A stretch of 64,000 nt of DNA from an uncultured Chloroflexia bacterium (lineage in GTDB: Bacteria; Chloroflexota; Anaerolineae; Anaerolineales; Anaerolineaceae). Below the pieces are notes generated by a model, which saw only the letters and a program-made list of their open reading frames with translations, did not search any database and was not told the DNA's origin. Location: NCBI GenBank assembly GCA_963818305.1, contig CAWFRQ010000003.1, positions 162,371-226,370 on the forward strand. The letters run 5' to 3'. Each line of letters starts with the position of its first letter. Position 1 is the stretch's first letter. Positions 1-64,000 of the stretch are shown here, one piece after another. The position numbers were made by a program, and so were the translations under genes.

Positions 1-1060
1 GGCGGGATCGGCGCCACTGGCACGCTGGCTGCCAACCGATTGGCAAAGCGAAGCGGACCTGGTGATTGGGATCGGTACCCGCTATTCCGATTTCACGACG
101 GCCTCGAAAACCGCATTCCAAAATCCGAATGTGAAATTCATCAATATCAATGTGGGTGAATTTGATGCTTTCAAGCATCACGCCCTGCCGGTGGTGGGGG
201 ATGCCAAAGTCACCCTGGAAGAATTGGGCAAACTGCTTGCAGGGTTACTCAGTGTGATTCTGCATATCGCAAACGTGCGCTTGAACTGCATCATGACTGG
301 GAAGCGAAGTGGATCGGATCTACGCCATTCGAAACACAGCCGCTTACCCAGCCAGGGCGAATTGATCGGATTGTTGAATGAGCTGTCCGCGCCAGATGCG
401 ATCATGGTGAATGCGGCTGGAAGTATGCCGGGAGATCTACATAAACTCTGGCGGACCAGACATCCCAAGAACTTCCACATGGAATATGGCAACTCATGCA
501 TGGGTTATGAGATTGCCGGCGGCTTGGGAGTGAAGATGGCAGCCCCAGAGCGGGATGTGTATGTGATCGTTGGCGATGGCAGCTATCTGATGCTTTCATC
601 AGACCTGGCGACTTCGGTACAGGAAGGCTTCAAACTGATCGTGATCTTGTGGGATAACAGCGGATACAAGAGCATTGGCTCCCTGAGCCGGTCTTTCGGA
701 CAGAATGGGTTTGGAACCCGATATGTGCACCCCAAGGATGGAGTCCTGCCAGACGACCAGGCAGGGGATGCTGTTGAAGTACTGTACAGATCGATTTCGC
801 CGCCAATGCCCGCAGTTTGGGCGCTGAGGTGATCGAATGCGTGACCGGCTGAGGACTACGCCAATGCCATTCAGGCAGCCCAGAAGACCACAAAATCAAC
901 CATGATCTACATTCGGAACGATCGGTACGTGAATGTTCCGGGCTATGAGAGCTGGTGGGATGTGCCGGTAGCGGAAGTCAGTGAAATGCCAACCGTTCAG
1001 GCAGCGCGAAAAGACTGGCTCAAGAAACGAGCTCAAGAAAAGTACTATTCTATAAACCTC
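1..1060 (+). CDS. iolD: 3D-(3,5/4)-trihydroxycyclohexane-1,2-dione acylhydrolase (IolD, ThDP enzyme); 5' partial, frameshifted as assembled
   Basis: ORF 62..832 carries the ThDP-enzyme core ([42 protein letters not shown]). The IolD-type C-terminus ([29 protein letters not shown]) lies in ORF 902... Keeping the homology needs frame switches near ~250, ~340, ~790 and ~860. The 3' boundary is uncertain because the frame runs on into the next gene. Confidence 0.85.
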
Positions 1061-1077
1061 AGAGCCGGATCGACCTT

Positions 1078-2649
1078 GTTGAAGGAGTCGTCCATTGAGC
1101 GAATCGACAACGAAACTGGAAACCACGAAAATACTGATCTGCTGCGGCTGGTTGGGATCTGCAAGAGCTTTCCGGGTGTGCGTGCGCTGGATAACGTTCA
1201 CCTGGAAGTCCGGCGGGGTGAAGTGCATGCGCTGCTAGGCGAAAATGGGGCGGGAAAATCCACCTTGATGAAGATCCTGTCAGGGGCGTACGCCAGGGAT
1301 AAAGGCGATATTCTCTGGGAAGGCCAGAAGGTGGAAATTCGCGAGCCAAAAGATGCAGAAAAGCTTGGAATTGGCATCATCTACCAGGAATTCAATCTGG
1401 TGCCGCAGCTTAGCATTGCTGAAAACGTCTGGCTTGGGACGCGAGCATTTCAAGAATAAAGCGCTGCGGTTGATCGACTGGAAAGAGATGTACCGGCGAA
1501 CAAACGAGTTGCTGGAAGAAGTCCATCTCAACCTGGACCCGTCCAGACCTATTCTGGGTTTGGGGATAGCGCACCAGCAGATGGTCGAGATTGCCAAAGC
1601 GTTGTCTTTGAATGCGCAACTCCTCATCATGGATGAACCGACCAGCGCGCTGACCGGAACTGAGATTGACCAACTGTATGCGGTGATCCGCAAGCTGAGA
1701 GATCCAGGGAAATCGGTAATTTTTATCTCACATCATCTGGATGAAGTGTTCGAGATCTGCGATCGTGGAACCGTATTGCGGGATGGGGAATACATCAGCA
1801 CGGTCGATCTGAAAAACACCACCAACGATCAACTGATCAACTTGATGGTTGGGCGGTCTTTAGACCAGCAGTATCCCAAAGTGATTTCCAAACGGGGGAG
1901 AGAAGCGCTGCGGGTTGAAGGAATTTGCCAGGAAGGCGTACTGAAGGATATCAGCTTCAAAGCCTACACCGGAGAAATTCTAGGAATTGCCGGCCTGGTT
2001 GGGGCAGGCAGAACCGAATTGGTGCGCGCAATCTTCGGGGCTGATAAAGTAGATGCCGGGCATGTATTTATCAATGACGTAGAAGTGAAATTAGATTCTC
2101 CTCAATCGACAATCTTTGGCGGGGATGGGATTATTACCCGAAGATCGTAAGTATCAGGGTCTGGTCCTCAAATTATCGGTATTGCACAATATCAGCATGG
2201 CCAGCCTGGATAAGATCAAGAAAAATGGCCTGCTTCGACTGAAGATGGAAAAAATCCGCACCCAAGATTTCATTAACAAACTGCGGATCAGTACACCGTC
2301 CGTAGACCAGGAGGTACAGAACCTGAGCGGCGGCAACCAGCAGAAGGTGGTTTTGGCAAAATGGTTGGCGAGTGAATCGAAGGTATTAATCTTTGATGAA
2401 CCGACCCGGGGAATCGATGTAGGCGCCAAAGTGGAAGTATATAACCTGATGAACACCCTGGTTGAAAATGGAGCCGCAGTCATCATGGTCTCATCGGAGA
2501 TGCCCGAATTATTGGGCATGAGCGATCGGATTATGGTGATTTATAAAGGTACGGTAGCGGGTGAGTTTGCCCGGGATGAAGCCACGCAAGAAAAAATTCT
2601 GGCAGCCATGATGGGAGTGGAAAGCTATGGCACAAATGACAATGAATGA
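1078..2649 (+). CDS. Sugar ABC transporter ATP-binding protein with two NBDs (RbsA/MglA-like, CUT2); frameshifted as assembled
   Basis: Walker [10 protein letters not shown] and [10 protein letters not shown] (first NBD), second Walker [10 protein letters not shown], signature LSGGNQQK and [13 protein letters not shown]. The gene is spread over ORFs 902..1459, 1353..2150 and 2116..2649, with shifts near ~1440 and ~2130 and possibly ~1130. AAGGAG at ~1082 suggests a start at about 1078-1097. Confidence 0.9.
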
Positions 2650-3679
2650 CGCTGCGAAAGCACCTAAGAAAATCTTTGGCATGACCTTGGGAAGCTTTCT
2701 GGGCCGGTTTGGTGCGCTCTTTGGACTGATCCTTTTAACCATTTTCCTATCGGTCACATCGGATGTCTTCATGACTGGTTCGAACCTGACAAACATCGCC
2801 CGGCAGGCGACCGTGAACGCTTTCCTGGCGATCGGATTACTGGTGGCGATTATCACAGGTGGGATCGATCTATCAGTAGGTTCCATTCTGGCGGTTGCCA
2901 TGTGCTCGATGGCGATTTTAGCTGTCAAGATGGGCGTCAATCCATACCTTTCCATGCTCGTCTGCCTGGGGGTAGGTGTATTTATCGGTTGGATCAACGG
3001 GATATTATTGACCAAGCTACATTTGCCACATCCGTTTATCGCTACGCTGGGTACGATGAATATTGCGCGTGGTCTGGCATTGATCATGACCGGCGCGTCA
3101 CCGATTTCAGGCTTTGACCGGGCTGGTGCACCGCAAATCCTCTACTTGGGAGCCGGATCAGTCGGACCGATTCCGGTGGCATTGGTCGCAGTGGTTGTGG
3201 TTTACATCATCTTCCACATCATACTTACCGAACACATCGCTGGGACGCCATATCTACGCAGTGGGTGGGAATACCGCGGCAGCCAGGTTATCAGGGATCA
3301 ATGTGGATAAAACCCTGGTGATTGTGTATAGCCTGAGTGGACTTATGGCTGGTTTGGCGGCGTTGATGCTCGCCGGGCGTACCAATTCTGGCTTCCCCAA
3401 TGCTGGTGCCGGCTATGAACTGGACGCGATCGCGGCGGTCATCATCGGGGGGCAAGCTTTTCGGGTGGTTCGGGTACAATTGGCGGCACGGCAATCGGAG
3501 TATTGCTGATTGCTGTCTTGCGCAACGGTCTGGTATTACTGAACGTACCGACCGAATGGCAGACGGTTGCGATCGGGCTAGTCATTATCGGAGCAGTAAC
3601 GGTTGATGTTTTTCGACAGCGGGCTGCACCGGTAAGGTATCGGGTACAATCAAACAGGAGGTGTAAAGACAACAAGTGA
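2627..3679 (+). CDS. Sugar ABC transporter permease (RbsC/AraH-like); frameshifted as assembled
   Basis: Polytopic hydrophobic sequence with [32 protein letters not shown] and [14 protein letters not shown]. The pieces lie in ORF 2627..3310, ORF 3114..3509 and an unlisted frame ending at the TGA at 3677-3679. Confidence 0.85.
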
Positions 3680-3745
3680 AGTAATAGCTCGTGAAATCAG
3701 AAGTCAGTATATTGCACTACTTTACATGAACAACTGGAGGAGATT

Positions 3746-5608
3746 ATGTTAAAGAAACTGAGCATCGTGATGTCTGTACTGGTGGTTATGGGTATGACAT
3801 TAAGCGCCTGCACTCCGGCTCCGACTGCAGCACCTGTGGAACCCGCTGCACCCGGCAAGAACCGCGCCGCTGCTGATGGCAAGATCCAGGTAGCGGTGGT
3901 TGTGAAATCAGTCACCAGTGACTACTGGAAACTGGTAGGCGCGGGCGTCGAAGACGCCATGAAGGCCGACCCGAACATCGAAGCGACATTCACTGGTCCG
4001 AACGAAGAAACCGATATCGAAGGCCAGATCCGCATGATCGAAGCCCAAATCTCGGCCAAAGTGGACGCAATCGCGGTGGCGCCGAGCCAGGCAGATCAAT
4101 TGCAGCCAACCCTGCAGAAGGCAGTGGATGCGGGTATTCCGGTCATTCTTGATCGACACGAACATCGCTACCTTCGATGCCAAGAGCGCATTCGTAGGCA
4201 CCGACAACAAGTCTGGGCGGTACAATGGCTGGTGAATTCATTGCCGGAAAACTGCACCGCCGGTGACGAAGTAGCCATCATTCGCGGTGCCGCTGGCGAT
4301 CCGGTGCACAATCTGCGTGAAGAAGGCGCTACGCGAAGCGCTGGAAACAGCCGGGATGAAGGTTGTCGCAGTACAACCCGCGGACAGCGACCGTGCCAAA
4401 GGCCAAGTCTGTTGCTGAGAACCTGCTGACCGCCAACCCGAACCTGAAAGCCATCTACTGCACCAATGATGAAATGGCTTAGGTGCGTTGAACGCTGCTA
4501 AAGCAGCTGGCAAGACCCTCGTAATCGTTGGCTTTGATGCCTCACCGAACGCTCTGGATTCAATTGAAGCCGGTGAACTCTCCGGTTCAGTTGCCCAGTT
4601 CCCCGCCAAGATTGGTGAATTGGGAACCTTGACCGCCGCGGCCGTTGCCCGTGGTGAAAAAGTGGAATGCCTTCGTCAACACGGGTGTCGATGTTGTTTC
4701 TCAAGAAAACATCACAACCTACAAACCAGGTGCGAAACCCGTAGCTCCAGTTGCTGAAAAGAAACTGAAGATCGCTGTGGTTGTCAAATCAGTTACCAGT
4801 GATTACTGGAAAATCGTTGGCGTCGGTGTGGAAGATGCTATGAAGGCTGATCCCAACATCGAAGCCACTTTCACCGGTCCAAACGAAGAGACCGATATCG
4901 AAGGCCAGATCCGAATGATCGAAGCCCAGATCTCCGCCAAAGTGGATGCCATCGCGGTGGCACCCAGCCAGGCAGATCAATTGCAGCCGACCCTGCAAAA
5001 AGCAGTCGACGCTGGCATTCCTGTGGTTTTGATTGACACCAACATTGCCGCCTTCGATGCCAAGAGCGCATTCGTGGGTACTGACAACCGCCTGGGTGGT
5101 ACCATGGCTGGTGAATTCATCGCCGCCAAGTTAGTTGCCGGTGATGAAGTTGCCATTATCCGCGGTGCTGCTGGCGATCCAGTCCACAACCTGCGTGAAG
5201 AAGGCGCCAAGGAAGCTTTGGAAAAAGCTGGCATGAAGGTAGTTGCCAATCCAACCCGCCGATTCAGACCGTGCCAAAGGCCAGACTGTTGCCGAGAACC
5301 TGCTTACTGCCAACCCCAACCTGAAAGCAATCTATGCCACCAATGACGAAATGGCATTGGGCGCATTGAATGCCGCCAAGGCTGCTGGCAAAACTCTCGT
5401 GATCGTTGGCTTTGATGCCTCCCCCAACGCGCTGGATTCCATCGCACTGGGTGAATTGACCGGTTCCATTGCCCAGTTCCCCACCAAGATCGGTGAATTG
5501 GGAACCCTCACCGCCGCAGCCGTTGCTCGTGGCGAAACCGTGGAAGCTTTCGTCAACACTGGTGTTGATGTAGTCTCCATCGAAAATATCGCTGAATTCA
5601 AGAAATAA
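3746..5608 (+). CDS. Sugar-binding periplasmic lipoprotein (RbsB-like, PBP type I) made of two tandem near-identical binding modules in one reading frame; frameshifted as assembled
   Basis: Signal peptide plus lipobox (MGMTLSAC). Module 1 spans ~3884-4700 and module 2 ~4765-5608, both starting (I/L)xVAVVVKSVTSDYWK. They are joined by ENITTYKPGAKPVAPVAEKK with no stop in the reconstructed frame. Module 1 has several indels and module 2 has one (near 5250, gccaatcc). Confidence 0.8.
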
Positions 5609-5621
5609 ACAGATTTGATCT

Positions 5622-5654
5622 GGAGGGGTGCTTTGAAAGTTGAAGCACCCCTCC
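5622..5654 (+). terminator. Perfect 12-bp stem-loop after the binding-protein gene (possible terminator or mRNA stabiliser)
   Basis: GGAGGGGTGCTT-tgaaagttg-AAGCACCCCTCC lies 14 nt after the stop at 5608. It is followed by an A-run rather than a T-run, so it is not a canonical intrinsic terminator. Confidence 0.35.
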
Positions 5655-5800
5655 AAAAACAAACCGAATGCACACGTGAACATAATCAAGAGAGAAAGTA
5701 CAAGTTACCCGCAATCATTCATTATTCTTCATCTTTTGGCATCATTCACTCTCGTTGATCGATCACATTGCATGCAGGTTAATTGAGAAAGGAAGCAAAA

Positions 5801-6890
5801 ATGTCAGAAAAGAAATATAAATCTCCACTACACCAGACGGTTTCTACCACCAAAACAGATTATTGGAATGATTCCTGTTCTATGGAAGAACTGGCGTATG
5901 CAATTGAAAATGGCGCAGTTGGTGCGACCACCAATCCCGACCATTGTCCTGGGTGTGCTAAAAAAAGAAATGAGCCTCTGGAAAGATCGAATTTACCAGA
6001 TCATCGACCAGAATCCGACCTGGACCGAAGATCAGGTTGCCTGGAAATTAATCGAAGAGATGGCGGTGAAAGGCGCGGAGTTGCTCAAACCAGTCTTTGA
6101 CCGCGAAAAAGGATTAAAGGGCCGAATTTCTATTCAGACCAATCCTACTTTTTACCGCAATGCCGATGCGATCGTTGAACAAACGCTGCACTTCCATACC
6201 CTTGCTCCCAATATGCAAGTCAAGATTCCGGTGACTGCTGCCGGTATCAAAGCGATTGAAGAGGTTTCGTACCATGGGGTTAACATCAACGCCACGGTTT
6301 GTTTCTGTGTTCCCCAGGCAATCGCGGTGGCCGAAGCAGTGGAGCGTGGATTCAAGCGGCGCGAAGCAGAAGGAAAATCGGTCGATCAGATTCGATCCGT
6401 TTGTACCATTATGATCGGACGGATGGATGATTGGATTCACTTACTTGAAAAACGCGACAAAGTATTACTCACCCCTGGCTATGGTGACTGGGCTGGTATA
6501 GCCTGTTTAAAGAAAGCATATCCCATCTTCGAAGCACGGAAGTATCGCACCCGTTTATTAGGTGCAGCTTACCGGCATCATATGCACTGGACTGAACTAA
6601 TCGGCGGGGACGTAGTATTAACCATTCCTTACGATTGGCAGGTCAAATTCAATAATTCAGATTATGAAGTCAAGGAACGCTTCGATCAGCCAGTTCCTCA
6701 GGAAATTATTGACACGCTCTACAGAAAATTCCCAGATTTCAGAAGGGGCTATGATGAGGATGGGCTTAAGGTCTCTGAATTTGATCAGTTCGGTCCAACC
6801 GCAAGAACATTGCGCTCTTTCATCGCATCGTATCACGAGTTATTGGCGGTGATCCGAGATTTCATGCTGCCAAATCCAGACGTAAAGTAA
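5801..6890 (+). CDS. tal: Transaldolase-family protein; one frameshift near ~5930
   Basis: MSEKKYKSPLHQTVSTTKTDYWNDSCSMEELAYAIENGAVGATTNP (ORF 5783..) continues as TIVLGVLKKE...ISIQTNP...VKIPVT...NINATVCF (ORF 5868..6890). This is the transaldolase TIM-barrel pattern, with the Schiff-base Lys in the KIP motif. Confidence 0.8.
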
Positions 6891-6928
6891 CCAGCAAATC
6901 AAACCATTCTAACTTCTGAGGTGAAGAT

Positions 6929-7829
6929 ATGATGAAAATAGCCAATGCTCCTTGTTCCTGGGGTGCCCTCGAATTCGACCTTTCAGGTGAAGCACCCGGG
7001 TATGTACAGGTATTAAATGAAATTGCAGAAACCGGTTACGCGGGCACCGAATTAGGCGATTGGGGATTTATGCCAACCGAACCAGACAAGCTCGCTCAAG
7101 AAATCCATAGCCGGAACCTGAAATTGCTTGGTGCTTTTGTTCCAGTTGCACTGAAGAAACCGGAAGCACATCAGGCAGGGATTGAAGTAGCAGTGAAGAC
7201 AGCCCGTCTGATGGCTGCTGTGGAAGGCGATTTGCCTTTCATCGTCTTGGCAGATGAAAATGGCTCAATTTCCCGAACGGACACAAAATGCCGGTCGAGT
7301 TCGCCCCGAGATGGGACTTTCAGCAGCCGAATGGCAAATCTTTGCTGAAGGCGCGATGAAAGTTGCCCAGGCTGTCAAAAAGGAAACTGGTCTACGGACA
7401 GCTTTCCATCATCATTGCGCGGGTTATGTAGAAACCCCGGATGAAATTGATACTCTGATGGGCCTCACTGATCCATCGTTATTAGGGCTCGTTTTCGATT
7501 GTGGTCACTACGCATTTGGCGGCGGAGATCCACTGGAAGGTTTGAAAAAACTTGGTAAACGGGTGTGGCACTTCCACTTTAAAGATCATCATCCAGAAGT
7601 TCACGCTCGTGTGGAAAAAGAAAAACTGGATTACTTCCAGGCAGTGAGTGCAGGCGTTTTCTGTGAACTTGGGAAAGGTAATGTTGATTTTCCAGCGCTA
7701 ATGGCAGTATTGAAAGAGATTGGATTTGATGGCTGGGGTGTCGTTGAGCAGGATGTTCTGCCTGGAATGGGTCATCCCAAAGAATCCGCCCGCCGAAACC
7801 GGGAATACATCCGGTCATTAGGTGTCTAG
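6929..7829 (+). CDS. iolE: Inosose (2-keto-myo-inositol) dehydratase-like xylose-isomerase-fold TIM barrel; frameshift near ~7260-7330
   Basis: [13 protein letters not shown]-terminus, then [36 protein letters not shown] and GWGVVEQD. This follows the IolE motif order as I recall it from Bacillus IolE. The gene is split between ORFs 6929..7348 and 7254..7829. Confidence 0.75.
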
Positions 7830-7913
7830 CCAGAATTGACGAACAATAACTTCCATTCAACCTTGGAAGCCGACTAATTTAACAGACAGCATCTATCAAA
7901 GGAAGGTACCCTT

Positions 7914-8945
7914 ATGGAGAATAAACCAACAGATCAACCAGTGAGAGTAGGTGTCGTAGGGACCGGTGGCATGGGAACTCGTCACGCGGTTAATTTGCAT
8001 CGTTATGTAGGCGGCGCCAAGGTGAGTGGTGTTTATGATTTGGACTCGGATCGGGCGCAGCAAGCTGCGGAACAGAGCGGACATCCGCGTGTATTCACCG
8101 ATCCGATCCAACTGATTGAAGATCCACAAATTGATGCTGTTCTGATCGCTTCACCGGATGATACCCATGCCCGCTTTACACTGGCATGTCTTAAGGCAGG
8201 TAAACCTGTCCTCTGTGAAAAACCGCTGGCTACCAGCGTCGAAGATGCCATCAAAGTATTGGATGCTGAAGTGTCCATCGGGAAGAAACTAATCTCGGTT
8301 GGGTTCATGCGACGCTTTGACCCGCAACATGCTGCCGTTAAAGCCGCCGCAGTTTCTGGTGATCTGGGCAAGCCATTGCTTTGGAAAGGCGTCCACCGCA
8401 ATGCTTCAGTTGCGTTTGGCATTACAGGCGCAACCATCCTCACCAATTCGGCGGGACACGATTATGATTCAGCCAGATTCCTTCTGGGTGAAGAAGTGGA
8501 AGATGTGTACGTACGTGGATTGAAGTCTCGCCCCGAGCTGCACCCGGATACCAAGGATATGCTCTTAATTGAGCTATTTATGAGCAACAATACGATGGGA
8601 ACGGCCGAAGTGTATGTGAATGATGACTACGGCTACGAAGTTTCCGCCGAGTTGGTCTGCCAAAAAGGGACTGCGGTAACTCAGCAGCCCGATAAAGCGA
8701 TGCTGCGGGCAAAATCACACCGTGGATTCTATGTATCGGCTGATTGGTTGTCCCCATTCCAGGATGCCTATGTGGCTGAAGCAATTGATTGGATCGAATC
8801 ACTCCAAACTGGCAAGCCGTTCAGCGGCGCTTGTGCCTGGGATGGTTACGTGACCATGATGGTAACCGCAGCCTGCATCCAAAGCCTGCAAAACGTTGCA
8901 GTGACGCCTGTTCGTTTACTTGAGAAACCTGCTCTCTATCGCTAA
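7914..8945 (+). CDS. iolG: Gfo/Idh/MocA-family NAD(P)-dependent oxidoreductase, likely inositol 2-dehydrogenase
   Basis: Rossmann N-terminus VGVVGTGGMGTRHA and the family motif CEKPLA...GFMRRFDP. It sits between iolE and TIM-barrel genes in an iol cluster. The family call is firm; the substrate is inferred from context. Confidence 0.75.
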   Translation: MENKPTDQPVRVGVVGTGGMGTRHAVNLHRYVGGAKVSGVYDLDSDRAQQAAEQSGHPRVFTDPIQLIEDPQIDAVLIASPDDTHARFTLACLKAGKPVLCEKPLATSVEDAIKVLDAEVSIGKKLISVGFMRRFDPQHAAVKAAAVSGDLGKPLLWKGVHRNASVAFGITGATILTNSAGHDYDSARFLLGEEVEDVYVRGLKSRPELHPDTKDMLLIELFMSNNTMGTAEVYVNDDYGYEVSAELVCQKGTAVTQQPDKAMLRAKSHRGFYVSADWLSPFQDAYVAEAIDWIESLQTGKPFSGACAWDGYVTMMVTAACIQSLQNVAVTPVRLLEKPALYR

Positions 8946-8947
8946 CA

Positions 8948-9950
8948 ATGGAGACGCATCCGATTACGCTCTTCAGCGGTCAATGGGCCGATCTACCTTT
9001 TTTGACCCTAGCAGATAGGGTCAAGTCATGGGGATACGATGGGTTGGAATTAGCCTGCGATGGTGATCACTTTAATGTGGAACAGGCATTAACCAAGTCA
9101 GAATACCTCCAGAATAAACGCGCCGAATTGGAGAAACGCGGTTTACAGTGCTTTGCTATTAATGTGTCGCTGGTGGGGCAGTGCGTGGCTGATAAGTATA
9201 TTGATGAACGCCACCAACGGGTGATCCCGGCCAAAATATGGGGGGATGGGAAACCGGAAGGGGTCCGCACCCGGGCAGCCGAATTTGTGAAAGACGCCGC
9301 TCGGGCAGCTGCCGCATTTGGTATCCAGAAAGTGATCGGTTTTACCGGCTCGCCCATCTGGCACCTGTTGTATTCGTTCCCACCGAATGACTGGAATGTG
9401 ATTGAAGCCGGGTATCAAGAAGTGGTAGACCGCTGGAATCCAATTCTGGATGTGTTTGATGAAGTGGGGGTGAAATTCTGCCTGGAAGTACACCCCACTG
9501 AGATCGCGTATGATATCGTGACCACCCAAAAAATCATGGAGGGTTTCAAGCATCGACCAGCGTTCGGGATCAATTTTGATCCCAGCCACCTCCATCATCA
9601 ATTTGTCGATCCAGTCATGTTCCTGGAAACCTTTGCCGACCGAATTTATCACGTCCACGTCAAGGAGAGTATCAGGCATCTCGATGGTCGCACCAGTATA
9701 TTGGGTTCGCATCTTAATTTTGGTGATCCGCGCCGTGGTTGGGATTTTGTATCTGCCGGACATGGTGGATTGAACTGGGATGAAATTTTCCGCACCTTGA
9801 ATCGGATCGGATATGATGGCCCGCTCTCAGTGGAATGGGAAGATAACGGGATGGAACGGGAATATGGCGCCAGAGGAGGCCCTGGCGTTGGTCAAACGCT
9901 ATAATTTCCCAAGCAGTAACCGGGCGTTTGATTCGGCATTTTCGAAGTGA
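8948..9950 (+). CDS. Sugar phosphate isomerase/epimerase (xylose isomerase-like TIM barrel); C-terminal frameshift near ~9870
   Basis: FCLEVHPTEIAYD, INFDPSHL and VHVKE are metal-ligand style motifs of the AP-endonuclease-2/xylose-isomerase fold. After EWEDNGMEREYGA the homologous tail (..EALALVKRYNFPSSNRAFDSAFSK) is in another frame, ending at the TGA at 9948-9950. Confidence 0.75.
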
Positions 9951-9969
9951 GTCCGGGAGCGGAATAGAT

Positions 9970-10797
9970 TTGAATTTTGCTGTCTGTCTGGATCCGCTTT
10001 TTCCTGACCTTCCGCACGATGAGAAGGTGGGTTTGGTTGCACAGGCTGGTTTCCACTCTATCGATTTCTGGGGTTGGAGAGATAAAGACATCCCGGCATT
10101 GGCAGCAGCCTGCCACATTAACCAGGTGAAGATAGTGAACTTCAACGGTCACCGCCAGGGTAGTATGGTCGCCAGTCAAACGCACCCATTGTTGATTCGG
10201 GATCTAGTGGATACAGTTCCAATTGCCAGACAGTTGGAATGTCCCAACCTGATGGTGATCACCAATCAACTTAATCCGGATGACTCAGCCCAGCCTTACC
10301 TGGAGATTCCAGATCATCAGAAGCGGGAGAACGTTATCAGCGCGCTGCGGCAGATGCTGACGGTGACTCCATTGGATATGACTTTGATGTTGGAACCGCT
10401 CAATACCCGTAAAGATCACCCTGGCTACTGGCTGACTGATTTTGGTACTGCGCTGGAGATTCTACGGGAAATCAACGACCCGAGATTGCGGTTACTATGC
10501 GACCTGTATCACATGGGGATGATGGGCAATGATCTGTTTCAATTGATAGACACATATCTGCCATACGTCGGTTACTTCCATGCTGCCGATTTTCCCGGAA
10601 GGCATGAACCCGGTACCGGGTCCGCGGATTGGCTAGGCTTGTTGCGCCGTTTAAACGCGGCGGGGTATCAAGGAACCCTGAGTTTTGAGTTCTACCCGCA
10701 AGGAGATACGCTGAGTGCATTAGAATCGGATTACAGATCTGATTGCGAGAATTTGATGGTAGGGGCGGGTTTCAAACCCGCGCATACGCCAAAATAG
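9970..10797 (+). CDS. Hydroxypyruvate-isomerase-like TIM-barrel protein
   Basis: NFAVCLDPLF..., GFHSIDFW, LMLEPLN, DLYHM and FHAADFPGRHEPGTG match the Hyi/AP-endo-2 fold pattern. The start is placed at the in-frame TTG at 9970. The last ~14 codons read into a GC hairpin (10765-10781), so the true stop may be ~10756 in another frame. Confidence 0.6.
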   Translation: MNFAVCLDPLFPDLPHDEKVGLVAQAGFHSIDFWGWRDKDIPALAAACHINQVKIVNFNGHRQGSMVASQTHPLLIRDLVDTVPIARQLECPNLMVITNQLNPDDSAQPYLEIPDHQKRENVISALRQMLTVTPLDMTLMLEPLNTRKDHPGYWLTDFGTALEILREINDPRLRLLCDLYHMGMMGNDLFQLIDTYLPYVGYFHAADFPGRHEPGTGSADWLGLLRRLNAAGYQGTLSFEFYPQGDTLSALESDYRSDCENLMVGAGFKPAHTPK

Positions 10798-10838
10798 ATA
10801 ACAACTGGCACATTGTCCCAAATAGTCAAACACACCGC

Positions 10839-10866
10839 TTGACACATTCTTTTTTCAATGTAAAAT
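10839..10866 (+). promoter_or_regulatory. Sigma-70-type promoter for the aromatic amino-acid operon
   Basis: TTGACA (10839-10844), a 16-nt spacer, then TAAAAT (10861-10866). It lies ~25 nt upstream of the leader ORF. Confidence 0.5.
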
Positions 10867-10890
10867 CATTTGAACTGGATCTAATAACCA

Positions 10891-10962
10891 ATGAAAAACA
10901 CTTTCCGCTTTTCCTTTTATTTTTATTATTACGGAGCCAAATCCCCGGCTGCCGGCCTTTAG
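10891..10962 (+). CDS. Candidate leader peptide MKNTFRFSFYFYYYGAKSPAAGL (23 aa) of the shikimate operon
   Basis: ATG at 10891 and TAG at 10960-10962. Eight of the ten codons 5-14 are Phe or Tyr. The ORF sits between the promoter and a terminator hairpin, directly upstream of aroH. It is too short for the ORF track. No clear Shine-Dalgarno is seen. Confidence 0.55.
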   Translation: MKNTFRFSFYFYYYGAKSPAAGL

Positions 10963-10993
10963 GTTTAAGCGAAAGAAGTATCTAAGCTCACAA

Positions 10994-11019
10994 CCCGATG
11001 CCCGCAGCATCGGGTTTTT
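10994..11019 (+). terminator. Intrinsic terminator (attenuator) between the leader ORF and aroH
   Basis: CCCGATGC-ccgca-GCATCGGG followed by TTTTT, 19 nt before the aroH start at 11038. Confidence 0.65.
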
Positions 11020-11037
11020 ATTTTACCCGGAGGAAGT

Positions 11038-11433
11038 ATGTCTGTTCGTGGAATTAGAGGTGCAATCACAGTAGAGCAAGATCAGCCGGAGCTGATTCTG
11101 TCTGCCGTGACTGAGTTATTGACGGAAATCTGCAAAAAGAATCCGAGCCTGTTGCCGGTTGACATTGCCAGTGTGATCTTCACCAGTACATCTGATCTGG
11201 TATCCGTCTACCCGGCGGTGGCAGCCCGAGATTTGGGCTGGACCAAGGTGCCATTGATGTGCCTGCCAGAGCTGCCAGTGAACGGCTCTTTGCCTCGATG
11301 CATCCGGGTGTTGATTCACTGGAATACCAACCTAACCCAGAGCGAAATTAACCATTGTTATCTGCGGGATGCGGTCCGGCTTAGACCTGACCTGATGAAA
11401 GTAACAACCAACCGCTTGATTCTTACAGTTTGA
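11038..11433 (+). CDS. aroH: Chorismate mutase, AroH class
   Basis: MSVRGIRGAITVE...CIRVLIHW...LRPDL follows the monofunctional AroH-type (B. subtilis-like) chorismate mutase pattern. GGAGGA Shine-Dalgarno upstream. Confidence 0.9.
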   Translation: MSVRGIRGAITVEQDQPELILSAVTELLTEICKKNPSLLPVDIASVIFTSTSDLVSVYPAVAARDLGWTKVPLMCLPELPVNGSLPRCIRVLIHWNTNLTQSEINHCYLRDAVRLRPDLMKVTTNRLILTV

Positions 11434-11456
11434 AAATCTTACCAGGAGCGTGAATT

Positions 11457-12467
11457 ATGATGATCATTATGAACATGGAAGCCACCGATAGCCAGGTGAA
11501 AGCAGTGATGGCGCGGATAGAAGCCAACGGATTTAAAATTCACTACTCCAAAGGGGATGAACGGGTCGTGTTGGGTGTGTTAGGGAATAATCCGGGGCAG
11601 ATCAAAGAGCAACTGACTTACCTGCCAGGTATTGACCGGATATTGCCGATCTCGCGACCCTACAAGATAGCCTCGCGCGAACTAGTGAATGCGAATACGA
11701 TCTTCCCGCTGGATGGCATCGAGGTGGGTGGTGATGAAGTGATCATCATGGCCGGTCCGTGCGCAGTGGAAAACCGAACCCAGCTTTTAGAAACAGCTCA
11801 CGCTGTCAAAGAGGCTGGTGCGCAGGTATTACGCGGCGGAGCTTTCAAACCGCGTACATCCCCTTACGCTTTCCAGGGATTGGGTGAAGAGGGTTTAGAG
11901 ATTCTGGCTGAAGCACGTGAACAGACAGGCTTACCGATTGTGACCGAAGTGATGGCGCCCGAGATGGTTGATCTGGTTGCTCGCTATTCAGATGTTCTGC
12001 AGATCGGCGCACGTAATATGCAGAATTTTGCCCTGTTACATGCCGCAGGTGAGAGCCAGAAACCAGTGTTATTAAAGCGTGGTAATTCAGCAACGATCGA
12101 AGAACTGCTTATGGCAGCTGAATACATCTTATCGCACGGCAATAACCGCGTCATGCTTTGTGAGCGTGGAATCCGTACCTTCGAAACCAGCACCCGCAAT
12201 ACCACTGATATCAATGCCATTCCCGTGTTGAAATCACTCACCCACCTGCCTGTGATCCTGGATCCAAGCCACAGCACCGGAAATTGGGAATATGTAGCAC
12301 CTATCGCCCGGGCGGGGATCGCTGCCGGAGCGGATGGCTTGATTGTTGAAGTCCATACCCATCCCGAAGCAGCCATGTCAGATGGCGGGCAATCCCTCAA
12401 ACCCGAGCGATTTGCACAATTGGTCAGACAGGTACGTGAGATTGCCCGCGCTGTCGACCGTAGCTAA
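11457..12467 (+). CDS. aroF: 3-deoxy-7-phosphoheptulonate (DAHP) synthase, type I-beta, with N-terminal ferredoxin-like regulatory domain
   Basis: The N-terminal ~70 aa ([35 protein letters not shown]) resemble the Thermotoga-type regulatory domain. The catalytic core has [33 protein letters not shown] and DPSH. Confidence 0.9.
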
Positions 12468-12490
12468 GGATTTCCAGGAGGAGAGCATTG

Positions 12491-13379
12491 ATGGTTCAGA
12501 ATGAGATGCCAGCGATAAGAGAGAATACATACCTGATTTCTGATCAGGTGGTAGCCATCTTGGGAATGGGGCTGATGGGCAGCTCGTTGGCGTTGGCAAT
12601 GAAAGGTCACTGTAAAAAGGTGATTGGAATTGATCCTGATCCGATGGTGGTTGAATATGTTTTGCAGCATGAAATGGTCTCGGAAGCATGGTCTGAACCA
12701 GCCGGGAAAATCAATGATGCGAGGTCTGGTTATCCTTGCTGCACCGGTTGGGAAGATCTTGGATTTGGTGAAACGTTTACCGGTACTTCATACCGGTCAG
12801 CCGGTTGTATTGGATCTGGGGTCCAGTAAGCACGAAATTTTGAAGGCGTTTGCGCAACTTCCCTCCCGCTTTGATTCAATAGGCGGACATCCGATGTGCG
12901 GAAAAGAACTGCTCGGACCCAGTCAGGCAGATGCAGCCATGTTCCAGGGAGCACCTTTCGTCCTGTGCCCATTAGATTCGACCAGCGAAACGGCTCGTCA
13001 ATTAGTGCTTGATCTCATCGCGTTGATCGGAGCGCGACCGGTGATCCTCGACCCGGAAACGCATGACCGTTGGGTTGCCGGTACCAGCCATGTGCCATTC
13101 CTGCTGGCGAATGCCCTGGCGACGGTTACTCCGATGGAATCTAGTCCGCTGGCAAGAACCGGCTGGCAAAGCACCACCCGGCTGGCGCACACTCCTACCA
13201 GCATGATGATGGATGTGTTACGCACCAACCGGGCAAACATCCTTGTTTCACTCCACGCAGTTCAAGTTCAACTGAAACAGATAGAGGATTTGCTGAGCAC
13301 GGAAGAATACCAATCCCTCGAAGAAACATTGAATCAGGGAACAAAGCAGTACATTGAAATTTTATCCCGAGGCAAATAG
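12491..13379 (+). CDS. tyrA: Prephenate dehydrogenase; one frameshift near ~12700
   Basis: Rossmann VAILGMGLMGSSLALAMKG (ORF 12488..12829), then LVILAAPV...GGHPMCGKE...GTSHVPF (ORF 12624..13379). Confidence 0.85.
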
Positions 13380-13380
13380 C

Positions 13381-14733
13381 ATGAATCTGAAAATCTCCCC
13401 CACCACGAAGTTGTCTGGCAGCGTCCAATTACCGGGCGACAAATCCATCTCTCACCGTTCGGCGATTTTTGCAGCTTTAGCTGAAGGTGACAGCCGGATT
13501 GAGAACTTTTTGGTGGGTGGGGTAACCCAGGTAATGTTGGATGCTCTGGAACAGCTTGGAGTATCCTGGGAGCTGCAGGGAACCATGTTGAGCGTACATA
13601 GCCGCGGGATGTACGGGTTCAAAAGTCCCGAAAAACCGATCTATTGCGGTAATTCTGCCACTACCATGCGACTACTGGCTGGTTTGCTGGCTGCTGTTGG
13701 CGTGGATGCCACCCTGGATGGATCGGAGGGTTTGCGCCGACGCCCTATGGGCAGAATCATGGATCCGTTGTTGGAGATGGGAGTACCGGTAGAGGGACAG
13801 AATGGTTGCGCGCCCATTACGATCCACCGGCCGCATTATCCTCTCAAAGCGATTCATACCCAATTGCCAGTCGCCAGCGCACAGGTGAAAAGTTGCCTTT
13901 TGTTGTCAGCCCTCGCAGCCAATGGACCAACTTCCATTGTAGAACCTGGTTTATCCCGGGATCATACCGAACGGATGCTGCGTGGACATGGGATTGAAGT
14001 TCGCAGCGAAAAGATGGGCAGTAATGGGGATACATGTTATTCCACTACCCTCGTTCCGCCACGGAACATCAGCTTCAAACCTCTACAATTATGTCTCCCC
14101 GGCGATTTTTCATCTGCAGCATTCTTGATCGTGGCGACACTCATCACCCCCAACAGTCTGATTTGTATTCACGATGTGGGATTGAATCCAACCCGTACCG
14201 GTTTGCTGGATGCACTTTTAGAGATGGGGGCAGATATTCACATCCAGAACCAGCGCAACTCGTATGGCGAGCCGATCGGCGACCTGTGCGTAAAGTCGAG
14301 TGAGCTGCATGGATGTACGATACACGGCGAGCAAGTGGTACGAATGATCGATGAGTTCCCCATTTTCAGCGTGGCAGCTGCATACGCAAAAGGTACTACC
14401 CTGGTTAAAGATGCAGCAGAATTGAGATTGAAAGAATCTGACCGGATCGCATCCATCTGTAACGAACTAACCAAGTTGGGGGTGGGAATTGTTGAAACGA
14501 CAGACGGATATTGCATTCACGGTGGTACCGGTCTGGTTGGTACAGAGGTCGATTCGCATGGAGATCACAGGCTGGCGATGTCACTTGCGGTAGCTGGGCT
14601 GGGTGCTCAATCTCCGCTGGTTGTGAAAAATGCAGAGATGATTGATGAGTCATACCCGCAATTTATCTCAACGCTCGCCAGGCTGGGGGCAGAGTATGCA
14701 TTTGAGCAAAAGGAAGAACGACTAACTGTTTAA
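13381..14733 (+). CDS. aroA: 3-phosphoshikimate 1-carboxyvinyltransferase (EPSP synthase)
   Basis: LPGDKSISHR, GNSATTMRLL, RRRPMGR, LKESDR and DHRLAMS motifs. ATG at 13381, immediately after the tyrA stop. Confidence 0.95.
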   Translation: MNLKISPTTKLSGSVQLPGDKSISHRSAIFAALAEGDSRIENFLVGGVTQVMLDALEQLGVSWELQGTMLSVHSRGMYGFKSPEKPIYCGNSATTMRLLAGLLAAVGVDATLDGSEGLRRRPMGRIMDPLLEMGVPVEGQNGCAPITIHRPHYPLKAIHTQLPVASAQVKSCLLLSALAANGPTSIVEPGLSRDHTERMLRGHGIEVRSEKMGSNGDTCYSTTLVPPRNISFKPLQLCLPGDFSSAAFLIVATLITPNSLICIHDVGLNPTRTGLLDALLEMGADIHIQNQRNSYGEPIGDLCVKSSELHGCTIHGEQVVRMIDEFPIFSVAAAYAKGTTLVKDAAELRLKESDRIASICNELTKLGVGIVETTDGYCIHGGTGLVGTEVDSHGDHRLAMSLAVAGLGAQSPLVVKNAEMIDESYPQFISTLARLGAEYAFEQKEERLTV

Positions 14734-14750
14734 GTGGGCGGAGCTACGGG

Positions 14751-15611
14751 ATGCATCAACTTTCAAATCCAACTTATTACTACCATTTAGGGTTGCTCGG
14801 TTGGCCGGTGGAACATAGTCTCTCTCCCCGACTTCACCGGGCTGCATTGACTGCTGCTCATCTAGCGGGTGAGTATTGTCTGATCCCGGTTGAAAACAAT
14901 GACCGTAGGGATCAACAACTATCCGGTTGGATCGAAGAACTTAAGCAAGGCGAACTCGACGGTTTGAATGTCACCATCCCACATAAACAACACATCTTGC
15001 CATTCGTAGATGATTTGACCGGCTCGGCAAAGAAGATTGGGGCGGTCAACACCCTCTACTATAAAGATGGACGGGTTGTGGGTGAAAACACCGATGCGCG
15101 TGGATTTATAAGCGATCTAACCCTCCAGTTTTCCCACCTGCAGAAATCTGCGAAGAAGGCTTTTATTTTCGGTGCGGGTGGGTCCGCACGGGCAGTGGTC
15201 TATGCATTATCGAATGATAATTGGCAAGTGACAATATCCTCAAGGCGGGTCGAGCAAGCCAATGAGCTATCCGCCAGTTTTGATGGAAATTGCAGGGTGG
15301 TACGAGCGGATAAATCTCACGAGGAACTGGAACGAGGCGGATATGACCTGGTCGTGAACTGTACTCCCATTGGGATGAATCCTTACCCGGAACAGAGCCC
15401 ATGGCCGGAAGATCTGGATTTTCCCAAGGGAATCTGCATCTATGATCTGGTGTATGCCCCAAGGGAAACCCGGCTGATCTGGCAGGCAAAGGCATCGAAT
15501 ATCCGCGCCTGTAACGGCCTGGGGATGCTGGTCGAGCAAGCTGCGCTGGCGTTTGAAATCTGGACAGGGATGAAAGCAGATCGGGCTGCGATGAAAGCTG
15601 CTGTAGAATGA
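14751..15611 (+). CDS. aroE: Shikimate dehydrogenase
   Basis: GWPVEHSLSP, NVTIPHK, GAVNT, NTD and GAGGSARAV motifs in the AroE order. Confidence 0.9.
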   Translation: MHQLSNPTYYYHLGLLGWPVEHSLSPRLHRAALTAAHLAGEYCLIPVENNDRRDQQLSGWIEELKQGELDGLNVTIPHKQHILPFVDDLTGSAKKIGAVNTLYYKDGRVVGENTDARGFISDLTLQFSHLQKSAKKAFIFGAGGSARAVVYALSNDNWQVTISSRRVEQANELSASFDGNCRVVRADKSHEELERGGYDLVVNCTPIGMNPYPEQSPWPEDLDFPKGICIYDLVYAPRETRLIWQAKASNIRACNGLGMLVEQAALAFEIWTGMKADRAAMKAAVE

Positions 15612-15669
15612 AACAAGGACTTACAAAAACTCTGATAGATCAAGGTTTACGCAATGAAGAGGTGGTAAA

Positions 15670-16842
15670 GTGACGCTTCGATTTCTAACTGCGGGAGAAT
15701 CGCATGGCCCGGTTCTGACAGTAATCTTGGATGGGATTCCGGCTGGTCTTAAATTAACGTCCGCTGATTTTGCGGACGATATGCAGCGCCGCCAAACCGG
15801 TTATGGCGCAGGTCCGCGTATGAAAATGGAACAAGACCTGGTCGAAATCACAGCCGGTGTCATGGCGGGCCAGACCACCGGAGCGCCGATCGCATTAACC
15901 ATCCAAAACCAGGATCATAAAAAATGGAAAGGGACAACCATCGAGGCGATGACCGCTCCCAGACCAGGGCACGCGGATTTAGGCGGGGTGGTCAAATATG
16001 GGTATAACGACCTACGCCCAGCTCTTGAGCGTGCTTCTGCCCGTGAGACCGCCGCCCGGGTGGCGATGGGAAGTGTTTGTAGAAAATTATTGCTTGAGTT
16101 TGGAATTCGAGTGGGAGGATACGTAATTTCAATCGGAGAGATACCTTCCGATTTAAGCGCACTACCGGTGGAAGAACGTATTGAAAAGGCACGCATTTCA
16201 AAGGTGAATTGCCCTGATCCGGCAGCATCCGCCAGGATGGTCGAGCGAATCCGTAAAGTGATGGACGAAAAAGATACCCTGGGGGGAGTCATTGAAGTAG
16301 CTGGGTTGGGTGTTCCGCCCGGGTTGGGGTCTTTTACCCAGTGGGATAGCCGTTTGGAAAGTAGATTGGGTGCAGCCATCCTGAGTGTTCAGGCGGTCAA
16401 AGGAGTGGAGATCGGTCCTGCTTTTGAGAATACTTTGTCCCCCGGAACGCAGGTGCACGACCCAATATTATTGGAAGGGGCGGAGTTAGTACGTTCCAGC
16501 AACCGGGCTGGAGGAATAGAGGGGGGGATCTCTACCGGTGAGCTGATCCTGATTCGAGCAGCCATGAAACCGATCGCATCCACCCTCACGCCACAGACCA
16601 CGGTGGATCTCAAAACCGGTCAACCAGCTGTTACCCGCTATGAGCGTTCTGATTTTTGCCCGGTTCCACGGGCAGTTGTCGTGCTGGAAGCTATGACAGC
16701 ATTCGTCCTGGCAGATGCACTCCTCGCCAAGCTAGGCGGTGATTCGCTGGCTGAAATGAGAGCCCGATATGAATCACTATCCAGAAATCGGTTGTCTGAT
16801 ATTCATTTGAATGGGCAAGCACAGACCTGGTGGCCGGCATGA
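15670..16842 (+). CDS. aroC: Chorismate synthase
   Basis: LRFLTAGESHGP, RPGHADL, SARETAARVA and GGISTGE. GTG start. Confidence 0.95.
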   Translation: MTLRFLTAGESHGPVLTVILDGIPAGLKLTSADFADDMQRRQTGYGAGPRMKMEQDLVEITAGVMAGQTTGAPIALTIQNQDHKKWKGTTIEAMTAPRPGHADLGGVVKYGYNDLRPALERASARETAARVAMGSVCRKLLLEFGIRVGGYVISIGEIPSDLSALPVEERIEKARISKVNCPDPAASARMVERIRKVMDEKDTLGGVIEVAGLGVPPGLGSFTQWDSRLESRLGAAILSVQAVKGVEIGPAFENTLSPGTQVHDPILLEGAELVRSSNRAGGIEGGISTGELILIRAAMKPIASTLTPQTTVDLKTGQPAVTRYERSDFCPVPRAVVVLEAMTAFVLADALLAKLGGDSLAEMRARYESLSRNRLSDIHLNGQAQTWWPA

Positions 16843-18431
16843 AATCCAATTCAATTTTTTTGTACGGTCCATCCGGCGCGGGAAAAACTACTATCGGTAG
16901 AATTCTATCAGATCAGTTAGGGCTGCCGTTTCATGACCTGGATCAGGAGATCGAAGTTCGTCTGAACCGTACCATCCCTGAGATTTTCCGTGACATGGGT
17001 GAAGACGGATTCCGAATACATGAACAACTCCAATTACAGTTGTTATTGCAATCAAAGGTAAAAAGTATCGTCTCTTTGGGGGGCGGTACCTTGTTGGATC
17101 CGGAAAATCGTCACATGGTTGAAGAACAAGGAAGCGTGATCGTTCTGCATTCCTCAATTGAGCACCTCTCACGCCGTTTGCGGAACGATCCTCATGCCAG
17201 ACCGTTATTGGCTGAAAACCTGGAAGAGAAACTATCCCAATTGCTACAGAGCAGAGAAGGCCATTACACCTCATTTGCATCGCAGTTGAATACCAGCGAC
17301 CTGTCTCCAGAGCAGGCAGTCCGATGGATCCAAACGCGGATCGGACATTATCACCTCAAGAGTATGGGTGAGTATGATGTACTCGTCACTTCTGACAGTC
17401 TAGATCTGATTGGCGAGGAATTAAAAGCACGCAAATTAGCAGGACCTATTGCTCTGGTCTGCGATGAAAACATAGCCGGTTTGTACGCTGGGCGGGTTCG
17501 CGATTCGCTAGTTCAACAAGATCTCGAAGTTGCGAGTATCGTTCTCCCAGCCGGTGAGCAGCATAAGAACATTCAGACCATCTCTCGCCTGTGGTCTGAT
17601 TTCCTTGGCGCAGGTTTGGAACGAACCAGCACGGTGGTTGCGTTAGGCGGTGGAGTGATCTCTGATATGGCGGGATTTGCCGCGTCCACTTATCTACGGG
17701 GAATCCGCTGGGTAGCGGTGCCAACCACGCTACTTGCGATGGCGGATGCCAGTATGGGCGGGAAGACAGGGATTGACCTGCCCGAGGGGAAAAATTTAGC
17801 TGGTTCTTTCCATCCACCTAGCCTGGTGTTGCAAGATCCAGAAGTGCTTCGCACTCTGTCGATCGAGGAACTTCGGAGCGGTTTGGGAGAGGTGATGAAG
17901 CATGGGATCATCTCTGATCCCCCATTATGGGAGACTTGTATCAGGCTGGGTGATCCTGCCGGATGGGGAGAACAATGGAATGAAATTGGCAATGTGGTCC
18001 GGCGCGCGGTCGCAGTTAAAGTGGATGTGATTGAATCAGACCCGTATGAAAAAGGTAGGCGGGCAGTATTGAATTATGGGCATACCGTTGGTCATGCAAT
18101 TGAAGTGTTATCTAATTTCAGTATTCGGCATGGTGATTGTGTGGCCACTGGAATGGTGGTGGAAGCCCAAATGAGTGAACTTTTAGGTCTGGCGCAGTCT
18201 GGTTTGACCGAAGAGATCGTAGGTGGACTGCAAAGAGTGGGTTTGCCCACGGCAGTACCAGGCTCGCAGTCTGTCCAGAAGATCATGCGAGTGATGCAGT
18301 ATGACAAAAAGAAATCAGGCGGCAAGGTCAAATTCGCTTTGCCGGTTCAACCGGGAGAAGTCAGAGAAGGGATGGAAGTGGATGACCGAACAATCGAAAC
18401 AGCGATCTTATCTCATCTTGCACGGGCCTAA
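16839..18431 (+). CDS. aroKB: Bifunctional shikimate kinase / 3-dehydroquinate synthase (AroK-AroB fusion)
   Basis: N-terminal P-loop kinase ([19 protein letters not shown]), followed from ~aa 175 by DHQ synthase motifs ([43 protein letters not shown]). The ATG overlaps the aroC stop (ATGA). Confidence 0.9.
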
Positions 18432-18849
18432 TTTAAATTTGCTTGGCACGCGCGAGCCTGGGGTTTATGGAAGCGCGACTTTGGAGCAGATCAATGCCGG
18501 TCTGGAGCATGTCGTAATGCAGATGGGGGTGGACCTGAAGTTCCGTCAATCGAATATCGAAGGAGAGCTGGTGGATGCGATTCAAGATGCACGCCAGTGG
18601 GCAGATGGGATTGTTTTGAACGCAGGTGGCTACACCCACACCTCGGTCGCTATTCGAGATGCAATTGCAGCAATCGGAATCCCAGTGGTGGAAGTGCATC
18701 TATCGAATGTATTTGCGCGCGAAGAGTTCAGGCATATCTCGTTGATTGCGCCGGTTTGCGCCGGCTCGATCAGCGGCTTTGGTGCATTTTCGTATGAATT
18801 GGGATTGCTGGCTATTGATCACATGGTATCGAAAAAGCAAAGAATGTAG
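18382..18849 (+). CDS. aroQ: Type II 3-dehydroquinate dehydratase
   Basis: [34 protein letters not shown] and VEVHLSNV. The only plausible start (ATG 18382) overlaps the aroKB 3' end by 50 nt in another frame. Confidence 0.9.
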
Positions 18850-18881
18850 GTTGCGGTTTGCCCCAACAATTGTGATGATTA

Positions 18882-19018
18882 TTCATCCTGAGGAGCAGGC
18901 GACGAAGGATCTCTGACAGAGTAGATAGTGGTACTTCATCGTAGGTAAAGATTATGGTAGAGATCCTTCGGCCTATCCCCTCATGGGGACTTTCGGCCTC
19001 AGGATGAAAACTACTCTT
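18882..19018. repeat. Palindromic intergenic repeat element, copy A (~137 nt)
   Basis: TTCATCCTGAGG...CGAAGGATCTCT [44-nt core] AGAGATCCTTCG...CCTCAGGATGAA. The arms are inverted repeats. It lies between the convergent aroQ and lysK genes. It belongs to the same family as 42501-42627 and the half copy at 38577-38621. Confidence 0.75.
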
Positions 19019-19021
19019 AAA

Positions 19022-20062
19022 TTAAACTATCAACTTCTTCAGCGCCAGGGTGAGCACCATTACCGCCTTTTCGTACTCTTCCAGTGACAGACACTCCCCC
19101 GGAGTGTGATCGAGGGAAGAATCGCCGGGGCCGTATACAAGGGCCGGGCAAGACCAGACCGGGGATACGATATTCAAATCGGCTGTACCGGTTTTATATA
19201 CAAAACTGGGCGAACCACCCGTTTCACGGATGGCAGCTAGCATGGCCCTAACTAGGGCCGTGTTCTTTTCACAGCTCCAGGCATCTACCGGGTAACCAAG
19301 CGGAATAATATCTGCGTCCTTCACAGTCGATCTGACCATTTCGCACCAACCATCTGGAGGTACATCCAGTGGCAGACGGGCGCCAATGTTCATACTGGCT
19401 GTCTGCGCATCAGATGTGGTTTCGGAGTGCATCTCAGAGAGCGTCACCAGGATCTGGTCGAACAGGCGGGATTTTCCGCTATTGAATTGATCCGCTGTTG
19501 ATTTGATCTTCAGCCAATCTTCCACCAGTAATTCACTGCTGGTTTTTGCCCCACTGGCAGAATGAAATTGACTTTGACTGTGGGTCATTTTCAGCCAGGC
19601 AGAACCCTTATACCCCAGCGCAATCCGATCCCAGCGGTTGGGTTCGCCTACCACCAGAAATTGTGGCTGGTACTGGTCGAGGATGAAGCGGGCACCGACT
19701 GAGTCTCGTTCTTCTTCTACCGCCCCAATCACCACCACCTGCCAGCCGGGAATTGTGCCCAGATTGGCAACAGCGTCCACGAAACAGGCTAATGGACCTT
19801 TGGCGTCCACGCTGCCGCGCCCGTGCAGGATGTTGCCTTCTACGCGTACCGGAATCTCACCCGGGACGGTATCAATATGCCCAAGCAGAACGATCTGCCG
19901 CGGGCCTTCACCCCAGATCCCTATCGCATTCCCGACCGGGTCGACAAATGAATGCGAGGCGCCTAATTTAGTCATACGGGCGCTCAGCCAGGCAGAAGCA
20001 AAAACCTCTTCTCCGGAGGGGCTATACAGTTTAACTAAATCGATCAAGGTTGTGAAATCCAC
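19022..20062 (-). CDS. lysK: [LysW]-lysine/ornithine hydrolase (M20 peptidase, ArgE/LysK family)
   Basis: LLGHIDTVPG and HGRGSVDAKGP are M20 metal-site motifs. It is the last gene of the lysW operon. Confidence 0.8.
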   Translation of the reverse strand: MDFTTLIDLVKLYSPSGEEVFASAWLSARMTKLGASHSFVDPVGNAIGIWGEGPRQIVLLGHIDTVPGEIPVRVEGNILHGRGSVDAKGPLACFVDAVANLGTIPGWQVVVIGAVEEERDSVGARFILDQYQPQFLVVGEPNRWDRIALGYKGSAWLKMTHSQSQFHSASGAKTSSELLVEDWLKIKSTADQFNSGKSRLFDQILVTLSEMHSETTSDAQTASMNIGARLPLDVPPDGWCEMVRSTVKDADIIPLGYPVDAWSCEKNTALVRAMLAAIRETGGSPSFVYKTGTADLNIVSPVWSCPALVYGPGDSSLDHTPGECLSLEEYEKAVMVLTLALKKLIV

Positions 20063-20065
20063 AGA

Positions 20066-21259
20066 TTACCGTTCCAATTCGGAAGGATGGAGCGCCAATA
20101 CTTCTTCGATGGCAGCTACTACCTGGTCGATCTGCTGGGTAGAGATCACCAGTGGTGGCAAGAGCCGTATGACCGTTAGGCCGGCGTTGAGTGCGAGTAT
20201 CTTTCGATCTTGCAAGGCACGGATGTATGGCATGGCTTTGGTTTTTAGTTCGATCCCGACCATCAATCCTAATCCGCGTACTTCGCGGATCTGGCTGGAC
20301 TGGATCTTTCGCAATTGATCCATCAAGTATTGCCCTTTGACGGCAGCCTGATCAGATAGTTGTTCGTTCTCGATCGCATTGATAGCAGCCAGCCCAGCAG
20401 CACAGGCTAACGGATTTCCACCGAAGGTAGATCCATGCAACCCTGGCTGCAGATTATGAACGCTTCGACCAATCAACACCGCGCCCATAGGCAGACCACC
20501 CGCCAGCGATTTCGCGCAGCACAGTATATCGGGGGTGACATTGGTGTGTTGGATGGCGAACATCTTTACCAGTCCGGCCGAAATCCGGTTTGCACTTCAT
20601 CAATAATGAATAGTGCCCCAGTCTGGTCGCAAATATTCCGAACATCCGCAAGATAAGAAAAATCAGCAGGGTACACCCCGCCTTCACCCTGTACCACTTC
20701 CAGTATGACCGCGGCAGTTTTCTCATTGACCGCGTTGCGCATCGCTTCAGCATTGTTGAAGGGCACATGGCTGAAGCCGGGAACGAGCGGTTCAAACCCC
20801 TCTCGATATTTTTTGTTATAGGTGGCAGAAAGCGCTCCAAAGGTGCGACCGTGGAAGCAGCGCATGGCCGCAATAATTTCGGAGCGTCCGGTAGATAAAC
20901 GGGCGAATTTGATGGCTGCTTCGACCGTTTCAGTGCCCGAATTACAGAAAAATACGCGGTCCAAGCCGGGCACCAGGCTGGTGATCTTCTCCATCAGCGC
21001 GGCACGCTGATCGTTGTAAAAAGTCTCGAATAGACGTAATTAGCCGGGTAGATTGCTCGGCTATGGCAGCCGCAACCGCCGGGTGACCATGCCCCAGGTT
21101 GGCGACCCCGTGCCCGGAAGAACAATCCAGGTACTCTTGCCCGTCAATATCAAACAGGCTGGCGCCTTTTCCGCTCACAAAGATGATCGGCTGCTTGCCG
21201 TACAATCCGCTGGTATGGGCATCTTCGGACGCCATGATTTCGGAAGGGGTAAGTCTCAT
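20066..21259 (-). CDS. lysJ: [LysW]-aminoadipate semialdehyde / acetylornithine-type class III aminotransferase; two frameshifts as assembled
   Basis: GHGVANLGHGHP (ORF 20942..21259), FFCNSGTETVEAAIK...IIDEVQTGF (ORF 20566..20994) and CCAKSLAGGLP...GSTFGGNPLA (ORF 20066..20563). Confidence 0.85.
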
Positions 21260-22072
21260 TGGATGATCGTACCTTTCCCGGCCAAAGCATCTGTGACCGG
21301 ATGCTCAGTTCTGCCATCGGCGATGATCACGCGCTGGACTCCGCCATTCAGGGCTTCTTCCGCACCCAGCACTTTTTTCTTCATCCGTCCCTGGGCGGCT
21401 TCGAGGGCAGATGGAATTTTTGACCGGCTCAATTCATGAATCAGAGAATCGGGGTCTGGAAATTTAGCCATCAGACCGGGTACGGCGGTGAGTAAGGATC
21501 AGGGTTTGAGCGTGTAGAGCAGCTGCGACCATCGCCGCTGCTCGATCCGCGTCCACATTCAATGCTTCCCCTTTTTCGCTGCAGGCGATGGGGGCGATCA
21601 CCGGGATGTAACCGGCTGCAATCAAGGTGTGAATCAGATTAGCATTCACCGCATCGATCTTGCCGGTGTAATCATCTCGAATAATCTTGCGTTTGCCGTT
21701 TTCTACACTTTGAATCGATTCTTTGCGGGTAGCCTGCAGCAGGCGACCATCCAGACCGCACAGACCGAAGGCGTTCACACCTAATTGCTGCAATTGCTCC
21801 ACTAAGAAGGTATTTACCTTGCCATTGACAGCTTGGATGAAGATTGCCAGGGTAGCCCGGTCGGTGTAACGGGAAGTATAGCCGGAAGGGGAGGTGATAA
21901 AGCGCGGCGGCTGTCCCAGACTTTCTCCTAGTAGATTGGCTTCGGCTGAACCGCCATGTACCAGAACGATCTTCTGTCCTTTACCAACCAGGCTGGCTAC
22001 ATCGGCGCAGATATTGGAGAAATCCACGCCTTCTGTGCCGCCCAGTTTGATTACCAGAATGTCATCTGTCAT
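21256..22072 (-). CDS. lysZ: [LysW]-aminoadipate/glutamate kinase (amino-acid kinase family); one frameshift near ~21470
   Basis: ILVIKLGG, VLVHGGS and NVDADRAA in ORF 21464..22084. The C-terminus (GRMKKKVLGAEEAL..VIIADG) is in ORF 21256..21471. Confidence 0.85.
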
Positions 22073-22087
22073 AGTATCTCCCAAATC

Positions 22088-23122
22088 CTATACCGGATGC
22101 AGGCCGGGGAATTTCAAACCTGTCGTCTCATCGAAGCCGAACATCAGGTTCATGCACTGCACGGCTGACCCAGATGCGCCTTTCATGAGGTTGTCGATTG
22201 CGCATAGACTAACAATATGGCCATTCGATTCGTCCAGTTCAAATCCCAGATCGGCATAATTCGATCCCGCTAATATCTTTGGTTCGGGGACACGGTAGAT
22301 TCCGCGTTGTTCTTTGACGATCCTAATAAAGGGATTCTCAGTTGCGATTGTGCGGTACGCTTTCCATAAATCGCGGGTAGTGATTCCATCTTTTACCCGG
22401 GCGTGGACGGTGGCCAGCGCGCCGCGCACCAGATCCACGGAAGTCATGGTGAGGGATACATTGTTGACACCCATTTCCTGAATTACCTCGGCTGTGTGAC
22501 GGTGTCCAAATGGAGAGAAGGTACGCACAACCGAAGATCGTTCTGGATGGTGTGAGCCCGGGTTACCCTCTGCTCCTCCCTCACTCGAACCGACTTTGAT
22601 CTCTACCAGAATCTGTTGATCTAATTCAATACATCCGGCTTTGACCAACGGGTACAATGCCAGGTTAGCGGCAGTGGCATTGCAGCCAACACCACTCACA
22701 TAGCTGGCGATCTTGATCTCTTCCCGGTGCAATTCCGGCAGACCATAGATGAATTTACTCGTCCAATCGGGTGCCTGGTGTGGATGGCCATACCATTGTA
22801 GGTACATCTGTGGGTCTTTGAGGCGAAAATCGGCTGATAGATCAATAATTTTATTAGCCTTCGCCGCCAGCGTCACGATTTTATTCTGGGCTTGACCGTG
22901 GGGTAATGCTAGAAAGAGCACATCCACCGCTTCGACCTGTTCAGGGTCAATGAACTTGAGATTGCTGACCTTTCTCAGATTGGGGTGTACCTGGTACACG
23001 TATTCGCCCAGGTGAGACCTGGAGGTAGCAGCAATCACCTCCACCTCTGGATGGAAGCATAACAGGCGTAATAGTTCGCCTCCGGTATAACCTGATCCCC
23101 CGATGATGGATGCTCGTATCAT
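22088..23122 (-). CDS. lysY: [LysW]-aminoadipyl/glutamyl-phosphate reductase (ArgC/LysY family)
   Basis: [16 protein letters not shown] and the active-site region [10 protein letters not shown]. The start overlaps the lysX stop (ATGA). Confidence 0.9.
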
Positions 23123-23988
23123 TTCTCCTCCGATGCTGCTACGGCCATAACATATTGCACAATTTCATCTGCCACATCCACCCCGCTGATGGGTTGGAGG
23201 GTGTGGAACTCCATGGTGTGGTTGATCTCATTTACCAGCAGACCTTTCTGGGGGTGTTCCACCAGATCCACCGCCAGAACTCCTCCACCGACAGCTTGTG
23301 CTGCCCGTAAGCAAAGAGACTCGATTTCAGGTGTGATTGGGCAAATCTCACCTTCGCCTCCCTTGGCTGTGTTGGTGATCCAGTGCGGGCTTTTCCTGTA
23401 GATGGCGGTGAGTACCCGGTCACCAACCACCACGGCGCGGATATCACGACCAGGTTTTTCGATGAATTCCTGAATGTAAAACACACTGTGTTGCACCGAT
23501 CCGAGGGTGGCTTTGTGCTCCAACACAGCTTCGGCGGAATCTCGGTCATTGATCTTGGCCAACAAACGTCCCCACGATCCAACTACCGGTTTCAGCACCA
23601 CGGGATAGCCAAATAATTCAATCGCTTCGAGCGCCGATTCGATAGAAAATGCAGCCATGTTGCGCGGCTGTGGAATACCATCCCTGGCCAGTAGTGCACT
23701 GGTAGTCAGTTTATCTCCACACACTTCGGCTACTGCAGCAGTGTTCACCGTTTTCACGCCGAAGGCGTTCAATAACCGTAAGGCATAGAGTCCGCTGTTA
23801 TAACTGATCGATCTTTCTAACACGGCATCATACACCTTCCAGGGCGAAGGATCATCCAGGTCAAAGTGGATCGCTCGGTCATCCAGGCGGTCATAATCGA
23901 CCCCGCGTTTTTCCATCGCGCCGAAGATCCATTTCTCTTCCACGCGGACGCGCGAATAAAGTACGCCGATCCGCAGTCTGCGTTTCAT
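23119..23988 (-). CDS. lysX: RimK-type ATP-grasp ligase (LysX/ArgX: attaches the amino acid to the LysW C-terminus)
   Basis: [21 protein letters not shown]... and the ATP-grasp core ([29 protein letters not shown]). The internal Met at 23988 is chosen; the ORF extends spuriously to 24141. Confidence 0.85.
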
Positions 23989-23993
23989 AACGG

Positions 23994-24164
23994 TTACTCG
24001 CCCCAGTCTTCTTGTTCCATGGGGGCAGGTTCTACGACCGCCGGTTCCAGAGAGACCACTTCCAAATCGATCCCACAATCCGGGCAAACAATGATTTCGC
24101 CCATTTCTGTATTGGCAGCTAATTCGATATCGGCGGCACATTCAGTACAAGCTACAGTAGACAT
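23994..24164 (-). CDS. lysW: Amino-group carrier protein LysW
   Basis: 56 aa, with zinc ribbon CTEC...CPDCG and the acidic C-terminus ...EQEDWGE typical of LysW/ArgW carriers. Confidence 0.85.
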
Positions 24165-24208
24165 ATTTTCTCCTTTTGAAGTATGAATCAAATTTAGATT
24201 GGCTACGA

Positions 24209-25477
24209 TTAATCGCGTTTGAAGCGAGAATAATCAGGTTTGGGAATATCCAGGCCTGAAACAGGCAAACCATTTAGAGCTCTCACTTTGAGCGAAAGCC
24301 CTAACAAACGGATGAATCCTTTGGCATCGCTCTGGTCGTACACATCTTCCTGGCCAAAGGTGGCAAAATCTTCGCGGTAAAGGCTGAATGGACTGGTTCT
24401 TCCAGCAGAGATGATGTTTCCTTTGTAGAGTTTAAGGCGAACTACACCGGTGACCGGTCCCTGAGTGGCATTCACGAACGCATCCATGGCTTCGCGCAGG
24501 GGAGTGAACCACATGCCATCGTAAACCACTTCGGCATACTTGAGTGCCATCGTGTCTTTAAAGTTCATGGTTGCCCGGTCAATAACCAATGATTCGAGCT
24601 CTTTATGGGCGAACAATAGGATGGTTCCGCCGGGAGTCTCGTACACGCCATGGGATTTCATCCCTACCAGCCGGTTCTCTACCAGGTCTACCCGACCGAT
24701 GCCGTGCGCCCCACCCAACGCATTTAATGTGGTGACAACCTGCGCCGGAGTCATCCTTTCTCCATTGATGGCTACCGGATTTCCGGTTTCAAAGGTGATC
24801 TCAACATACCCGGGTTCGTCTGGTGCGTTTTCAGGGGAGGCGCTGATCTGGTACATTTCTTCTTCAGGTTCATTCCAGGGATCTTCCAGCAATCCGCCTT
24901 CATGTGAGAGGTGCCACAGGTTGGCATCCCGACTATAGATCGACTTCTTTGTGGCTGTAACAGGTACATGGTGCACTGCGGCATAAGCGATAGCATCTTC
25001 TCTCGAGCGGATGTTCCATTCCCTCCAGGGGGCAATAATTTTCAAACGTGGATCTAAAGCCATCACGGTCAGTTCAAAGCGCACCTGGTCGTTCCCCTTG
25101 CCGGTGGCTCCATGGGCGATGGCATCTGCACCCACCTGGTGTGCAACTTCCACCAGATGTTTGGCGATCAGCGGCCGGGCGATGGAAGTACCCAACAAGT
25201 ACTTCCGCTCATAGACCGCACCTGATTTGAGCAAGGGAAAAAGGTAATCGGCGGCAAATTCTTCCCTCAGGTCACCAATGATTAACTGACTGGCTCCAGA
25301 TTTAAGCGCTTTGTCTTCCAGTCCGCTCAGATCTTCCCCCTGGCCTACATCAGCGCAGTAACAAACTACCTCGCATCCGTAGTTCTCAATGAGCCAGGGG
25401 ACAATAACTGAGGTATCCAGCCCGCCCGAGTATGCTAAAACTACTTTCTTGATTGATTGCTTTTCTATTGGATTCAT
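24209..25477 (-). CDS. argG: Argininosuccinate synthase
   Basis: [28 protein letters not shown] and [13 protein letters not shown]. The ATG at 25477 is preceded by AGAGGAG. Confidence 0.95.
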
Positions 25478-25501
25478 ATATTTGCTCCTCTTTGATCGAA
25501 T

Positions 25502-25531
25502 AAAAAAAACCGCCACCCAGAAGGATGACGG
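25502..25531 (-). terminator. Intrinsic terminator in the argG leader (attenuator)
   Basis: Minus-strand RNA CCGUCAUCC-uucu-GGGUGGCGG followed by U8, ~25 nt upstream of the argG start codon. Confidence 0.6.
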
Positions 25532-25568
25532 TAGTGAGTACTGATTTTATGCGTAGCTGGCTCTCGGC

Positions 25569-25664
25569 TTAGCGGGAACTCCACTCAAACACAAAATCCC
25601 ATCCTTCTATGGGGAAGATGGGGCGCTTACGACGTAAGCGGAGTTCAGTGAGGTTCTTGTTCAT
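25569..25664 (-). CDS. Candidate leader ORF MNKNLTELRLRRKRPIFPIEGWDFVFEWSSR (31 aa) upstream of argG
   Basis: ATG at 25664 and TAA at 25571-25569. There are four Arg codons within codons 9-14 (RLRRKR). These codons abut a segment that takes part in alternative pairings with the terminator. The coding status is uncertain, because the Arg codons also form a palindromic hairpin. Confidence 0.4.
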   Translation of the reverse strand: MNKNLTELRLRRKRPIFPIEGWDFVFEWSSR

Positions 25665-25813
25665 AATGGTCGCAACTATACTACACGGTTTTTTATGCGT
25701 CAAGGAATTTTGGAAAAATTGTACTTCCTATTGGTATATTGTGTTGAATAATGGGACATGGTGATAGAGTGAGATTTGTCGTCATATTCCTGGTGAGGAA
25801 AAATTTACGATTG

Positions 25814-27166
25814 CTAAGGTCGATCACTCGTCAGGCGGTGAAGCCCAGCCATTCCGACATACAGGATGAGTGGAATTATCGGAATGAGATATCTCACCTG
25901 ACCATCAATTGCCATGTGCCCGGCACAATAGAGAGCAATACATCCTATATACATCCAGGGTCTGGGTTTGGAGAATAGAATTCCGGCAAGGAATAATATC
26001 AGAACGATGGATTGCTGAATTACAACCTGCGTGTCTTGCTGGGTCCATTTATCGGGTACGCCGATATTGAACCACAGCGGAATGATACGATATACAGAAA
26101 GTGCCAGAAATCGGGTCGGGTATTTTTGTATCAACTGAAGGGCAGCTTTCTGGTATATCTGGTCCATTTGACCTTCATCTTCATTTCCTTGCAGGTTTGG
26201 CAGAGATAGCAATAGTGCATCACGATATTCATTAGCTTCACGGATTTTTACATAATGAAAATAATCAGGCGATTGGATCGGTGAATTGTGCCGGAAGAGG
26301 TTATAACCAGAGAGAGAAGTTAACATTGGCTTATCAAACAATGCATAGTTTCTAATAATCCATGGTGCGACAACAATCCCACATGTTATTGCCAGCGTCA
26401 ATGCAGATTTTATTGAATTCTTAGAAATCCTATAGCCAGACTTATCGGAATTTAGCATTGTGAATCCACAAATTACAAAAGTGGGAATGAGCATAGCTGA
26501 CCGGGAAAGGATTGCAAGTCCTAACGCGATACCTGCCGGCACCAGCAGTAGAAGTTTTCTGGATAAGTCAAAACGGTAAAGAAAGATTAAGCCGATTGTG
26601 AACCAGAAAGAAGCGGAAAGATCTCCTGTATTGTTAACAAATAAGCTTTGCAATGGCTGATAGGTTATCCAAATCAAGGCGGCAAGGCAAGCGAGCAAGG
26701 CACCAAATTTGGATTTCACCAAAGAATACAATCCAACAGTAACCCCCAGGAAAAGGAGATACTCCACCAAAAAAGCAGCCACAAGCGATTTGTTCAATAC
26801 TTTTGCCACTACGTAAAATTGAAGAACCATTAATGGCTCACGCATCGCAGTGAGTTTTTGGCTATTTTTACAAAAGGGAAAATAACTGGTAGTGCAAGCT
26901 GAATATCCCTTTCCATTAATCATATGTTTTGTAATCGTCCACGGATCATCTGTTCGCTTTGCTTCGTTGACAGTGGGATTGGTTTTAATTACAACAAAAA
27001 ATACCACAGCTGATAGGATAATTAAGAGTAGCAAACACCATCGTTCATGCTTCTGAAACCATTTTTGTAATTCTAGCCAGCCCATCTGTTGCTTTTTATT
27101 GTCCAAGAGGATCACCTTGATAATTTTTTTCAGATAACAAACCAAATCATTATGTAAACTAATCAT
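25814..27166 (-). CDS. Polytopic membrane protein, GT-C-fold glycosyltransferase-like (ArnT/PMT family 39/83 style)
   Basis: About 10 or more hydrophobic segments and a first-loop acidic motif, RTDDPWTITKHMINGKGY, typical of the PMT_2/ArnT-like family. The real start is probably the internal Met at ~27085. Confidence 0.55.
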   Translation of the reverse strand: MISLHNDLVCYLKKIIKVILLDNKKQQMGWLELQKWFQKHERWCLLLLIILSAVVFFVVIKTNPTVNEAKRTDDPWTITKHMINGKGYSACTTSYFPFCKNSQKLTAMREPLMVLQFYVVAKVLNKSLVAAFLVEYLLFLGVTVGLYSLVKSKFGALLACLAALIWITYQPLQSLFVNNTGDLSASFWFTIGLIFLYRFDLSRKLLLLVPAGIALGLAILSRSAMLIPTFVICGFTMLNSDKSGYRISKNSIKSALTLAITCGIVVAPWIIRNYALFDKPMLTSLSGYNLFRHNSPIQSPDYFHYVKIREANEYRDALLLSLPNLQGNEDEGQMDQIYQKAALQLIQKYPTRFLALSVYRIIPLWFNIGVPDKWTQQDTQVVIQQSIVLILFLAGILFSKPRPWMYIGCIALYCAGHMAIDGQVRYLIPIIPLILYVGMAGLHRLTSDRP

Positions 27167-27326
27167 TCAAGACATAGATTCTGAAATTCATGACCCTAAG
27201 GCTTAGCTAGAATGTCATGAATTATTATATCAATGAGAAATTCATTCCGGCTGATTTTTGAGATAATGAGTAGTATGCGATAATATGATTTCCAGCAGAG
27301 GATAATGTGCAACTGTTGTCAATTAA

Positions 27327-28115
27327 TTGATTTGGTCATTGAGCTCCTTGAAATCTCTCTTAAATCCAGCCATAATAAGAAGAAAACACATGGAGGTTGT
27401 GATGGAACACAAAAAACAGATTCTTCGCCTGGCCAATTACACCCATTCATGTATGCTGGAACTCATTGAGCAAACAACCCCCGCCGAGAGAGAAGCAAGC
27501 GGAGAATCCGACCATTGGACTGTGAAAGACAACCTGGCGCATATCGCACATTGGAAGGGCGTGTTCAATCGACGATTGCAAAAAAGAGATCCAAACGAAA
27601 AGCATGTAACTGATATTGATAAAGAAAATGCTCGCATCTTTGAACTACACAAAAATAAATCGTGGGCAGAAGTACTCAAGATGATGGATTCCGCTGATGA
27701 AGATTTGAATCATCAAATCAAGCTATTAAGCGAAGAGGAACTTAATTCAACAACCATTATCCATGAAATCTCAACCCGAGAGTTATGGAAATCAGTCCTG
27801 TCTGATGTTTGCATCCATCCGATCGGCCATTTCTGCCAACTCTATGTCGAAGCTGGTTATCCAGCCCAGGCACTTTCGATACAAGAAAAGATATTTGAAG
27901 ATTTGCAATCGATGGATGATTCGCCAAAATGGCAGGGTACTAATGTGTACAACCTGGCTTGCATCTATTCGATTGCGGGAGAACACTTGAAGGCGATCGA
28001 ATACCTCAAACAAGCTCTCTCTCTTCGTCCAGATCTTACTGATTGGTCGTCGAAGGACCCTGATTTTGCGAATATACGTGACTTGAAAGAGTACAAACTG
28101 CTGTATCCAGCATGA
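27327..28115 (+). CDS. Hypothetical protein: DinB/ClbS-like helical N-domain plus TPR-like C-terminus
   Basis: WTVKDNLAHIAHW resembles DinB/ClbS-type bundles. The C-terminus (YNLACIYSIAGEHLKAIEYLKQALSLRPD) is TPR-like. Alternative starts at 27390 and 27402. Confidence 0.35.
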   Translation: MIWSLSSLKSLLNPAIIRRKHMEVVMEHKKQILRLANYTHSCMLELIEQTTPAEREASGESDHWTVKDNLAHIAHWKGVFNRRLQKRDPNEKHVTDIDKENARIFELHKNKSWAEVLKMMDSADEDLNHQIKLLSEEELNSTTIIHEISTRELWKSVLSDVCIHPIGHFCQLYVEAGYPAQALSIQEKIFEDLQSMDDSPKWQGTNVYNLACIYSIAGEHLKAIEYLKQALSLRPDLTDWSSKDPDFANIRDLKEYKLLYPA

Positions 28116-28131
28116 CCAAATTCACAACAAT

Positions 28132-29040
28132 ATGACCGGTACCATCATCCTGCTCATTCTGATCATCATACTCGCCGGAATTGGTTTTTACCTTGCTACG
28201 CGCCTGATATACCCGCGTACCGTGAGCCATACAGAAGCAGAAAAAATCGAAATCGAAGCCGGACGATTTCACCCGGATGACTGGCGAAAAATGCCAGTTG
28301 AAGAAGTGCGAATAAATTCCCCATACGGTTATGAACTGTATGCCAATTTTATCCCATCACCAGGGTCACACAAGACCGTGATCTTTACGCATGGGATTAC
28401 CTACAACCTGATGGGTGCAGTAAAGTACTTGCCAATTTTTTATGAGCGCGGCTTTAACTTAATGTTGTTTGATGAGCGTTTTCATGGCAAGAGTGGCGGC
28501 AAAAATTGCACGTTTGGCTACTACGAAAAGTACGACCTGAGGGCGGTGACAGATTGGGTTTTTGAACGGATGGGAGGGGCTGGTTCTGTAGGGATCCACG
28601 GTGAATCGATGGGGGCAGCTATTGCCTTGCAAGCTGCAGCGATTGATGAACGGTTGAGTTTTGTTATTTCCGATTGTGCATTCTCTGACCTGACGCGTTT
28701 ATTGCGAACCCGCTTGACATTTGATTTTCATCTGCCGCCAGCTATTTTCCTTCCCATTGCCAGTTTCTTTTGCGGGCAAGTTACCGGTATGACTTTCGAT
28801 GTTATCTCGCCGGTGCGAGATATCTCGCAAATTACTACTCCGATCCTCTTCATTCACGGGCAGGAAGATCGTTATATCCAACCGGAGATGAGCACAGAAC
28901 TATACAATCGCAAGGTGAGCGGGATTCGCAGCCTGTATCTGGTTCCTGGTGCACGCCATGCCGAATCGTTCATAAAAGATAGAGGCGCATACAACCAGGC
29001 TGTTGGGCAGTTTTTGACACGCCTTGGGTTGGATGATTAA
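28132..29040 (+). CDS. Alpha/beta hydrolase with N-terminal membrane anchor
   Basis: N-terminal TM segment, nucleophile elbow GESMG, and later LFIHGQEDRYI and GARHAES (Asp/His of the triad). Confidence 0.75.
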   Translation: MTGTIILLILIIILAGIGFYLATRLIYPRTVSHTEAEKIEIEAGRFHPDDWRKMPVEEVRINSPYGYELYANFIPSPGSHKTVIFTHGITYNLMGAVKYLPIFYERGFNLMLFDERFHGKSGGKNCTFGYYEKYDLRAVTDWVFERMGGAGSVGIHGESMGAAIALQAAAIDERLSFVISDCAFSDLTRLLRTRLTFDFHLPPAIFLPIASFFCGQVTGMTFDVISPVRDISQITTPILFIHGQEDRYIQPEMSTELYNRKVSGIRSLYLVPGARHAESFIKDRGAYNQAVGQFLTRLGLDD

Positions 29041-29043
29041 AAA

Positions 29044-29071
29044 ACGATCACCGGGGGAGATGATCGTTTTT
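29044..29071. terminator. Bidirectional terminator hairpin between convergent genes
   Basis: ACGATCA-ccgggggaga-TGATCGT, flanked by an A-run on the 5' side and a T-run on the 3' side. Confidence 0.55.
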
Positions 29072-29089
29072 ATGATTCACTACCAAAAT

Positions 29090-29329
29090 CTAGAAGATAC
29101 AGCGTACCAGTAAAAGTAAACCCAAAATGGTGAGTGGAATCCCGACAATTAAACCTACTATGGTTAGGCTGGTGATGATGCCGACGATGAGGAAGACCAA
29201 GCCCAGAATCACTCCCACAAGCCGGCCAGTCAATTCGATTACCCAAGTGATCAGCTTCCAGATTGCCCAAAATGGCCACAAGAACCAGGGGATACGATCG
29301 TGCTGAGTGTGATGGTTTTTATGTGACAT
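29090..29329 (-). CDS. Small integral membrane protein (79 aa), unknown function
   Basis: His-rich N-terminus (MSHKNHHTQHD) followed by hydrophobic segments. No family recognised. Confidence 0.45.
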   Translation of the reverse strand: MSHKNHHTQHDRIPWFLWPFWAIWKLITWVIELTGRLVGVILGLVFLIVGIITSLTIVGLIVGIPLTILGLLLLVRCIF

Positions 29330-29570
29330 ACCAATAAACTCCTTTGTTAACTTGAATACGCAAAGTGGAGCAAATAGTTGCGATGATTGGCTTGTTTACC
29401 CATCACCCGAACGGGTGATTTTTAAATCACCTATACAGGGTATCCGTCCGTTCCGAAGGTGGGTTGCCTGATCGACACAAGATCTTCATACTGTTAAATT
29501 AGGATTAGTACGCATTGAAATTTCATAATGCTGTATCCATATCAACCCAAATTATTTGGAGGATAAGAGA

Positions 29571-31145
29571 ATGTCCGAAAACGTAATTAATGAAATGTCA
29601 CGCCGAAATTTTTTAAAGACCATGGGCGTACTTGGTGGTGTAGCCGCTACTTCCGGTATGCTTGCTGGTTGCGCTCCACAGAAAGCCGCTGGAGTCACCT
29701 GGGATAAAACCGCTGATGTGGTCATTTTAGGTGGTGGTGGAGCTGGTTTGGCTGCCGCGATCAGCGCCAGTAAAGCCGGTGCCGGGAAATCTGTCGTCGT
29801 CTTAGAGAAGGGCGCTGCAGTCGGTGGATCCACCTCCATTTCTGGTGGTGTTATCCAGGCAGCTGGCACCAAATACGAAGCTGAATTCAAGAATGTAACC
29901 GATGATACCCCGGAAAAACATTACCAGTTCTACATGCAAACCAGTGAAGGATTTGTGGATCCCGAATTGGTCAAAGTGCTCACCGACAACGCTCCCGCGG
30001 CCATCGATTGGATGGTAGGGCTTGGTTTGACCTATGTCAATACCTATGCTGTATCACCCAATCCAAATGTTGATGAACAAAATCGCCTACCCCGGATTCA
30101 TGTCCCTGGTGGTGGTGGTGATACAGCCAAAGCTGGAACTGGCGCTGTACACGTTGCGGTATTAGAAAAGAATGTCAAAGATCTTGGCCTTGAAATTATG
30201 TTGAATACTACCGCCAAGAATTTGGTCATGGATGATGCTGGTAATGTGGTCGGTGTCAAAGCCAAATCCGATGGCAAAGCCATGATGATTAAAGCCAATA
30301 AGGGTGTCATCATTGCCACCTCTGGTTTTGATCGCGATGTAGATATGTGCAAAGCCTTCTCCCTGCAGCAATTATGGGAACTTGAGACAGGCGTCTGCTA
30401 TGTCGCTCCGGGGAATACCGGCGATGGAATCAAGATGGGCATGGCTGCTGGTGCAGCATTGGCCAGCCTTGGTGGCACCATCGGCGTTGAAGCTGTCGCT
30501 ATGGGCGCAGATCCGTTGGCAGAGGGTGTTACTGCGGTTCCAGGTATCTGGGTCAACCTGCAAGGGCAGCGTTTCGTCAACGAAGCCACCCACTATGCTT
30601 ACAGTGTTCGCGCGGTCTTCAACCAGGAAGCACATAAAGCCTGGGCGATCTTCGATGATAAAGTTCGCGCCATGGGCGGGGCTGTGTTAGGCAGTATTTG
30701 GGGACCCTGGACTGATGACCTGGCTGATGAGATTTCGAAGGGTAAAGTCTTCAAAGCAGATACTCTCGAAGAACTTGCCGCAGCCATCGGCGTGAATGAA
30801 TATCAACTACCTCTCACGGTAGCGCAGTGGAACGAACAGGCTGCTGCCGGTGAAGATAAACTCTTCGGCAAGAAAGTTGGTTTACAGGCTTTCGAAACCG
30901 CTCCGTTCTACGCCACCCCGGTGACTTCAGTCAATCTGGGCAGCTGCGGTGGTTTGAAAATCAATACCAAGTGCCAGGTAATGGATGTGTTCGGACAGCC
31001 GATCCCCCACCTGTATGCAGCTGGTATGGCCGCTGGTGGTTTCATTGGACCGTACTACCCGGGCAGCGGTACCGCCGTATTAGCGACCGTGGTTCATGGC
31101 CGAATCTCGGGCGAAGAAGTTGTAAAGGAAACCGCAGTAGCATAG
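29571..31145 (+). CDS. Tat-exported FAD-dependent oxidoreductase (fumarate reductase / flavocytochrome-c flavoprotein family, FAD_binding_2)
   Basis: Twin-arginine signal SRRNFLKTMGVLGG with lipobox-like LAGC, dinucleotide fold VVILGGGGAGLAAA, and C-terminal GLYAAG-type motif (HLYAAGMAAGG). GGAGGA Shine-Dalgarno before the ATG at 29571. Confidence 0.8.
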   Translation: MSENVINEMSRRNFLKTMGVLGGVAATSGMLAGCAPQKAAGVTWDKTADVVILGGGGAGLAAAISASKAGAGKSVVVLEKGAAVGGSTSISGGVIQAAGTKYEAEFKNVTDDTPEKHYQFYMQTSEGFVDPELVKVLTDNAPAAIDWMVGLGLTYVNTYAVSPNPNVDEQNRLPRIHVPGGGGDTAKAGTGAVHVAVLEKNVKDLGLEIMLNTTAKNLVMDDAGNVVGVKAKSDGKAMMIKANKGVIIATSGFDRDVDMCKAFSLQQLWELETGVCYVAPGNTGDGIKMGMAAGAALASLGGTIGVEAVAMGADPLAEGVTAVPGIWVNLQGQRFVNEATHYAYSVRAVFNQEAHKAWAIFDDKVRAMGGAVLGSIWGPWTDDLADEISKGKVFKADTLEELAAAIGVNEYQLPLTVAQWNEQAAAGEDKLFGKKVGLQAFETAPFYATPVTSVNLGSCGGLKINTKCQVMDVFGQPIPHLYAAGMAAGGFIGPYYPGSGTAVLATVVHGRISGEEVVKETAVA

Positions 31146-31165
31146 GTATTACTTACATGAAAAAA

Positions 31166-31190
31166 TGAGGTGGCTTGAGCCGCCTCGTTT
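31166..31190 (+). terminator. Intrinsic terminator after the flavoprotein gene
   Basis: GAGGTGGC-ttga-GCCGCCTC followed by GTTTT. Confidence 0.6.
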
Positions 31191-31222
31191 TATGTTCCTT
31201 TTCTTCCGAATACGCTATCTTT

Positions 31223-31462
31223 CTAGCAGACGGCACACGTGAAATCCACTCCACCAGTCTCCTGAATCGGGACGGCCATCGTCCTCTCCTGGATAGTGGG
31301 CTGCGGCGTTATATGTGCCGTTGCCAATATCCTTGCACCCGGATTTCCGCAGTTATGATCATAATTACGATCCGTGTAATCCTCCGTATCGTCGGGGTGC
31401 ATGACAATATTCCACGCACCAAGGTTGTAATCTTCCGCACCGGCTTCAACTTGATTGCTCAT
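31223..31462 (-). CDS. Small ORF (79 aa) translationally coupled to, or a frameshifted tail of, the upstream surface protein
   Basis: ATGA overlap with the stop of ORF 31459..32337. Acidic sequence with three Cys (HNCGNPG, ...TCAVC end). No family recognised. Confidence 0.3.
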   Translation of the reverse strand: MSNQVEAGAEDYNLGAWNIVMHPDDTEDYTDRNYDHNCGNPGARILATAHITPQPTIQERTMAVPIQETGGVDFTCAVC

Positions 31463-34346
31463 CGTAAGTAGAGTGTCTCATCGCCCATTAACGAAAACTC
31501 ACCAGTTTCCTCGTGGTAAAACCCACCTCCATTCCAGCAAGTATATATATGATTGGGGTCTGTTAGTGAAAGGTAGGCCGAATGCTCCGGAGAGTTCCAC
31601 TCAAATAAATCTTGCCCACCAATGGATCCAACAAAACTCATTGTGAAGTGGTTATCCAATCCCCTCACTACTGCATCAGAACAACCTTCAAGCCAGCCCA
31701 CCGAGAAGTTGCGCGCCTCGGCAACTTGAATAGTGTTATTGTCATAGTCTGTTTCAACAATATTCCGATTCTGATTGATGGTGAGGGTGTATCCTATTCC
31801 ATCTTCCGAGTTGATATTGAGAATCTGATTCCGTTGCATCGCCGTCAATGGGAATTGGACTGTAATTGCAGCTCTTTCAGCCAGTGAGAAGTTAGGAATA
31901 TCCTGTAAGAATTGTTCCGTCTGGCCATTTAAAATGATGGCTAATTGTAAGATACGATCGGTTAATCTATCGTCAGAACGGTTTCGAATAATGATCTCGA
32001 GGGTAGATGTATTTCGATTGAAATGTACTGATTCGATTACCAGATCAGGACTGGGGAGGCAAAATTGGCGATAGGCGGAAATGGATCCAGATAACTCTCC
32101 TACTTCAGTGACAAAATTATTTGGGTCAAATACCACACAATAGTCCAGTACTCCATCTGGCAATAACCCAATTATCTGATCTTCTCCGCCTGCACCCAGG
32201 TGATAGCCTGCCAGTGTTCTACGCTGCAGCAATTGACCATCACGGGACATGAAATTCACTTCCAGATCTCGGTCTGGCCATGCTGCAGTCCCTTGGTTTG
32301 TGATATTCGACTTGAGCTGCACCGATACTTTCCGCAAAGGTAAGTAGATCTGGCCAGATCAACGGTAGTGGTAATCCGCCTCCAGATGCGCCAGTGGCGC
32401 CTTCACCAGTGGGTTCGATCCGCACAGTTAGACTGCACCTTCCGTTATCAGAAGTAATGGTTACTTCATGCATTAAATCAAGCTCGGCTAATTGAGATCT
32501 CCGATTCATAATTCATCGAAGCCCCGGAACAGAGCAGATCATCACAGCCAGGATCGTCGTCATCATTACAACGGCCCGAATCTTCATCCATGATTCCGAA
32601 GGTGTACTGAAAATTATCCCTCTCGTCCAATTCGACTACCAGGCTCGGATATGCCGAGAAATTCCAACGATCTGCCTCGAAAGTTTCTATCAAGTCATAG
32701 GTGGTATTGGCGTTCCATCCGATAGCCGTATCTAGAGTGCTCCACCCATCTCCCAATGAACCGGTATCGAACGAGAACATTCGGCCATTGACTGTGAATT
32801 GACCGTAAATGGGACCGATATCTCCACTCCGATCTTCATAACGCCCATCGGATGGCATGTCGTGGGTTTCCAGTGGTCAGGAAAGTGACCCGCACCTGAC
32901 GGTTACAGTCACCGGGTTGGGGTTCAATCGTCACACTGTTGGACTGAGGTGATTCGAAGCTGTCCGGATAATCTCCGATGACCGTCCCGACTGAAAAGTC
33001 ATAACTGGTACCACAAACCGGATTCAACCATTCATCAGGCAGATCAAATGCGCGCATGGAAGCGGGAACGGTCCAGATCACATTGCCGTTGAAGTAGATC
33101 AAGAAACCGTCAATCGGCTCATCTTCCGCATCAGGTATATATGCCCAGCGTAGAACGCCATTATCTAACACAGATTAGTAGGGGGAGTCATGTTAGGGTC
33201 GAGTAGAACAGGAATTCCACGTCCGTCGGGTGTGGTGTGGCTCACCAGGTAGTGAAGCAGAAAGTAGTCTTCTTGTAGTTCGCTGGTTGCCCAGGTTGCC
33301 ACTCCATCCCAGTTATCGGAAGGGATGGAGAGTGAAAGATGGCCGGCCTGGATAGCTTCAGTTCCGTCATTTTCTACACCAGTGCATGAGATATCCAGAG
33401 CGAGGTTTTCATTGCCCGGCCACATTATCACAGGAGCATGGTTGCCAGCGTAGTAGTCGGAGATATTCCAACCCCAACCCGGTGTAAATTCGAAAGATTC
33501 ATCAGTCGCCTGGTCATTATCACTATCCGGGTACCAACGAGGAAGGCTGCCTGTGGCACCTATATAACAGTGCAAGAGATTCGTACTGACCCATAGTTAC
33601 CAGATCGAGAAGTTCAATCCGCAATGGAATCTGCTCGGAATTACCTGCGGCATCGAATTGTTGCATAAAAAAGAATAAACTGCCCGGAAATCCGGAGGAG
33701 GTTGAGTCTGGAAGTACATCCGGAGCGGACTCATCGATGCCGGGGGTTCTCTCAGAAGGAATCGCCTCATCACCGGGATCGCCGCCAGGGATGGTCAATT
33801 CCTCACCGGCAGAAACCCCATCTGCTATGGTTTCCGGGTTGGATGCTTGAAGACTTTCCACCGGTTGACCCATATCTTCAGCGATAGAATCGATCGTATC
33901 ACCCTCTTGCACGGTGTAAGAGAATCCTTCCGGTGATTGGCCGACAAATTCGACCAGAACTGTCGCCTGGCTGCTTGCGCCTTTTGCAGTAACTGCGCGT
34001 GCCACGAGGGAGTGAGTTCCAGCCTCTGCACCTTGCCAGACATAGCTTAATCCGGTGGGTGGTACATCTGTCAGCTATGTTTTTTGCCAAACGTGAATTG
34101 ATCCACAATTCCAGGTGTGAGATGGGTTCTTTCGAACGGACGTAAGCCTGGACAGATACTAGAATCGCCGGCGGTGAATACTTGATGATTTGTAGGGATT
34201 GTGATCCATACAATTGGTTGGTTTGCACTGGACTGACCGCGATTGAAAAAGTAGTATAGCCCCAGTCCGATGGTGGTAAGGCATAGGCAGATCATTGCAA
34301 GTGCAACAATGACCCAGACAACATTTTTGGAGGTTTTCTTTTTCAT
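31459..34346 (-). CDS. Large membrane-anchored cell-surface protein (Ig-like, LysM, FN3-like, CARDB-like domains); many frameshifts as assembled
   Basis: N-terminal anchor MKKKTSKNVVWVIVALAMICLCLTTIGLGLYY (ORF 34071..34346) and LysM YTVQEGDTIDSIAEDMG...ELTIPG (ORF 33523..34005). CARDB-like repeats VSVQLKSNITNQGTAAW and DLVIESVHFNRNTSTLEIIIRN...ETDYDNN (ORF 31459..32337). Continuity across seven or more minus-strand ORF fragments needs frame changes. Confidence 0.6.
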
Positions 34347-34355
34347 TTTGGCCTC

Positions 34356-35424
34356 CTATTCCAATGTAATTGAAAATTTGGACCAGGATGAATAGCTTCC
34401 TGTGTTACCGGCGCCATCCACTGCCCGCACATGCCAGCGGTAGTAGTAACCACATTCCACCGCAATGCTCGTACTTTTTGTTGAAACTGTGATTGGGCTG
34501 CCTGGCGCAGCCGACCAACTGGAGCCATTGCTGCTTTTTTGCACTTCTACTTTGTATTAATCTATCCCATTCATATCATTCACTGGAAGCCAGACCAATG
34601 ACTGGTTGGCTTTACAACCAATTGAAGCGCCATTATCCGGTACTTGCAGATCGGGGGCATCTGGAGGACCATCATCTTCGGGTGTTGGTGTCTCACATTC
34701 ACCGCTGACCGGGATGGTGATTTGTTTCTTTTCGGTTGAACCATCTAGATAATTAACGGTCAGGGAGTAGCGCTGGGTTGTACATAAACAATCCCCGTAA
34801 GAACCATCCAGAGGTTGTTCGAACTCTCCCGAAAATCAATGAGGTCACATTTTCAGCATGCCAGCGGATGCTAGTACATTCTCCAGCATTCAATTCTGAT
34901 GGTTCTGCCCAAAAATTCACCAGGGCTAAAGGAGTTGAAGTGGCCGAGGGTGTCAATATATCTGTTGGTGTCAAGCTGATTTCTGGTGTGAATGTGGCGG
35001 TTGGGGTGTTGGTGGGTGTAACAGAGGGTGTGATCAGCGGTATGGATGTGGAATTGATGGTGATGCGGGCGGTATCCGGTGAGCCAATCCGGCTGTCGGA
35101 TGACATAGGGAAAACCGAGAGGGTATATTCGCCATTCTCTTCCGGCAGCCATTGGTAGGTGAAGTAAGAAAGGGTATTTTCGCCGGGTTCGACTGGCACT
35201 GTGGCGACTGCTGCATCGTTTACCCAAATCTCCACCTGGGTGATTCTGTTACCGACGGTGTGCCCTTCGATATTGACAGGCGCAAGGGGCAAACTGATCC
35301 CATTGACGGGCACGTCCAGGTAGATACCGATGGGATCTGCTTCCTGTTGGCTACATCCTGACAGCGTGAAAAACAATAACAGCCACACCCCCATGAGTAA
35401 ATGGCGCTTCATAGAATGGATCAT
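34356..35424 (-). CDS. Surface lipoprotein with Ig-like and FN3-like domains and a Pro/Thr linker; one frameshift (~34835) and one in-frame TAA (34557-34559)
   Basis: Lipobox LFFTLSGC. VEIWVNDAAVATVPVEPGENTLSYFTYQWLP is Ig-like, PSVTPTNTPTATFTP is a linker, and the tail YYRWHVRAVDGAGNTGSYSSWSKFSI is FN3-like (ORF 34356..34544). Confidence 0.6.
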
Positions 35425-35773
35425 AGTATCCTCCCCTCCAACAAAAAAGCGGATTAGGAATTTACCAGATCAATGAGCAGAAATGAGGTCTTGTTTGCTT
35501 ACATGGAAGCGGCAGGTAAATCCGACGAATGCCACCCTGTCTCAACTACTTATTATCAACTTCTATCCGGTGGGTGTGTCAATGAAGGTCAGAATCTATT
35601 CTCTCAATACATCCATCCATAAATCATTATATGGAAATAAATCAACCTTACATTAATAACCAAAAAGGTTTGCCAGAATCCTCTGTGAAGAGCTGACTGG
35701 TTACGTTCATTTTCTTACCACCCAACAGCACATTGAAGTATGATTAGTCCAGAATTGAGATATCGGAGGCAGC

Positions 35774-36625
35774 ATGAAGGAATTGGATGGAAAAGTAGCT
35801 GTGATCACAGGCGGATCGCGCGGACTGGGGTTAGGAATTGCGAAAGCTTACGCTGCTGCTGGGGCCAGGGTGGTCATTGCCTCTCGTTCTGCTTCATCTG
35901 TGGATGCGGCAGTTAAAGGCATTCAAATGGCAGGCGGAGAAGCCTGTGGAATGGCTTGTGATGTATCTGACCCGCTTCAGGTTGATCAACTGGTTGATCT
36001 GGCAATCCAATCCTATGGTCAGATTGATATCTGGGTGAATAACGCCGGCGTAGCTGGTCCTTATGGTGAAACCCTACATTGGTCACCGGATGCCTTCCGG
36101 CAGGTGGTTGAGACCAACATTCTGGGTACCTATTATGGCAGCCGGTCAGTGATGAAGTATTTTCTCCCTCGCCATCAGGGCAAACTGATCAACATCCTTG
36201 GGGCGGGGTGGAACCGTCCGGTCGCTTATCAGAACGCGTACTCATCTTCAAAAGTGTGGATTCGCTGGTTTACCAAATCGCTGGCGAATGAAAACCGGGA
36301 GACAGGCGTGGGCGTGTTTGCGCTCAACCCGGGTATGGTTCTTACGGAACTATTAACCGACGTAGAGGTATTTGAGAGTGCCGTACACCGTCTGGATAAA
36401 TTCCCGATGGTGGTACGGGTTTTGGCGAAACCTCCGGAGGTCCCGGCGAAAAAGATGGTTTGGTTGGCATCTGACGCGACCGATGGCAAGACCGGGTTGG
36501 AAGTGAACGTCTTCAATCCGCTGACTGCTTCGGTGGGATTCTTTATGGAAAATTTTCGAACCTGGTTCAAGCAGCCTGAACCCGAATCTGGTGTGAAAAT
36601 CAAGGTGATTCCACCGTTTGATTAG
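35774..36625 (+). CDS. Short-chain dehydrogenase/reductase (SDR)
   Basis: TGGSRGLGLG cofactor motif, NNAG and catalytic YSSSK. Confidence 0.9.
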   Translation: MKELDGKVAVITGGSRGLGLGIAKAYAAAGARVVIASRSASSVDAAVKGIQMAGGEACGMACDVSDPLQVDQLVDLAIQSYGQIDIWVNNAGVAGPYGETLHWSPDAFRQVVETNILGTYYGSRSVMKYFLPRHQGKLINILGAGWNRPVAYQNAYSSSKVWIRWFTKSLANENRETGVGVFALNPGMVLTELLTDVEVFESAVHRLDKFPMVVRVLAKPPEVPAKKMVWLASDATDGKTGLEVNVFNPLTASVGFFMENFRTWFKQPEPESGVKIKVIPPFD

Positions 36626-36658
36626 ATTTTTTCCTTAGTTGGGCTAAATTTAAAATAT

Positions 36659-36691
36659 AGCGAGGTGTGGAAATTTGTTCACACCTCGCTA
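36659..36691. terminator. Bidirectional terminator hairpin between the SDR and cyclophilin genes
   Basis: AGCGAGGTGTG-gaaatttgtt-CACACCTCGCT with A/T-rich flanks. Confidence 0.55.
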
Positions 36692-36712
36692 TTTATGTAG
36701 GGATGGTAATGC

Positions 36713-37225
36713 TTATTCTTCTGTAATCTCTACACTCTGCAGCTTGACGGACGGGGCAGAAGTTAGGCGCGGATCACGTTCCGGGATTGAAAGAAGGATA
36801 TCTAAACCACCAGTCACCTTGCCAAATACGCTGTGCTTATTATCCAGCCAGGGCGTGGGAACATGGGTCAGGAAGAACTGGCTGCCATTGGTGTTAGGTC
36901 CGGCATTGGCCATCGAGAGGATCCCAGGTTGGTCATGTTTGAGGGAAGGGTGGAATTCATCTTTGAACTTGTAGCCGGGGCCGCCCATACCAGTACCGGT
37001 CGGGTCTCCGCCCTGAGCCATGAAGTCATTGATCACCCGGTGAAAGATGGTGTCGTTATAAAAGCCTTCTCTGGCTAAAAAGACGAAATTGTTCACGGTG
37101 TTTGGGACTTTATCGGCGTGCAATTGGACGATGATATCACCTTTATCGGTTTTAAAGGTGGCAGTGTATTTTTTCTTTGCGTCGATTTTGTATTCGGGTG
37201 GTGTATTCCAACTTTTTTGAGCCAT
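36713..37225 (-). CDS. Peptidyl-prolyl cis-trans isomerase, cyclophilin type
   Basis: [42 protein letters not shown] and HSVFGKV. Confidence 0.95.
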
Positions 37226-37292
37226 AAATGTTTCCTTTCAGATTTGTGAATTGGTCTAGGTTAGTTGTTCAATTTTAATCGCAAAAGTAAAT

Positions 37293-38362
37293 TTACAGGT
37301 TGAAGCGTATATTCAATACATCACCATCTTTTACGATGTATTCTTTTCCTTCCAGGCGCAGCTTGCCTTTACCCTTCGCTTCGACCAACCCGCCTAGAGC
37401 CATCAAGTCATCGTAGGCAACCACTTCTGCGCGGATAAAGCCTTTTTGTAAATCGGAATGGATCTCTCCGGCAGCTTCTGGAGCAGTGGCTCCACGGTGA
37501 ACGGTCCAGGCCCGGCATTCATCTTCTCCGGCGGTGAAGAAGGATTGCAAGCCTAACAAGTCGTAGGAAAGGCGGATCATACGATGCAGGCTGGGTTCTT
37601 CAATCCCGTATTCCTGCAGGAACATTTGCATTTCTTCTGGCGGCAGTTGAGCAATATCCATTTCTAGTTTGCCCTGTAACGCGACTAGTTTGGCGTGGTG
37701 ATGGTCGTAGGTGATGCCAGGAGCGGTTTGATTTTCGGCCAGGTTGAAGACCACTAATACCGGTTTACGTGAGAGGAAGCCGAAACCAGAGAGCAGTTTA
37801 TCTTCTTCGGAGCATTGATTTCCAGATCGCGCAGCGGTTTTTCATCTTGCAACGCTGCATTGAAACGGTTAAATAGTTCGGTTTCTCGTTCAATCAAGCC
37901 TTTATCTCTGCCAGCGCCTTTCTTTTTTTCTTCAACCAATCGTTCCAGTTTACGTTCGACTGCGATCAGGTCATTCAAGATCAGTTCGCTATCCATGGCG
38001 GCCAAATCACGTGCAGGGTTCACCGAACCAGAGGGATGCGGCACTTCTTCGGATTCGAAGCAGCGTACCACATGGATGAAGCCATCCATTTGGGTGAGCT
38101 GATTGAGCAGAGCACCGTTGATTCCACCACGTCCGGATGATCCATCCAGGCCGGCGATATCCACATAGGTTACTTTGGTGTAAATGGTCTTCTTGGGATG
38201 GAACATCTCAGATAATCGATCGACCCGTGGATCAGGAACATCGACTACGGCAGTGTGGATCTCCATTTTTCCGCTGTTGGAAGTGGGTACCGATCCGCGG
38301 GTGAGTGCATTGAACAAGGTGGTTTTTCCGGATTGGGGCAGACCAATAATTCCTAACTTCAT
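37293..38362 (-). CDS. ychF: Ribosome-binding ATPase YchF (Obg-like); one frameshift near ~37808
   Basis: MKLGIIGLPQSGKTTLFNALT and DIAGL in ORF 37754..38395; the TGS/C-terminal part (RAWTVHRGATAPEAAGEIHSDLQKGFIRAEV) in ORF 37293..37754. Restoring one G in CCGAAG gives ...APEEDKLLSGFGFLSSRKPVLVVFN. Confidence 0.9.
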
Positions 38363-38428
38363 TTCGGATCCTCTTAATGGGGGCTTGACCGACAAGCCTG
38401 AATTAGATATACTTCGGGGTACATTTCA

Positions 38429-38513
38429 GCCGAAGTGGCGGAATAGGCAGACGCGCACGACTCAAAATCGTGTACCCTCGGGTATGTGGGTTCGATTCCC
38501 ACCTTCGGCACCA
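38429..38513 (+). tRNA. tRNA-Leu (anticodon CAA), CCA encoded
   Basis: Acceptor GCCGAAG/CTTCGGC, anticodon stem-loop CACGA-CTCAAAA-TCGTG, long variable arm TACCCTCGGGTAT, T-arm GTGGG-TTCGATT-CCCAC and 3' ACCA. Confidence 0.95.
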
Positions 38514-38522
38514 TCATTATAA

Positions 38523-38555
38523 CATGCAGCCTCAGGTCTTTTGACGGGCTGCATG
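38523..38555 (+). terminator. Stem-loop after tRNA-Leu
   Basis: CATGCAGCC-15 nt-GGCTGCATG followed by the T-rich GTTGTTTAATT. Confidence 0.45.
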
Positions 38556-38576
38556 GTTGTTTAATTCATCGTCACA

Positions 38577-38621
38577 CATCCTGAGGAATGCAGACCCATC
38601 GGGGATGCTGACGAAGGATCT
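38577..38621. repeat. Half copy (left arm only) of the palindromic repeat family
   Basis: CATCCTGAGG...CGAAGGATCT, as in the left arms at 18885 and 42503. No matching right arm follows. Confidence 0.6.
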
Positions 38622-38667
38622 TGATAGAAATCATGTAGGAAAAGGTAACAAAGCCCATCCCCTTTAT

Positions 38668-38740
38668 CCCCTTCCCAGCCTGGGAAGGGGATTTTATTAC
38701 TCTGGGAGCAGGAACCGCGAAGCGGTTCCTGCTCCCAGAG
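38668..38740. repeat. Two strong GC hairpins downstream of holA and tRNA-Leu
   Basis: CCCCTTCCCA-gcc-TGGGAAGGGG (38668-38690), then the perfect 19-bp stem CTCTGGGAGCAGGAACCGC-gaa-GCGGTTCCTGCTCCCAGAG (38700-38740). The 11-mer GCAGGAACCGC recurs at ~42472 next to repeat copy C. Confidence 0.65.
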
Positions 38741-38773
38741 GCCCACAATCTCCAATCGGTGATATTTCGACCA

Positions 38774-39848
38774 TCAACTTTTATTTTGGCTGCACATCTG
38801 GACGATGAGCGTATCCAACAAGACGCTGATATCTTGGGTGCCACGTTTACTTTCATCTTCAATTTTCATCAACTGGCGATACGCCCAGCGCAAAGCTGGT
38901 AATTGAAAGCGTTTAACCTGCTCAAATAACTTTCCGTGCCTGAAAATCTGCGATATGCAGCTCGCGCACCAGGTCAGCCTGGCTGCCGCCTTCATCCAGT
39001 ACTTCCCGCCCCAACAAGAACTGCCGGAATTGCCAGATAACCATCGGGAAGATCTCTTGACGCACATCCATGGTTTCCATCAGCTGGTGCAAAATCGCCA
39101 CAGCCTTTCGGGCATCCTTTTCGCCGATAGCCTCCGTCAAGTTCCAGATGGTGGCAGACATGACCGAGGTGCTGATTTCCATCACATCTTCCACCTGGAT
39201 AACGCGCCCATTGCAATAGGTGATCAGCTTATCCAACTCCATGGTAGCCAGACCTGTGTCTGATCCGACGAAACCGGCTAGTTCAGAAGCTGCTTCTGGA
39301 GATATTTTTCCACCCAGTTCCCGGGTTTTTTTCTGAATCCAGCCAGGCATCTCTTGCCGGTTGGGTAGTGGATACCCGATCAGCTTGACTGTATCCGTGT
39401 TTTCGGCAGCCCATTTACTGAGGAAGTGTTTGTCACTGAGAACCTCCCACTGGTTGCTGCCTGAACGCCACTTTTGCTGATCATCCACCACCAGAATCAG
39501 TCGGGTTGTATCAGGTACTTCTGATAATAGTTTTATAAATTGCGCCTTGGTATTTTTTTGTTTTCCGGTTTTGGCTGATGGTTCTTCATCACTGCCCATG
39601 GATCGTTTGCTCTCGTATTTCGCAAGCGGATCAGTGATGATTACCAGACGTTCGGTGCTGAAGAATGAGGCTGCAAATGCCGCGTTACGGATATCGGTCT
39701 CAGTGGCTGTTCTGCCATCCAGCGTGGATATGCTCATCTCAGCCATATCCGGATCTCCCAATGACCGTTTTTGATCTTGGATGAAAGCACGCATGGCGAC
39801 TTGATCATCGCCATGCAAAATAAAAATCCGTTGGTTAGGTTCAGTCAT
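38774..39848 (-). CDS. holA: DNA polymerase III delta subunit; one frameshift near ~38930
   Basis: The N-terminal IFILHGDD..., the length and the helical C-domain fit HolA. The C-terminal tail (..LFEQVKRFQLPALRWAYRQLMKIEDESKRG) is in ORF 38774..39067. This family is divergent, so the call rests on pattern only. Confidence 0.7.
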
Positions 39849-39861
39849 ATCTTTTGGTAAC

Positions 39862-40407
39862 TTAATCTCGCATTACGATCACGGTTCCGGCAATAATATC
39901 GTGCAATGCTTGTTTTTTGGGTGTGAATGCCGCCATGATATACCCGATGCCCAGCAGTAACCCGGAAATAGCTTTACCCAGGAATCTGCCGGTGGCGGTA
40001 CCGAATCCGATCGCATCACCGTCCACATCGGTCACTTTTAATCCCATCACCCTCTTACCCAGGGTTGCTTGCATACCGGAGCTCTCCATACCAGCATAAT
40101 AAAGCCAGACTAAAAGGAAGGCGACCAAGGTAAGGATGAGCAGGTAATCCATCACGGCTGTGGTCATTTCAGCGGGGATGGTGGGATTAGCCGGGTCGAT
40201 CGCGGGCATATCAGCAGCGTTGAACACACCTGTCGCGTTAGCCAACATGGCAGCAACAAAACCTACTCCGCTCCCTATCACATTCACAATAATCCCGTCG
40301 ATGACTGAGGCGATAAAGCGACGGAAGATGCCAGCATACTCCACTGGTTTGGGTGCTTCTTGCACCAGGGAACTCTGATCGAACATATTCGGATTAAAGC
40401 TATCCAT
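39862..40407 (-). CDS. RDD-family membrane protein
   Basis: YAGIFRRFIASVIDGIIV at the N-terminus of the domain and ...LHDIIAGTVIV at the end, with three hydrophobic segments. Confidence 0.8.
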   Translation of the reverse strand: MDSFNPNMFDQSSLVQEAPKPVEYAGIFRRFIASVIDGIIVNVIGSGVGFVAAMLANATGVFNAADMPAIDPANPTIPAEMTTAVMDYLLILTLVAFLLVWLYYAGMESSGMQATLGKRVMGLKVTDVDGDAIGFGTATGRFLGKAISGLLLGIGYIMAAFTPKKQALHDIIAGTVIVMRD

Positions 40408-40416
40408 GAGTCTCTC

Positions 40417-40938
40417 CTAATCAGTCTTGGTATGGATTCGATGTATGCTGCCTGCCACTCGTAAAATCTTCTCGATCTTGACAATTTGTAGTGTACCCAA
40501 AGAGGGTGAAGTAGTGATGTTGCGTTGCACTTTAGGGCCAAGCGGCTGGGCGAGAATGGCGGCTAGAGTGGACAAAGTAACCACTAGCGATAGCCGATCT
40601 AACCGATCTTTCCAGTTATTCTTCATTCCCAGCATACCCAACCAGGATGCAAAACCGGCTGCAATCCCTATTGTTACATAATTAGTGCCACAATGCGGGT
40701 GAATGGCCAGATTGGATTCTCCGTCATTCATTCTGCGCAGTGCTTCTTGGGCAGCTTCTTCTAATTCATTTTGGGGGATTTCGCCATAAACCGTGAATCC
40801 ACCTGGGTCAGAGTAGCCAGCAAGTGAAATTGTCGGAAAGCGCCGGGCGAGGATATTTAGCGTGGCATGCTCCAGGGAATGATTCCGCCGGACACTAAGG
40901 ATTTGCTTTTGATGTAATAGTTGTTGAAATGGATTCAT
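40417..40938 (-). CDS. Conserved hypothetical protein with His/Cys motifs and C-terminal hydrophobic segments
   Basis: RRNHSLEHATL and AIHPHCGTN motifs followed by two hydrophobic stretches. No function recognised. Confidence 0.5.
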   Translation of the reverse strand: MNPFQQLLHQKQILSVRRNHSLEHATLNILARRFPTISLAGYSDPGGFTVYGEIPQNELEEAAQEALRRMNDGESNLAIHPHCGTNYVTIGIAAGFASWLGMLGMKNNWKDRLDRLSLVVTLSTLAAILAQPLGPKVQRNITTSPSLGTLQIVKIEKILRVAGSIHRIHTKTD

Positions 40939-40942
40939 GGAC

Positions 40943-42385
40943 TTATTCCGTTTCCCTGGTTCCTTTTTTCATTGGTTTTTCGCTGGCAGACCATTCTGGC
41001 AGCAGAGCATGCTGCAGTGCTTCTCGGATGGATCTAACTTCGATGACTTCCAACCCCGCGGGGTACGGTTCACCGGGCTTCATCCGATGCGGGACGATTG
41101 CTTTCTTGAAACCGAGTTTTTCTGCTTCTCTCAGACGGGTGCTCATTTGACTGGCCTGGCGGAGTTCGCCGGAAAGACCGATCTCTCCGATGAGGACTGT
41201 GTCTGCTCGTACCGGGGCATCTCTAAATGAGGAGGCGATTGCGGCTGCCAATGCCAAATCAGCCGCGGGTTCATCCACTTGCAAGCCGCCAATTACATTG
41301 GCAATCACATCCTGCTCGGTCAGGTTCATGCCAGCTCTGCGGGTAAGCACTGCGATGATGATTAAGAGCCGGTTGAAATCCAAGCCATTGGGTGTTCTGC
41401 GTGGATTGCCAAAGTTGGTGTGGTTGGTAAGCGCTTGTACTTCCACCAGGATCGGACGGGTGCCTTCCATGGTGACTGCGATAGCTGAACCAGGCGTGTT
41501 GATCATCCGTTCGACCAGAAACGCCTCAGATGGATTTAAGACTTCTACCATTCCGCGTTCTACCATTTCAAACACCCCAACTTCAGAAGTCGCTCCAAAG
41601 CGATTCTTGACTGAACGCAGCAGGCGGTAACTCTGGAAGCGGTCTCCTTCCAGGTAGAGGACGGTATCTACGATATGCTCCAATACTCTCGGACCAGCGA
41701 TCATGCCTTCTTTGGTCACATGACCGATTACAAAGACCGCAACCCCGCTGGTTTTCGCCAGTTCTCTCAGCCGGGCAGCACATTCACGTAACTGTGAGAC
41801 TGATCCGGATGAAGAACGCATATCTGAGAGAAAGACGGTCTGAATCGAATCAACGATTAGAATGCCTGGCTTGAGCGAATCAACATGCTGGAAGATCGTT
41901 TGCAGGTTGGTTTCAGTCACAAGGAAGAGGTCGGGTGGCAGTTTAATGGCTGTACCTTTTTCTTTAAGTAATCGTACCGCCCGCATATGGATCTGTTTTT
42001 CTGATTCTTCGCCAGATACATACAATACTTTTTGAGAGGCAGCCATCACGCAGGCCATCTGCAGGAGGAGGGTTGATTTCCCGATTCCGGGGTCACCACC
42101 AACCAGCACAATCGAACCAGGGACGATTCCACCGCCTAATACCCGCGAAAACTCGCCGATAGGCAGGTTGATGCGCTGCTCATCATCGGTGCTGATCTCT
42201 GATAAGCGTTTGGGATGCGAGGAATCGGTACGAGATGAACTGGATGAGTGAAAAACCGGTTCATCCGGCTCGATCAGCTCTTCCACCATGCTATTCCAGG
42301 CCTGACATTGCGGGCATCTGCCCATCATCTGCGCAACGACCCGGCCGCATTCCTGACACACGTAACGGCGTTGAATTTTTGACAT
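40943..42385 (-). CDS. radA: DNA repair protein RadA (Sms)
   Basis: N-terminal zinc finger CQECG...CPQC, Walker A GGDPGIGKST, KNRFG motif and Lon-like C-terminal domain. The Met at 42385 is chosen as start. Confidence 0.95.
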   Translation of the reverse strand: MSKIQRRYVCQECGRVVAQMMGRCPQCQAWNSMVEELIEPDEPVFHSSSSSRTDSSHPKRLSEISTDDEQRINLPIGEFSRVLGGGIVPGSIVLVGGDPGIGKSTLLLQMACVMAASQKVLYVSGEESEKQIHMRAVRLLKEKGTAIKLPPDLFLVTETNLQTIFQHVDSLKPGILIVDSIQTVFLSDMRSSSGSVSQLRECAARLRELAKTSGVAVFVIGHVTKEGMIAGPRVLEHIVDTVLYLEGDRFQSYRLLRSVKNRFGATSEVGVFEMVERGMVEVLNPSEAFLVERMINTPGSAIAVTMEGTRPILVEVQALTNHTNFGNPRRTPNGLDFNRLLIIIAVLTRRAGMNLTEQDVIANVIGGLQVDEPAADLALAAAIASSFRDAPVRADTVLIGEIGLSGELRQASQMSTRLREAEKLGFKKAIVPHRMKPGEPYPAGLEVIEVRSIREALQHALLPEWSASEKPMKKGTRETE

Positions 42386-42500
42386 AGAGTAATTATATGC
42401 GGGAATGGTGAAATCCAAAGTAGGTGGGCCTACCCTAGGTTTTTGGGGTTTCGCAACCCCATAGAACGGAGGCAGGAACCGCTCTAATTATTCATAACAA

Positions 42501-42627
42501 CTCATCCTGAGCGCAGCACCTACTTTGGTGCAAGCGAAGGATCTCTCGCAGAGTAAACTGTTACCATATTTCGTGACTGAAGACATAGGTAGAGATCCTT
42601 CGTACCCTTTCCGGGTACTCAGGATGA
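42501..42627. repeat. Palindromic intergenic repeat element, copy C (~127 nt)
   Basis: TCATCCTGAGC...CGAAGGATCTCT [core] AGAGATCCTTCG...CTCAGGATGAA. It lies downstream of glpX and upstream of radA. Confidence 0.75.
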
Positions 42628-42673
42628 ATGCGAATGCGTGAGGATAGAAGACCCACTCCTACGCGGTTTATCT

Positions 42674-43657
42674 CTAATATTTCACCCGGCTGATCTTGCC
42701 AAGCTGTTCCAGCCGATGATAGGCGATGATCTCACGCACAGTTCCGGTTAAGCCGCGCATCACCAGGCTGTGGGTTTTTGCACCTTTCGAAAAGTAATCC
42801 ACACCGCGCAGCAAGTCGCCATTGGTGATACCGGTTGCGGCAAAAAATACATCATTTGAAGAAACCAGGTCGTTGATTTCGTACACTTTTTTCAGGTCAT
42901 ACCCTAATTCGCGGCCTTTAGCGGCTTCTTCATCGGTGCGCGGGTACAGCTTGCCCTGGATCGATCCATCCATACAGATCAATGCGCAGGCAGCCAACAC
43001 ACCTTCCGGTGTACCGCCGATTCCCATCAGCACATCGATCCCTGAATCCGGCCAGGCGGTCATCAACGCTCCGGCTACATCGCCATCCGGCAACAAACGG
43101 ATTCTGGCGCCGCATTCCCTGACCTGCTGAATGAGATGTGAATGGCGTGGACGGTCCAAAATGACCACGGTGAGGTCTTCAATGCTGATTTCAAGCGCTC
43201 GCGCAATACGTTTCAGGTTATGTTTCACCGGCGCTTCGATGTCAATCATATCCTTGGCTTGCGGGCCAACGGCGATCTTGTCCATGTACATAAATGGACC
43301 TGGGTCAAACATGGTTCCGCGCGGTGAGAGGGCAACCGTAGCGATTGAATTGAGGGCACCATTGGCAAGTGGCCGGGTACCATCAATGGGGTCAACCGCG
43401 ATATCCACCTGGGGTGTATCCCCTACTCCCAGTTTTTCGCCGTTATACAACATGGGAGCATTATCTTTTTCCCCTTCACCGATGACGATCACACCGTCCA
43501 TCTCGACAGTATTCAGAATCATGCGCATGGCATCCACAGCTGCGCCATCAGCGAGCTCTTTTTCTCCACGTCCCATGAAACGTGCAGCTGCCAGAGCAGC
43601 TGCTTCGGTGGTACGCACTAATTCCATTGCCAGGTTTCGGGTGGGTTCCAGATTCAT
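42674..43657 (-). CDS. glpX: Class II fructose-1,6-bisphosphatase (GlpX)
   Basis: ELVRTTEAAALAAARFMGRGEK, IGEGEKD, VDPIDGT and GIGGTPEG. The internal Met at 43657 is chosen as start. Confidence 0.9.
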   Translation of the reverse strand: MNLEPTRNLAMELVRTTEAAALAAARFMGRGEKELADGAAVDAMRMILNTVEMDGVIVIGEGEKDNAPMLYNGEKLGVGDTPQVDIAVDPIDGTRPLANGALNSIATVALSPRGTMFDPGPFMYMDKIAVGPQAKDMIDIEAPVKHNLKRIARALEISIEDLTVVILDRPRHSHLIQQVRECGARIRLLPDGDVAGALMTAWPDSGIDVLMGIGGTPEGVLAACALICMDGSIQGKLYPRTDEEAAKGRELGYDLKKVYEINDLVSSNDVFFAATGITNGDLLRGVDYFSKGAKTHSLVMRGLTGTVREIIAYHRLEQLGKISRVKY

Positions 43658-43771
43658 TCTCAATCCTGCCTTTCTATCCATCAAATGGTCCGATGTTTTC
43701 GCATCTTGCAAATCGGATTCGATCACAGATCATGAGATTGTGTATAAATATTTATTAAAGGTAGAAGAAGC

Positions 43772-44590
43772 TCATCCTAACCAAAAACCCTGGATGAGAT
43801 AATATCCGATCACAACCGCCCAGATCCAAGAATCTATCCGGTCAAAAACTCCGCCATGACCGGGCAAAAGTTGACTTGAATCTTTGACCCCTGCCATTCG
43901 TTTGAGCATACTTTCGCCCAAATCTCCCAGGGGAGTTAAAACACCCATCAGCAATCCCAAGAAGGCACCCTGCAAAATTGAAACCCCGGGCATTTGTTGG
44001 TTGATGAGATATGCTAAAAGCATACCACCCAGGATGCCAGAAACGACACCGCCAAAATAGCCTTCCCAGGTCTTTTTGGGGCTCAGCCGGGGAGCGAGTA
44101 AATGTTTGCCAAATCGTGAACCGATGAAGTAGGCGCCAACATCAGCAGACCACACTGTGGGCAGTACCAGTAAGATCCACCACATGCCATTCGTCAGCGA
44201 TCGCAGGGAAATGAGATAGGATCCGAGCCACCCCAGGTATAGAATTCCACCCAATGTGATGCAGAAATCGACTGCTGCCTGGGCACGACCTTTTTCAAAT
44301 TTAATCAGATGGTATGCCATAGCAACCATCACCAGCAAACAGATAATCCAATCGGAATGCACAAATTGAAAAAAGGAACGCGTTATTGCGAGAAGAGATA
44401 CCCCGCCTATCACCAGCACCATGCCAGGCTGCCAGCCAGATTTGCGGAACATGCGGGCATATTCCCAGCCGGAAAGAGCGAGTACCAGGGTCATGAAAAG
44501 ATCATAGGGCAAACCACCCAGTAGAATCAGGGTGATGCCAATCGGAAGCAGAACCAGTACGACCAGAATTCTCTGGGTCAGCATGGGCAA
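43772..44590 (-). CDS. cdsA: Phosphatidate cytidylyltransferase
   Basis: SPKKTWEG and the CdsA signature SMLKRMAGVKDSSQLLPGHGGVFDRIDS. Confidence 0.9.
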   Translation of the reverse strand: MPMLTQRILVVLVLLPIGITLILLGGLPYDLFMTLVLALSGWEYARMFRKSGWQPGMVLVIGGVSLLAITRSFFQFVHSDWIICLLVMVAMAYHLIKFEKGRAQAAVDFCITLGGILYLGWLGSYLISLRSLTNGMWWILLVLPTVWSADVGAYFIGSRFGKHLLAPRLSPKKTWEGYFGGVVSGILGGMLLAYLINQQMPGVSILQGAFLGLLMGVLTPLGDLGESMLKRMAGVKDSSQLLPGHGGVFDRIDSWIWAVVIGYYLIQGFWLG

Positions 44591-44593
44591 GCC

Positions 44594-45343
44594 TTAAGTG
44601 GCATGATATTGTTCTGCATCATCGGTAGATAAACCCCCAAATCGACGACTGCGTTTACAAAAAGAATCCAGCGCTTTCTTTAATTCGTCGCGATCAAAAT
44701 CTGGCCAGAAAACCGGAGTGATATACAGCTCAGAGTATGCTGCCTGCCAGATCAAGAAATTGCTTAATCGCATTTCACCCGAGGTGCGAATGACCAGATC
44801 AGGATCTGGAATATTGGCAGTAAAAAGGTTCTGGCTGATTAAACTTTCAGATACTTCTTCCGGCTTTACGCCAGATTTAAGCATCTGTTCAAATGCATAG
44901 ACCAGTTCATCGCGTCCGCCATAGTTAAACGCCAACACCACGGTCAGGCGGGTATTCTCTTTTGTGGTCTCAATGGCTGCTTCTACTTTTTCGCGTAATC
45001 CGGTAGGCAGGCGATCCAGGCGGCCGATATGCATCAACCGGACACCTTCCTGGTGCAATTCTGTCAGCTCTTTTTCAATGACGGTTTCCAGGATCTTTAA
45101 CAGACCTTCTACTTCTTCTTTGGGTCTGCCCCAGTTTTCGGTTGAAAATGCGTAGAAGGTCAGGTATTTGACGCCAAATTCAACACTGGCACGGATTACC
45201 CGGCGCAGGTTTTCAGTCCCAGCCTGATGGCCGGACAGGCGTGGCAGTCCACGTTTCTTTGCCCAGCGGCCATTTCCATCCATGATGATGGCAACATGGG
45301 CGGGCACCCGTTCAAGATCTGAGTTGTCTTGTGATGCACCCAT
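44594..45343 (-). CDS. uppS: Isoprenyl (undecaprenyl) diphosphate synthase
   Basis: HVAIIMDGNGRWAKKRGLPR, YAFSTENW, IRTSGE.RLSNFL.WQ.AYSE. Confidence 0.95.
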   Translation of the reverse strand: MGASQDNSDLERVPAHVAIIMDGNGRWAKKRGLPRLSGHQAGTENLRRVIRASVEFGVKYLTFYAFSTENWGRPKEEVEGLLKILETVIEKELTELHQEGVRLMHIGRLDRLPTGLREKVEAAIETTKENTRLTVVLAFNYGGRDELVYAFEQMLKSGVKPEEVSESLISQNLFTANIPDPDLVIRTSGEMRLSNFLIWQAAYSELYITPVFWPDFDRDELKKALDSFCKRSRRFGGLSTDDAEQYHAT

Positions 45344-45353
45344 AGGAAAGAGG

Positions 45354-45910
45354 TTATACCTCCATGATTTCTTTTTCTTTTTTTACGCCAACAGCTTCAA
45401 TTTGAACAATAAATTTATCGGTTAGTTTCTGCAATTCTTCTTCTGCGTATTTCAGATCATCTTCTGAAATCATTTTTTCTTTTTCAAATTCACGCAGGTC
45501 CTTGATTAAGTCGCGCCGTACGTTGCGAACTGCCACCCGACTTTCTTCCAGGTGAGTGTGAACCACTTTAACCAGATCACGGCGGCGTTCTTCTGTGAGG
45601 ACAGGTAGATTCAGGCGGATTACTTTGCCATCATTGTTGGGGGTCAGGCCCAATTCAGACTGCATGATCGCGCGTTCGATGTTCTTGATGGTCGAAGCAT
45701 CGAAAGGTTTGATCATCAATTGTCTGGGTTCAGGCACACTAATGCTGGCTAATTGCATCAATGGGGTTGGAGCTCCGTAGTATTCGACAGGAAGACGTTC
45801 TACCAGAGCTGGTGAAGCCCGTCCGGTACGAATTCCGGACAAGGTTTCGCTTAGGAATCGATTGCCCCTTTCATACGTCCTTCTGCTTCGTGGATAGTCT
45901 CTTTAACCAT
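45354..45910 (-). CDS. frr: Ribosome recycling factor; one frameshift near ~45852
   Basis: MVKETIHEAEGRMKGAIDS (from the ATG at 45910) stops at a TAA. Restoring one T gives ..LSETLSGIRTGRASPALVERL, continuing into ORF 45354..45842. Confidence 0.95.
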
Positions 45911-46051
45911 ATCAACCTCCCGATTCTTCCATAAAGTACCAGTTGCTGTGATGACCTAATTATAAAGGAAAAACCTGCCAGCACTACTCCATCCGGAGTA
46001 CCGATGCCAAATCATCTATCTGGCCTGGCAGGTCAATTGTTTATGCGATGA

Positions 46052-47467
<1,416 letters not shown>

Positions 47468-47484
47468 AGCAATTTCCTACTCTC

Positions 47485-48342
47485 TTATTCTGATGTGGTT
47501 GGTTCGGCAGTTTCAGGAGCGGCGCCCATCTTGGCGAGGGTGGCTGCACCCAGTAAATCTTTATCTTCCATTTCCACATCGCTATCGAGCGGGCGGCGGG
47601 AAGCAACAACTACTGGTTTGTTTTCTTCTTCTGCGGGCATTTCGCCGTCATCCTTACGGATGGCCTGGCCTTCGATCGCAGCATCTGCGATTTTGCTTAC
47701 CATCAGTTTGATGGCGCGAATGGCGTCATCGTTGGATGGGATCACATAATCCACACCGCGTGGATCGCAGTTGGTATCCACCATAGCGATCACCGGGATG
47801 CCGCACAGGTTGGCTTCGTGAATGGCGGTATCTTCGCGAGTCACATCAACGACGAAGAGCAGATCAGGTACGCGCTTCATATTGCGAAGACCGCTCAGGT
47901 GGGTTTCGAGACGGACGATCTCGCGGTTGATCAGAAGGATTTCTTTTTTGGTCAGGCGGCCATAATCGCCGGTATCGCGCATTTTGCTCAATCGTTCCAG
48001 TTCTGAAATACGTTGGTACATGGTGGACCAGTTGGTGAGCATACCGCCCAGCCAGCGTTCGGTCACGTAGGGCATACCACTACGTTCAGCTTCTTCTTTG
48101 ACGGTTTCTTGCGCCTGGCGTTTGGTGCCGACGAACAGAATGTTCCCACCATTGGCAGCAGTATCGCGCACCAAATTATAGGCGGTGGTCAGGCATTTGA
48201 CAGTTTGTTGCAGATCAATGATGTGGATACCATTGCGCTCGGTAAAAATGAACGGGCGCATATGGGGGTCCCATTTGTTGGTGCGATGTCCGAAATGGAC
48301 GCCGCTTTCCAGCAGGGCTTTCATAGAAATGACAGTAGACAT
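47485..48342 (-). CDS. rpsB: 30S ribosomal protein S2 with an acidic C-terminal extension
   Basis: [22 protein letters not shown] and IIDLQQT... The start Met at 48342 is preceded by AAGGAGAAG. About 45 extra acidic residues at the C-terminus. Confidence 0.95.
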
Positions 48343-48655
48343 GGCTTCTCCTTCGCGTTGAGCCTCCGGATTCATCACTCCCGGCTGTCACCCACCAGAT
48401 GGCAGGCACGCACAGTCAGGTCAGAATCCGTGTGAAATAAGGTACTCTTGTGGTAAACCACAAGGCGAAAGGATTATACCATAAGTTGAACGCAATTCTG
48501 GTTTTTCCACTTGTTCACAGGGGATCATATTTTCCATCAGATGAAGTGTAAGGTAAAATAGGGATGACTAGTCAGACATCCGCCCACCTAAAGATCGGGG
48601 TACGAATTGAAAAGCATTCAATTTCATTAAATCCAAAAAAATACTGCGAATAGTA

Positions 48656-49340
48656 TTGCTTGGCATTGCTAGATTCCTTGGCCTGGTAAGTTTTCTCGTC
48701 TGGTTCATTCCACAAGTCTTTGCCATTAATCTCACCAAACTGAGCAAATTGGTCTTTGTGGATTTTGAAAGAAATATACCCACCTTTTATTCGGTTTTAT
48801 TGTTCTTAATCGCAGCGTCCGTTCTGCTATTTTATCGGGTTACAAGTCAAGGCAAATGGATTGAAAGACCACAAGTATTGGACTGTTCTGGCTTACATCT
48901 TCCTTTTTCTTTCACTGGATGAGTTTGCGGGTTTTCATGAAAAACTGGTTAAACCCGCCAATGATTTACTCAAGTTGAACAAGGTCAGTGATTTCTTCGC
49001 TTTTGGATGGGTTGTGCCCGCGTTAATCCTGGTCGCAGTACTCGGCTTCTTCTACATCCGGTTTATCTGGGCATTACCGAAAAAGACCAGGTTTACGATC
49101 ATCGCTGCCGCCCTTTTCTTTCTGCTCGGAGCCATTGGGATGGAGATGGTAGGCGGGTTCCTCAAAAAGAACTTTGGCATGGATTCTGTGGTGTATGTAC
49201 TCGGAACTACCTTTGAAGAATTTTTTGAACTCTCTGGTTTGATTCTCTTCATCTATGGTCTGCTAGATTATCTGAAAACCCAATTTCCAGGCATCACCGT
49301 ACAAATCGAGCCGCCTCAGGTCGCTTTACCAAAAGGATAG
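48656..49340 (+). CDS. Integral membrane protein, unknown function; one frameshift near ~48880
   Basis: The hydrophobic ORFs 48656..48922 and 48861..49340 join naturally (…KWIE/KDHKYWTVLAYIFLFLSLDEFAGFHEKL). About six TM segments. No family recognised. Confidence 0.45.
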
Positions 49341-49485
49341 ATAGTTAATTACCTTATCGTATGAATTCCAAGCCCGCTGCGTGCACCCTGCAGTGGGCTT
49401 ATTTGTATATAGCCTTTGACTCTTTGGTTCAGACGGATTTCTCTCCTATAATTAATATCAGGTGGTACCTATTCGGGAGGATGGA

Positions 49486-50265
49486 ATGATCAAAATCGCA
49501 GAACGTTTTAACGGTTTACAGCGTCATCCCCATTGGAACCGGCTGACGGTCGGATCAGCCTGGATTGAAGAGAACTATGGCTTAAGACTGATCATGCGGA
49601 ATGTGCCAGCCGGTGCGCTGTGCAGTGCCCAACTGGACGATTTCATTACCCGAACTCGAGCTGAATATCCCTGGACTCCACCGCTGGTATTAAAGCTGCG
49701 CGCGCGGGTGAATCTGCCGGCTGGTATGCTGCTTGGTACGGCAGGCTTTGGTTTTTGGAACAATATGGCTCCTATCTGGAATGACCATGTGGAAGTCTTC
49801 CCGAATTGGATCTGGTTCTACTACGCTTCGCCCGAGACCACCATCTCACCCACTCGCGGACCGGCCAGCGGATGGAAGGCATCTGTAATGCGCGGCGGAA
49901 GCGGCGGTGAGCAGGCGATGGCCTGGAACGACACCTTATTGCGCATCCCTCTGGTAGGAAGCAAACTGGGAAAAGTCCGGATGCCTGGCAAGGAGCAAAC
50001 CCTCGATCGTTGGGATTTTTCGATCTGGCATGATTTTGAAATTCATTGGAACCGGGAGGTGATTCACTTCCGGATCGATGGCGAAGAAGTGCTGGAAGTG
50101 CATATTCGCATGGAGTTCCCTTTGGCTTTTATGGCCTGGGTGGATAATAACTACGCCGGTGTGAAGGAAAACGGGGAAGCGGATTTAGGTTACCTGGCTA
50201 TTCCGGGTGAGCAGGTGTTGATGATCGACAATCTGGAGATTACCCCGGGAAGAAGCGCGGGGTGA
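49486..50265 (+). CDS. Hypothetical protein, possibly concanavalin-A-like/GH16-like beta-sandwich
   Basis: GFGFWNN... and HDFEIHWNREVIHFRIDGEEV resemble GH16/ConA-like strand patterns, but no ExDxxE catalytic motif is seen. GGGAGGA before the ATG at 49486. Confidence 0.35.
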   Translation: MIKIAERFNGLQRHPHWNRLTVGSAWIEENYGLRLIMRNVPAGALCSAQLDDFITRTRAEYPWTPPLVLKLRARVNLPAGMLLGTAGFGFWNNMAPIWNDHVEVFPNWIWFYYASPETTISPTRGPASGWKASVMRGGSGGEQAMAWNDTLLRIPLVGSKLGKVRMPGKEQTLDRWDFSIWHDFEIHWNREVIHFRIDGEEVLEVHIRMEFPLAFMAWVDNNYAGVKENGEADLGYLAIPGEQVLMIDNLEITPGRSAG

Positions 50266-50343
50266 GGTCAGACCAGTATCATTTGCATGGTATTCTATCT
50301 CTGTATATAATTATTCTGGTCAGACCACAGTATGGAGTAAACG

Positions 50344-51024
50344 ATGATCCAGAATATTCCCGAAAATTCCAGGAAACCAGCCGAGCAGGCTGAACAGCAA
50401 TTGATTGCGTGGATTCTCGCTGGCGAGTTCCCGCCAAATACCAATTTGCCCGCTGAGCGACAACTGACCCTGCGATTGGGTATCACCCGGCCGACCCTGC
50501 GCGAGGTGTTGCAGCGTATGGAGCGGGATGGCTGGCTGGAAATTCACCACGGTAAATCCACCCGGGTGCGCGATCTGTTCACTGAGGGAAGCCTGACCAT
50601 GCTCAACCAGGCAGTCCAGGCGACAGGTCAAGACAACCTGACCCGCGGATATCTGGAACTTCGGGCTCTAATCGCCCCCACGTATACCCGACTGGCAATT
50701 GAAAAGGATCCGTTCGCGGTGCATTTGCTGGTGCAATCGCTGGCTGAGATACCGGAAGATCCGGCTGGAAATGCGCTGGCAGATTGGCGCATGCATTACG
50801 GTCTGGCGGTGTTATCTGGCAATCCGATCTATGCGCTGCTGTTAAGAGACTTACAAGGTTTTTCCGAACAGGTGATTCAGAAGGTATTTGAAACCGTTGA
50901 TATTGGACAAAAATGCCGCACTGCCTATCGCATGATTGGCAAAGCAGCTCGAGCAGAAGAACCGGAAGCAGCAGAAGCGATGATGCGCAGAATCGCCCAG
51001 GATACTCTGCCAGAAAACCAGTAA
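50344..51024 (+). CDS. GntR/FadR-family transcriptional regulator
   Basis: Winged-helix LPAERQLTLRLGITRPTLREVLQRMERDGWLEIHHGKSTRV plus a helical FCD-like C-domain. Confidence 0.85.
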   Translation: MIQNIPENSRKPAEQAEQQLIAWILAGEFPPNTNLPAERQLTLRLGITRPTLREVLQRMERDGWLEIHHGKSTRVRDLFTEGSLTMLNQAVQATGQDNLTRGYLELRALIAPTYTRLAIEKDPFAVHLLVQSLAEIPEDPAGNALADWRMHYGLAVLSGNPIYALLLRDLQGFSEQVIQKVFETVDIGQKCRTAYRMIGKAARAEEPEAAEAMMRRIAQDTLPENQ

Positions 51025-51081
51025 GCTATCCATATAAAATATTCTCAAATCCAATTATTGTGTCTGACAAGGGGAGGCGAT

Positions 51082-52722
51082 ATGAAACGTTGGTGCGGCT
51101 GGGGAAACCCGGAGACTTCTTATCCGTTGGCAGATTCTGCCAGAGATTATCTGGAATCGATTGTTGGAAAACCTGAACCGGTGAGTGATATTTCACTGGA
51201 TGATGCGTTGACAAGGGTTCCACCTTCCAGATTGCCGCCAATTGAAAAATTCCTCACCGATCCGCTGGAGCGGTTAAGTCACGCTAGCGGCCAGAGCCTA
51301 CCAGATTGGGTAGCGATCCATTCCGGGGGAATCCCGGCATATCCAGACGCAGTAGTCTATCCAGAATCAGATAACGACCTGGAGGCGATCTTCTACAGAA
51401 GGCAAAAAACAGAACGCAGTCCTGATCCCCTATGGCGGCGGGACGAGTGTAGTAGGACATATCAATCCGCTTGCTGGCGACCGTCCGGTTGTCAGCGTGG
51501 ATATGGCGAAGATGAACCAGATTGGTCAGCCTGGACCAGACCAGCCGGATGGCAACTTTTCAAGCAGGTATTGCCGGACCAGCCCTGGAAGATCAGCTAC
51601 TTGTAAAAGGTTTGACCCTGGGGCATTTCCCACAGAGTTTTGAATATTCCACTTTGGGCGGTTGGGTGGCTACCCGCTCGGTTGGACAGCAGTGCTATAA
51701 ATATGGGCGGGTGGATGAGATGTTTCTGGGAGGCAGGATGTTGACGCCTTCCGGGTGGATGGAATTTCCCGCTTTTCCCGCATCTGCTGCCGGTCCAGAC
51801 CTGCGCCAAAGTGTGTTAGGTAGTGAAGGTCGGTTGGGCATCATATCAGAGGCTACGGTTCGGGTCAGACCCCTTCCGCAGGAAGAGAAATTTCAGGCAG
51901 TCTTCTTCCCTCACTGGGAGGCGGGTGCTGCAGCAGCCCGTGAAATTGTGCAGGCTGGGGTGGGGGTGTCGATGTTACGCCTGGCGGACGCCAGTGAAAC
52001 CATCACTACATTAAAGCTGGCTGGGAAGGAGAACCTCACTCAACTGGCAATCCGTGGCCTGCGTCTTTTGGGGATTGGTGATGAGCGTTGTCTCTTGATC
52101 TATGGCTTAACTGGAGCCAGAGGATGACTGCCAGAAAGCATATTGGCAGGTGCAATCTTTTTGTAAAAAGTATGGTGGTTTTGGGGTTAATTACATGATC
52201 GGGAATATGTGGCGAAAGACCCGTTTCTTGACTCCATACCTGCGCAATACCCTCTGGGATCAGGGGTTTGCCCTGGATACACTCGAAACCTGTCTGCCGT
52301 GGAGTAAGGTTTTACCGGCAGTGAATGCGATTAAATCATCGATTGCAGGGGCGTTGGTGAATGATCACCAAAAAGTGCTGGTGTTTGCCCACCTTTCTCA
52401 TTTATATGATGTGGGAGCAAGCACCTACATCACTTACCTGTGGCGCAGATCCCCTGACCCACACCAAACTTTGGATCACTGGCATAAGATGAAATCGGCT
52501 GCCAGCCGGAAGATCGTTGAAATGGGCGGTACCATCAGCCATCAGCATGGCGTGGGACTGGATCATCAACCATACCTGCAAGCAGAAAAAGGGGAACTCG
52601 GATTGAGGGTCATTACCGATCTTTGCGCATCCATCGATCCGGCGCAGATGATGAACCCGGGAAAACTGGTTGGGTCTGTTCTTGAAAATTCAGATCAGGA
52701 AGTAAACCAAAATGTTCAATGA
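51082..52722 (+). CDS. FAD-linked oxidase of the alkyl-DHAP synthase (AGPS)-like / GlcD family; at least three frameshifts as assembled
   Basis: N-terminus KRWCGWG...; FAD-binding region VLIPYGGGTSVVGH is recoverable in a third frame at ~51420. GHFPQSFEYSTLGGWVATRS (ORF 51522..52127) and the C-domain HQHGVG (ORF 52150..52722). Confidence 0.75.
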
Positions 52723-54304
52723 AGGCTGGCGGGAGCGAGCCTGGAATGACCTGAGCCTCCCCTGGGATATGATCGTCATCGGAGGGGGCATCACTGGAGC
52801 CGGTGTCTTTAACCAGGCAGCCCGGGCGGGTCTGCGTGTCCTACTGGTGGAAGCAAATGATTTCGCGTTCGGTACCAGTAGCCGGTCATCCAAGCTGATC
52901 CACGGCGGATTTCGCTACCTGAGAAACCGGCAGTTTTCTGTCACGCGCGAATCGGTCCGTGAACGAGAACGATTAATCAGACAAGGGGAACATCTGGTTG
53001 AGCCGCTTGAATTTATCTTGCCTGTGATGAGTGATCGCAGCTCTAGCCGAAGAGTTTACCAGTTGGGAGTAACCATTTATGATCTGTTGGCTCCCAAGTG
53101 GCAGCATGGACACTACTCTGGTAACCAAATCCGGTCCATTTGCCCGGTGTTGACGCACCCGGCAGTCTCGGATGGATTCTATTATTATGATGCGGTGATG
53201 GATGATGCCCGGATGGTATTGAGGACAATTCAGGAAGGAATTCAGGCAGGTGGGAAGGCGCTGAATTACACCCGGGTCACCCATTTATTGAAAGATCAGG
53301 CTGGGCGGGTACGGGGTGCTGCCATTGAGGATCAAACCCGAATGGGTTTGGGGAAAACAGCCGAGGTCTCTGCCCAGGTTGTAGTCCAGGCAACTGGTCC
53401 TTGGAGTGACCAGCTGCGTGAAGAAGTTGGTGGAACCAAACGTATTCGCAAACAGCGCGGAAGTCACCTGGTTTTTCCTTTTCAGAAGCTGCCATTACAG
53501 CAGGCAATCACTTTATTCCATCCGCGCGACAAACGGGCGATGTTTGTCTTCCCGTGGGAGGGCGTGACCGTAATCGGCACCACCGATTTGGATCATCCGA
53601 GCGAAGAAGAAGCATTGCACCCTGAGCCGGTTGCAACCTCGCAAGAAGTGGCATATATGCTGGAAGCGACCGGGTATCTCTTCCCGAAATCTGAGATTAC
53701 CGAACGGGACATTATTAGCACATTTGCGGGTTTGCGTCCGATTGTCAGTTCCGGGACGGGGAATCCATCCAAAGAATCTCGGGCACATTCTCTCTGGGAT
53801 GAGAATGGTTTGCTTACGATCACCGGCGGGAAGTTGACCACATTTCGAAAGATGGCATACGAAACGCTGCTATTAGCGTTGAAATATATCCCTAATAAGA
53901 CATTCGTGAATCCGCTTTCTCCTGTCTTTCAAGGTACAAACAGGATTAGGCTGGAATTGGATCCACAGTTCAGAAACCGATTGGTAGGCAGATACGGCAA
54001 TTTGGCTAAAGAAGTCCTACAAGCCGGAGGTGCTTCCGAGTGTTTCCCCATTGACGACCTGCCTGCACTTTGGTCAGAACTCCGCTGGGGAGCACGGGCT
54101 GAAGGTGTGGAGCACCTGGATGATTTGCTATTACGCAGGACCAGACTGGGATTAACATTACCTGGAGGAGCTGAAAACTGGATGGGCAGGATTCGCTCCA
54201 TCGCTCAACCTGAATTAGGCTGGGATGATGCGCTCTGGGAAGCTGAGCAAGCGCGATATCAAGCGCTCTGGCATGATTGCTATTATGGGTTACAAGGGTT
54301 TTGA
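52712..54304 (+). CDS. glpD: FAD-dependent glycerol-3-phosphate dehydrogenase/oxidase
   Basis: DMIVIGGGITGAGV, GTSSRSSKLIHGGFRYL and the C-terminal GlpD-type helical domain. The start overlaps the preceding gene. Confidence 0.85.
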   Translation: MFNEGWRERAWNDLSLPWDMIVIGGGITGAGVFNQAARAGLRVLLVEANDFAFGTSSRSSKLIHGGFRYLRNRQFSVTRESVRERERLIRQGEHLVEPLEFILPVMSDRSSSRRVYQLGVTIYDLLAPKWQHGHYSGNQIRSICPVLTHPAVSDGFYYYDAVMDDARMVLRTIQEGIQAGGKALNYTRVTHLLKDQAGRVRGAAIEDQTRMGLGKTAEVSAQVVVQATGPWSDQLREEVGGTKRIRKQRGSHLVFPFQKLPLQQAITLFHPRDKRAMFVFPWEGVTVIGTTDLDHPSEEEALHPEPVATSQEVAYMLEATGYLFPKSEITERDIISTFAGLRPIVSSGTGNPSKESRAHSLWDENGLLTITGGKLTTFRKMAYETLLLALKYIPNKTFVNPLSPVFQGTNRIRLELDPQFRNRLVGRYGNLAKEVLQAGGASECFPIDDLPALWSELRWGARAEGVEHLDDLLLRRTRLGLTLPGGAENWMGRIRSIAQPELGWDDALWEAEQARYQALWHDCYYGLQGF

Positions 54305-54390
54305 TCTGTGTTGGGTTGTAGTATTCGTTATACTTAGAAACATCAGAATTCCAATGAATCCAATTTGTTGATTAGAAATACAGGTGATGT

Positions 54391-55902
54391 ATGAGCAGTA
54401 ATCCAACCATCCTTGCAATTGATAATGGAACCCAGAGTGTCCGGGCGATCATATTTGATTTAATGGGAAATTTGGTAGCAAAAAGCCGGGTGCCCATACC
54501 TGAATATCAAGCCAGTCAACCCGGTTGGTCTGAGTTAGAGCCGGAGTTATTCTGGCAGACTGTTTGTCAGGCATGCCAGCAGCTCTGGCAGATGGATGGA
54601 GTGGATAAAGAATCGCTGGTGGGAGTTGCGCTTACCACCCAGCGCTCGACCGTGATCAACCTGGATAAAGATGGGAAACCTTTGCGTCCGGCAATCACCT
54701 GGATGGATAATCGTCGGACTTACGGGTTGAAACCGGTGAGCGGATTCTGGGGAGTGTTATTCGCGTTGGCTGGTATGACTGAGACTGCAGCGTATTTACA
54801 GGCTGAAGCTGAATGTAACTGGATTCGTACTCAGCAACCTGAGATTTGGGAGAAAACCGACAAGTACCTGCAATTATCCGGTTATCTTACGTACCGGCTG
54901 ACGGGAAGGCTGGCAGATTCAGTCGGCTGCCAGGTTGCGTATATACCATTTGATTACACAAAACAGAAATGGGCTGGACCACTGGATTGGAAGTGGCAGG
55001 CGGTTCCCATGCGGCGCGAGATTTTGCCCGAATTAGTCCCTCCCACGGATGAAATTGGGAAGATTTCGGCAGCGGCCGCGGCAGAAAGCGGAATACCGGC
55101 TGGTTTGCCATTGATCGCCGCCGCGGCGGATAAAGCCTGCGAGGTCATTGGAGCGGGTTGTTTGGAGCCTAATATTGCTTGCATCAGCTACGGTACTTCT
55201 GCCACTATTAACACCACCCATACTAAGTATGCAGAAGTTATCCCTCTCATTCCACCCTATCCTTCTGCAGTACCCAATGCCTATAATATGGAAGTACAGG
55301 TTTATCGCGGCTACTGGATGGTAAGTTGGTTTAAACAAGAATTCGGTGCCTTAGAAGAACGGATCGCCACTGAACGTGGCATGGCAGCGGAAGCTGTATT
55401 TGAAGAGTCGGTCCGAAAAATTCCCGCTGGGTCTCTGGGTCTGGTCTTGCAGCCATACTGGTCACCCGGGTTAAAAATTCCTGGACCAGAAGCCAAAGGT
55501 GCAGTCATCGGTTTTGGCGATGTCCATCAGCGTGCCCATCTCTACCGCGCAATTCAAGAAGGTCTGGCGTATGCGCTGCGGGATGGAGCTGAGAGAACTG
55601 AAAAGAGAAGCAGGATCAAGATTACAGAGATCCGGGTGGCAGGCGGTGGCAGTCAGAGTGACGTGGCCATGCAGCTCACAGCGGATATGTTCGGCTTGGT
55701 AGCAGCCAAACCACATGTATATGAAGCTTCCGGTTTAGGCGCAGCGATAGATGCAGCGGTTGGTCTGAAGTTGTATCCAGATTTTGCCAGTGCAGTGAAA
55801 TCAATGACCCGGATCGGGAAGGTGTTCGAGCCTGATCCCAAGGCACACCAGATTTATGATGCACTGTACAAGAAAGTCTATTCAAAAATGTACGCCGCCT
55901 GA
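54391..55902 (+). CDS. FGGY-family carbohydrate kinase
   Basis: [24 protein letters not shown] and the C-terminal GGGSQSD motif. Substrate not assignable. Confidence 0.85.
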
Positions 55903-55959
55903 AACCGCTGTATGAAGATATTCGCAAAATTACCGGATACCCGCCGGGATATGATTAAT

Positions 55960-56971
55960 ATGGCCAATATTCCCCTGGTCGATTTACATCTGCACTTGGA
56001 GGGGGCAGTCCGGTTGCAGACCGTGATCGAGTTGAGCCGCAAGCATGGTTTAAATCTGCCTGCCTGGGATACGCAAGACCTGCAAGAGCATGTCTGGATT
56101 ACGCAACCTACCTCGGATATTTTGTTACTCCTGCCAAAATTTGATTTGCTCAGACAAGTTTTTGTGAATGAAGATGCCTGTCAGCGCATCACGCGCGAGG
56201 TCTTGGAAAATTCTGCTGCACAAGGGTTGGGATATGTGGAATTACGTTTCTCGCCGCTTTTCATGGCTGAATTGCACCAACTTGGATCCGTTCAAGGTGA
56301 CTGAGGCAGTCTGCCGAGGGTGGGAAGAAGCCTGTGAGAACCTACAAATGCCTTCCCGTTTGATTGCGATTTTATCGCGTACGTATGGAGCAGAAGCCTG
56401 TCAGATTGAAATGGAATGTGCGCTCAAGTATCAACAGCGTGGCATCGTGGGGGTCGATCTGGCCGGAGATGAAGCCAGGCAGCCAGCCCGGAATTTTGCA
56501 GCCCTTTTCGACCAGATCCGATCTGCAGGACTGATGGTCACGGCCCACGCAGGGGAATTTGCCGGAGCGGAATCGGTAAAAGAAACGATTGAGTACCTGC
56601 ATCCGAATCGGCTGGGGCATGCAGTGCATGCGGTGGATGATCGATGGGTTATGGAGATGATCAAAGAGCAAAACATTGCCGTGGAGTGCTGCCCTACCAG
56701 TAATTACCTTACCACCAGCATCGTAGATTATGAACATCATCCTTTACCTTTATTCCTGTATAAAGGCATCTGTGCGACCATCAACACTGACGATCCGGCG
56801 CTAATGGGAAACCTCCATCTGGTAGATGAATTTCGGTTGGCGAAGGATCGGATAGGTTGTAGTGATGAACAAATCAACCAGGTCAAACGCAATGGCTGGA
56901 AGGCTGCTTTCTTATCAACGGAGGAGAAGGTACAATTTTCTGGTTTGAATAAGGAGTTTTTCGTGGGATGA
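55960..56971 (+). CDS. add: Adenosine deaminase; one frameshift near ~56290
   Basis: LVDLHLHLEGAVR (ORF 55912..56304), VGVDLAGDE, TAHAGE and TINTDDPA (ORF 56168..56971). Start uncertain (55912, 55951 or 55960). Confidence 0.85.
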
Positions 56972-58515
56972 GATCGAAATGGATCTGCTGGTTGAATAAG
57001 TATTGGATCTACATAGCTGCCGGGTTGATCGCCCTTTTATATACATTGATCACCCGTTGGGGTCCAATCGTTGGTTTTGATTCATATTATTATCTAGCAA
57101 GCGCCCAAGGCATCCGAGATGGTCTTGGGATTGGTTGGTTGGGCGCGGATGGGGTGTTCGTTCCGCTCACACATTACCCTCCTTTATATCCGCTGTTGGT
57201 GGCGTTCATTTCTTTTGTGACAGGTACAAGTATCCTGCAAGCTGCCAGAATTCTCGTGGTTTTGTCAGTATTCAGTGCTGTTTTGTGTACGGGATGGTTG
57301 ATCCAACGCCAGACGCGGAGTTGGTTCTTTACGGCGTTGGGTATGGCTTTCTTTATCATCCCAGGTTTGTTTATGACGACTCTGGTTTCTGCCATGTCTG
57401 AATGTCTATTTCTGGCTTTGTTTTGTGGTTTTTTACTCTTACTCAGCGATGACTGGAAAACAAATTCGACAATTCGCACCGGAATTCAATTGGCATTGAT
57501 TGCTGCGATGATCCTGGTCCGATTTGCGGCGGCGGCTGTTCTGGGAGCGTATTTGATTTTCATCCTTTTAGATCGACAGAACACAATAATAATTCGAATA
57601 AAAACGATGGTCCTCGCTGGGCTGGCTGCTTTCATTCCGCTTGGATTGTGGTTGTGGACACGTGCAGCAGTAGGCGATGTCACCGGGCGCAGCCTGCTAT
57701 TCCATCCACCTGGGCAGAATCAATATCGGCTGGCATGGGAGACAATTCAGACATGGTTTGTCCCAGAGTGGAATAGGTTGGGCGTCCCAACCCTGGCCAG
57801 GGTTGGGTTGATTCTGATTGCAGCCGGGGTGATACTCTTCCTGATCCGTTCAACGAGGCATCCGGTTAATAAAACCGAACACCAAGAACCATCTTCTTTA
57901 ACCAGGTTCCTGGCAGTTTATTTGGTCATTTACCCAATCTTTTTGTGGTTGTCCTATTCGCTGATGGATGCATCCACCCGTTGGACGACCCGGATCTTAT
58001 CCCCATGGTTGTTTAGTCTGATGCTTTTTATGCTAGTCAACTTTTCGAAATTTGTACAATTGACTCGCAGCCGGTTGGTTAATGGAGTTCTTCTGGCAGG
58101 AGTAATGATCTGGGGCGGGGCGCAGCTTCTCAACACCTCCAACCAGGCTAGGATTTGGATTACCGAAGGTGATGGGTTCACTGCCCGCGCTTTTCAGCAA
58201 TCTGAGCTGTTAGAAAATATCCGCCAGATGGATCGGTCTGTAATGATATATACCAATAATACGGCTGTCATTTACTTCAACACTGGCATTCTATCCTGGT
58301 CAATTCCAGAGAAAATGGATACGATCCAATCTCTGCCAAATACTGGGTATGAAAATCAGATGGGAAAGATGAAAACAGAGATACTGGCTGATAAAGCGAT
58401 CATGGTCATCTTCCGTCCGTACGACGATAAAAATGGAGTGTACCCGGATATTGATGAACTAAGCGCTCAACTTTCGGAGGGCTACAAATCCAAGGAAGGC
58501 ATCATTTTTCAGTAA
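56968..58515 (+). CDS. Polytopic membrane protein, GT-C-like glycosyltransferase candidate, with C-terminal soluble domain
   Basis: Twelve or more hydrophobic segments and a first-loop GFDSYYYLASAQGIRDG motif. The ATG overlaps the add stop (ATGA). Family assignment is tentative. Confidence 0.45.
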   Translation: MRSKWICWLNKYWIYIAAGLIALLYTLITRWGPIVGFDSYYYLASAQGIRDGLGIGWLGADGVFVPLTHYPPLYPLLVAFISFVTGTSILQAARILVVLSVFSAVLCTGWLIQRQTRSWFFTALGMAFFIIPGLFMTTLVSAMSECLFLALFCGFLLLLSDDWKTNSTIRTGIQLALIAAMILVRFAAAAVLGAYLIFILLDRQNTIIIRIKTMVLAGLAAFIPLGLWLWTRAAVGDVTGRSLLFHPPGQNQYRLAWETIQTWFVPEWNRLGVPTLARVGLILIAAGVILFLIRSTRHPVNKTEHQEPSSLTRFLAVYLVIYPIFLWLSYSLMDASTRWTTRILSPWLFSLMLFMLVNFSKFVQLTRSRLVNGVLLAGVMIWGGAQLLNTSNQARIWITEGDGFTARAFQQSELLENIRQMDRSVMIYTNNTAVIYFNTGILSWSIPEKMDTIQSLPNTGYENQMGKMKTEILADKAIMVIFRPYDDKNGVYPDIDELSAQLSEGYKSKEGIIFQ

Positions 58516-58536
58516 TTCGACTATTCTTGTCAAATA

Positions 58537-58566
58537 AAAAATCCAACCAGGCAGTTGGATTTTTTA
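58537..58566. terminator. Bidirectional terminator hairpin
   Basis: AAAAAATCCAAC-caggca-GTTGGATTTTTT between convergent genes. Confidence 0.65.
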
Positions 58567-58582
58567 TTTCTGTCAATTTTTT

Positions 58583-60369
58583 TTATTGAGCTGTAATTAA
58601 GCGCACAGCGTCTTTAATCCAGCCGGATATTACCATGCGTGCTGCACCGAGAACGTTGATTTTGAGACCTTTCATAGGGGTCTCCAACTCGCGTTTATCG
58701 CAGATGGTGGACTCGTTCGAATCAGTCACGCGATGCTTCAAATCCGCAACTAGTTGTTTCCGTACTGTATCATCTTCGATTTTCATCAGCTGATCGATCT
58801 CCCCCATCAACTGAACCGCTTGATCAATCCGTTTCGCCGTGGCATTCGCTTTTTCTTGCGTAATGACTCCGAACTCCGCCTTGATCAGGTTGAGTTGTCT
58901 ACCAGCTTCATAACTGGCGGCTGCAATCTCGTGCCGGGTCATCCAATCTGTCTCGTAGTTGAGCACATATTTCCAACTCGGTTGCAACAAGAGCTGACGG
59001 TGTTCTTCCAGCGTCCGGGCAAACATTCGATAGCCATGTTTTTCTGGTTCTTCAAAAGCGCGGCTGCCGGGATCAAGGAATGGGGCCATGGGTGAGATGA
59101 ATGGCACTACGTGATGAATTCCATTTTTCGAGTAACGTTCCAGGATACTTCGGCAGTACCCGACGGTATCCATCACACTCTGGTAGGTCTGCTCTTTGAT
59201 CCCGATCATGAAGAACAAATCCAGTCGTTGACATCCGAATTCCAGGGCGTCATCAATGGTGGCTTCAATTTCCGCCGTTGTGTATGGACGACCAAAAGCT
59301 TTTCGAACATGGTCATCGTGTGATTCCATGGAAATTTCAATGACAAAATTCGGCACAGCCTCCGCCAAACGGCGGGTGAATTCACGCGGCCAGGCATTGA
59401 ATAATTCAAAATAGAGTGGCTTCTTGTATCCATGGATGGCTTCCAGGAATCGGTCAGCATATTCAGGACCAGCGTGGCGAATATCTCCCAGTACCATCAC
59501 CGGACCTTTACTGAAAGCACCGATCCGGCGGATATCATTGGCCAGATCGACAGGATTTCGGAACGCCGGAGCAGTTCGATTGTGGAATTTGCGGAACATG
59601 CCGCATCCGCCTCCGCAGGTTGTGCAATTGTAAGAACAGCCCCGCACCGTGAGAGCAGCAGTAATCGGATAGCGCAGCCAGGCGCGAAATGGAATGTAAC
59701 TGGCCAGATCACGGTCGCGAACCACCGATTTAACGACATGCGAATAATCTAGTAATACATCATCCAGGGTGTACGGGCTGTAGGTAATGGGGTTTACGTG
59801 AGGAGTTGTGTTCACTGTCTTTCCAAACCAGGTTGGGGATCTGTTCGAGTTTTGCAGCATCGGCAGAATAGGGTTCGGGTGCGATCTTTCCGCCCGATCG
59901 AATGTATTGCACCAGACTGTAACAGGGGTTTTTCGGTTGAATCTCCACGCAGTATGAAATCAACATCCGGGTATTGAATGAGTTCTTCATGGAAATAGGT
60001 GGCTGAAAGTCCGCCAAATAGAACAGGACGGTCAGGGTGATAGCGTTTAACGATCTTTGCCACTTCAATGGAACCGTGGGCGTGAGGCAGCCAGTGTAGA
60101 TCAATACCGAAGATAGCAGACTTCATTTTCTGGATCGTTTTTTCAACATCGAATAACGTGTCTTCCAGCATTCTTACAGCCAGGTTTACGATCCGGGTCT
60201 GAAAGCCATACCGTTCCAAGTATTCTGCCATCGTTGTAAATCCGATGGGATACATTTCGAAAACCGGGGTGGACGGTACCATATCGGATACCGGACCATA
60301 CAGGATAGATTTACGCCTGAAGTCATAGACGGATGGTGCGTGGAGAAGGGTCAGATCAATTGAGCTCAT
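58583..60369 (-). CDS. B12-binding-domain radical SAM protein; about two frameshifts (~59800-59900) as assembled
   Basis: N-terminal cobalamin-binding-like domain (IFGIDLHWLPHAHG, VLFGGLSATY, DFILRGD). Radical SAM cluster motif CSYNCTTC (CxxxCxxC) in ORF 58583..59860, with the linking piece in ORF 59760..60104. Confidence 0.8.
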
Positions 60370-60603
60370 CAGAAAATTCCTGTTATCGCCAGATCTCTGG
60401 CTAACAATGGCATAAAAACTATTTTTGATTATAGCAGGAAGAAAATCCAGATTCACTCACCTGAATAGACGGGTGATATCTGTTGATTATTAAATCTGAC
60501 ATTCAACGAAGTTGTATTGAGGCAGGGAGTGGAATTGTTGATTGCTTATCTGCAATGAAGTACTTCCTGGTGCAGAAAAAACACAGAAACCAAAACGTCG
60601 AAC

Positions 60604-60885
60604 TTACTTGCTGATTTTTAGAATCTGCCCCAGGATGAGTGCTACGATCAACACACTCAGACTAATCCAAAGTACAAACACACTCCGAAGCAAGAAAAAA
60701 CCAATCACAAGCAGGATAGCGGCTGCAATCACCACCCGATCTGACCAGCGCAGCCAGCGATTTTTCAGCGACTGATCCGGCTTGCCATCCGATAACAACT
60801 TGGTTGTGCGTTTAATTCGAAAGTAATAAGCGGCGATGATACCCGCCGCAAGAATACATAAAAAAATCGCAAAGGTATCAGACAC
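60604..60885 (-). CDS. Small membrane protein (93 aa), unknown function
   Basis: Three hydrophobic segments. On the same strand as, and upstream of, the radical SAM gene. Confidence 0.4.
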   Translation of the reverse strand: MSDTFAIFLCILAAGIIAAYYFRIKRTTKLLSDGKPDQSLKNRWLRWSDRVVIAAAILLVIGFFLLRSVFVLWISLSVLIVALILGQILKISK

Positions 60886-60894
60886 AAGAATCCA

Positions 60895-61497
60895 TTAACG
60901 GAAGAATTGATCCAGCCCACCTGATGAATTAAGAATCCAGATTGCGGCGGCTGCGATAAAGAAGCACGCGATAAGGAAGATAGCAATCCCCTTGATGGCA
61001 CGTGATCCGGAATCAAAGTGATCGATATTACTCGTGGGTTGCAGGATGTTTTTACTCGGTTTTCCGGGCTCACTGAATTTGGGATAAGCGAGTATTTCGC
61101 CGATATCCCGAATTGCGCTGGCGGTTTCCGGATTATTCGGATCGAACGGCTTCTGCTGAGGCGTGGAGGATTGTTCGTTGATGGCAGCGCCGCTCCCCTG
61201 GCTTTTATGGATAGTTGTCATAATGAAGGAAAGGATGGCGTGAAAGACATCCAATAGGACTAATCCAATGATCCCAACCCATAGCAGATCGGTTTTCTGG
61301 GTAAAGAAGAAACTGATAATGAACAGAAAAAGAAAAACTTGCGCAATTGGACGTAGAACCAGGTACCAGCCAGGTAGGTGAGATAACTTATTCTTTTGTC
61401 GGTTCTTTCGTGAAAAGTTTCCAAACAAAACACTGATCATTATAAAAATAACAAACAGGACGATACCATTCTGATCATTAATATTGAACATACACAT
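60895..61497 (-). CDS. Membrane protein (200 aa), unknown function
   Basis: Hydrophobic N-terminal half, Pro/Gln-rich soluble linker and a C-terminal TM segment. No family recognised. Confidence 0.4.
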   Translation of the reverse strand: MCMFNINDQNGIVLFVIFIMISVLFGNFSRKNRQKNKLSHLPGWYLVLRPIAQVFLFLFIISFFFTQKTDLLWVGIIGLVLLDVFHAILSFIMTTIHKSQGSGAAINEQSSTPQQKPFDPNNPETASAIRDIGEILAYPKFSEPGKPSKNILQPTSNIDHFDSGSRAIKGIAIFLIACFFIAAAAIWILNSSGGLDQFFR

Positions 61498-61615
61498 CCC
61501 CTTCTTGGAAGGATATATTCATTGTACCTGATTCTATCCATTGCAGACGAACCGCGTTAACGGATTGTTTTGGATCGTATATAATCAGCTTACATTACAC
61601 TTGAATTCTGACTGA

Positions 61616-63655
61616 ATGAATGATCGCATGAAACGATTTCATATCTCGAACCGGTGGATTCCTCTGTTACTTGGCGCGGTCACTTTGGCTGCGTATGGAT
61701 TGTTAATCCCATGGCTGGGATTCTACTGGGATGATTGGGCATTTGCCTTCCTGGCGAATCAGTACGGTCCGGCGGAGTTGGTAAAGGCATTTTCTGGTTT
61801 CCGCCCATTCCTGGGTCCCATCTTCACCGTCACTACTTCCATCCTGGGTACTTCACCGCTTCCGTGGCAGATTTTCGGTCTGTTGATCCGGTTTTGCATG
61901 GGTCTTTCTTTTTGGTGGACGCTGAAACAGCTTTGGCCGGAGTATCAACGCCAGGTTTTATCAGTCAGCCTGATCTTTTTGGTGTTTCCGGGCTACAGCC
62001 AGCAGTGGGTGGCACTCACCCACATCAACCAAGAGCTCCTTTCTCTCATTGCCTATTTGCTTTCCTTTGGTTTTACGGTCCGTTCGGTGCGGCGTCCCCA
62101 TACCAGGCCACGCGACCGGCTGATTGCACTTGGATTGGGATTAATCGGATTGATTACCACCGAGTATTTTATTGGGTATGAGTTCATTCGGTTGGGGATA
62201 TTGGTGATATTAGATCCGGAGCCCCGCTTTTTGAAGCGGGCTAAAAGCGCACTGCGAAGTTGGATTCCCTATCTATTGCTCTGGCTGGTTAATGCAGCCT
62301 GGCTGGCCATCTATTATCGCTCTGGTTCCTACCATTCCTATTCTATCTCTGCCTTCAGCGGGATCGAACAACCTGGCATTTATTTGCTGGGTCTTTTCAA
62401 AGAAGCCATTGATACTATTACAACAGCGGGCTTTCTCGCCTGGTGGCAGGCGCCAAATCTGTTTTCGCTTATCCCCCAGAGCCAGACCTTTCGGCTGGCA
62501 ATTGCATTATTTGCAGTCTGTTTCATCGCCCTCACTTTCTTCCGACTGAAATTGGCTGAGCCTAATTCGGTACCAGATAGTGATCACTGGGCCGGGCAGG
62601 CAATCGGGTTGGGTCTGATCGCCATCCTGGCTGGCAGGTTGCCCTCATGGGTGGCAGGACTACCTTTTGTGGTGATGTTTGATTACGATCGTTTTTTCAT
62701 TTCCATGATGTTAGGCGCCAGCCTGCTGCATGGTTGGAGTGATTGAGGTGGTGATCAAATCTGGGAAATCGCCGGATTTGGGTAAGTAATTTTCTGATTG
62801 TATTTGCCATTTGCGCCCAGTTTATCCATGCCAACAACTATCGCCGCGATTGGGATTACCAACGCGATTTTTTCCAACAGCTCACCTCGCGCGCACCGGA
62901 GATCAAACCGGGTACCATGCTGCTCACTAATTCCATCGCGACCATTCCGCATGTGAGCGATATGGGTTTGACCGCCGCGCTCAACTGGATCTATGAGCCG
63001 GATTTAAAGAACCATGCCCTACCTGTATCTGATTGTGTACTCTGATATCCGTTTGGGGATGGATCGGCTGCCGGATTTCTCCCCTGGTCAACCGGTGCAG
63101 GTGGAGTATCGAACCGCACAATTCAGTGGGAACTCTAGCCAGACGATTGTGTTCTATCAACCTGAGTCAGGCTGCTTCCATTTCGTCGATTCGCGTAATC
63201 CGGTGGAGGCGTTGTTGCCAGACCTGCCAGTTAAGCTATCCGAGGCGGTTCCGCTCTCTGACCTGACCTTGATTCAATCTGGTCAAACACCACCAACCCT
63301 GCCCTCCAATCTGTTCGGAAATCAAAATGAAGATGACTGGTGCACGTACTACCAGCGAGCCGAGCTGGCCAGATCGGAACAGAATTGGGATGAGATCATT
63401 CAATTGGCCAAACAGGCAAACAAAGCCGGTGTTGGACCAGTGAACTACCTGGAATTCATGCCGTTTGTAGAAGCCTACCTGCATCGCGGGGATGTGAAGG
63501 CAGCGACTCCACTCACAGCGCAGCTCAGTCCACGCCAGAGCAAGGCGACCAATGCGGTTTGTTTATATCTTAAGCAACTGAGTGCGGATATCCAGGACCC
63601 AGCCTCGCTGCAATTCATCCAAAAGAACGCCGATCAACGTCAATGCCCGAAGTAA
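61616..63655 (+). CDS. Large polytopic membrane protein (GT-C-like candidate) with C-terminal TPR-like soluble domain; at least three frameshifts as assembled
   Basis: ORF 61616..62746 is multi-TM with first-loop motif GFYWDDWAF. An unlisted frame at ~62790-63040 (LIVFAICAQFIHANNYRRDWDYQRDFFQQL...) links it to ORF 63014..63655. Paralog of the next gene. Confidence 0.5.
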
Positions 63656-63664
63656 ACTGATAGT

Positions 63665-64000
63665 ATGTTGAATCGCATCAAAAATCTTAATCTCCTGCGT
63701 ACTTTTCCACTGATTTTATTGCTCAGCGGTGGCTTGGCGTATTCCATCTACCTCACTAAACTGGGTTTTTATTGGGATGAATGGCCGTTTTTATGGTTCC
63801 AACACACATTCGACGCACCAGGAGTGTTGGAATATTTTCAACAGTACCGGCCGTTCTGGGGCTACCTCTACACCGTCACCCTGCCTTTGCTTGGAACCAA
63901 CCCGATTGTCTGGCAGTTGTTCGGCCTAATCACCCGCTGGTTGTGCGCCCTGGCTATCTGGTGGGCTTTGAGCCGCATCTGGCCAGAGCGGAAAAATGTT
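63665..64000 (+). CDS. Paralog of the 61616 membrane protein, 3' partial at the window end
   Basis: An open frame from the ATG at 63665 to the window end: MLNRIKNLNLLRTFPLILLLSGGLAYSIYLTKLGFYWDEWPF...YRPFWGYLYTVTLPLLGTNPIVWQLFGLITRWLCALAIWWALSRIWPE. It aligns with residues ~10-115 of the 61616 product. Confidence 0.5.
   Translation, partial: MLNRIKNLNLLRTFPLILLLSGGLAYSIYLTKLGFYWDEWPFLWFQHTFDAPGVLEYFQQYRPFWGYLYTVTLPLLGTNPIVWQLFGLITRWLCALAIWWALSRIWPERKNV

Follow-up and report, generated by a model that had tools for sequence, protein, structure and literature searches.

A probable ribosome-mediated attenuator with a Phe/Tyr-rich leader peptide at the head of the aro operon in Anaerolineae

The short aromatic-rich open reading frame (ORF) and the terminator that precede aroH in our 64-kb window (the whole stretch of DNA analysed) very probably form a classical ribosome-sensing attenuator, since more than 150 related Chloroflexota sequences preserve the arrangement. 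On comparative sequence evidence and modelled folds, we put at about 85% the probability that this leader is of the trpL/pheL type and would make expression of the entire aro operon depend on how much charged tRNA-Phe and tRNA-Tyr is available. The first-pass annotation had read the locus in terms of pheL/trpL-type attenuation, and computation supports that reading through conservation, the covariation of two helices and the switch modelled for the window. The parts of the system exist and are strongly conserved, and two of its three helices covary.

The near-consensus promoter, the 23-codon ORF with Phe or Tyr at eight of codons 5-14, and the intrinsic terminator just before aroH (a 10-bp stem plus U-run) had all been reported from the letters alone, and we find each of them in place:

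10839-10844 and 10861-10866, + strand: promoter TTGACA-16 nt-TAAAAT (11 of 12 consensus positions matched)
10891-10962, + strand: leader ORF MKNTFRFSFYFYYYGAKSPAAGL, 23 codons, ATG at 10891 and stop TAG at 10960-10962
10903-10932, + strand: regulatory codon run, codons 5-14 = F R F S F Y F Y Y Y (from the translation)
10966-10968, + strand: in-frame TAA at the family-conserved stop position (from alignments A2 and A3)
10992-11024, + strand: intrinsic terminator, stem 10992-11001 with 11007-11016, loop CCGCA, U-rich tail (from covariation and folding)
11029-11033, + strand: aroH Shine-Dalgarno sequence GGAGG (from reading of the sequence)

Transcription would start near 10873, about 7 nt past TAAAAT. 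The promoter is kept in the closest relative, L081, and a promoter-like site lies immediately 5′ of the leader in 159 of 167 related leaders. The aromatic run comprises four Phe and four Tyr codons, and no other 10 codons in a row, in any of the six frames of the 64 kb, contain eight or more F/Y; given this, and given that the arrangement recurs in relatives, the ORF is not a chance feature. The window's own TAG stands two codons 5′ of the family-conserved TAA, and in L081 this TAG is replaced by AAG so that the ORF continues to the conserved stop. The terminator reads AACCCGATGC / CCGCA / GCATCGGGTT, with 10 pairs at 10992-11016, then TTTATTTT (its arms are also written AACCCGAUGC-CCGCA-GCAUCGGGUU, with the U-run behind), and folded alone it reaches −15.9 kcal/mol. 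Its end lies about 20 nt from the aroH ATG (11038), no promoter was found between the two, and the leader stop is 75 nt from the same ATG. The aroH Shine-Dalgarno sequence falls outside every conserved helix, and the whole 165-nt leader folds not much better than its shuffles (z = −1.2). For annotation, a small ORF and a terminator missed by gene callers are now flagged. Elsewhere in the window, an F/W-rich ORF at 59036-59095, considered as a second leader, was rejected as lying inside a 425-aa minus-strand ORF, and a run of FFFFF near 45354 is contained in long ORFs that were called on the other strand.

The genes downstream, assigned with NCBIfam, are the following:

11038-11433, + strand: aroH, AroH-type chorismate mutase
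11457-12467, + strand: DAHP synthase
ending at 13379, + strand: prephenate dehydrogenase (tyrA)
13354-14733, + strand: aroA
14751-15611, + strand: aroE
15670-16842, + strand: aroC
16830-18431, + strand: aroK-aroB fusion
ending at 18849, + strand: aroQ
11038-18849, + strand: the whole operon that the leader would control, aroH to aroQ

By these assignments all seven shikimate steps are encoded together with chorismate mutase and prephenate dehydrogenase, which confirms the operon content claimed earlier. No terminator-like site was found on the + strand within 11038-18849, the gene order in L081 is identical, and the aromatic content of the operon's own proteins is only 5%.

The great majority of AroH homologues belong to Chloroflexota MAGs with the label Anaerolineae or Anaerolineales; scanned at one genome per species, the relatives gave 80 aro loci. 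An ORF scan found an aromatic-rich short ORF 70-150 nt upstream of aroH in 69 of these, with the consensus M..S.R(W/F)F.FYFYYG(F/L)R...AVGGA* and with a canonical terminator 17-33 nt past the leader stop in nearly all loci. A covariance model (R1), built from the leaders of 59 relatives with the window left out, has a single match in the 64-kb window (10903-11023, 64.7 bits, E 8.6e-12), scores the L081 leader at 64.2 bits, and picks up leaders that the ORF scan overlooked, displaced as they are by an intron or a gene swap. By scan and model together, about 72 of the 80 related genomes have the leader at the head of their aro operon, among them every genome labelled Chloroflexota or Anaerolineae with sufficient upstream sequence; the loci without a leader match are five labelled Planctomycetota, two of uncertain label and one on a truncated contig. 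Similarly, a metagenome search with a nucleotide pattern from the conserved 3′ part of the leader returned at least 120 contigs, of which 112 were informative in having enough sequence downstream; in 110 of these the ORF is again aromatic-rich, 20-31 codons long and accompanied by a terminator. Among the matches listed, aroH lies downstream of the leader in 110 of the 112 informative contigs; one of the other two (L082) has DAHP synthase followed by a second leader copy and one is unassigned, and that contig apart, the leader was not found before unrelated genes among these matches. Conservation of the F/Y-rich ORF in relatives, named beforehand as the result on which the proposal could fail, thus came out clearly positive.

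The exceptional loci are instructive as to what the leader accompanies. In L021 a group II intron separates leader and aroH, in L026 and L078 DAHP synthase stands between leader and aroH, and in L082 the leader is duplicated, with one copy before each of two aro genes. From L026, L078, L082 and the metagenome contexts, we conclude that the element tracks the 5′ end of the aro operon whatever the first gene may be. The closest relative allows a comparison of rates: the AroH protein of L081 is 83% identical to the window's, and for the same pair the leader is 92% identical as against 75% for aroH DNA (55% at third codon positions) and 82% for DAHP synthase DNA. The excess of leader over aroH identity indicates purifying selection on the non-coding leader.

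Within the ORF, two kinds of constraint can be told apart. Genome loci and metagenome contigs together yielded at least 157 distinct leaders, and among 157 of these the ORF spans 20-31 codons and holds 6-11 aromatic codons (539 Phe, 565 Tyr and 92 Trp in total, with a Trp codon present in 90 leaders). Phe, Tyr and Trp interchange, and both synonymous codons are in use for Phe (TTT 400, TTC 139) and for Tyr (TAC 294, TAT 271), so that the aromatic run varies as codons would. The ATG, the reading frame and an in-frame stop are preserved in about 170 leaders, and over its N-terminal two thirds the peptide shows good conservation (M..S.RW/FFaFYFYYG). In the last third of the ORF it is the nucleotides that are conserved, with GCCGUUGGYGGCGCUUAAG near-invariant; this segment reads ...AVGGA* in most leaders and, in another frame elsewhere, ...RLPLAALK* with the stop a few bases later. 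The same nucleotides being read in different frames, the 3′ third of the ORF must be constrained as RNA and not as protein. The leader stop codon always falls within this conserved 3′ segment, and likewise inside the antiterminator strand termed region 2 below.

The start of the ORF is unusual. No Shine-Dalgarno sequence precedes the window's leader ATG, and SD-like tetramers were found at only three of 167 leader ORFs as against 59 of 60 related aroH starts. A promoter is recognisable in 159 relatives, and in 107 of these the −10 hexamer, usually TAGAAT, has its end exactly 10 nt 5′ of the leader start codon. With transcription starting some 7-8 nt past this hexamer, the 5′ UTR of most relatives would be about 2-4 nt, making the message effectively leaderless. 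In the window and L081 the gap from −10 to ATG is 24 nt, which predicts a UTR of about 17 nt, AU-rich and also without a Shine-Dalgarno sequence. A natural set of attenuators that probably start translation in this way should be useful for work on transcription-translation coupling on leaderless messages.

Relatives were also expected to show covarying stems if the proposal was right, and for the terminator and an upstream hairpin they do, whereas the antiterminator shows no covariation. The upstream hairpin in the window is:

10932-10938 (CGGAGCC) with 10947-10954 (GGCU.CCG), + strand: hairpin 1:2, protector and possibly pause hairpin (from minimum free energy folding, MFE, and covariation)

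Its 5′ strand begins in the last Tyr codon (family-wide, in the last Tyr and a conserved Gly codon), and it is present in both MFE and centroid folds of the window. We tested covariation on the 60-sequence alignment A2, with slid registers and shuffles as controls. For hairpin 1:2 and the terminator together, 89.7% of cells are paired, as against 33-52% with the partner slid by 1-3 columns, and 131 cells carry double changes, as against 41 in shuffles, a value that none of 500 shuffles reaches. Changes on both sides occur in seven of the nine pairs of hairpin 1:2 and in nine of the 13 pairs of the terminator, where 93% of cells are paired. RNAalifold independently predicts both helices, for hairpin 1:2 the outer helix. 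The overlap of hairpin 1:2 with region 2 is extensive in the window and just 2-3 nt in most relatives. Across the family, a further hairpin in the spacer from the stop codon to the terminator exceeds shuffles in stability (mean z = −2.0, n=159); in the window it is weak.

The antiterminator was modelled in the window by masking the bases that a ribosome would cover. Following bacterial toeprints, the ribosome was taken to reach, in the 3′ direction, about 12 nt beyond the first base of the codon in the A site; with the A site on Tyr14, bases to 10942 are masked. The MFE is then a long antiterminator of −27.2 kcal/mol, composed of the following elements:

10944-10965, + strand: region 2, the antiterminator 5′ strand, pairing with 10992-11014 (from the MFE with a late stall)
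10944-10947 with 11011-11014, + strand: CCCG with CGGG (from the fold)
10948-10952 with 11004-11008, + strand: GCUGC with GCAGC (from the fold)
10954-10956 with 11000-11002, + strand: GGC with GCC (from the fold)
10959-10960 with 10997-10998, + strand: UU with GA (from the fold)
10962-10965 with 10992-10995, + strand: GGUU with AACC (from the fold)

Region 2 shares bases with the leader stop codon and also with hairpin 1:2, on its 3′ strand. The pairing of 10943-10952 with GCAGCATCGGG (11004-11014), put forward in the first-pass annotation, reappears as the first two helices of this fold under a stall at the last Tyr. A ribosome whose A site is on Phe9 lets hairpin 1:2 form and gives the terminator as MFE; one at the stop codon (masked to 10972) leaves the terminator as the sole possibility, at −16.5 kcal/mol, and without a ribosome the terminator also forms. 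The energy comparison that had been suggested earlier therefore gives the antiterminator for a late stall and the terminator for a ribosome at the stop. Taken together, the late-stall, early-stall and stop-codon folds suggest that the effective sensors would be the final four or five codons of the aromatic run, in the window mainly Tyr.

Across the family, evidence for the antiterminator takes the form of energy and position. When the best 14-nt partner of the terminator 5′ arm and loop is sought anywhere from the leader ATG to the terminator arm, it is found no more than 10 nt from the conserved stop in 120 of 163 distinct leaders, and the mean duplex energy dips at that stop to −11.9 kcal/mol, as against −2 to −9 elsewhere. 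Native pairs of region 2 and region 3 beat swapped ones in an alignment-free comparison, with only three of 5000 permutations matching the native value, and sequestration of the terminator arm amounts to −5.8 kcal/mol for a late stall, −2.0 with the ribosome at the stop and −4.4 in shuffles. A model with fixed columns (88-97 with 140-149 of A2) has 80% of cells paired, as against 35-58% when slid, but covariation in these columns is not above shuffles (389/500), and RNAalifold run on the segment from region 2 to the loop predicts no structure. Two more specific ideas were discarded: a suspected Y90-R147 covarying pair is mismatched in 32 of 60 leaders, and a GUUGG:CCAAC pairing with the terminator loop is no general feature, the commonest loop being ACA(C). 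The pairing register varies between subfamilies. The antiterminator proposed in the first-pass annotation thus holds in the window fold, but its pairing with the terminator 3′ arm is not common to the family, whereas pairing with the 5′ arm and loop is. In 96% of 169 leaders, the window being an exception, the terminator stays the full-length MFE whatever the state of the ribosome, so that the switch would have to be kinetic. The antiterminator, supported by energy and position and not by covariation, is the least secure part of the system.

The mechanism we infer, including translation of the ORF, the ribosome footprints, the kinetics of the switch and a response to Phe and Tyr, would run as follows. 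Transcription would start about 7 nt after TAAAAT, and the 23-codon leader would be translated during its synthesis. With Phe and Tyr plentiful, the ribosome would reach the stop (10960) and cover region 2 (10944-10965), the terminator (10992-11016) and its U-run would form, and transcription would stop before aroH. With Phe-tRNA or Tyr-tRNA scarce, the ribosome would stall on the last aromatic codons, roughly codons 11-14; such a late stall would melt hairpin 1:2 (10932-10938 with 10947-10954) and leave region 2 free to pair with the emerging terminator 5′ arm, the loop and part of the 3′ arm. RNA polymerase would then read on through aroH to aroQ. In the window at least, an early stall, or no ribosome at all, would leave hairpin 1:2 intact and allow the terminator to form.

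Some of the features above might suggest that the leader is not translated at all but is a structured RNA, in which a protein or ligand binding the U-rich tract and the hairpins (as in riboswitch-, TRAP- or PyrR-like control) governs the terminator, the ORF being incidental. The lack of a Shine-Dalgarno sequence, the conservation of the ORF's 3′ third as nucleotides and not peptide, and the unusual invariance of GCCGUUGGYGGCGCUUAAG would all be consistent with such control. We nevertheless consider it unlikely, as ATG, frame and in-frame stop are kept throughout the leader collection, the aromatic run varies by F/Y/W and synonymous codons with no fixed RNA sequence, Rfam families (T-box included) give no match to the leader region or to eight relatives, and the stop always sits inside region 2, a position relevant solely if a ribosome gets there. 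The frame switch at the C-terminus likewise bears on the idea that the product is a functional aromatic-rich peptide with its own terminator, while the aro operon relies on read-through without regulation or on a different promoter: good conservation of the peptide's N-terminal two thirds speaks for this idea, but a functional peptide would hardly change its C-terminus among relatives, follow the aro operon's 5′ end in L026, L078 and L082, be duplicated in the last of these, and never be seen before unrelated genes among the matches listed (the unassigned contig apart). With only about 20 nt and no promoter found between terminator and aroH, we regard it as very improbable.

Leader ORFs near structural genes have been proposed to raise translation by re-initiation (PMC4833913), and the leader might by analogy act on translation, whether through re-initiation or coupling that boosts aroH or through sequestration of the aroH ribosome-binding site. 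The 75 nt from leader stop to aroH ATG, the strong terminator and U-run lying between them, and the position of the aroH Shine-Dalgarno sequence outside the conserved helices make this, too, a very slim prospect. Finally, the modest folding of the 165-nt leader relative to shuffles (z = −1.2) is what would be expected had ORF and hairpin come to adjoin by chance in an AT-rich intergenic region, but more than 150 distinct conserved sequences, covariation and the R1 match (E 8.6e-12) have already refuted this, and we give it almost no weight.

Ribosome-mediated attenuation, as the preferred reading, would thus extend a classical form of regulation to Chloroflexota. On this reading, the Anaerolineae leaders make up a large family, not curated before, in which aromatic leader peptides serve a textbook form of attenuation. 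The family is set apart by its mixing of Phe, Tyr and Trp codons, by its putative hold over the whole common pathway and, for most members, by probable leaderless translation. We lean, by a little over even odds, towards the broader view that these leaders may be the first family of attenuators with a leader peptide to be described in Chloroflexota, present in essentially all Anaerolineae-type aro operons sampled, mostly leaderless or nearly so and lacking a Shine-Dalgarno sequence, with Phe, Tyr and often Trp codons jointly setting the entire common pathway, and with GCCGUUGGYGGCGCUUAAG perhaps serving an extra function as a pause or factor-binding site. Anaerolineae are abundant and mostly uncultured members of sediments, soils and wastewater sludge, and their gene regulation is almost unstudied; the leader offers a concrete and testable regulatory mechanism for their aromatic amino-acid biosynthesis. 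With at least 157 distinct leaders and a working covariance model, the family is fit for curation as an RNA family.

As regards priority, the literature searched holds no description of leader-peptide attenuation in Chloroflexota, although a prior mention, for instance in the broad survey of attenuators by Lopatovskaya et al. (2010), is possible. Known RNA families do not capture the leader. Searched at 10500-11400 with E up to 10, neither the leader-peptide families of Rfam (Phe_leader, Trp_leader, His_leader, Thr_leader, Leu_leader and others) nor its T-box model gives a match at or near the gathering score; nor does either do so in the whole 64-kb window at gathering score or in eight relatives with E up to 0.1. 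The best sub-threshold Rfam match, anti-hemB, covers the terminator alone and was rejected. In Bacillota, T-box and TRAP systems also report aromatic amino-acid supply through a choice of terminator or antiterminator before aro or trp genes, the T-box sensing uncharged tRNA directly and the TRAP system sensing Trp via a protein, neither with a leader peptide. They therefore share their regulatory goal with the leader described here, in which Rfam found no T-box match.

Closer in mechanism are the trpL and pheL attenuators of Escherichia coli (summarised in PMC11802643). Both pheL-pheA and trpL-trpEDCBA have the same four segments, that is, regulatory codons, a 1:2 hairpin, a 2:3 antiterminator whose 5′ strand lies at the leader stop, and a 3:4 terminator. 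The Anaerolineae leader differs from them in having no sequence or covariance-model match and no Shine-Dalgarno sequence, in mixing Phe and Tyr, often with Trp, where they rely on one amino acid, and in standing before the common pathway and not a terminal branch. In its 5′ end it resembles the leaderless polycysteine short ORFs of mycobacteria, which are Cys-responsive attenuators (bioRxiv 10.1101/834739): both place a short ORF without a Shine-Dalgarno sequence at the extreme 5′ end of the mRNA, as judged from the promoter spacing in 107 of 159 relatives. The mycobacterial ORFs concern a different amino acid and a different phylum, and the window's copy has a longer UTR of about 17 nt.

The closest analogue is the aroR leader peptide of Corynebacterium glutamicum (Neshat et al. 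2014, as related in PMC11802643 and PMC7356990). It precedes the operon of the DAHP synthase gene aroF and contains the motif Phe-Tyr-Phe, at which stalling raises aroF operon transcription under Phe limitation. As in the window, a Phe/Tyr leader peptide precedes an operon that opens the common aromatic pathway (PMC11802643), so that, on this account of aroR, the attenuation logic is not unprecedented for that pathway. The first-pass annotation knew of no description of the arrangement for such an operon; this stands in so far as none was found in Chloroflexota, but the parts of PMC11802643 that treat aroR make a Phe/Tyr leader on a DAHP synthase operon known. The two systems, likened here by functional description, differ in that aroR-aroF belongs to Actinomycetota and, as those passages present it, has F-Y-F only, whereas the Anaerolineae leaders hold 6-11 aromatic codons, and in that aroR is there described as controlling aroF and its neighbours, whereas the leader here would control all seven shikimate steps together with chorismate mutase and tyrA.

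The leader stands apart from the genes before it and travels with the aro operon, even when that operon is rearranged. Immediately upstream in the window lie:

7914-10797: three genes upstream of the leader, encoding sugar-phosphate isomerase/epimerase-like (AP_endonuc_2/TIM-barrel) and oxidoreductase-type proteins.

These genes are unrelated to the aro operon, from which they are separated by the promoter, and L081, the closest relative of the window, has the same neighbours. In two related loci, L026 and L078, the gene order is leader–DAHP synthase–aroH (about 1800-3354) rather than leader–aroH–DAHP synthase, and the leader keeps the 5' end of the operon despite the swap. On the reverse strand of a further relative, L082, the leader-terminator element occurs twice, at about 1765-1893 and 3107-3231: DAHP synthase follows one copy and is itself followed directly by the other, at the contig end; as read from this arrangement, they are tandem attenuators in a single aro cluster. 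Elsewhere in the window, a short ORF (59036-59095, MFFWFFKSAAAGIKEWGHG) superficially resembles a leader, but was rejected as a chance match, since a 425-aa ORF running the other way (58583-59860) encloses it and no terminator context accompanies it.

One gene of the operon is interrupted in the window:

12488-13379: tyrA (prephenate dehydrogenase), with a frameshift near 12722-12726 that divides the gene.

One reading frame matches residues 16-77 of the L081 orthologue and a different frame matches residues 79-295; either the assembly is wrong here or tyrA is a pseudogene. The aroA and aroC gene calls of L081 are also split, and this points to assembly indels.

Among the relatives (L001-L201), the promoter is strikingly uniform over the 45 nt that precede the leader start codon (cTTGACnca-N-cATAGAAT-AGCGCCCAAY-ATG), with a GC-rich discriminator and, in 107 of 159 leaders, with exactly 10 nt between the end of the -10 hexamer and the ATG. 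Together these features imply near-leaderless translation of the leader and perhaps stringent-type control of its promoter. At the other end of the ORF, alignment (10960-10968) places the family-conserved TAA in frame two codons past the TAG that ends the window's leader and that is replaced by AAG in L081; the stop is thus shifted 6 nt upstream in the window, still within region 2 (10944..10965), the proposed 5' strand of the antiterminator. In the relatives, a second segment able to pair with the 5' arm of the terminator lies ~50 nt upstream of the conserved stop, at the codons R-W-F (CGCUGGUUUGCG). For 29 of 163 leaders it is the best partner of that arm, with a duplex energy that averages -8.8 kcal/mol, and a ribosome translating the leader would mask it.

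Two relatives carry group II intron sequence close to aroH. L021, which has two copies of DAHP synthase downstream of aroH, contains:

2231-2357: leader, 114 bits with the covariance model of the leader family built without the window.

Here a group II intron is inserted between the attenuator terminator and aroH (region 2231-3001, leader included), with Rfam D1-D4 and domain V matches at 2439-2981, while in L048 an intron fragment (52-171) lies directly upstream of aroH. The arrangement looks like insertion just 3' of a terminator, so that control of the operon would depend on splicing.

Follow-up and report, generated by a model that had tools for sequence, protein, structure and literature searches.

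An arginine-codon leader upstream of argG-lysWXYZJK in Anaerolineales as a predicted transcription attenuator

The argG-lysWXYZJK operon and its leader

The window analysed, a stretch of DNA of 64 kb taken at its full length, carries on its minus strand an operon that begins with argG and continues through the genes of a LysW-carrier cluster:

24209..25477, minus strand: argG (argininosuccinate synthase; NCBIfam NF001770, E = 2.8e-189), the first gene
24164-23994, minus strand: lysW, whose product ends in EDWGE
about 23991-23119, minus strand: lysX
23122-22088, minus strand: argC/lysY
22084-21464, minus strand: lysZ, truncated in this assembly
21259-20066, minus strand: lysJ, in three frame fragments in this assembly
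20062-19022, minus strand: lysK, the last gene, so that the operon beyond argG spans 19022..24164

A 43-aa ORF at 24142-24273 was also considered as lysW and rejected in favour of the gene listed above. A Shine-Dalgarno sequence, GAGGAG, is present upstream of argG at 25490-25485, in contrast to the short ORF of the leader that precedes argG. The 5′-part of this leader contains the following elements:

25675..25703, minus strand: sigma-70-type promoter TTGACG-17 nt-TATAGT, the best promoter match of the region (10/12)
25569..25664, minus strand: leader ORF of 31 codons, MNKNLTELRLRRKRPIFPIEGWDFVFEWSSR followed by a stop codon, with a leaderless-type start and no Shine-Dalgarno sequence
25623..25640, minus strand: Arg codon block R-L-R-R-K-R (CGC UUA CGU CGU AAG CGC), as read from the sequence

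The leader ORF starts with the ATG at 25664-25662, located 10 nt 3′ of the -10 box with no Shine-Dalgarno sequence in between, and ends with the TAA at 25571-25569. Transcription is predicted to start at ~25668-25666, only ~2-4 nt before the leader AUG and, given that there is no Shine-Dalgarno sequence, translation would depend on leaderless-type initiation. The Arg codons are R9 (CGC, 25640-38), R11 (CGT, 25634-32), R12 (CGT, 25631-29) and R14 (CGC, 25625-23), a density of four Arg per six positions. The first-pass annotation, made from the sequence of this region alone, had described a minus-strand ORF of 31 codons at 25664-25569 with four Arg in six positions, and this description is borne out by the sequence. 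It did not foresee the leaderless-type start, nor the longer antiterminator present in relatives and the two frame-broken genes in the operon.

Distribution of the leader and evidence for a translated ORF

Related loci were collected by an ArgG search that retained one genome per species, which gave 80 loci, all from Anaerolineales or Chloroflexota, with 79-85% protein identity. The same leader is present before argG in all 77 Anaerolineales loci that have enough upstream sequence. One of its carriers, Longilinea arvoryzae KOME-1 (L038), is available in culture. All 78 leaders have a promoter that conforms to TTGAC(A/T/G)-16/17-TAnAAT, and the ATG is located 8-10 nt, usually 10 nt, after the -10 box; in each of them the leader ORF has 20-39 codons and an ATG start. 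The peptides encoded in the relatives have the consensus M-F-x-x-F-A-L-P-R-x-R-R-P-x-P-T-S. A terminator is also seen in every one of the 78 leaders, positioned in the relatives 18-61 nt 3′ of the stop codon and 20-207 nt 5′ of argG. When a profile was built from the 77 relatives, with the window left out, the window leader was matched at E = 2.7e-15 and was the sole match in the 64 kb, indicating that the site is more than a chance resemblance. Searches with nhmmer for second copies of the leader, in the window and the 80 loci, returned only palindromic terminators on the opposite strand.

Scanning metagenome contigs with a pattern added 120 further loci: argG follows directly in 95, another 20 are of insufficient length to judge and 5 are chance matches. 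The leader therefore precedes argG in 95 of the 95 informative metagenome loci. The five matches without argG (L136, L139, L157, L161 and L164) are located in unrelated G+C-rich or eukaryote-like DNA. In the window, the 80 loci and the metagenome scan, no copy of the leader was found before any gene other than argG. An Arg-rich ORF, expected by the first-pass annotation in homologous leaders, is present in 78 of 78 and also in all 110 metagenome leaders with a recognisable promoter, in which the -10 box and the ATG are 8 or 10 nt apart and the RR codons are in frame. The window sequence itself occurs only in low-coverage freshwater DNA metagenomes. Contigs from wastewater metatranscriptomes cover argG of the relatives of one locus (L051), with the leaders outside the coverage.

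The R-x-R-R motif is in frame in 75 of the 78 leaders and the remaining three retain R-x-R. RR keeps to the frame of the ATG in every case, although its codon index varies between 6 and 15, and N-terminal indels in the relatives leave the R-x-R-R frame intact. The RR codons are CGT CGT in 72 leaders, CGA CGA in two and CGG CGG in one, and the first Arg of the block is encoded by CGT or CGC in the relatives. Beyond the Arg block, the first RNA segment to be conserved is GAGAAGGUUGGG (segment C), which lies in frame 0 in 25 leaders, in frame 1 in 28 and in frame 2 in 25, and so would be read as RRLG, EKVG or REGR depending on the frame; with segment C occurring in all three frames, only the Arg block is tied to the reading frame. 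The synonymous share of pairwise codon differences is 0.33 in the frame of the ORF versus 0.14 and 0.06 in the other frames. At the level of sequence comparison, these data indicate that the frame is important as far as the Arg block but no further, a pattern that fits a leader peptide with regulatory codons that would need to be translated, not an untranslated RNA motif.

The mid-peptide core L-P-R-x-R-R-P-x-P is conserved at the amino-acid level, with the third positions of the Pro codons free (Pro8: CCG 33, CCT 17, CCC 6, CCA 2; Pro15: CCC 36, CCT 12, CCA 8, CCG 3). In divergent members, which include the window (ELRLRRKRP), L030, L060 and L063, the Arg codons are kept and the prolines are not. 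The C-terminus of the peptide and the stop codon's location are not conserved, and the stop ranges from inside segment C to 44 nt beyond it. A device that only counts codons would not require the conserved prolines around the Arg codons. The CC dinucleotides of Pro13 and Pro15 are, however, paired in RNA helices (A:D and B:C, below), so that RNA constraints can explain part of the Pro conservation; this leaves room for a contribution of the nascent peptide to leader function.

Mutually exclusive RNA structures and folding with a modelled stalled ribosome

The remainder of the window leader provides the segments of a candidate RNA switch:

25614..25622, minus strand: segment 1 (B), CCCAUCUUC, which provides the 5′ strand of the anti-antiterminator hairpin
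25598..25608, minus strand: segment 2 (C), AGAAGGAUGGG, the partner of segment 1 or of the terminator 5′ arm plus loop
25586..25597, minus strand: U-rich tract AUUUUGUGUUUG, 3′ of hairpin 1:2
25519..25528, minus strand: segment 3, UCAUCCUUCU, the 3′ partner in the antiterminator, from masked folds and duplex energy
25502..25532, minus strand: intrinsic terminator from the terminator scan, with a 10-bp stem ACCGUCAUCC/GGGUGGCGGU, the loop UUCU and then U8

Segment 1 begins directly after R14, 6 nt after the R11-R12 pair. In hairpin 1:2, CCCAUCUUC pairs with GAAGGAUGGG (25607-25598) through 9 bp with one bulged G, at -10.9 kcal/mol. Alternatively, GAAGGAUG within segment 2 is the exact reverse complement of CAUCCUUC at 25527-25520, and with the flanking A-U and G-U pairs the 2:3 pairing extends to 10 bp (25608-25599 with 25528-25519) at -13.8 kcal/mol. 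Segment 3 consists of 6 nt of the terminator 5′ arm and the 4-nt loop, and the terminator at 25532-25502 folds at -16.2 kcal/mol. The three energies are graded and balanced as expected for a switch, and the whole leader is more stable than its shuffled versions (z = -2.4). The U-rich tract that follows hairpin 1:2 may be a pause site for RNA polymerase.

These pairings correspond closely to those first proposed for the region. Segment 1 had been placed at 25611-25622, a range that is slightly wide, with 25622-25614 being correct; the pairing of segment 2, given as 25598-25607, with segment 1 is as proposed, as are the 8-nt complementarity of segment 2 to the 5′ strand of the terminator, which is exact, and the terminator with its U8, which the scan recovered at the same site. 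The classic 1:2 / 2:3 / 3:4 geometry also holds in the relatives, with all three pairings conserved with compensatory changes. A palindrome around the Arg codons, raised as a caveat, is real in the window (CGCUUAC-GUC-GUAAGCG, 25640-25624, -7.6 kcal/mol) but is particular to it, as most relatives instead pair the Arg codons with GGAUGAYGG. The window palindrome is a local substitute for that helix, designated A:D, and not a feature of the family.

Conservation was evaluated in an alignment of 78 leaders (A1). RNAalifold applied to the whole alignment returned only the terminator, and the alternative helices were therefore specified by hand. The terminator helix is paired in 97% of cells, with compensatory changes in 9 of 11 pairs. 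For helix B:C, the equivalent of hairpin 1:2, which joins A1 columns 68-75 and 85-94, pairing is kept in 84% of cells, and segment B has its base 6 nt from RR in all 78 leaders. In helix A:D, found in most relatives, the Arg codons CCGUCGUCC pair with GGAUGAYGG located 3′ of B:C, with pairing in 83% of cells and many G-C/G-U exchanges. Together, the pairings of the terminated state are formed in 88.9% of cells versus 34-54% with slid partners. The antiterminator core C:G, formed by segment C and the terminator 5′ arm plus loop, reaches 92% of cells, and 5 of its 10 pairs show compensatory changes. Clear compensations in the sequences are CAAGG with CCUUG in L002 and L006, CAAGAAGG with CCUUCUUG in L063 and UUGGAAGGUUG with CAACCUUCCAA in L078. 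In the relatives, the antiterminator is longer than 8 nt. A conserved U-run (A1 columns 104-112) pairs with an A-run before the terminator in 84.5% of cells and, with both extensions included (U-run:A-run and D:GUCAACC), the antiterminator is paired in 88% of cells versus 44-64% with slid partners. In 26 of the 78 leaders, hairpin B:C with the U-run was itself picked as terminator-like.

When the full terminator is present in equilibrium folding, it is retained in nearly all leaders whichever region is masked, with a mean probability of 0.88 under a mask over the Arg codons. Antitermination would therefore have to be kinetic, and a kinetic device would be expected to fold in this way. As attenuation is decided before the 3′ arm of the terminator exists, full-length equilibrium folding was abandoned as a test of the switch. 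It was replaced by folding RNAs cut at the end of the terminator loop with a 28-nt mask slid along each of the 78 leaders. In the free RNA, a median of 0.33 of the terminator 5′ arm is paired upstream and the arm plus loop are 72% unpaired. With the mask positioned so that the ribosomal A site is -5 to +3 codons around the second R, the median paired fraction is 0.74-0.89 and 59-70 of the 78 leaders reach at least 0.6; with the A site on the second R, segment C pairs 71% of the nucleotides of the arm plus loop. With the A site at +7 to +14, the median returns to 0.22-0.33 and, for the mask at +10, the arm plus loop are 80% unpaired. A second, weaker zone that favours the antiterminator is seen with the mask at +16 to +23 codons, where 53% of the nucleotides are paired with C. 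In the masked fold of the window itself, the 10-bp pairing of 25608-25599 with 25528-25519 is formed. The stalled-ribosome switch postulated by the first-pass annotation is thus reproduced in the model, in which a mask over the Arg codons moves segment 2 from segment 1 to the terminator 5′ arm. Given the constant 6-nt spacing from RR to B, a ribosome that waits for the second Arg would have the base of B within its footprint. As the stop codon is variable and the antiterminator is also favoured under the mask at +16 to +23, termination in arginine-replete cells would have to rely on ribosome release and fast local refolding of B:C and A:D, instead of on a ribosome held over segment 2 as in trp.

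Predicted mechanism, rival explanations and comparable systems

We consider it probable, at roughly 0.8, that the leader is a ribosome-mediated transcription attenuator that responds to charged tRNA-Arg and controls argG-lysWXYZJK, a reading based on the sequence comparisons and the modelled folds. From these, we infer the transcript start, translation of the ORF, stalling, a kinetic competition and the direction of regulation. Transcription would start a few nt before the AUG, which would allow a ribosome to enter at the nascent 5′ end in spite of the missing Shine-Dalgarno sequence, and hairpin B:C with UUUUUGUUU may pause RNA polymerase until this ribosome arrives. When arginine is plentiful, the ribosome would clear R-x-R-R and reach a stop codon well upstream of the terminator. 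After its passage, segment 1 would pair again with segment 2 and, in relatives, the Arg-codon segment would also pair with GGAUGAYGG; the terminator hairpin and U-run would then form and transcription would end at ~25502. When Arg-tRNA is scarce, the ribosome would stall on the Arg codons with its footprint over these codons and the base of segment 1. The freed segment 2, joined in relatives by the U-run and segment D, would capture the emerging terminator 5′ arm and loop, the terminator would be blocked and RNA polymerase would read into argG-lysWXYZJK.

In known arrest peptides, of the SpeFL, TnaC and fungal AAP type, conservation extends to a defined arrest site that is usually close to the stop codon. 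A leader peptide of this kind, acting as a nascent-chain arrest or sensor peptide that halts the ribosome unaided or on binding of a small molecule, and for which Arg-tRNA shortage is not the signal, or not the sole one, would account for the conservation of L-P-R-x-R-R-P-x-P as amino acids with free third codon positions, and R-x-R is described in PMC12583479 as a motif for macrolide-dependent stalling. We consider this quite improbable, as divergent members such as the window retain the Arg codons without the prolines, the CC of Pro13 and Pro15 can be explained by helices A:D and B:C, and neither the C-terminal part of the peptide nor the position of the stop is conserved. Arrest by high arginine would, moreover, turn the biosynthetic operon on, the wrong sign for such a signal. 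A less sharply separated version, which we regard as unlikely, is that the nascent core slows the ribosome at the tandem Arg codons, or makes it sensitive to a ligand, so that the chemistry of the peptide in the exit tunnel sets the switch point jointly with Arg-tRNA hunger, and that the first hairpin with its U-run is a real upstream terminator or pause checkpoint, the 3′ half of which is copied in the second terminator.

The high nucleotide conservation, which includes the CGUCGU core paired with GGAUGAYGG in relatives or palindromic in the window, might also be expected of a structured RNA, a riboswitch or the site of a regulator, that binds a ligand or protein and controls the terminator with the ORF incidental, and the alternative structures need no ribosome per se. 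This was the alternative that the first-pass annotation had kept beside a translated leader, and it is now disfavoured. No Rfam model reaches its gathering threshold, either in the window or in 15 homologous loci, and T-box models give none in the leader, even at E up to 10, nor in the 15 loci, so that the known riboswitch and T-box classes which had still to be excluded do not score here. The only Rfam match in the leader at E up to 10, rnk_pseudo, is at chance level (16 bits versus a gathering score of 55, E = 3.8) and was rejected. The ATG and RR are in frame across indels in all 188 leaders checked, the Arg codons have been exchanged synonymously (CGA, CGG) with different pairing partners, three-base substitution periodicity is seen in one frame only, the distance from the ATG to the -10 box is fixed and arginine synthesis is the only gene context. 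An incidental ORF in a binding RNA is, given these features, very improbable. We attach hardly any probability to a reading in which no amino acid is sensed and the element is either a terminator or pause of constitutive, partial action or the 3′ end of a separate gene for a small RNA or small protein. Equilibrium folds do always favour the terminator, and the leader has its own promoter and terminator as a stand-alone unit would, but it is always on the strand of argG and 20-207 nt upstream of that gene, no second promoter was noted, and compensatory changes accompany the conservation of its antiterminator pairing. A functional small protein is unlikely because the peptide shows no in-frame conservation over its C-terminal two thirds.

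The classical leader-peptide attenuators are those of enterobacteria, trpL, hisL, pheL, leuL, thrL and ilvL. By its sequence, the arginine leader has every feature used to recognise leader-peptide transcription attenuators. As in trp-type leaders, there is a short 5′ ORF enriched in codons for the end product, the 1:2, 2:3 and 3:4 pairings are mutually exclusive, an intrinsic terminator lies just before the first biosynthetic gene, the stalled ribosome would cover segment 1 and a U-rich stretch, possibly a pause site, follows hairpin 1:2. In contrast to trp-type leaders, the arginine leader is from Chloroflexota and has no Shine-Dalgarno sequence, its ORF begins 2-4 nt from the predicted 5′ end, and the regulatory codons form one strand of an extra helix, A:D, in most relatives. 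Unlike in trp, the stop codon is located beyond segment 2, at a variable position, and so does not block 2:3. Five of the leader peptides, searched against NCBIfam and Pfam at E up to 10, gave no match to leader-peptide families (his, trp, thr, phe, leu, ilv, SpeFL, TnaC and others), short peptides being hard to detect in this way. A second leader attenuator, with aromatic codons, had also been claimed for the same window, but was not found there when looked for.

The lysine (aminoadipate/LysW) gene cluster of Thermus thermophilus is reportedly also subject to leader-peptide attenuation, with a Lys-codon leader. Both would then be leader-peptide attenuators on LysW-carrier gene clusters in non-proteobacterial lineages, although the Thermus leader has Lys codons and serves lysine synthesis whereas here the codons are Arg (R-x-R-R), argG is the first gene and, to the extent compared, the sequences show no relationship. 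In fungi, the arginine attenuator peptide encoded by the arg-2/CPA1 uORF undergoes nascent-peptide arrest in response to high free arginine and blocks scanning. It resembles the leader in being encoded by an upstream ORF on an arginine-pathway gene, but is eukaryotic, involves neither Arg-codon hunger nor a terminator and follows a logic of opposite sign. Leaderless short ORFs with polycysteine runs in mycobacteria are described in bioRxiv 10.1101/834739 as cysteine-responsive attenuators. These also start at or near the transcript 5′ end without a Shine-Dalgarno sequence and have a codon run that tunes a downstream operon, for a different amino acid and in a different phylum; the Anaerolineales leader has, in comparison, a clear intrinsic terminator/antiterminator switch. 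The speF leader of Salmonella contains orf34 with two consecutive Arg codons, at which, according to PMC6386406, ribosome pausing reports the arginine supply through alternative mRNA structures, an arrangement shared with the leader proposed here. In Salmonella, the output consists of RNase G sensitivity and Rho-dependent termination, acting on a polyamine gene, whereas here it would be a hairpin terminator before arginine-synthesis genes.

The literature search, which extended to sources other than subscription journals, found no leader-peptide attenuator with Arg codons for arginine genes or in Chloroflexota. In textbook accounts, arginine synthesis is under the control of the ArgR repressor, with T-boxes serving this role in some Firmicutes. 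An attenuator that responds to arginine codon hunger would add a new amino-acid specificity to the classic mechanism, in a group, the Anaerolineales within the Chloroflexota, in which regulation is poorly studied, and the start of its ORF would appear, from the sequences, to be a further case of a regulatory ORF with leaderless-type initiation. With close to 190 examples, the leader also constitutes an annotatable family of RNA plus small ORF that Rfam, Pfam and NCBIfam do not contain.

The codons conserved in the leader are for Arg and not for Lys, as the Lys at +3 is variable among leaders, and so the genes of the LysW-carrier cluster most likely make ornithine and arginine. This provides regulatory evidence that the cluster of Anaerolineales serves arginine/ornithine rather than lysine synthesis, and the operon most likely encodes LysW-carrier-dependent ornithine/arginine synthesis together with argininosuccinate synthase. 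A contig from another metagenome that is 98% alike has one base fewer exactly at the frame break in lysJ, and at least that break may therefore be an artefact of the assembly or of the strain.

Promoter and first hairpin of the leader

Sequence conservation in the promoter of the leader (window positions 25665-25710 and the same region in the argG loci of relatives, L001-L080) extends well past the hexamers. The conserved pattern is ATTGACACATTTC...GTAGAAT, and a discriminator rich in G+C, ACCGCCCAAT, separates it from the ATG. This additional conservation could reflect a second control, exerted at the level of initiation, through either a protein site or a stringent-type discriminator. Downstream, a conserved U-run is present 3′ of hairpin 1:2, formed by segments 1 and 2 of the leader (window positions 25586-25622; columns 68-112 in the alignment of 78 leaders), and the hairpin with its U-run is similar to the 3′ arm and U-tail of the terminator (GGUUGGGAGCUUUUU versus GGAGGGCUGUUUUU). 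Hairpin 1:2 and the U-run could function as a pause site or as a first terminator.

A loose pattern scan also picked two more short ORFs located close 3′ of promoter-like sequences. The one at 30004 on the minus strand encodes MAAGALSVSTLTNSGSTNPSLVCM and the one at 62675 on the plus strand encodes MFDYDRFFISMMLGASLLHGWSD, each ending at a stop codon. Two metagenome loci from the pattern scan for the leader, L157 and L139, were rejected as unrelated, chance matches to the pattern in DNA that looks eukaryotic rather than bacterial.

Reading frames of lysZ and lysJ

Within the operon, lysZ (21464-22084, minus strand) is truncated, with a product of 206 aa that covers profile positions 2-189 of 267, and lysJ (20066-21259, minus strand) is split into three ORFs. 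As a 98%-alike contig from the DNA of another metagenome lacks one base at 21035, precisely at the break in the LysJ frame, the gene may not be decaying, and the break may instead stem from an indel that arose in assembly or is particular to the strain.

Other features of the window

A run of shikimate-pathway genes occupies 13382-18849 on the plus strand, with assignments based on reading of the translations:

From about 13382, plus strand: aroA
End at 15611, plus strand: aroE-like gene
15670-16842, plus strand: aroC
16830-18431, plus strand: aroK-aroB fusion
18301-18849, plus strand: aroQ

The aromatic leader, a proposed second amino-acid-specific attenuator mentioned in the first-pass annotation, was not found within the inspected parts of the window. 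Immediately upstream of the argG leader, and on the same strand, is a 450-aa ORF (25814-27166, minus strand) with no match in NCBIfam at 1e-5, whose product looks like a multi-pass membrane protein. The sole tRNA gene of the window encodes tRNA-Leu(CAA) (38429-38513, plus strand).
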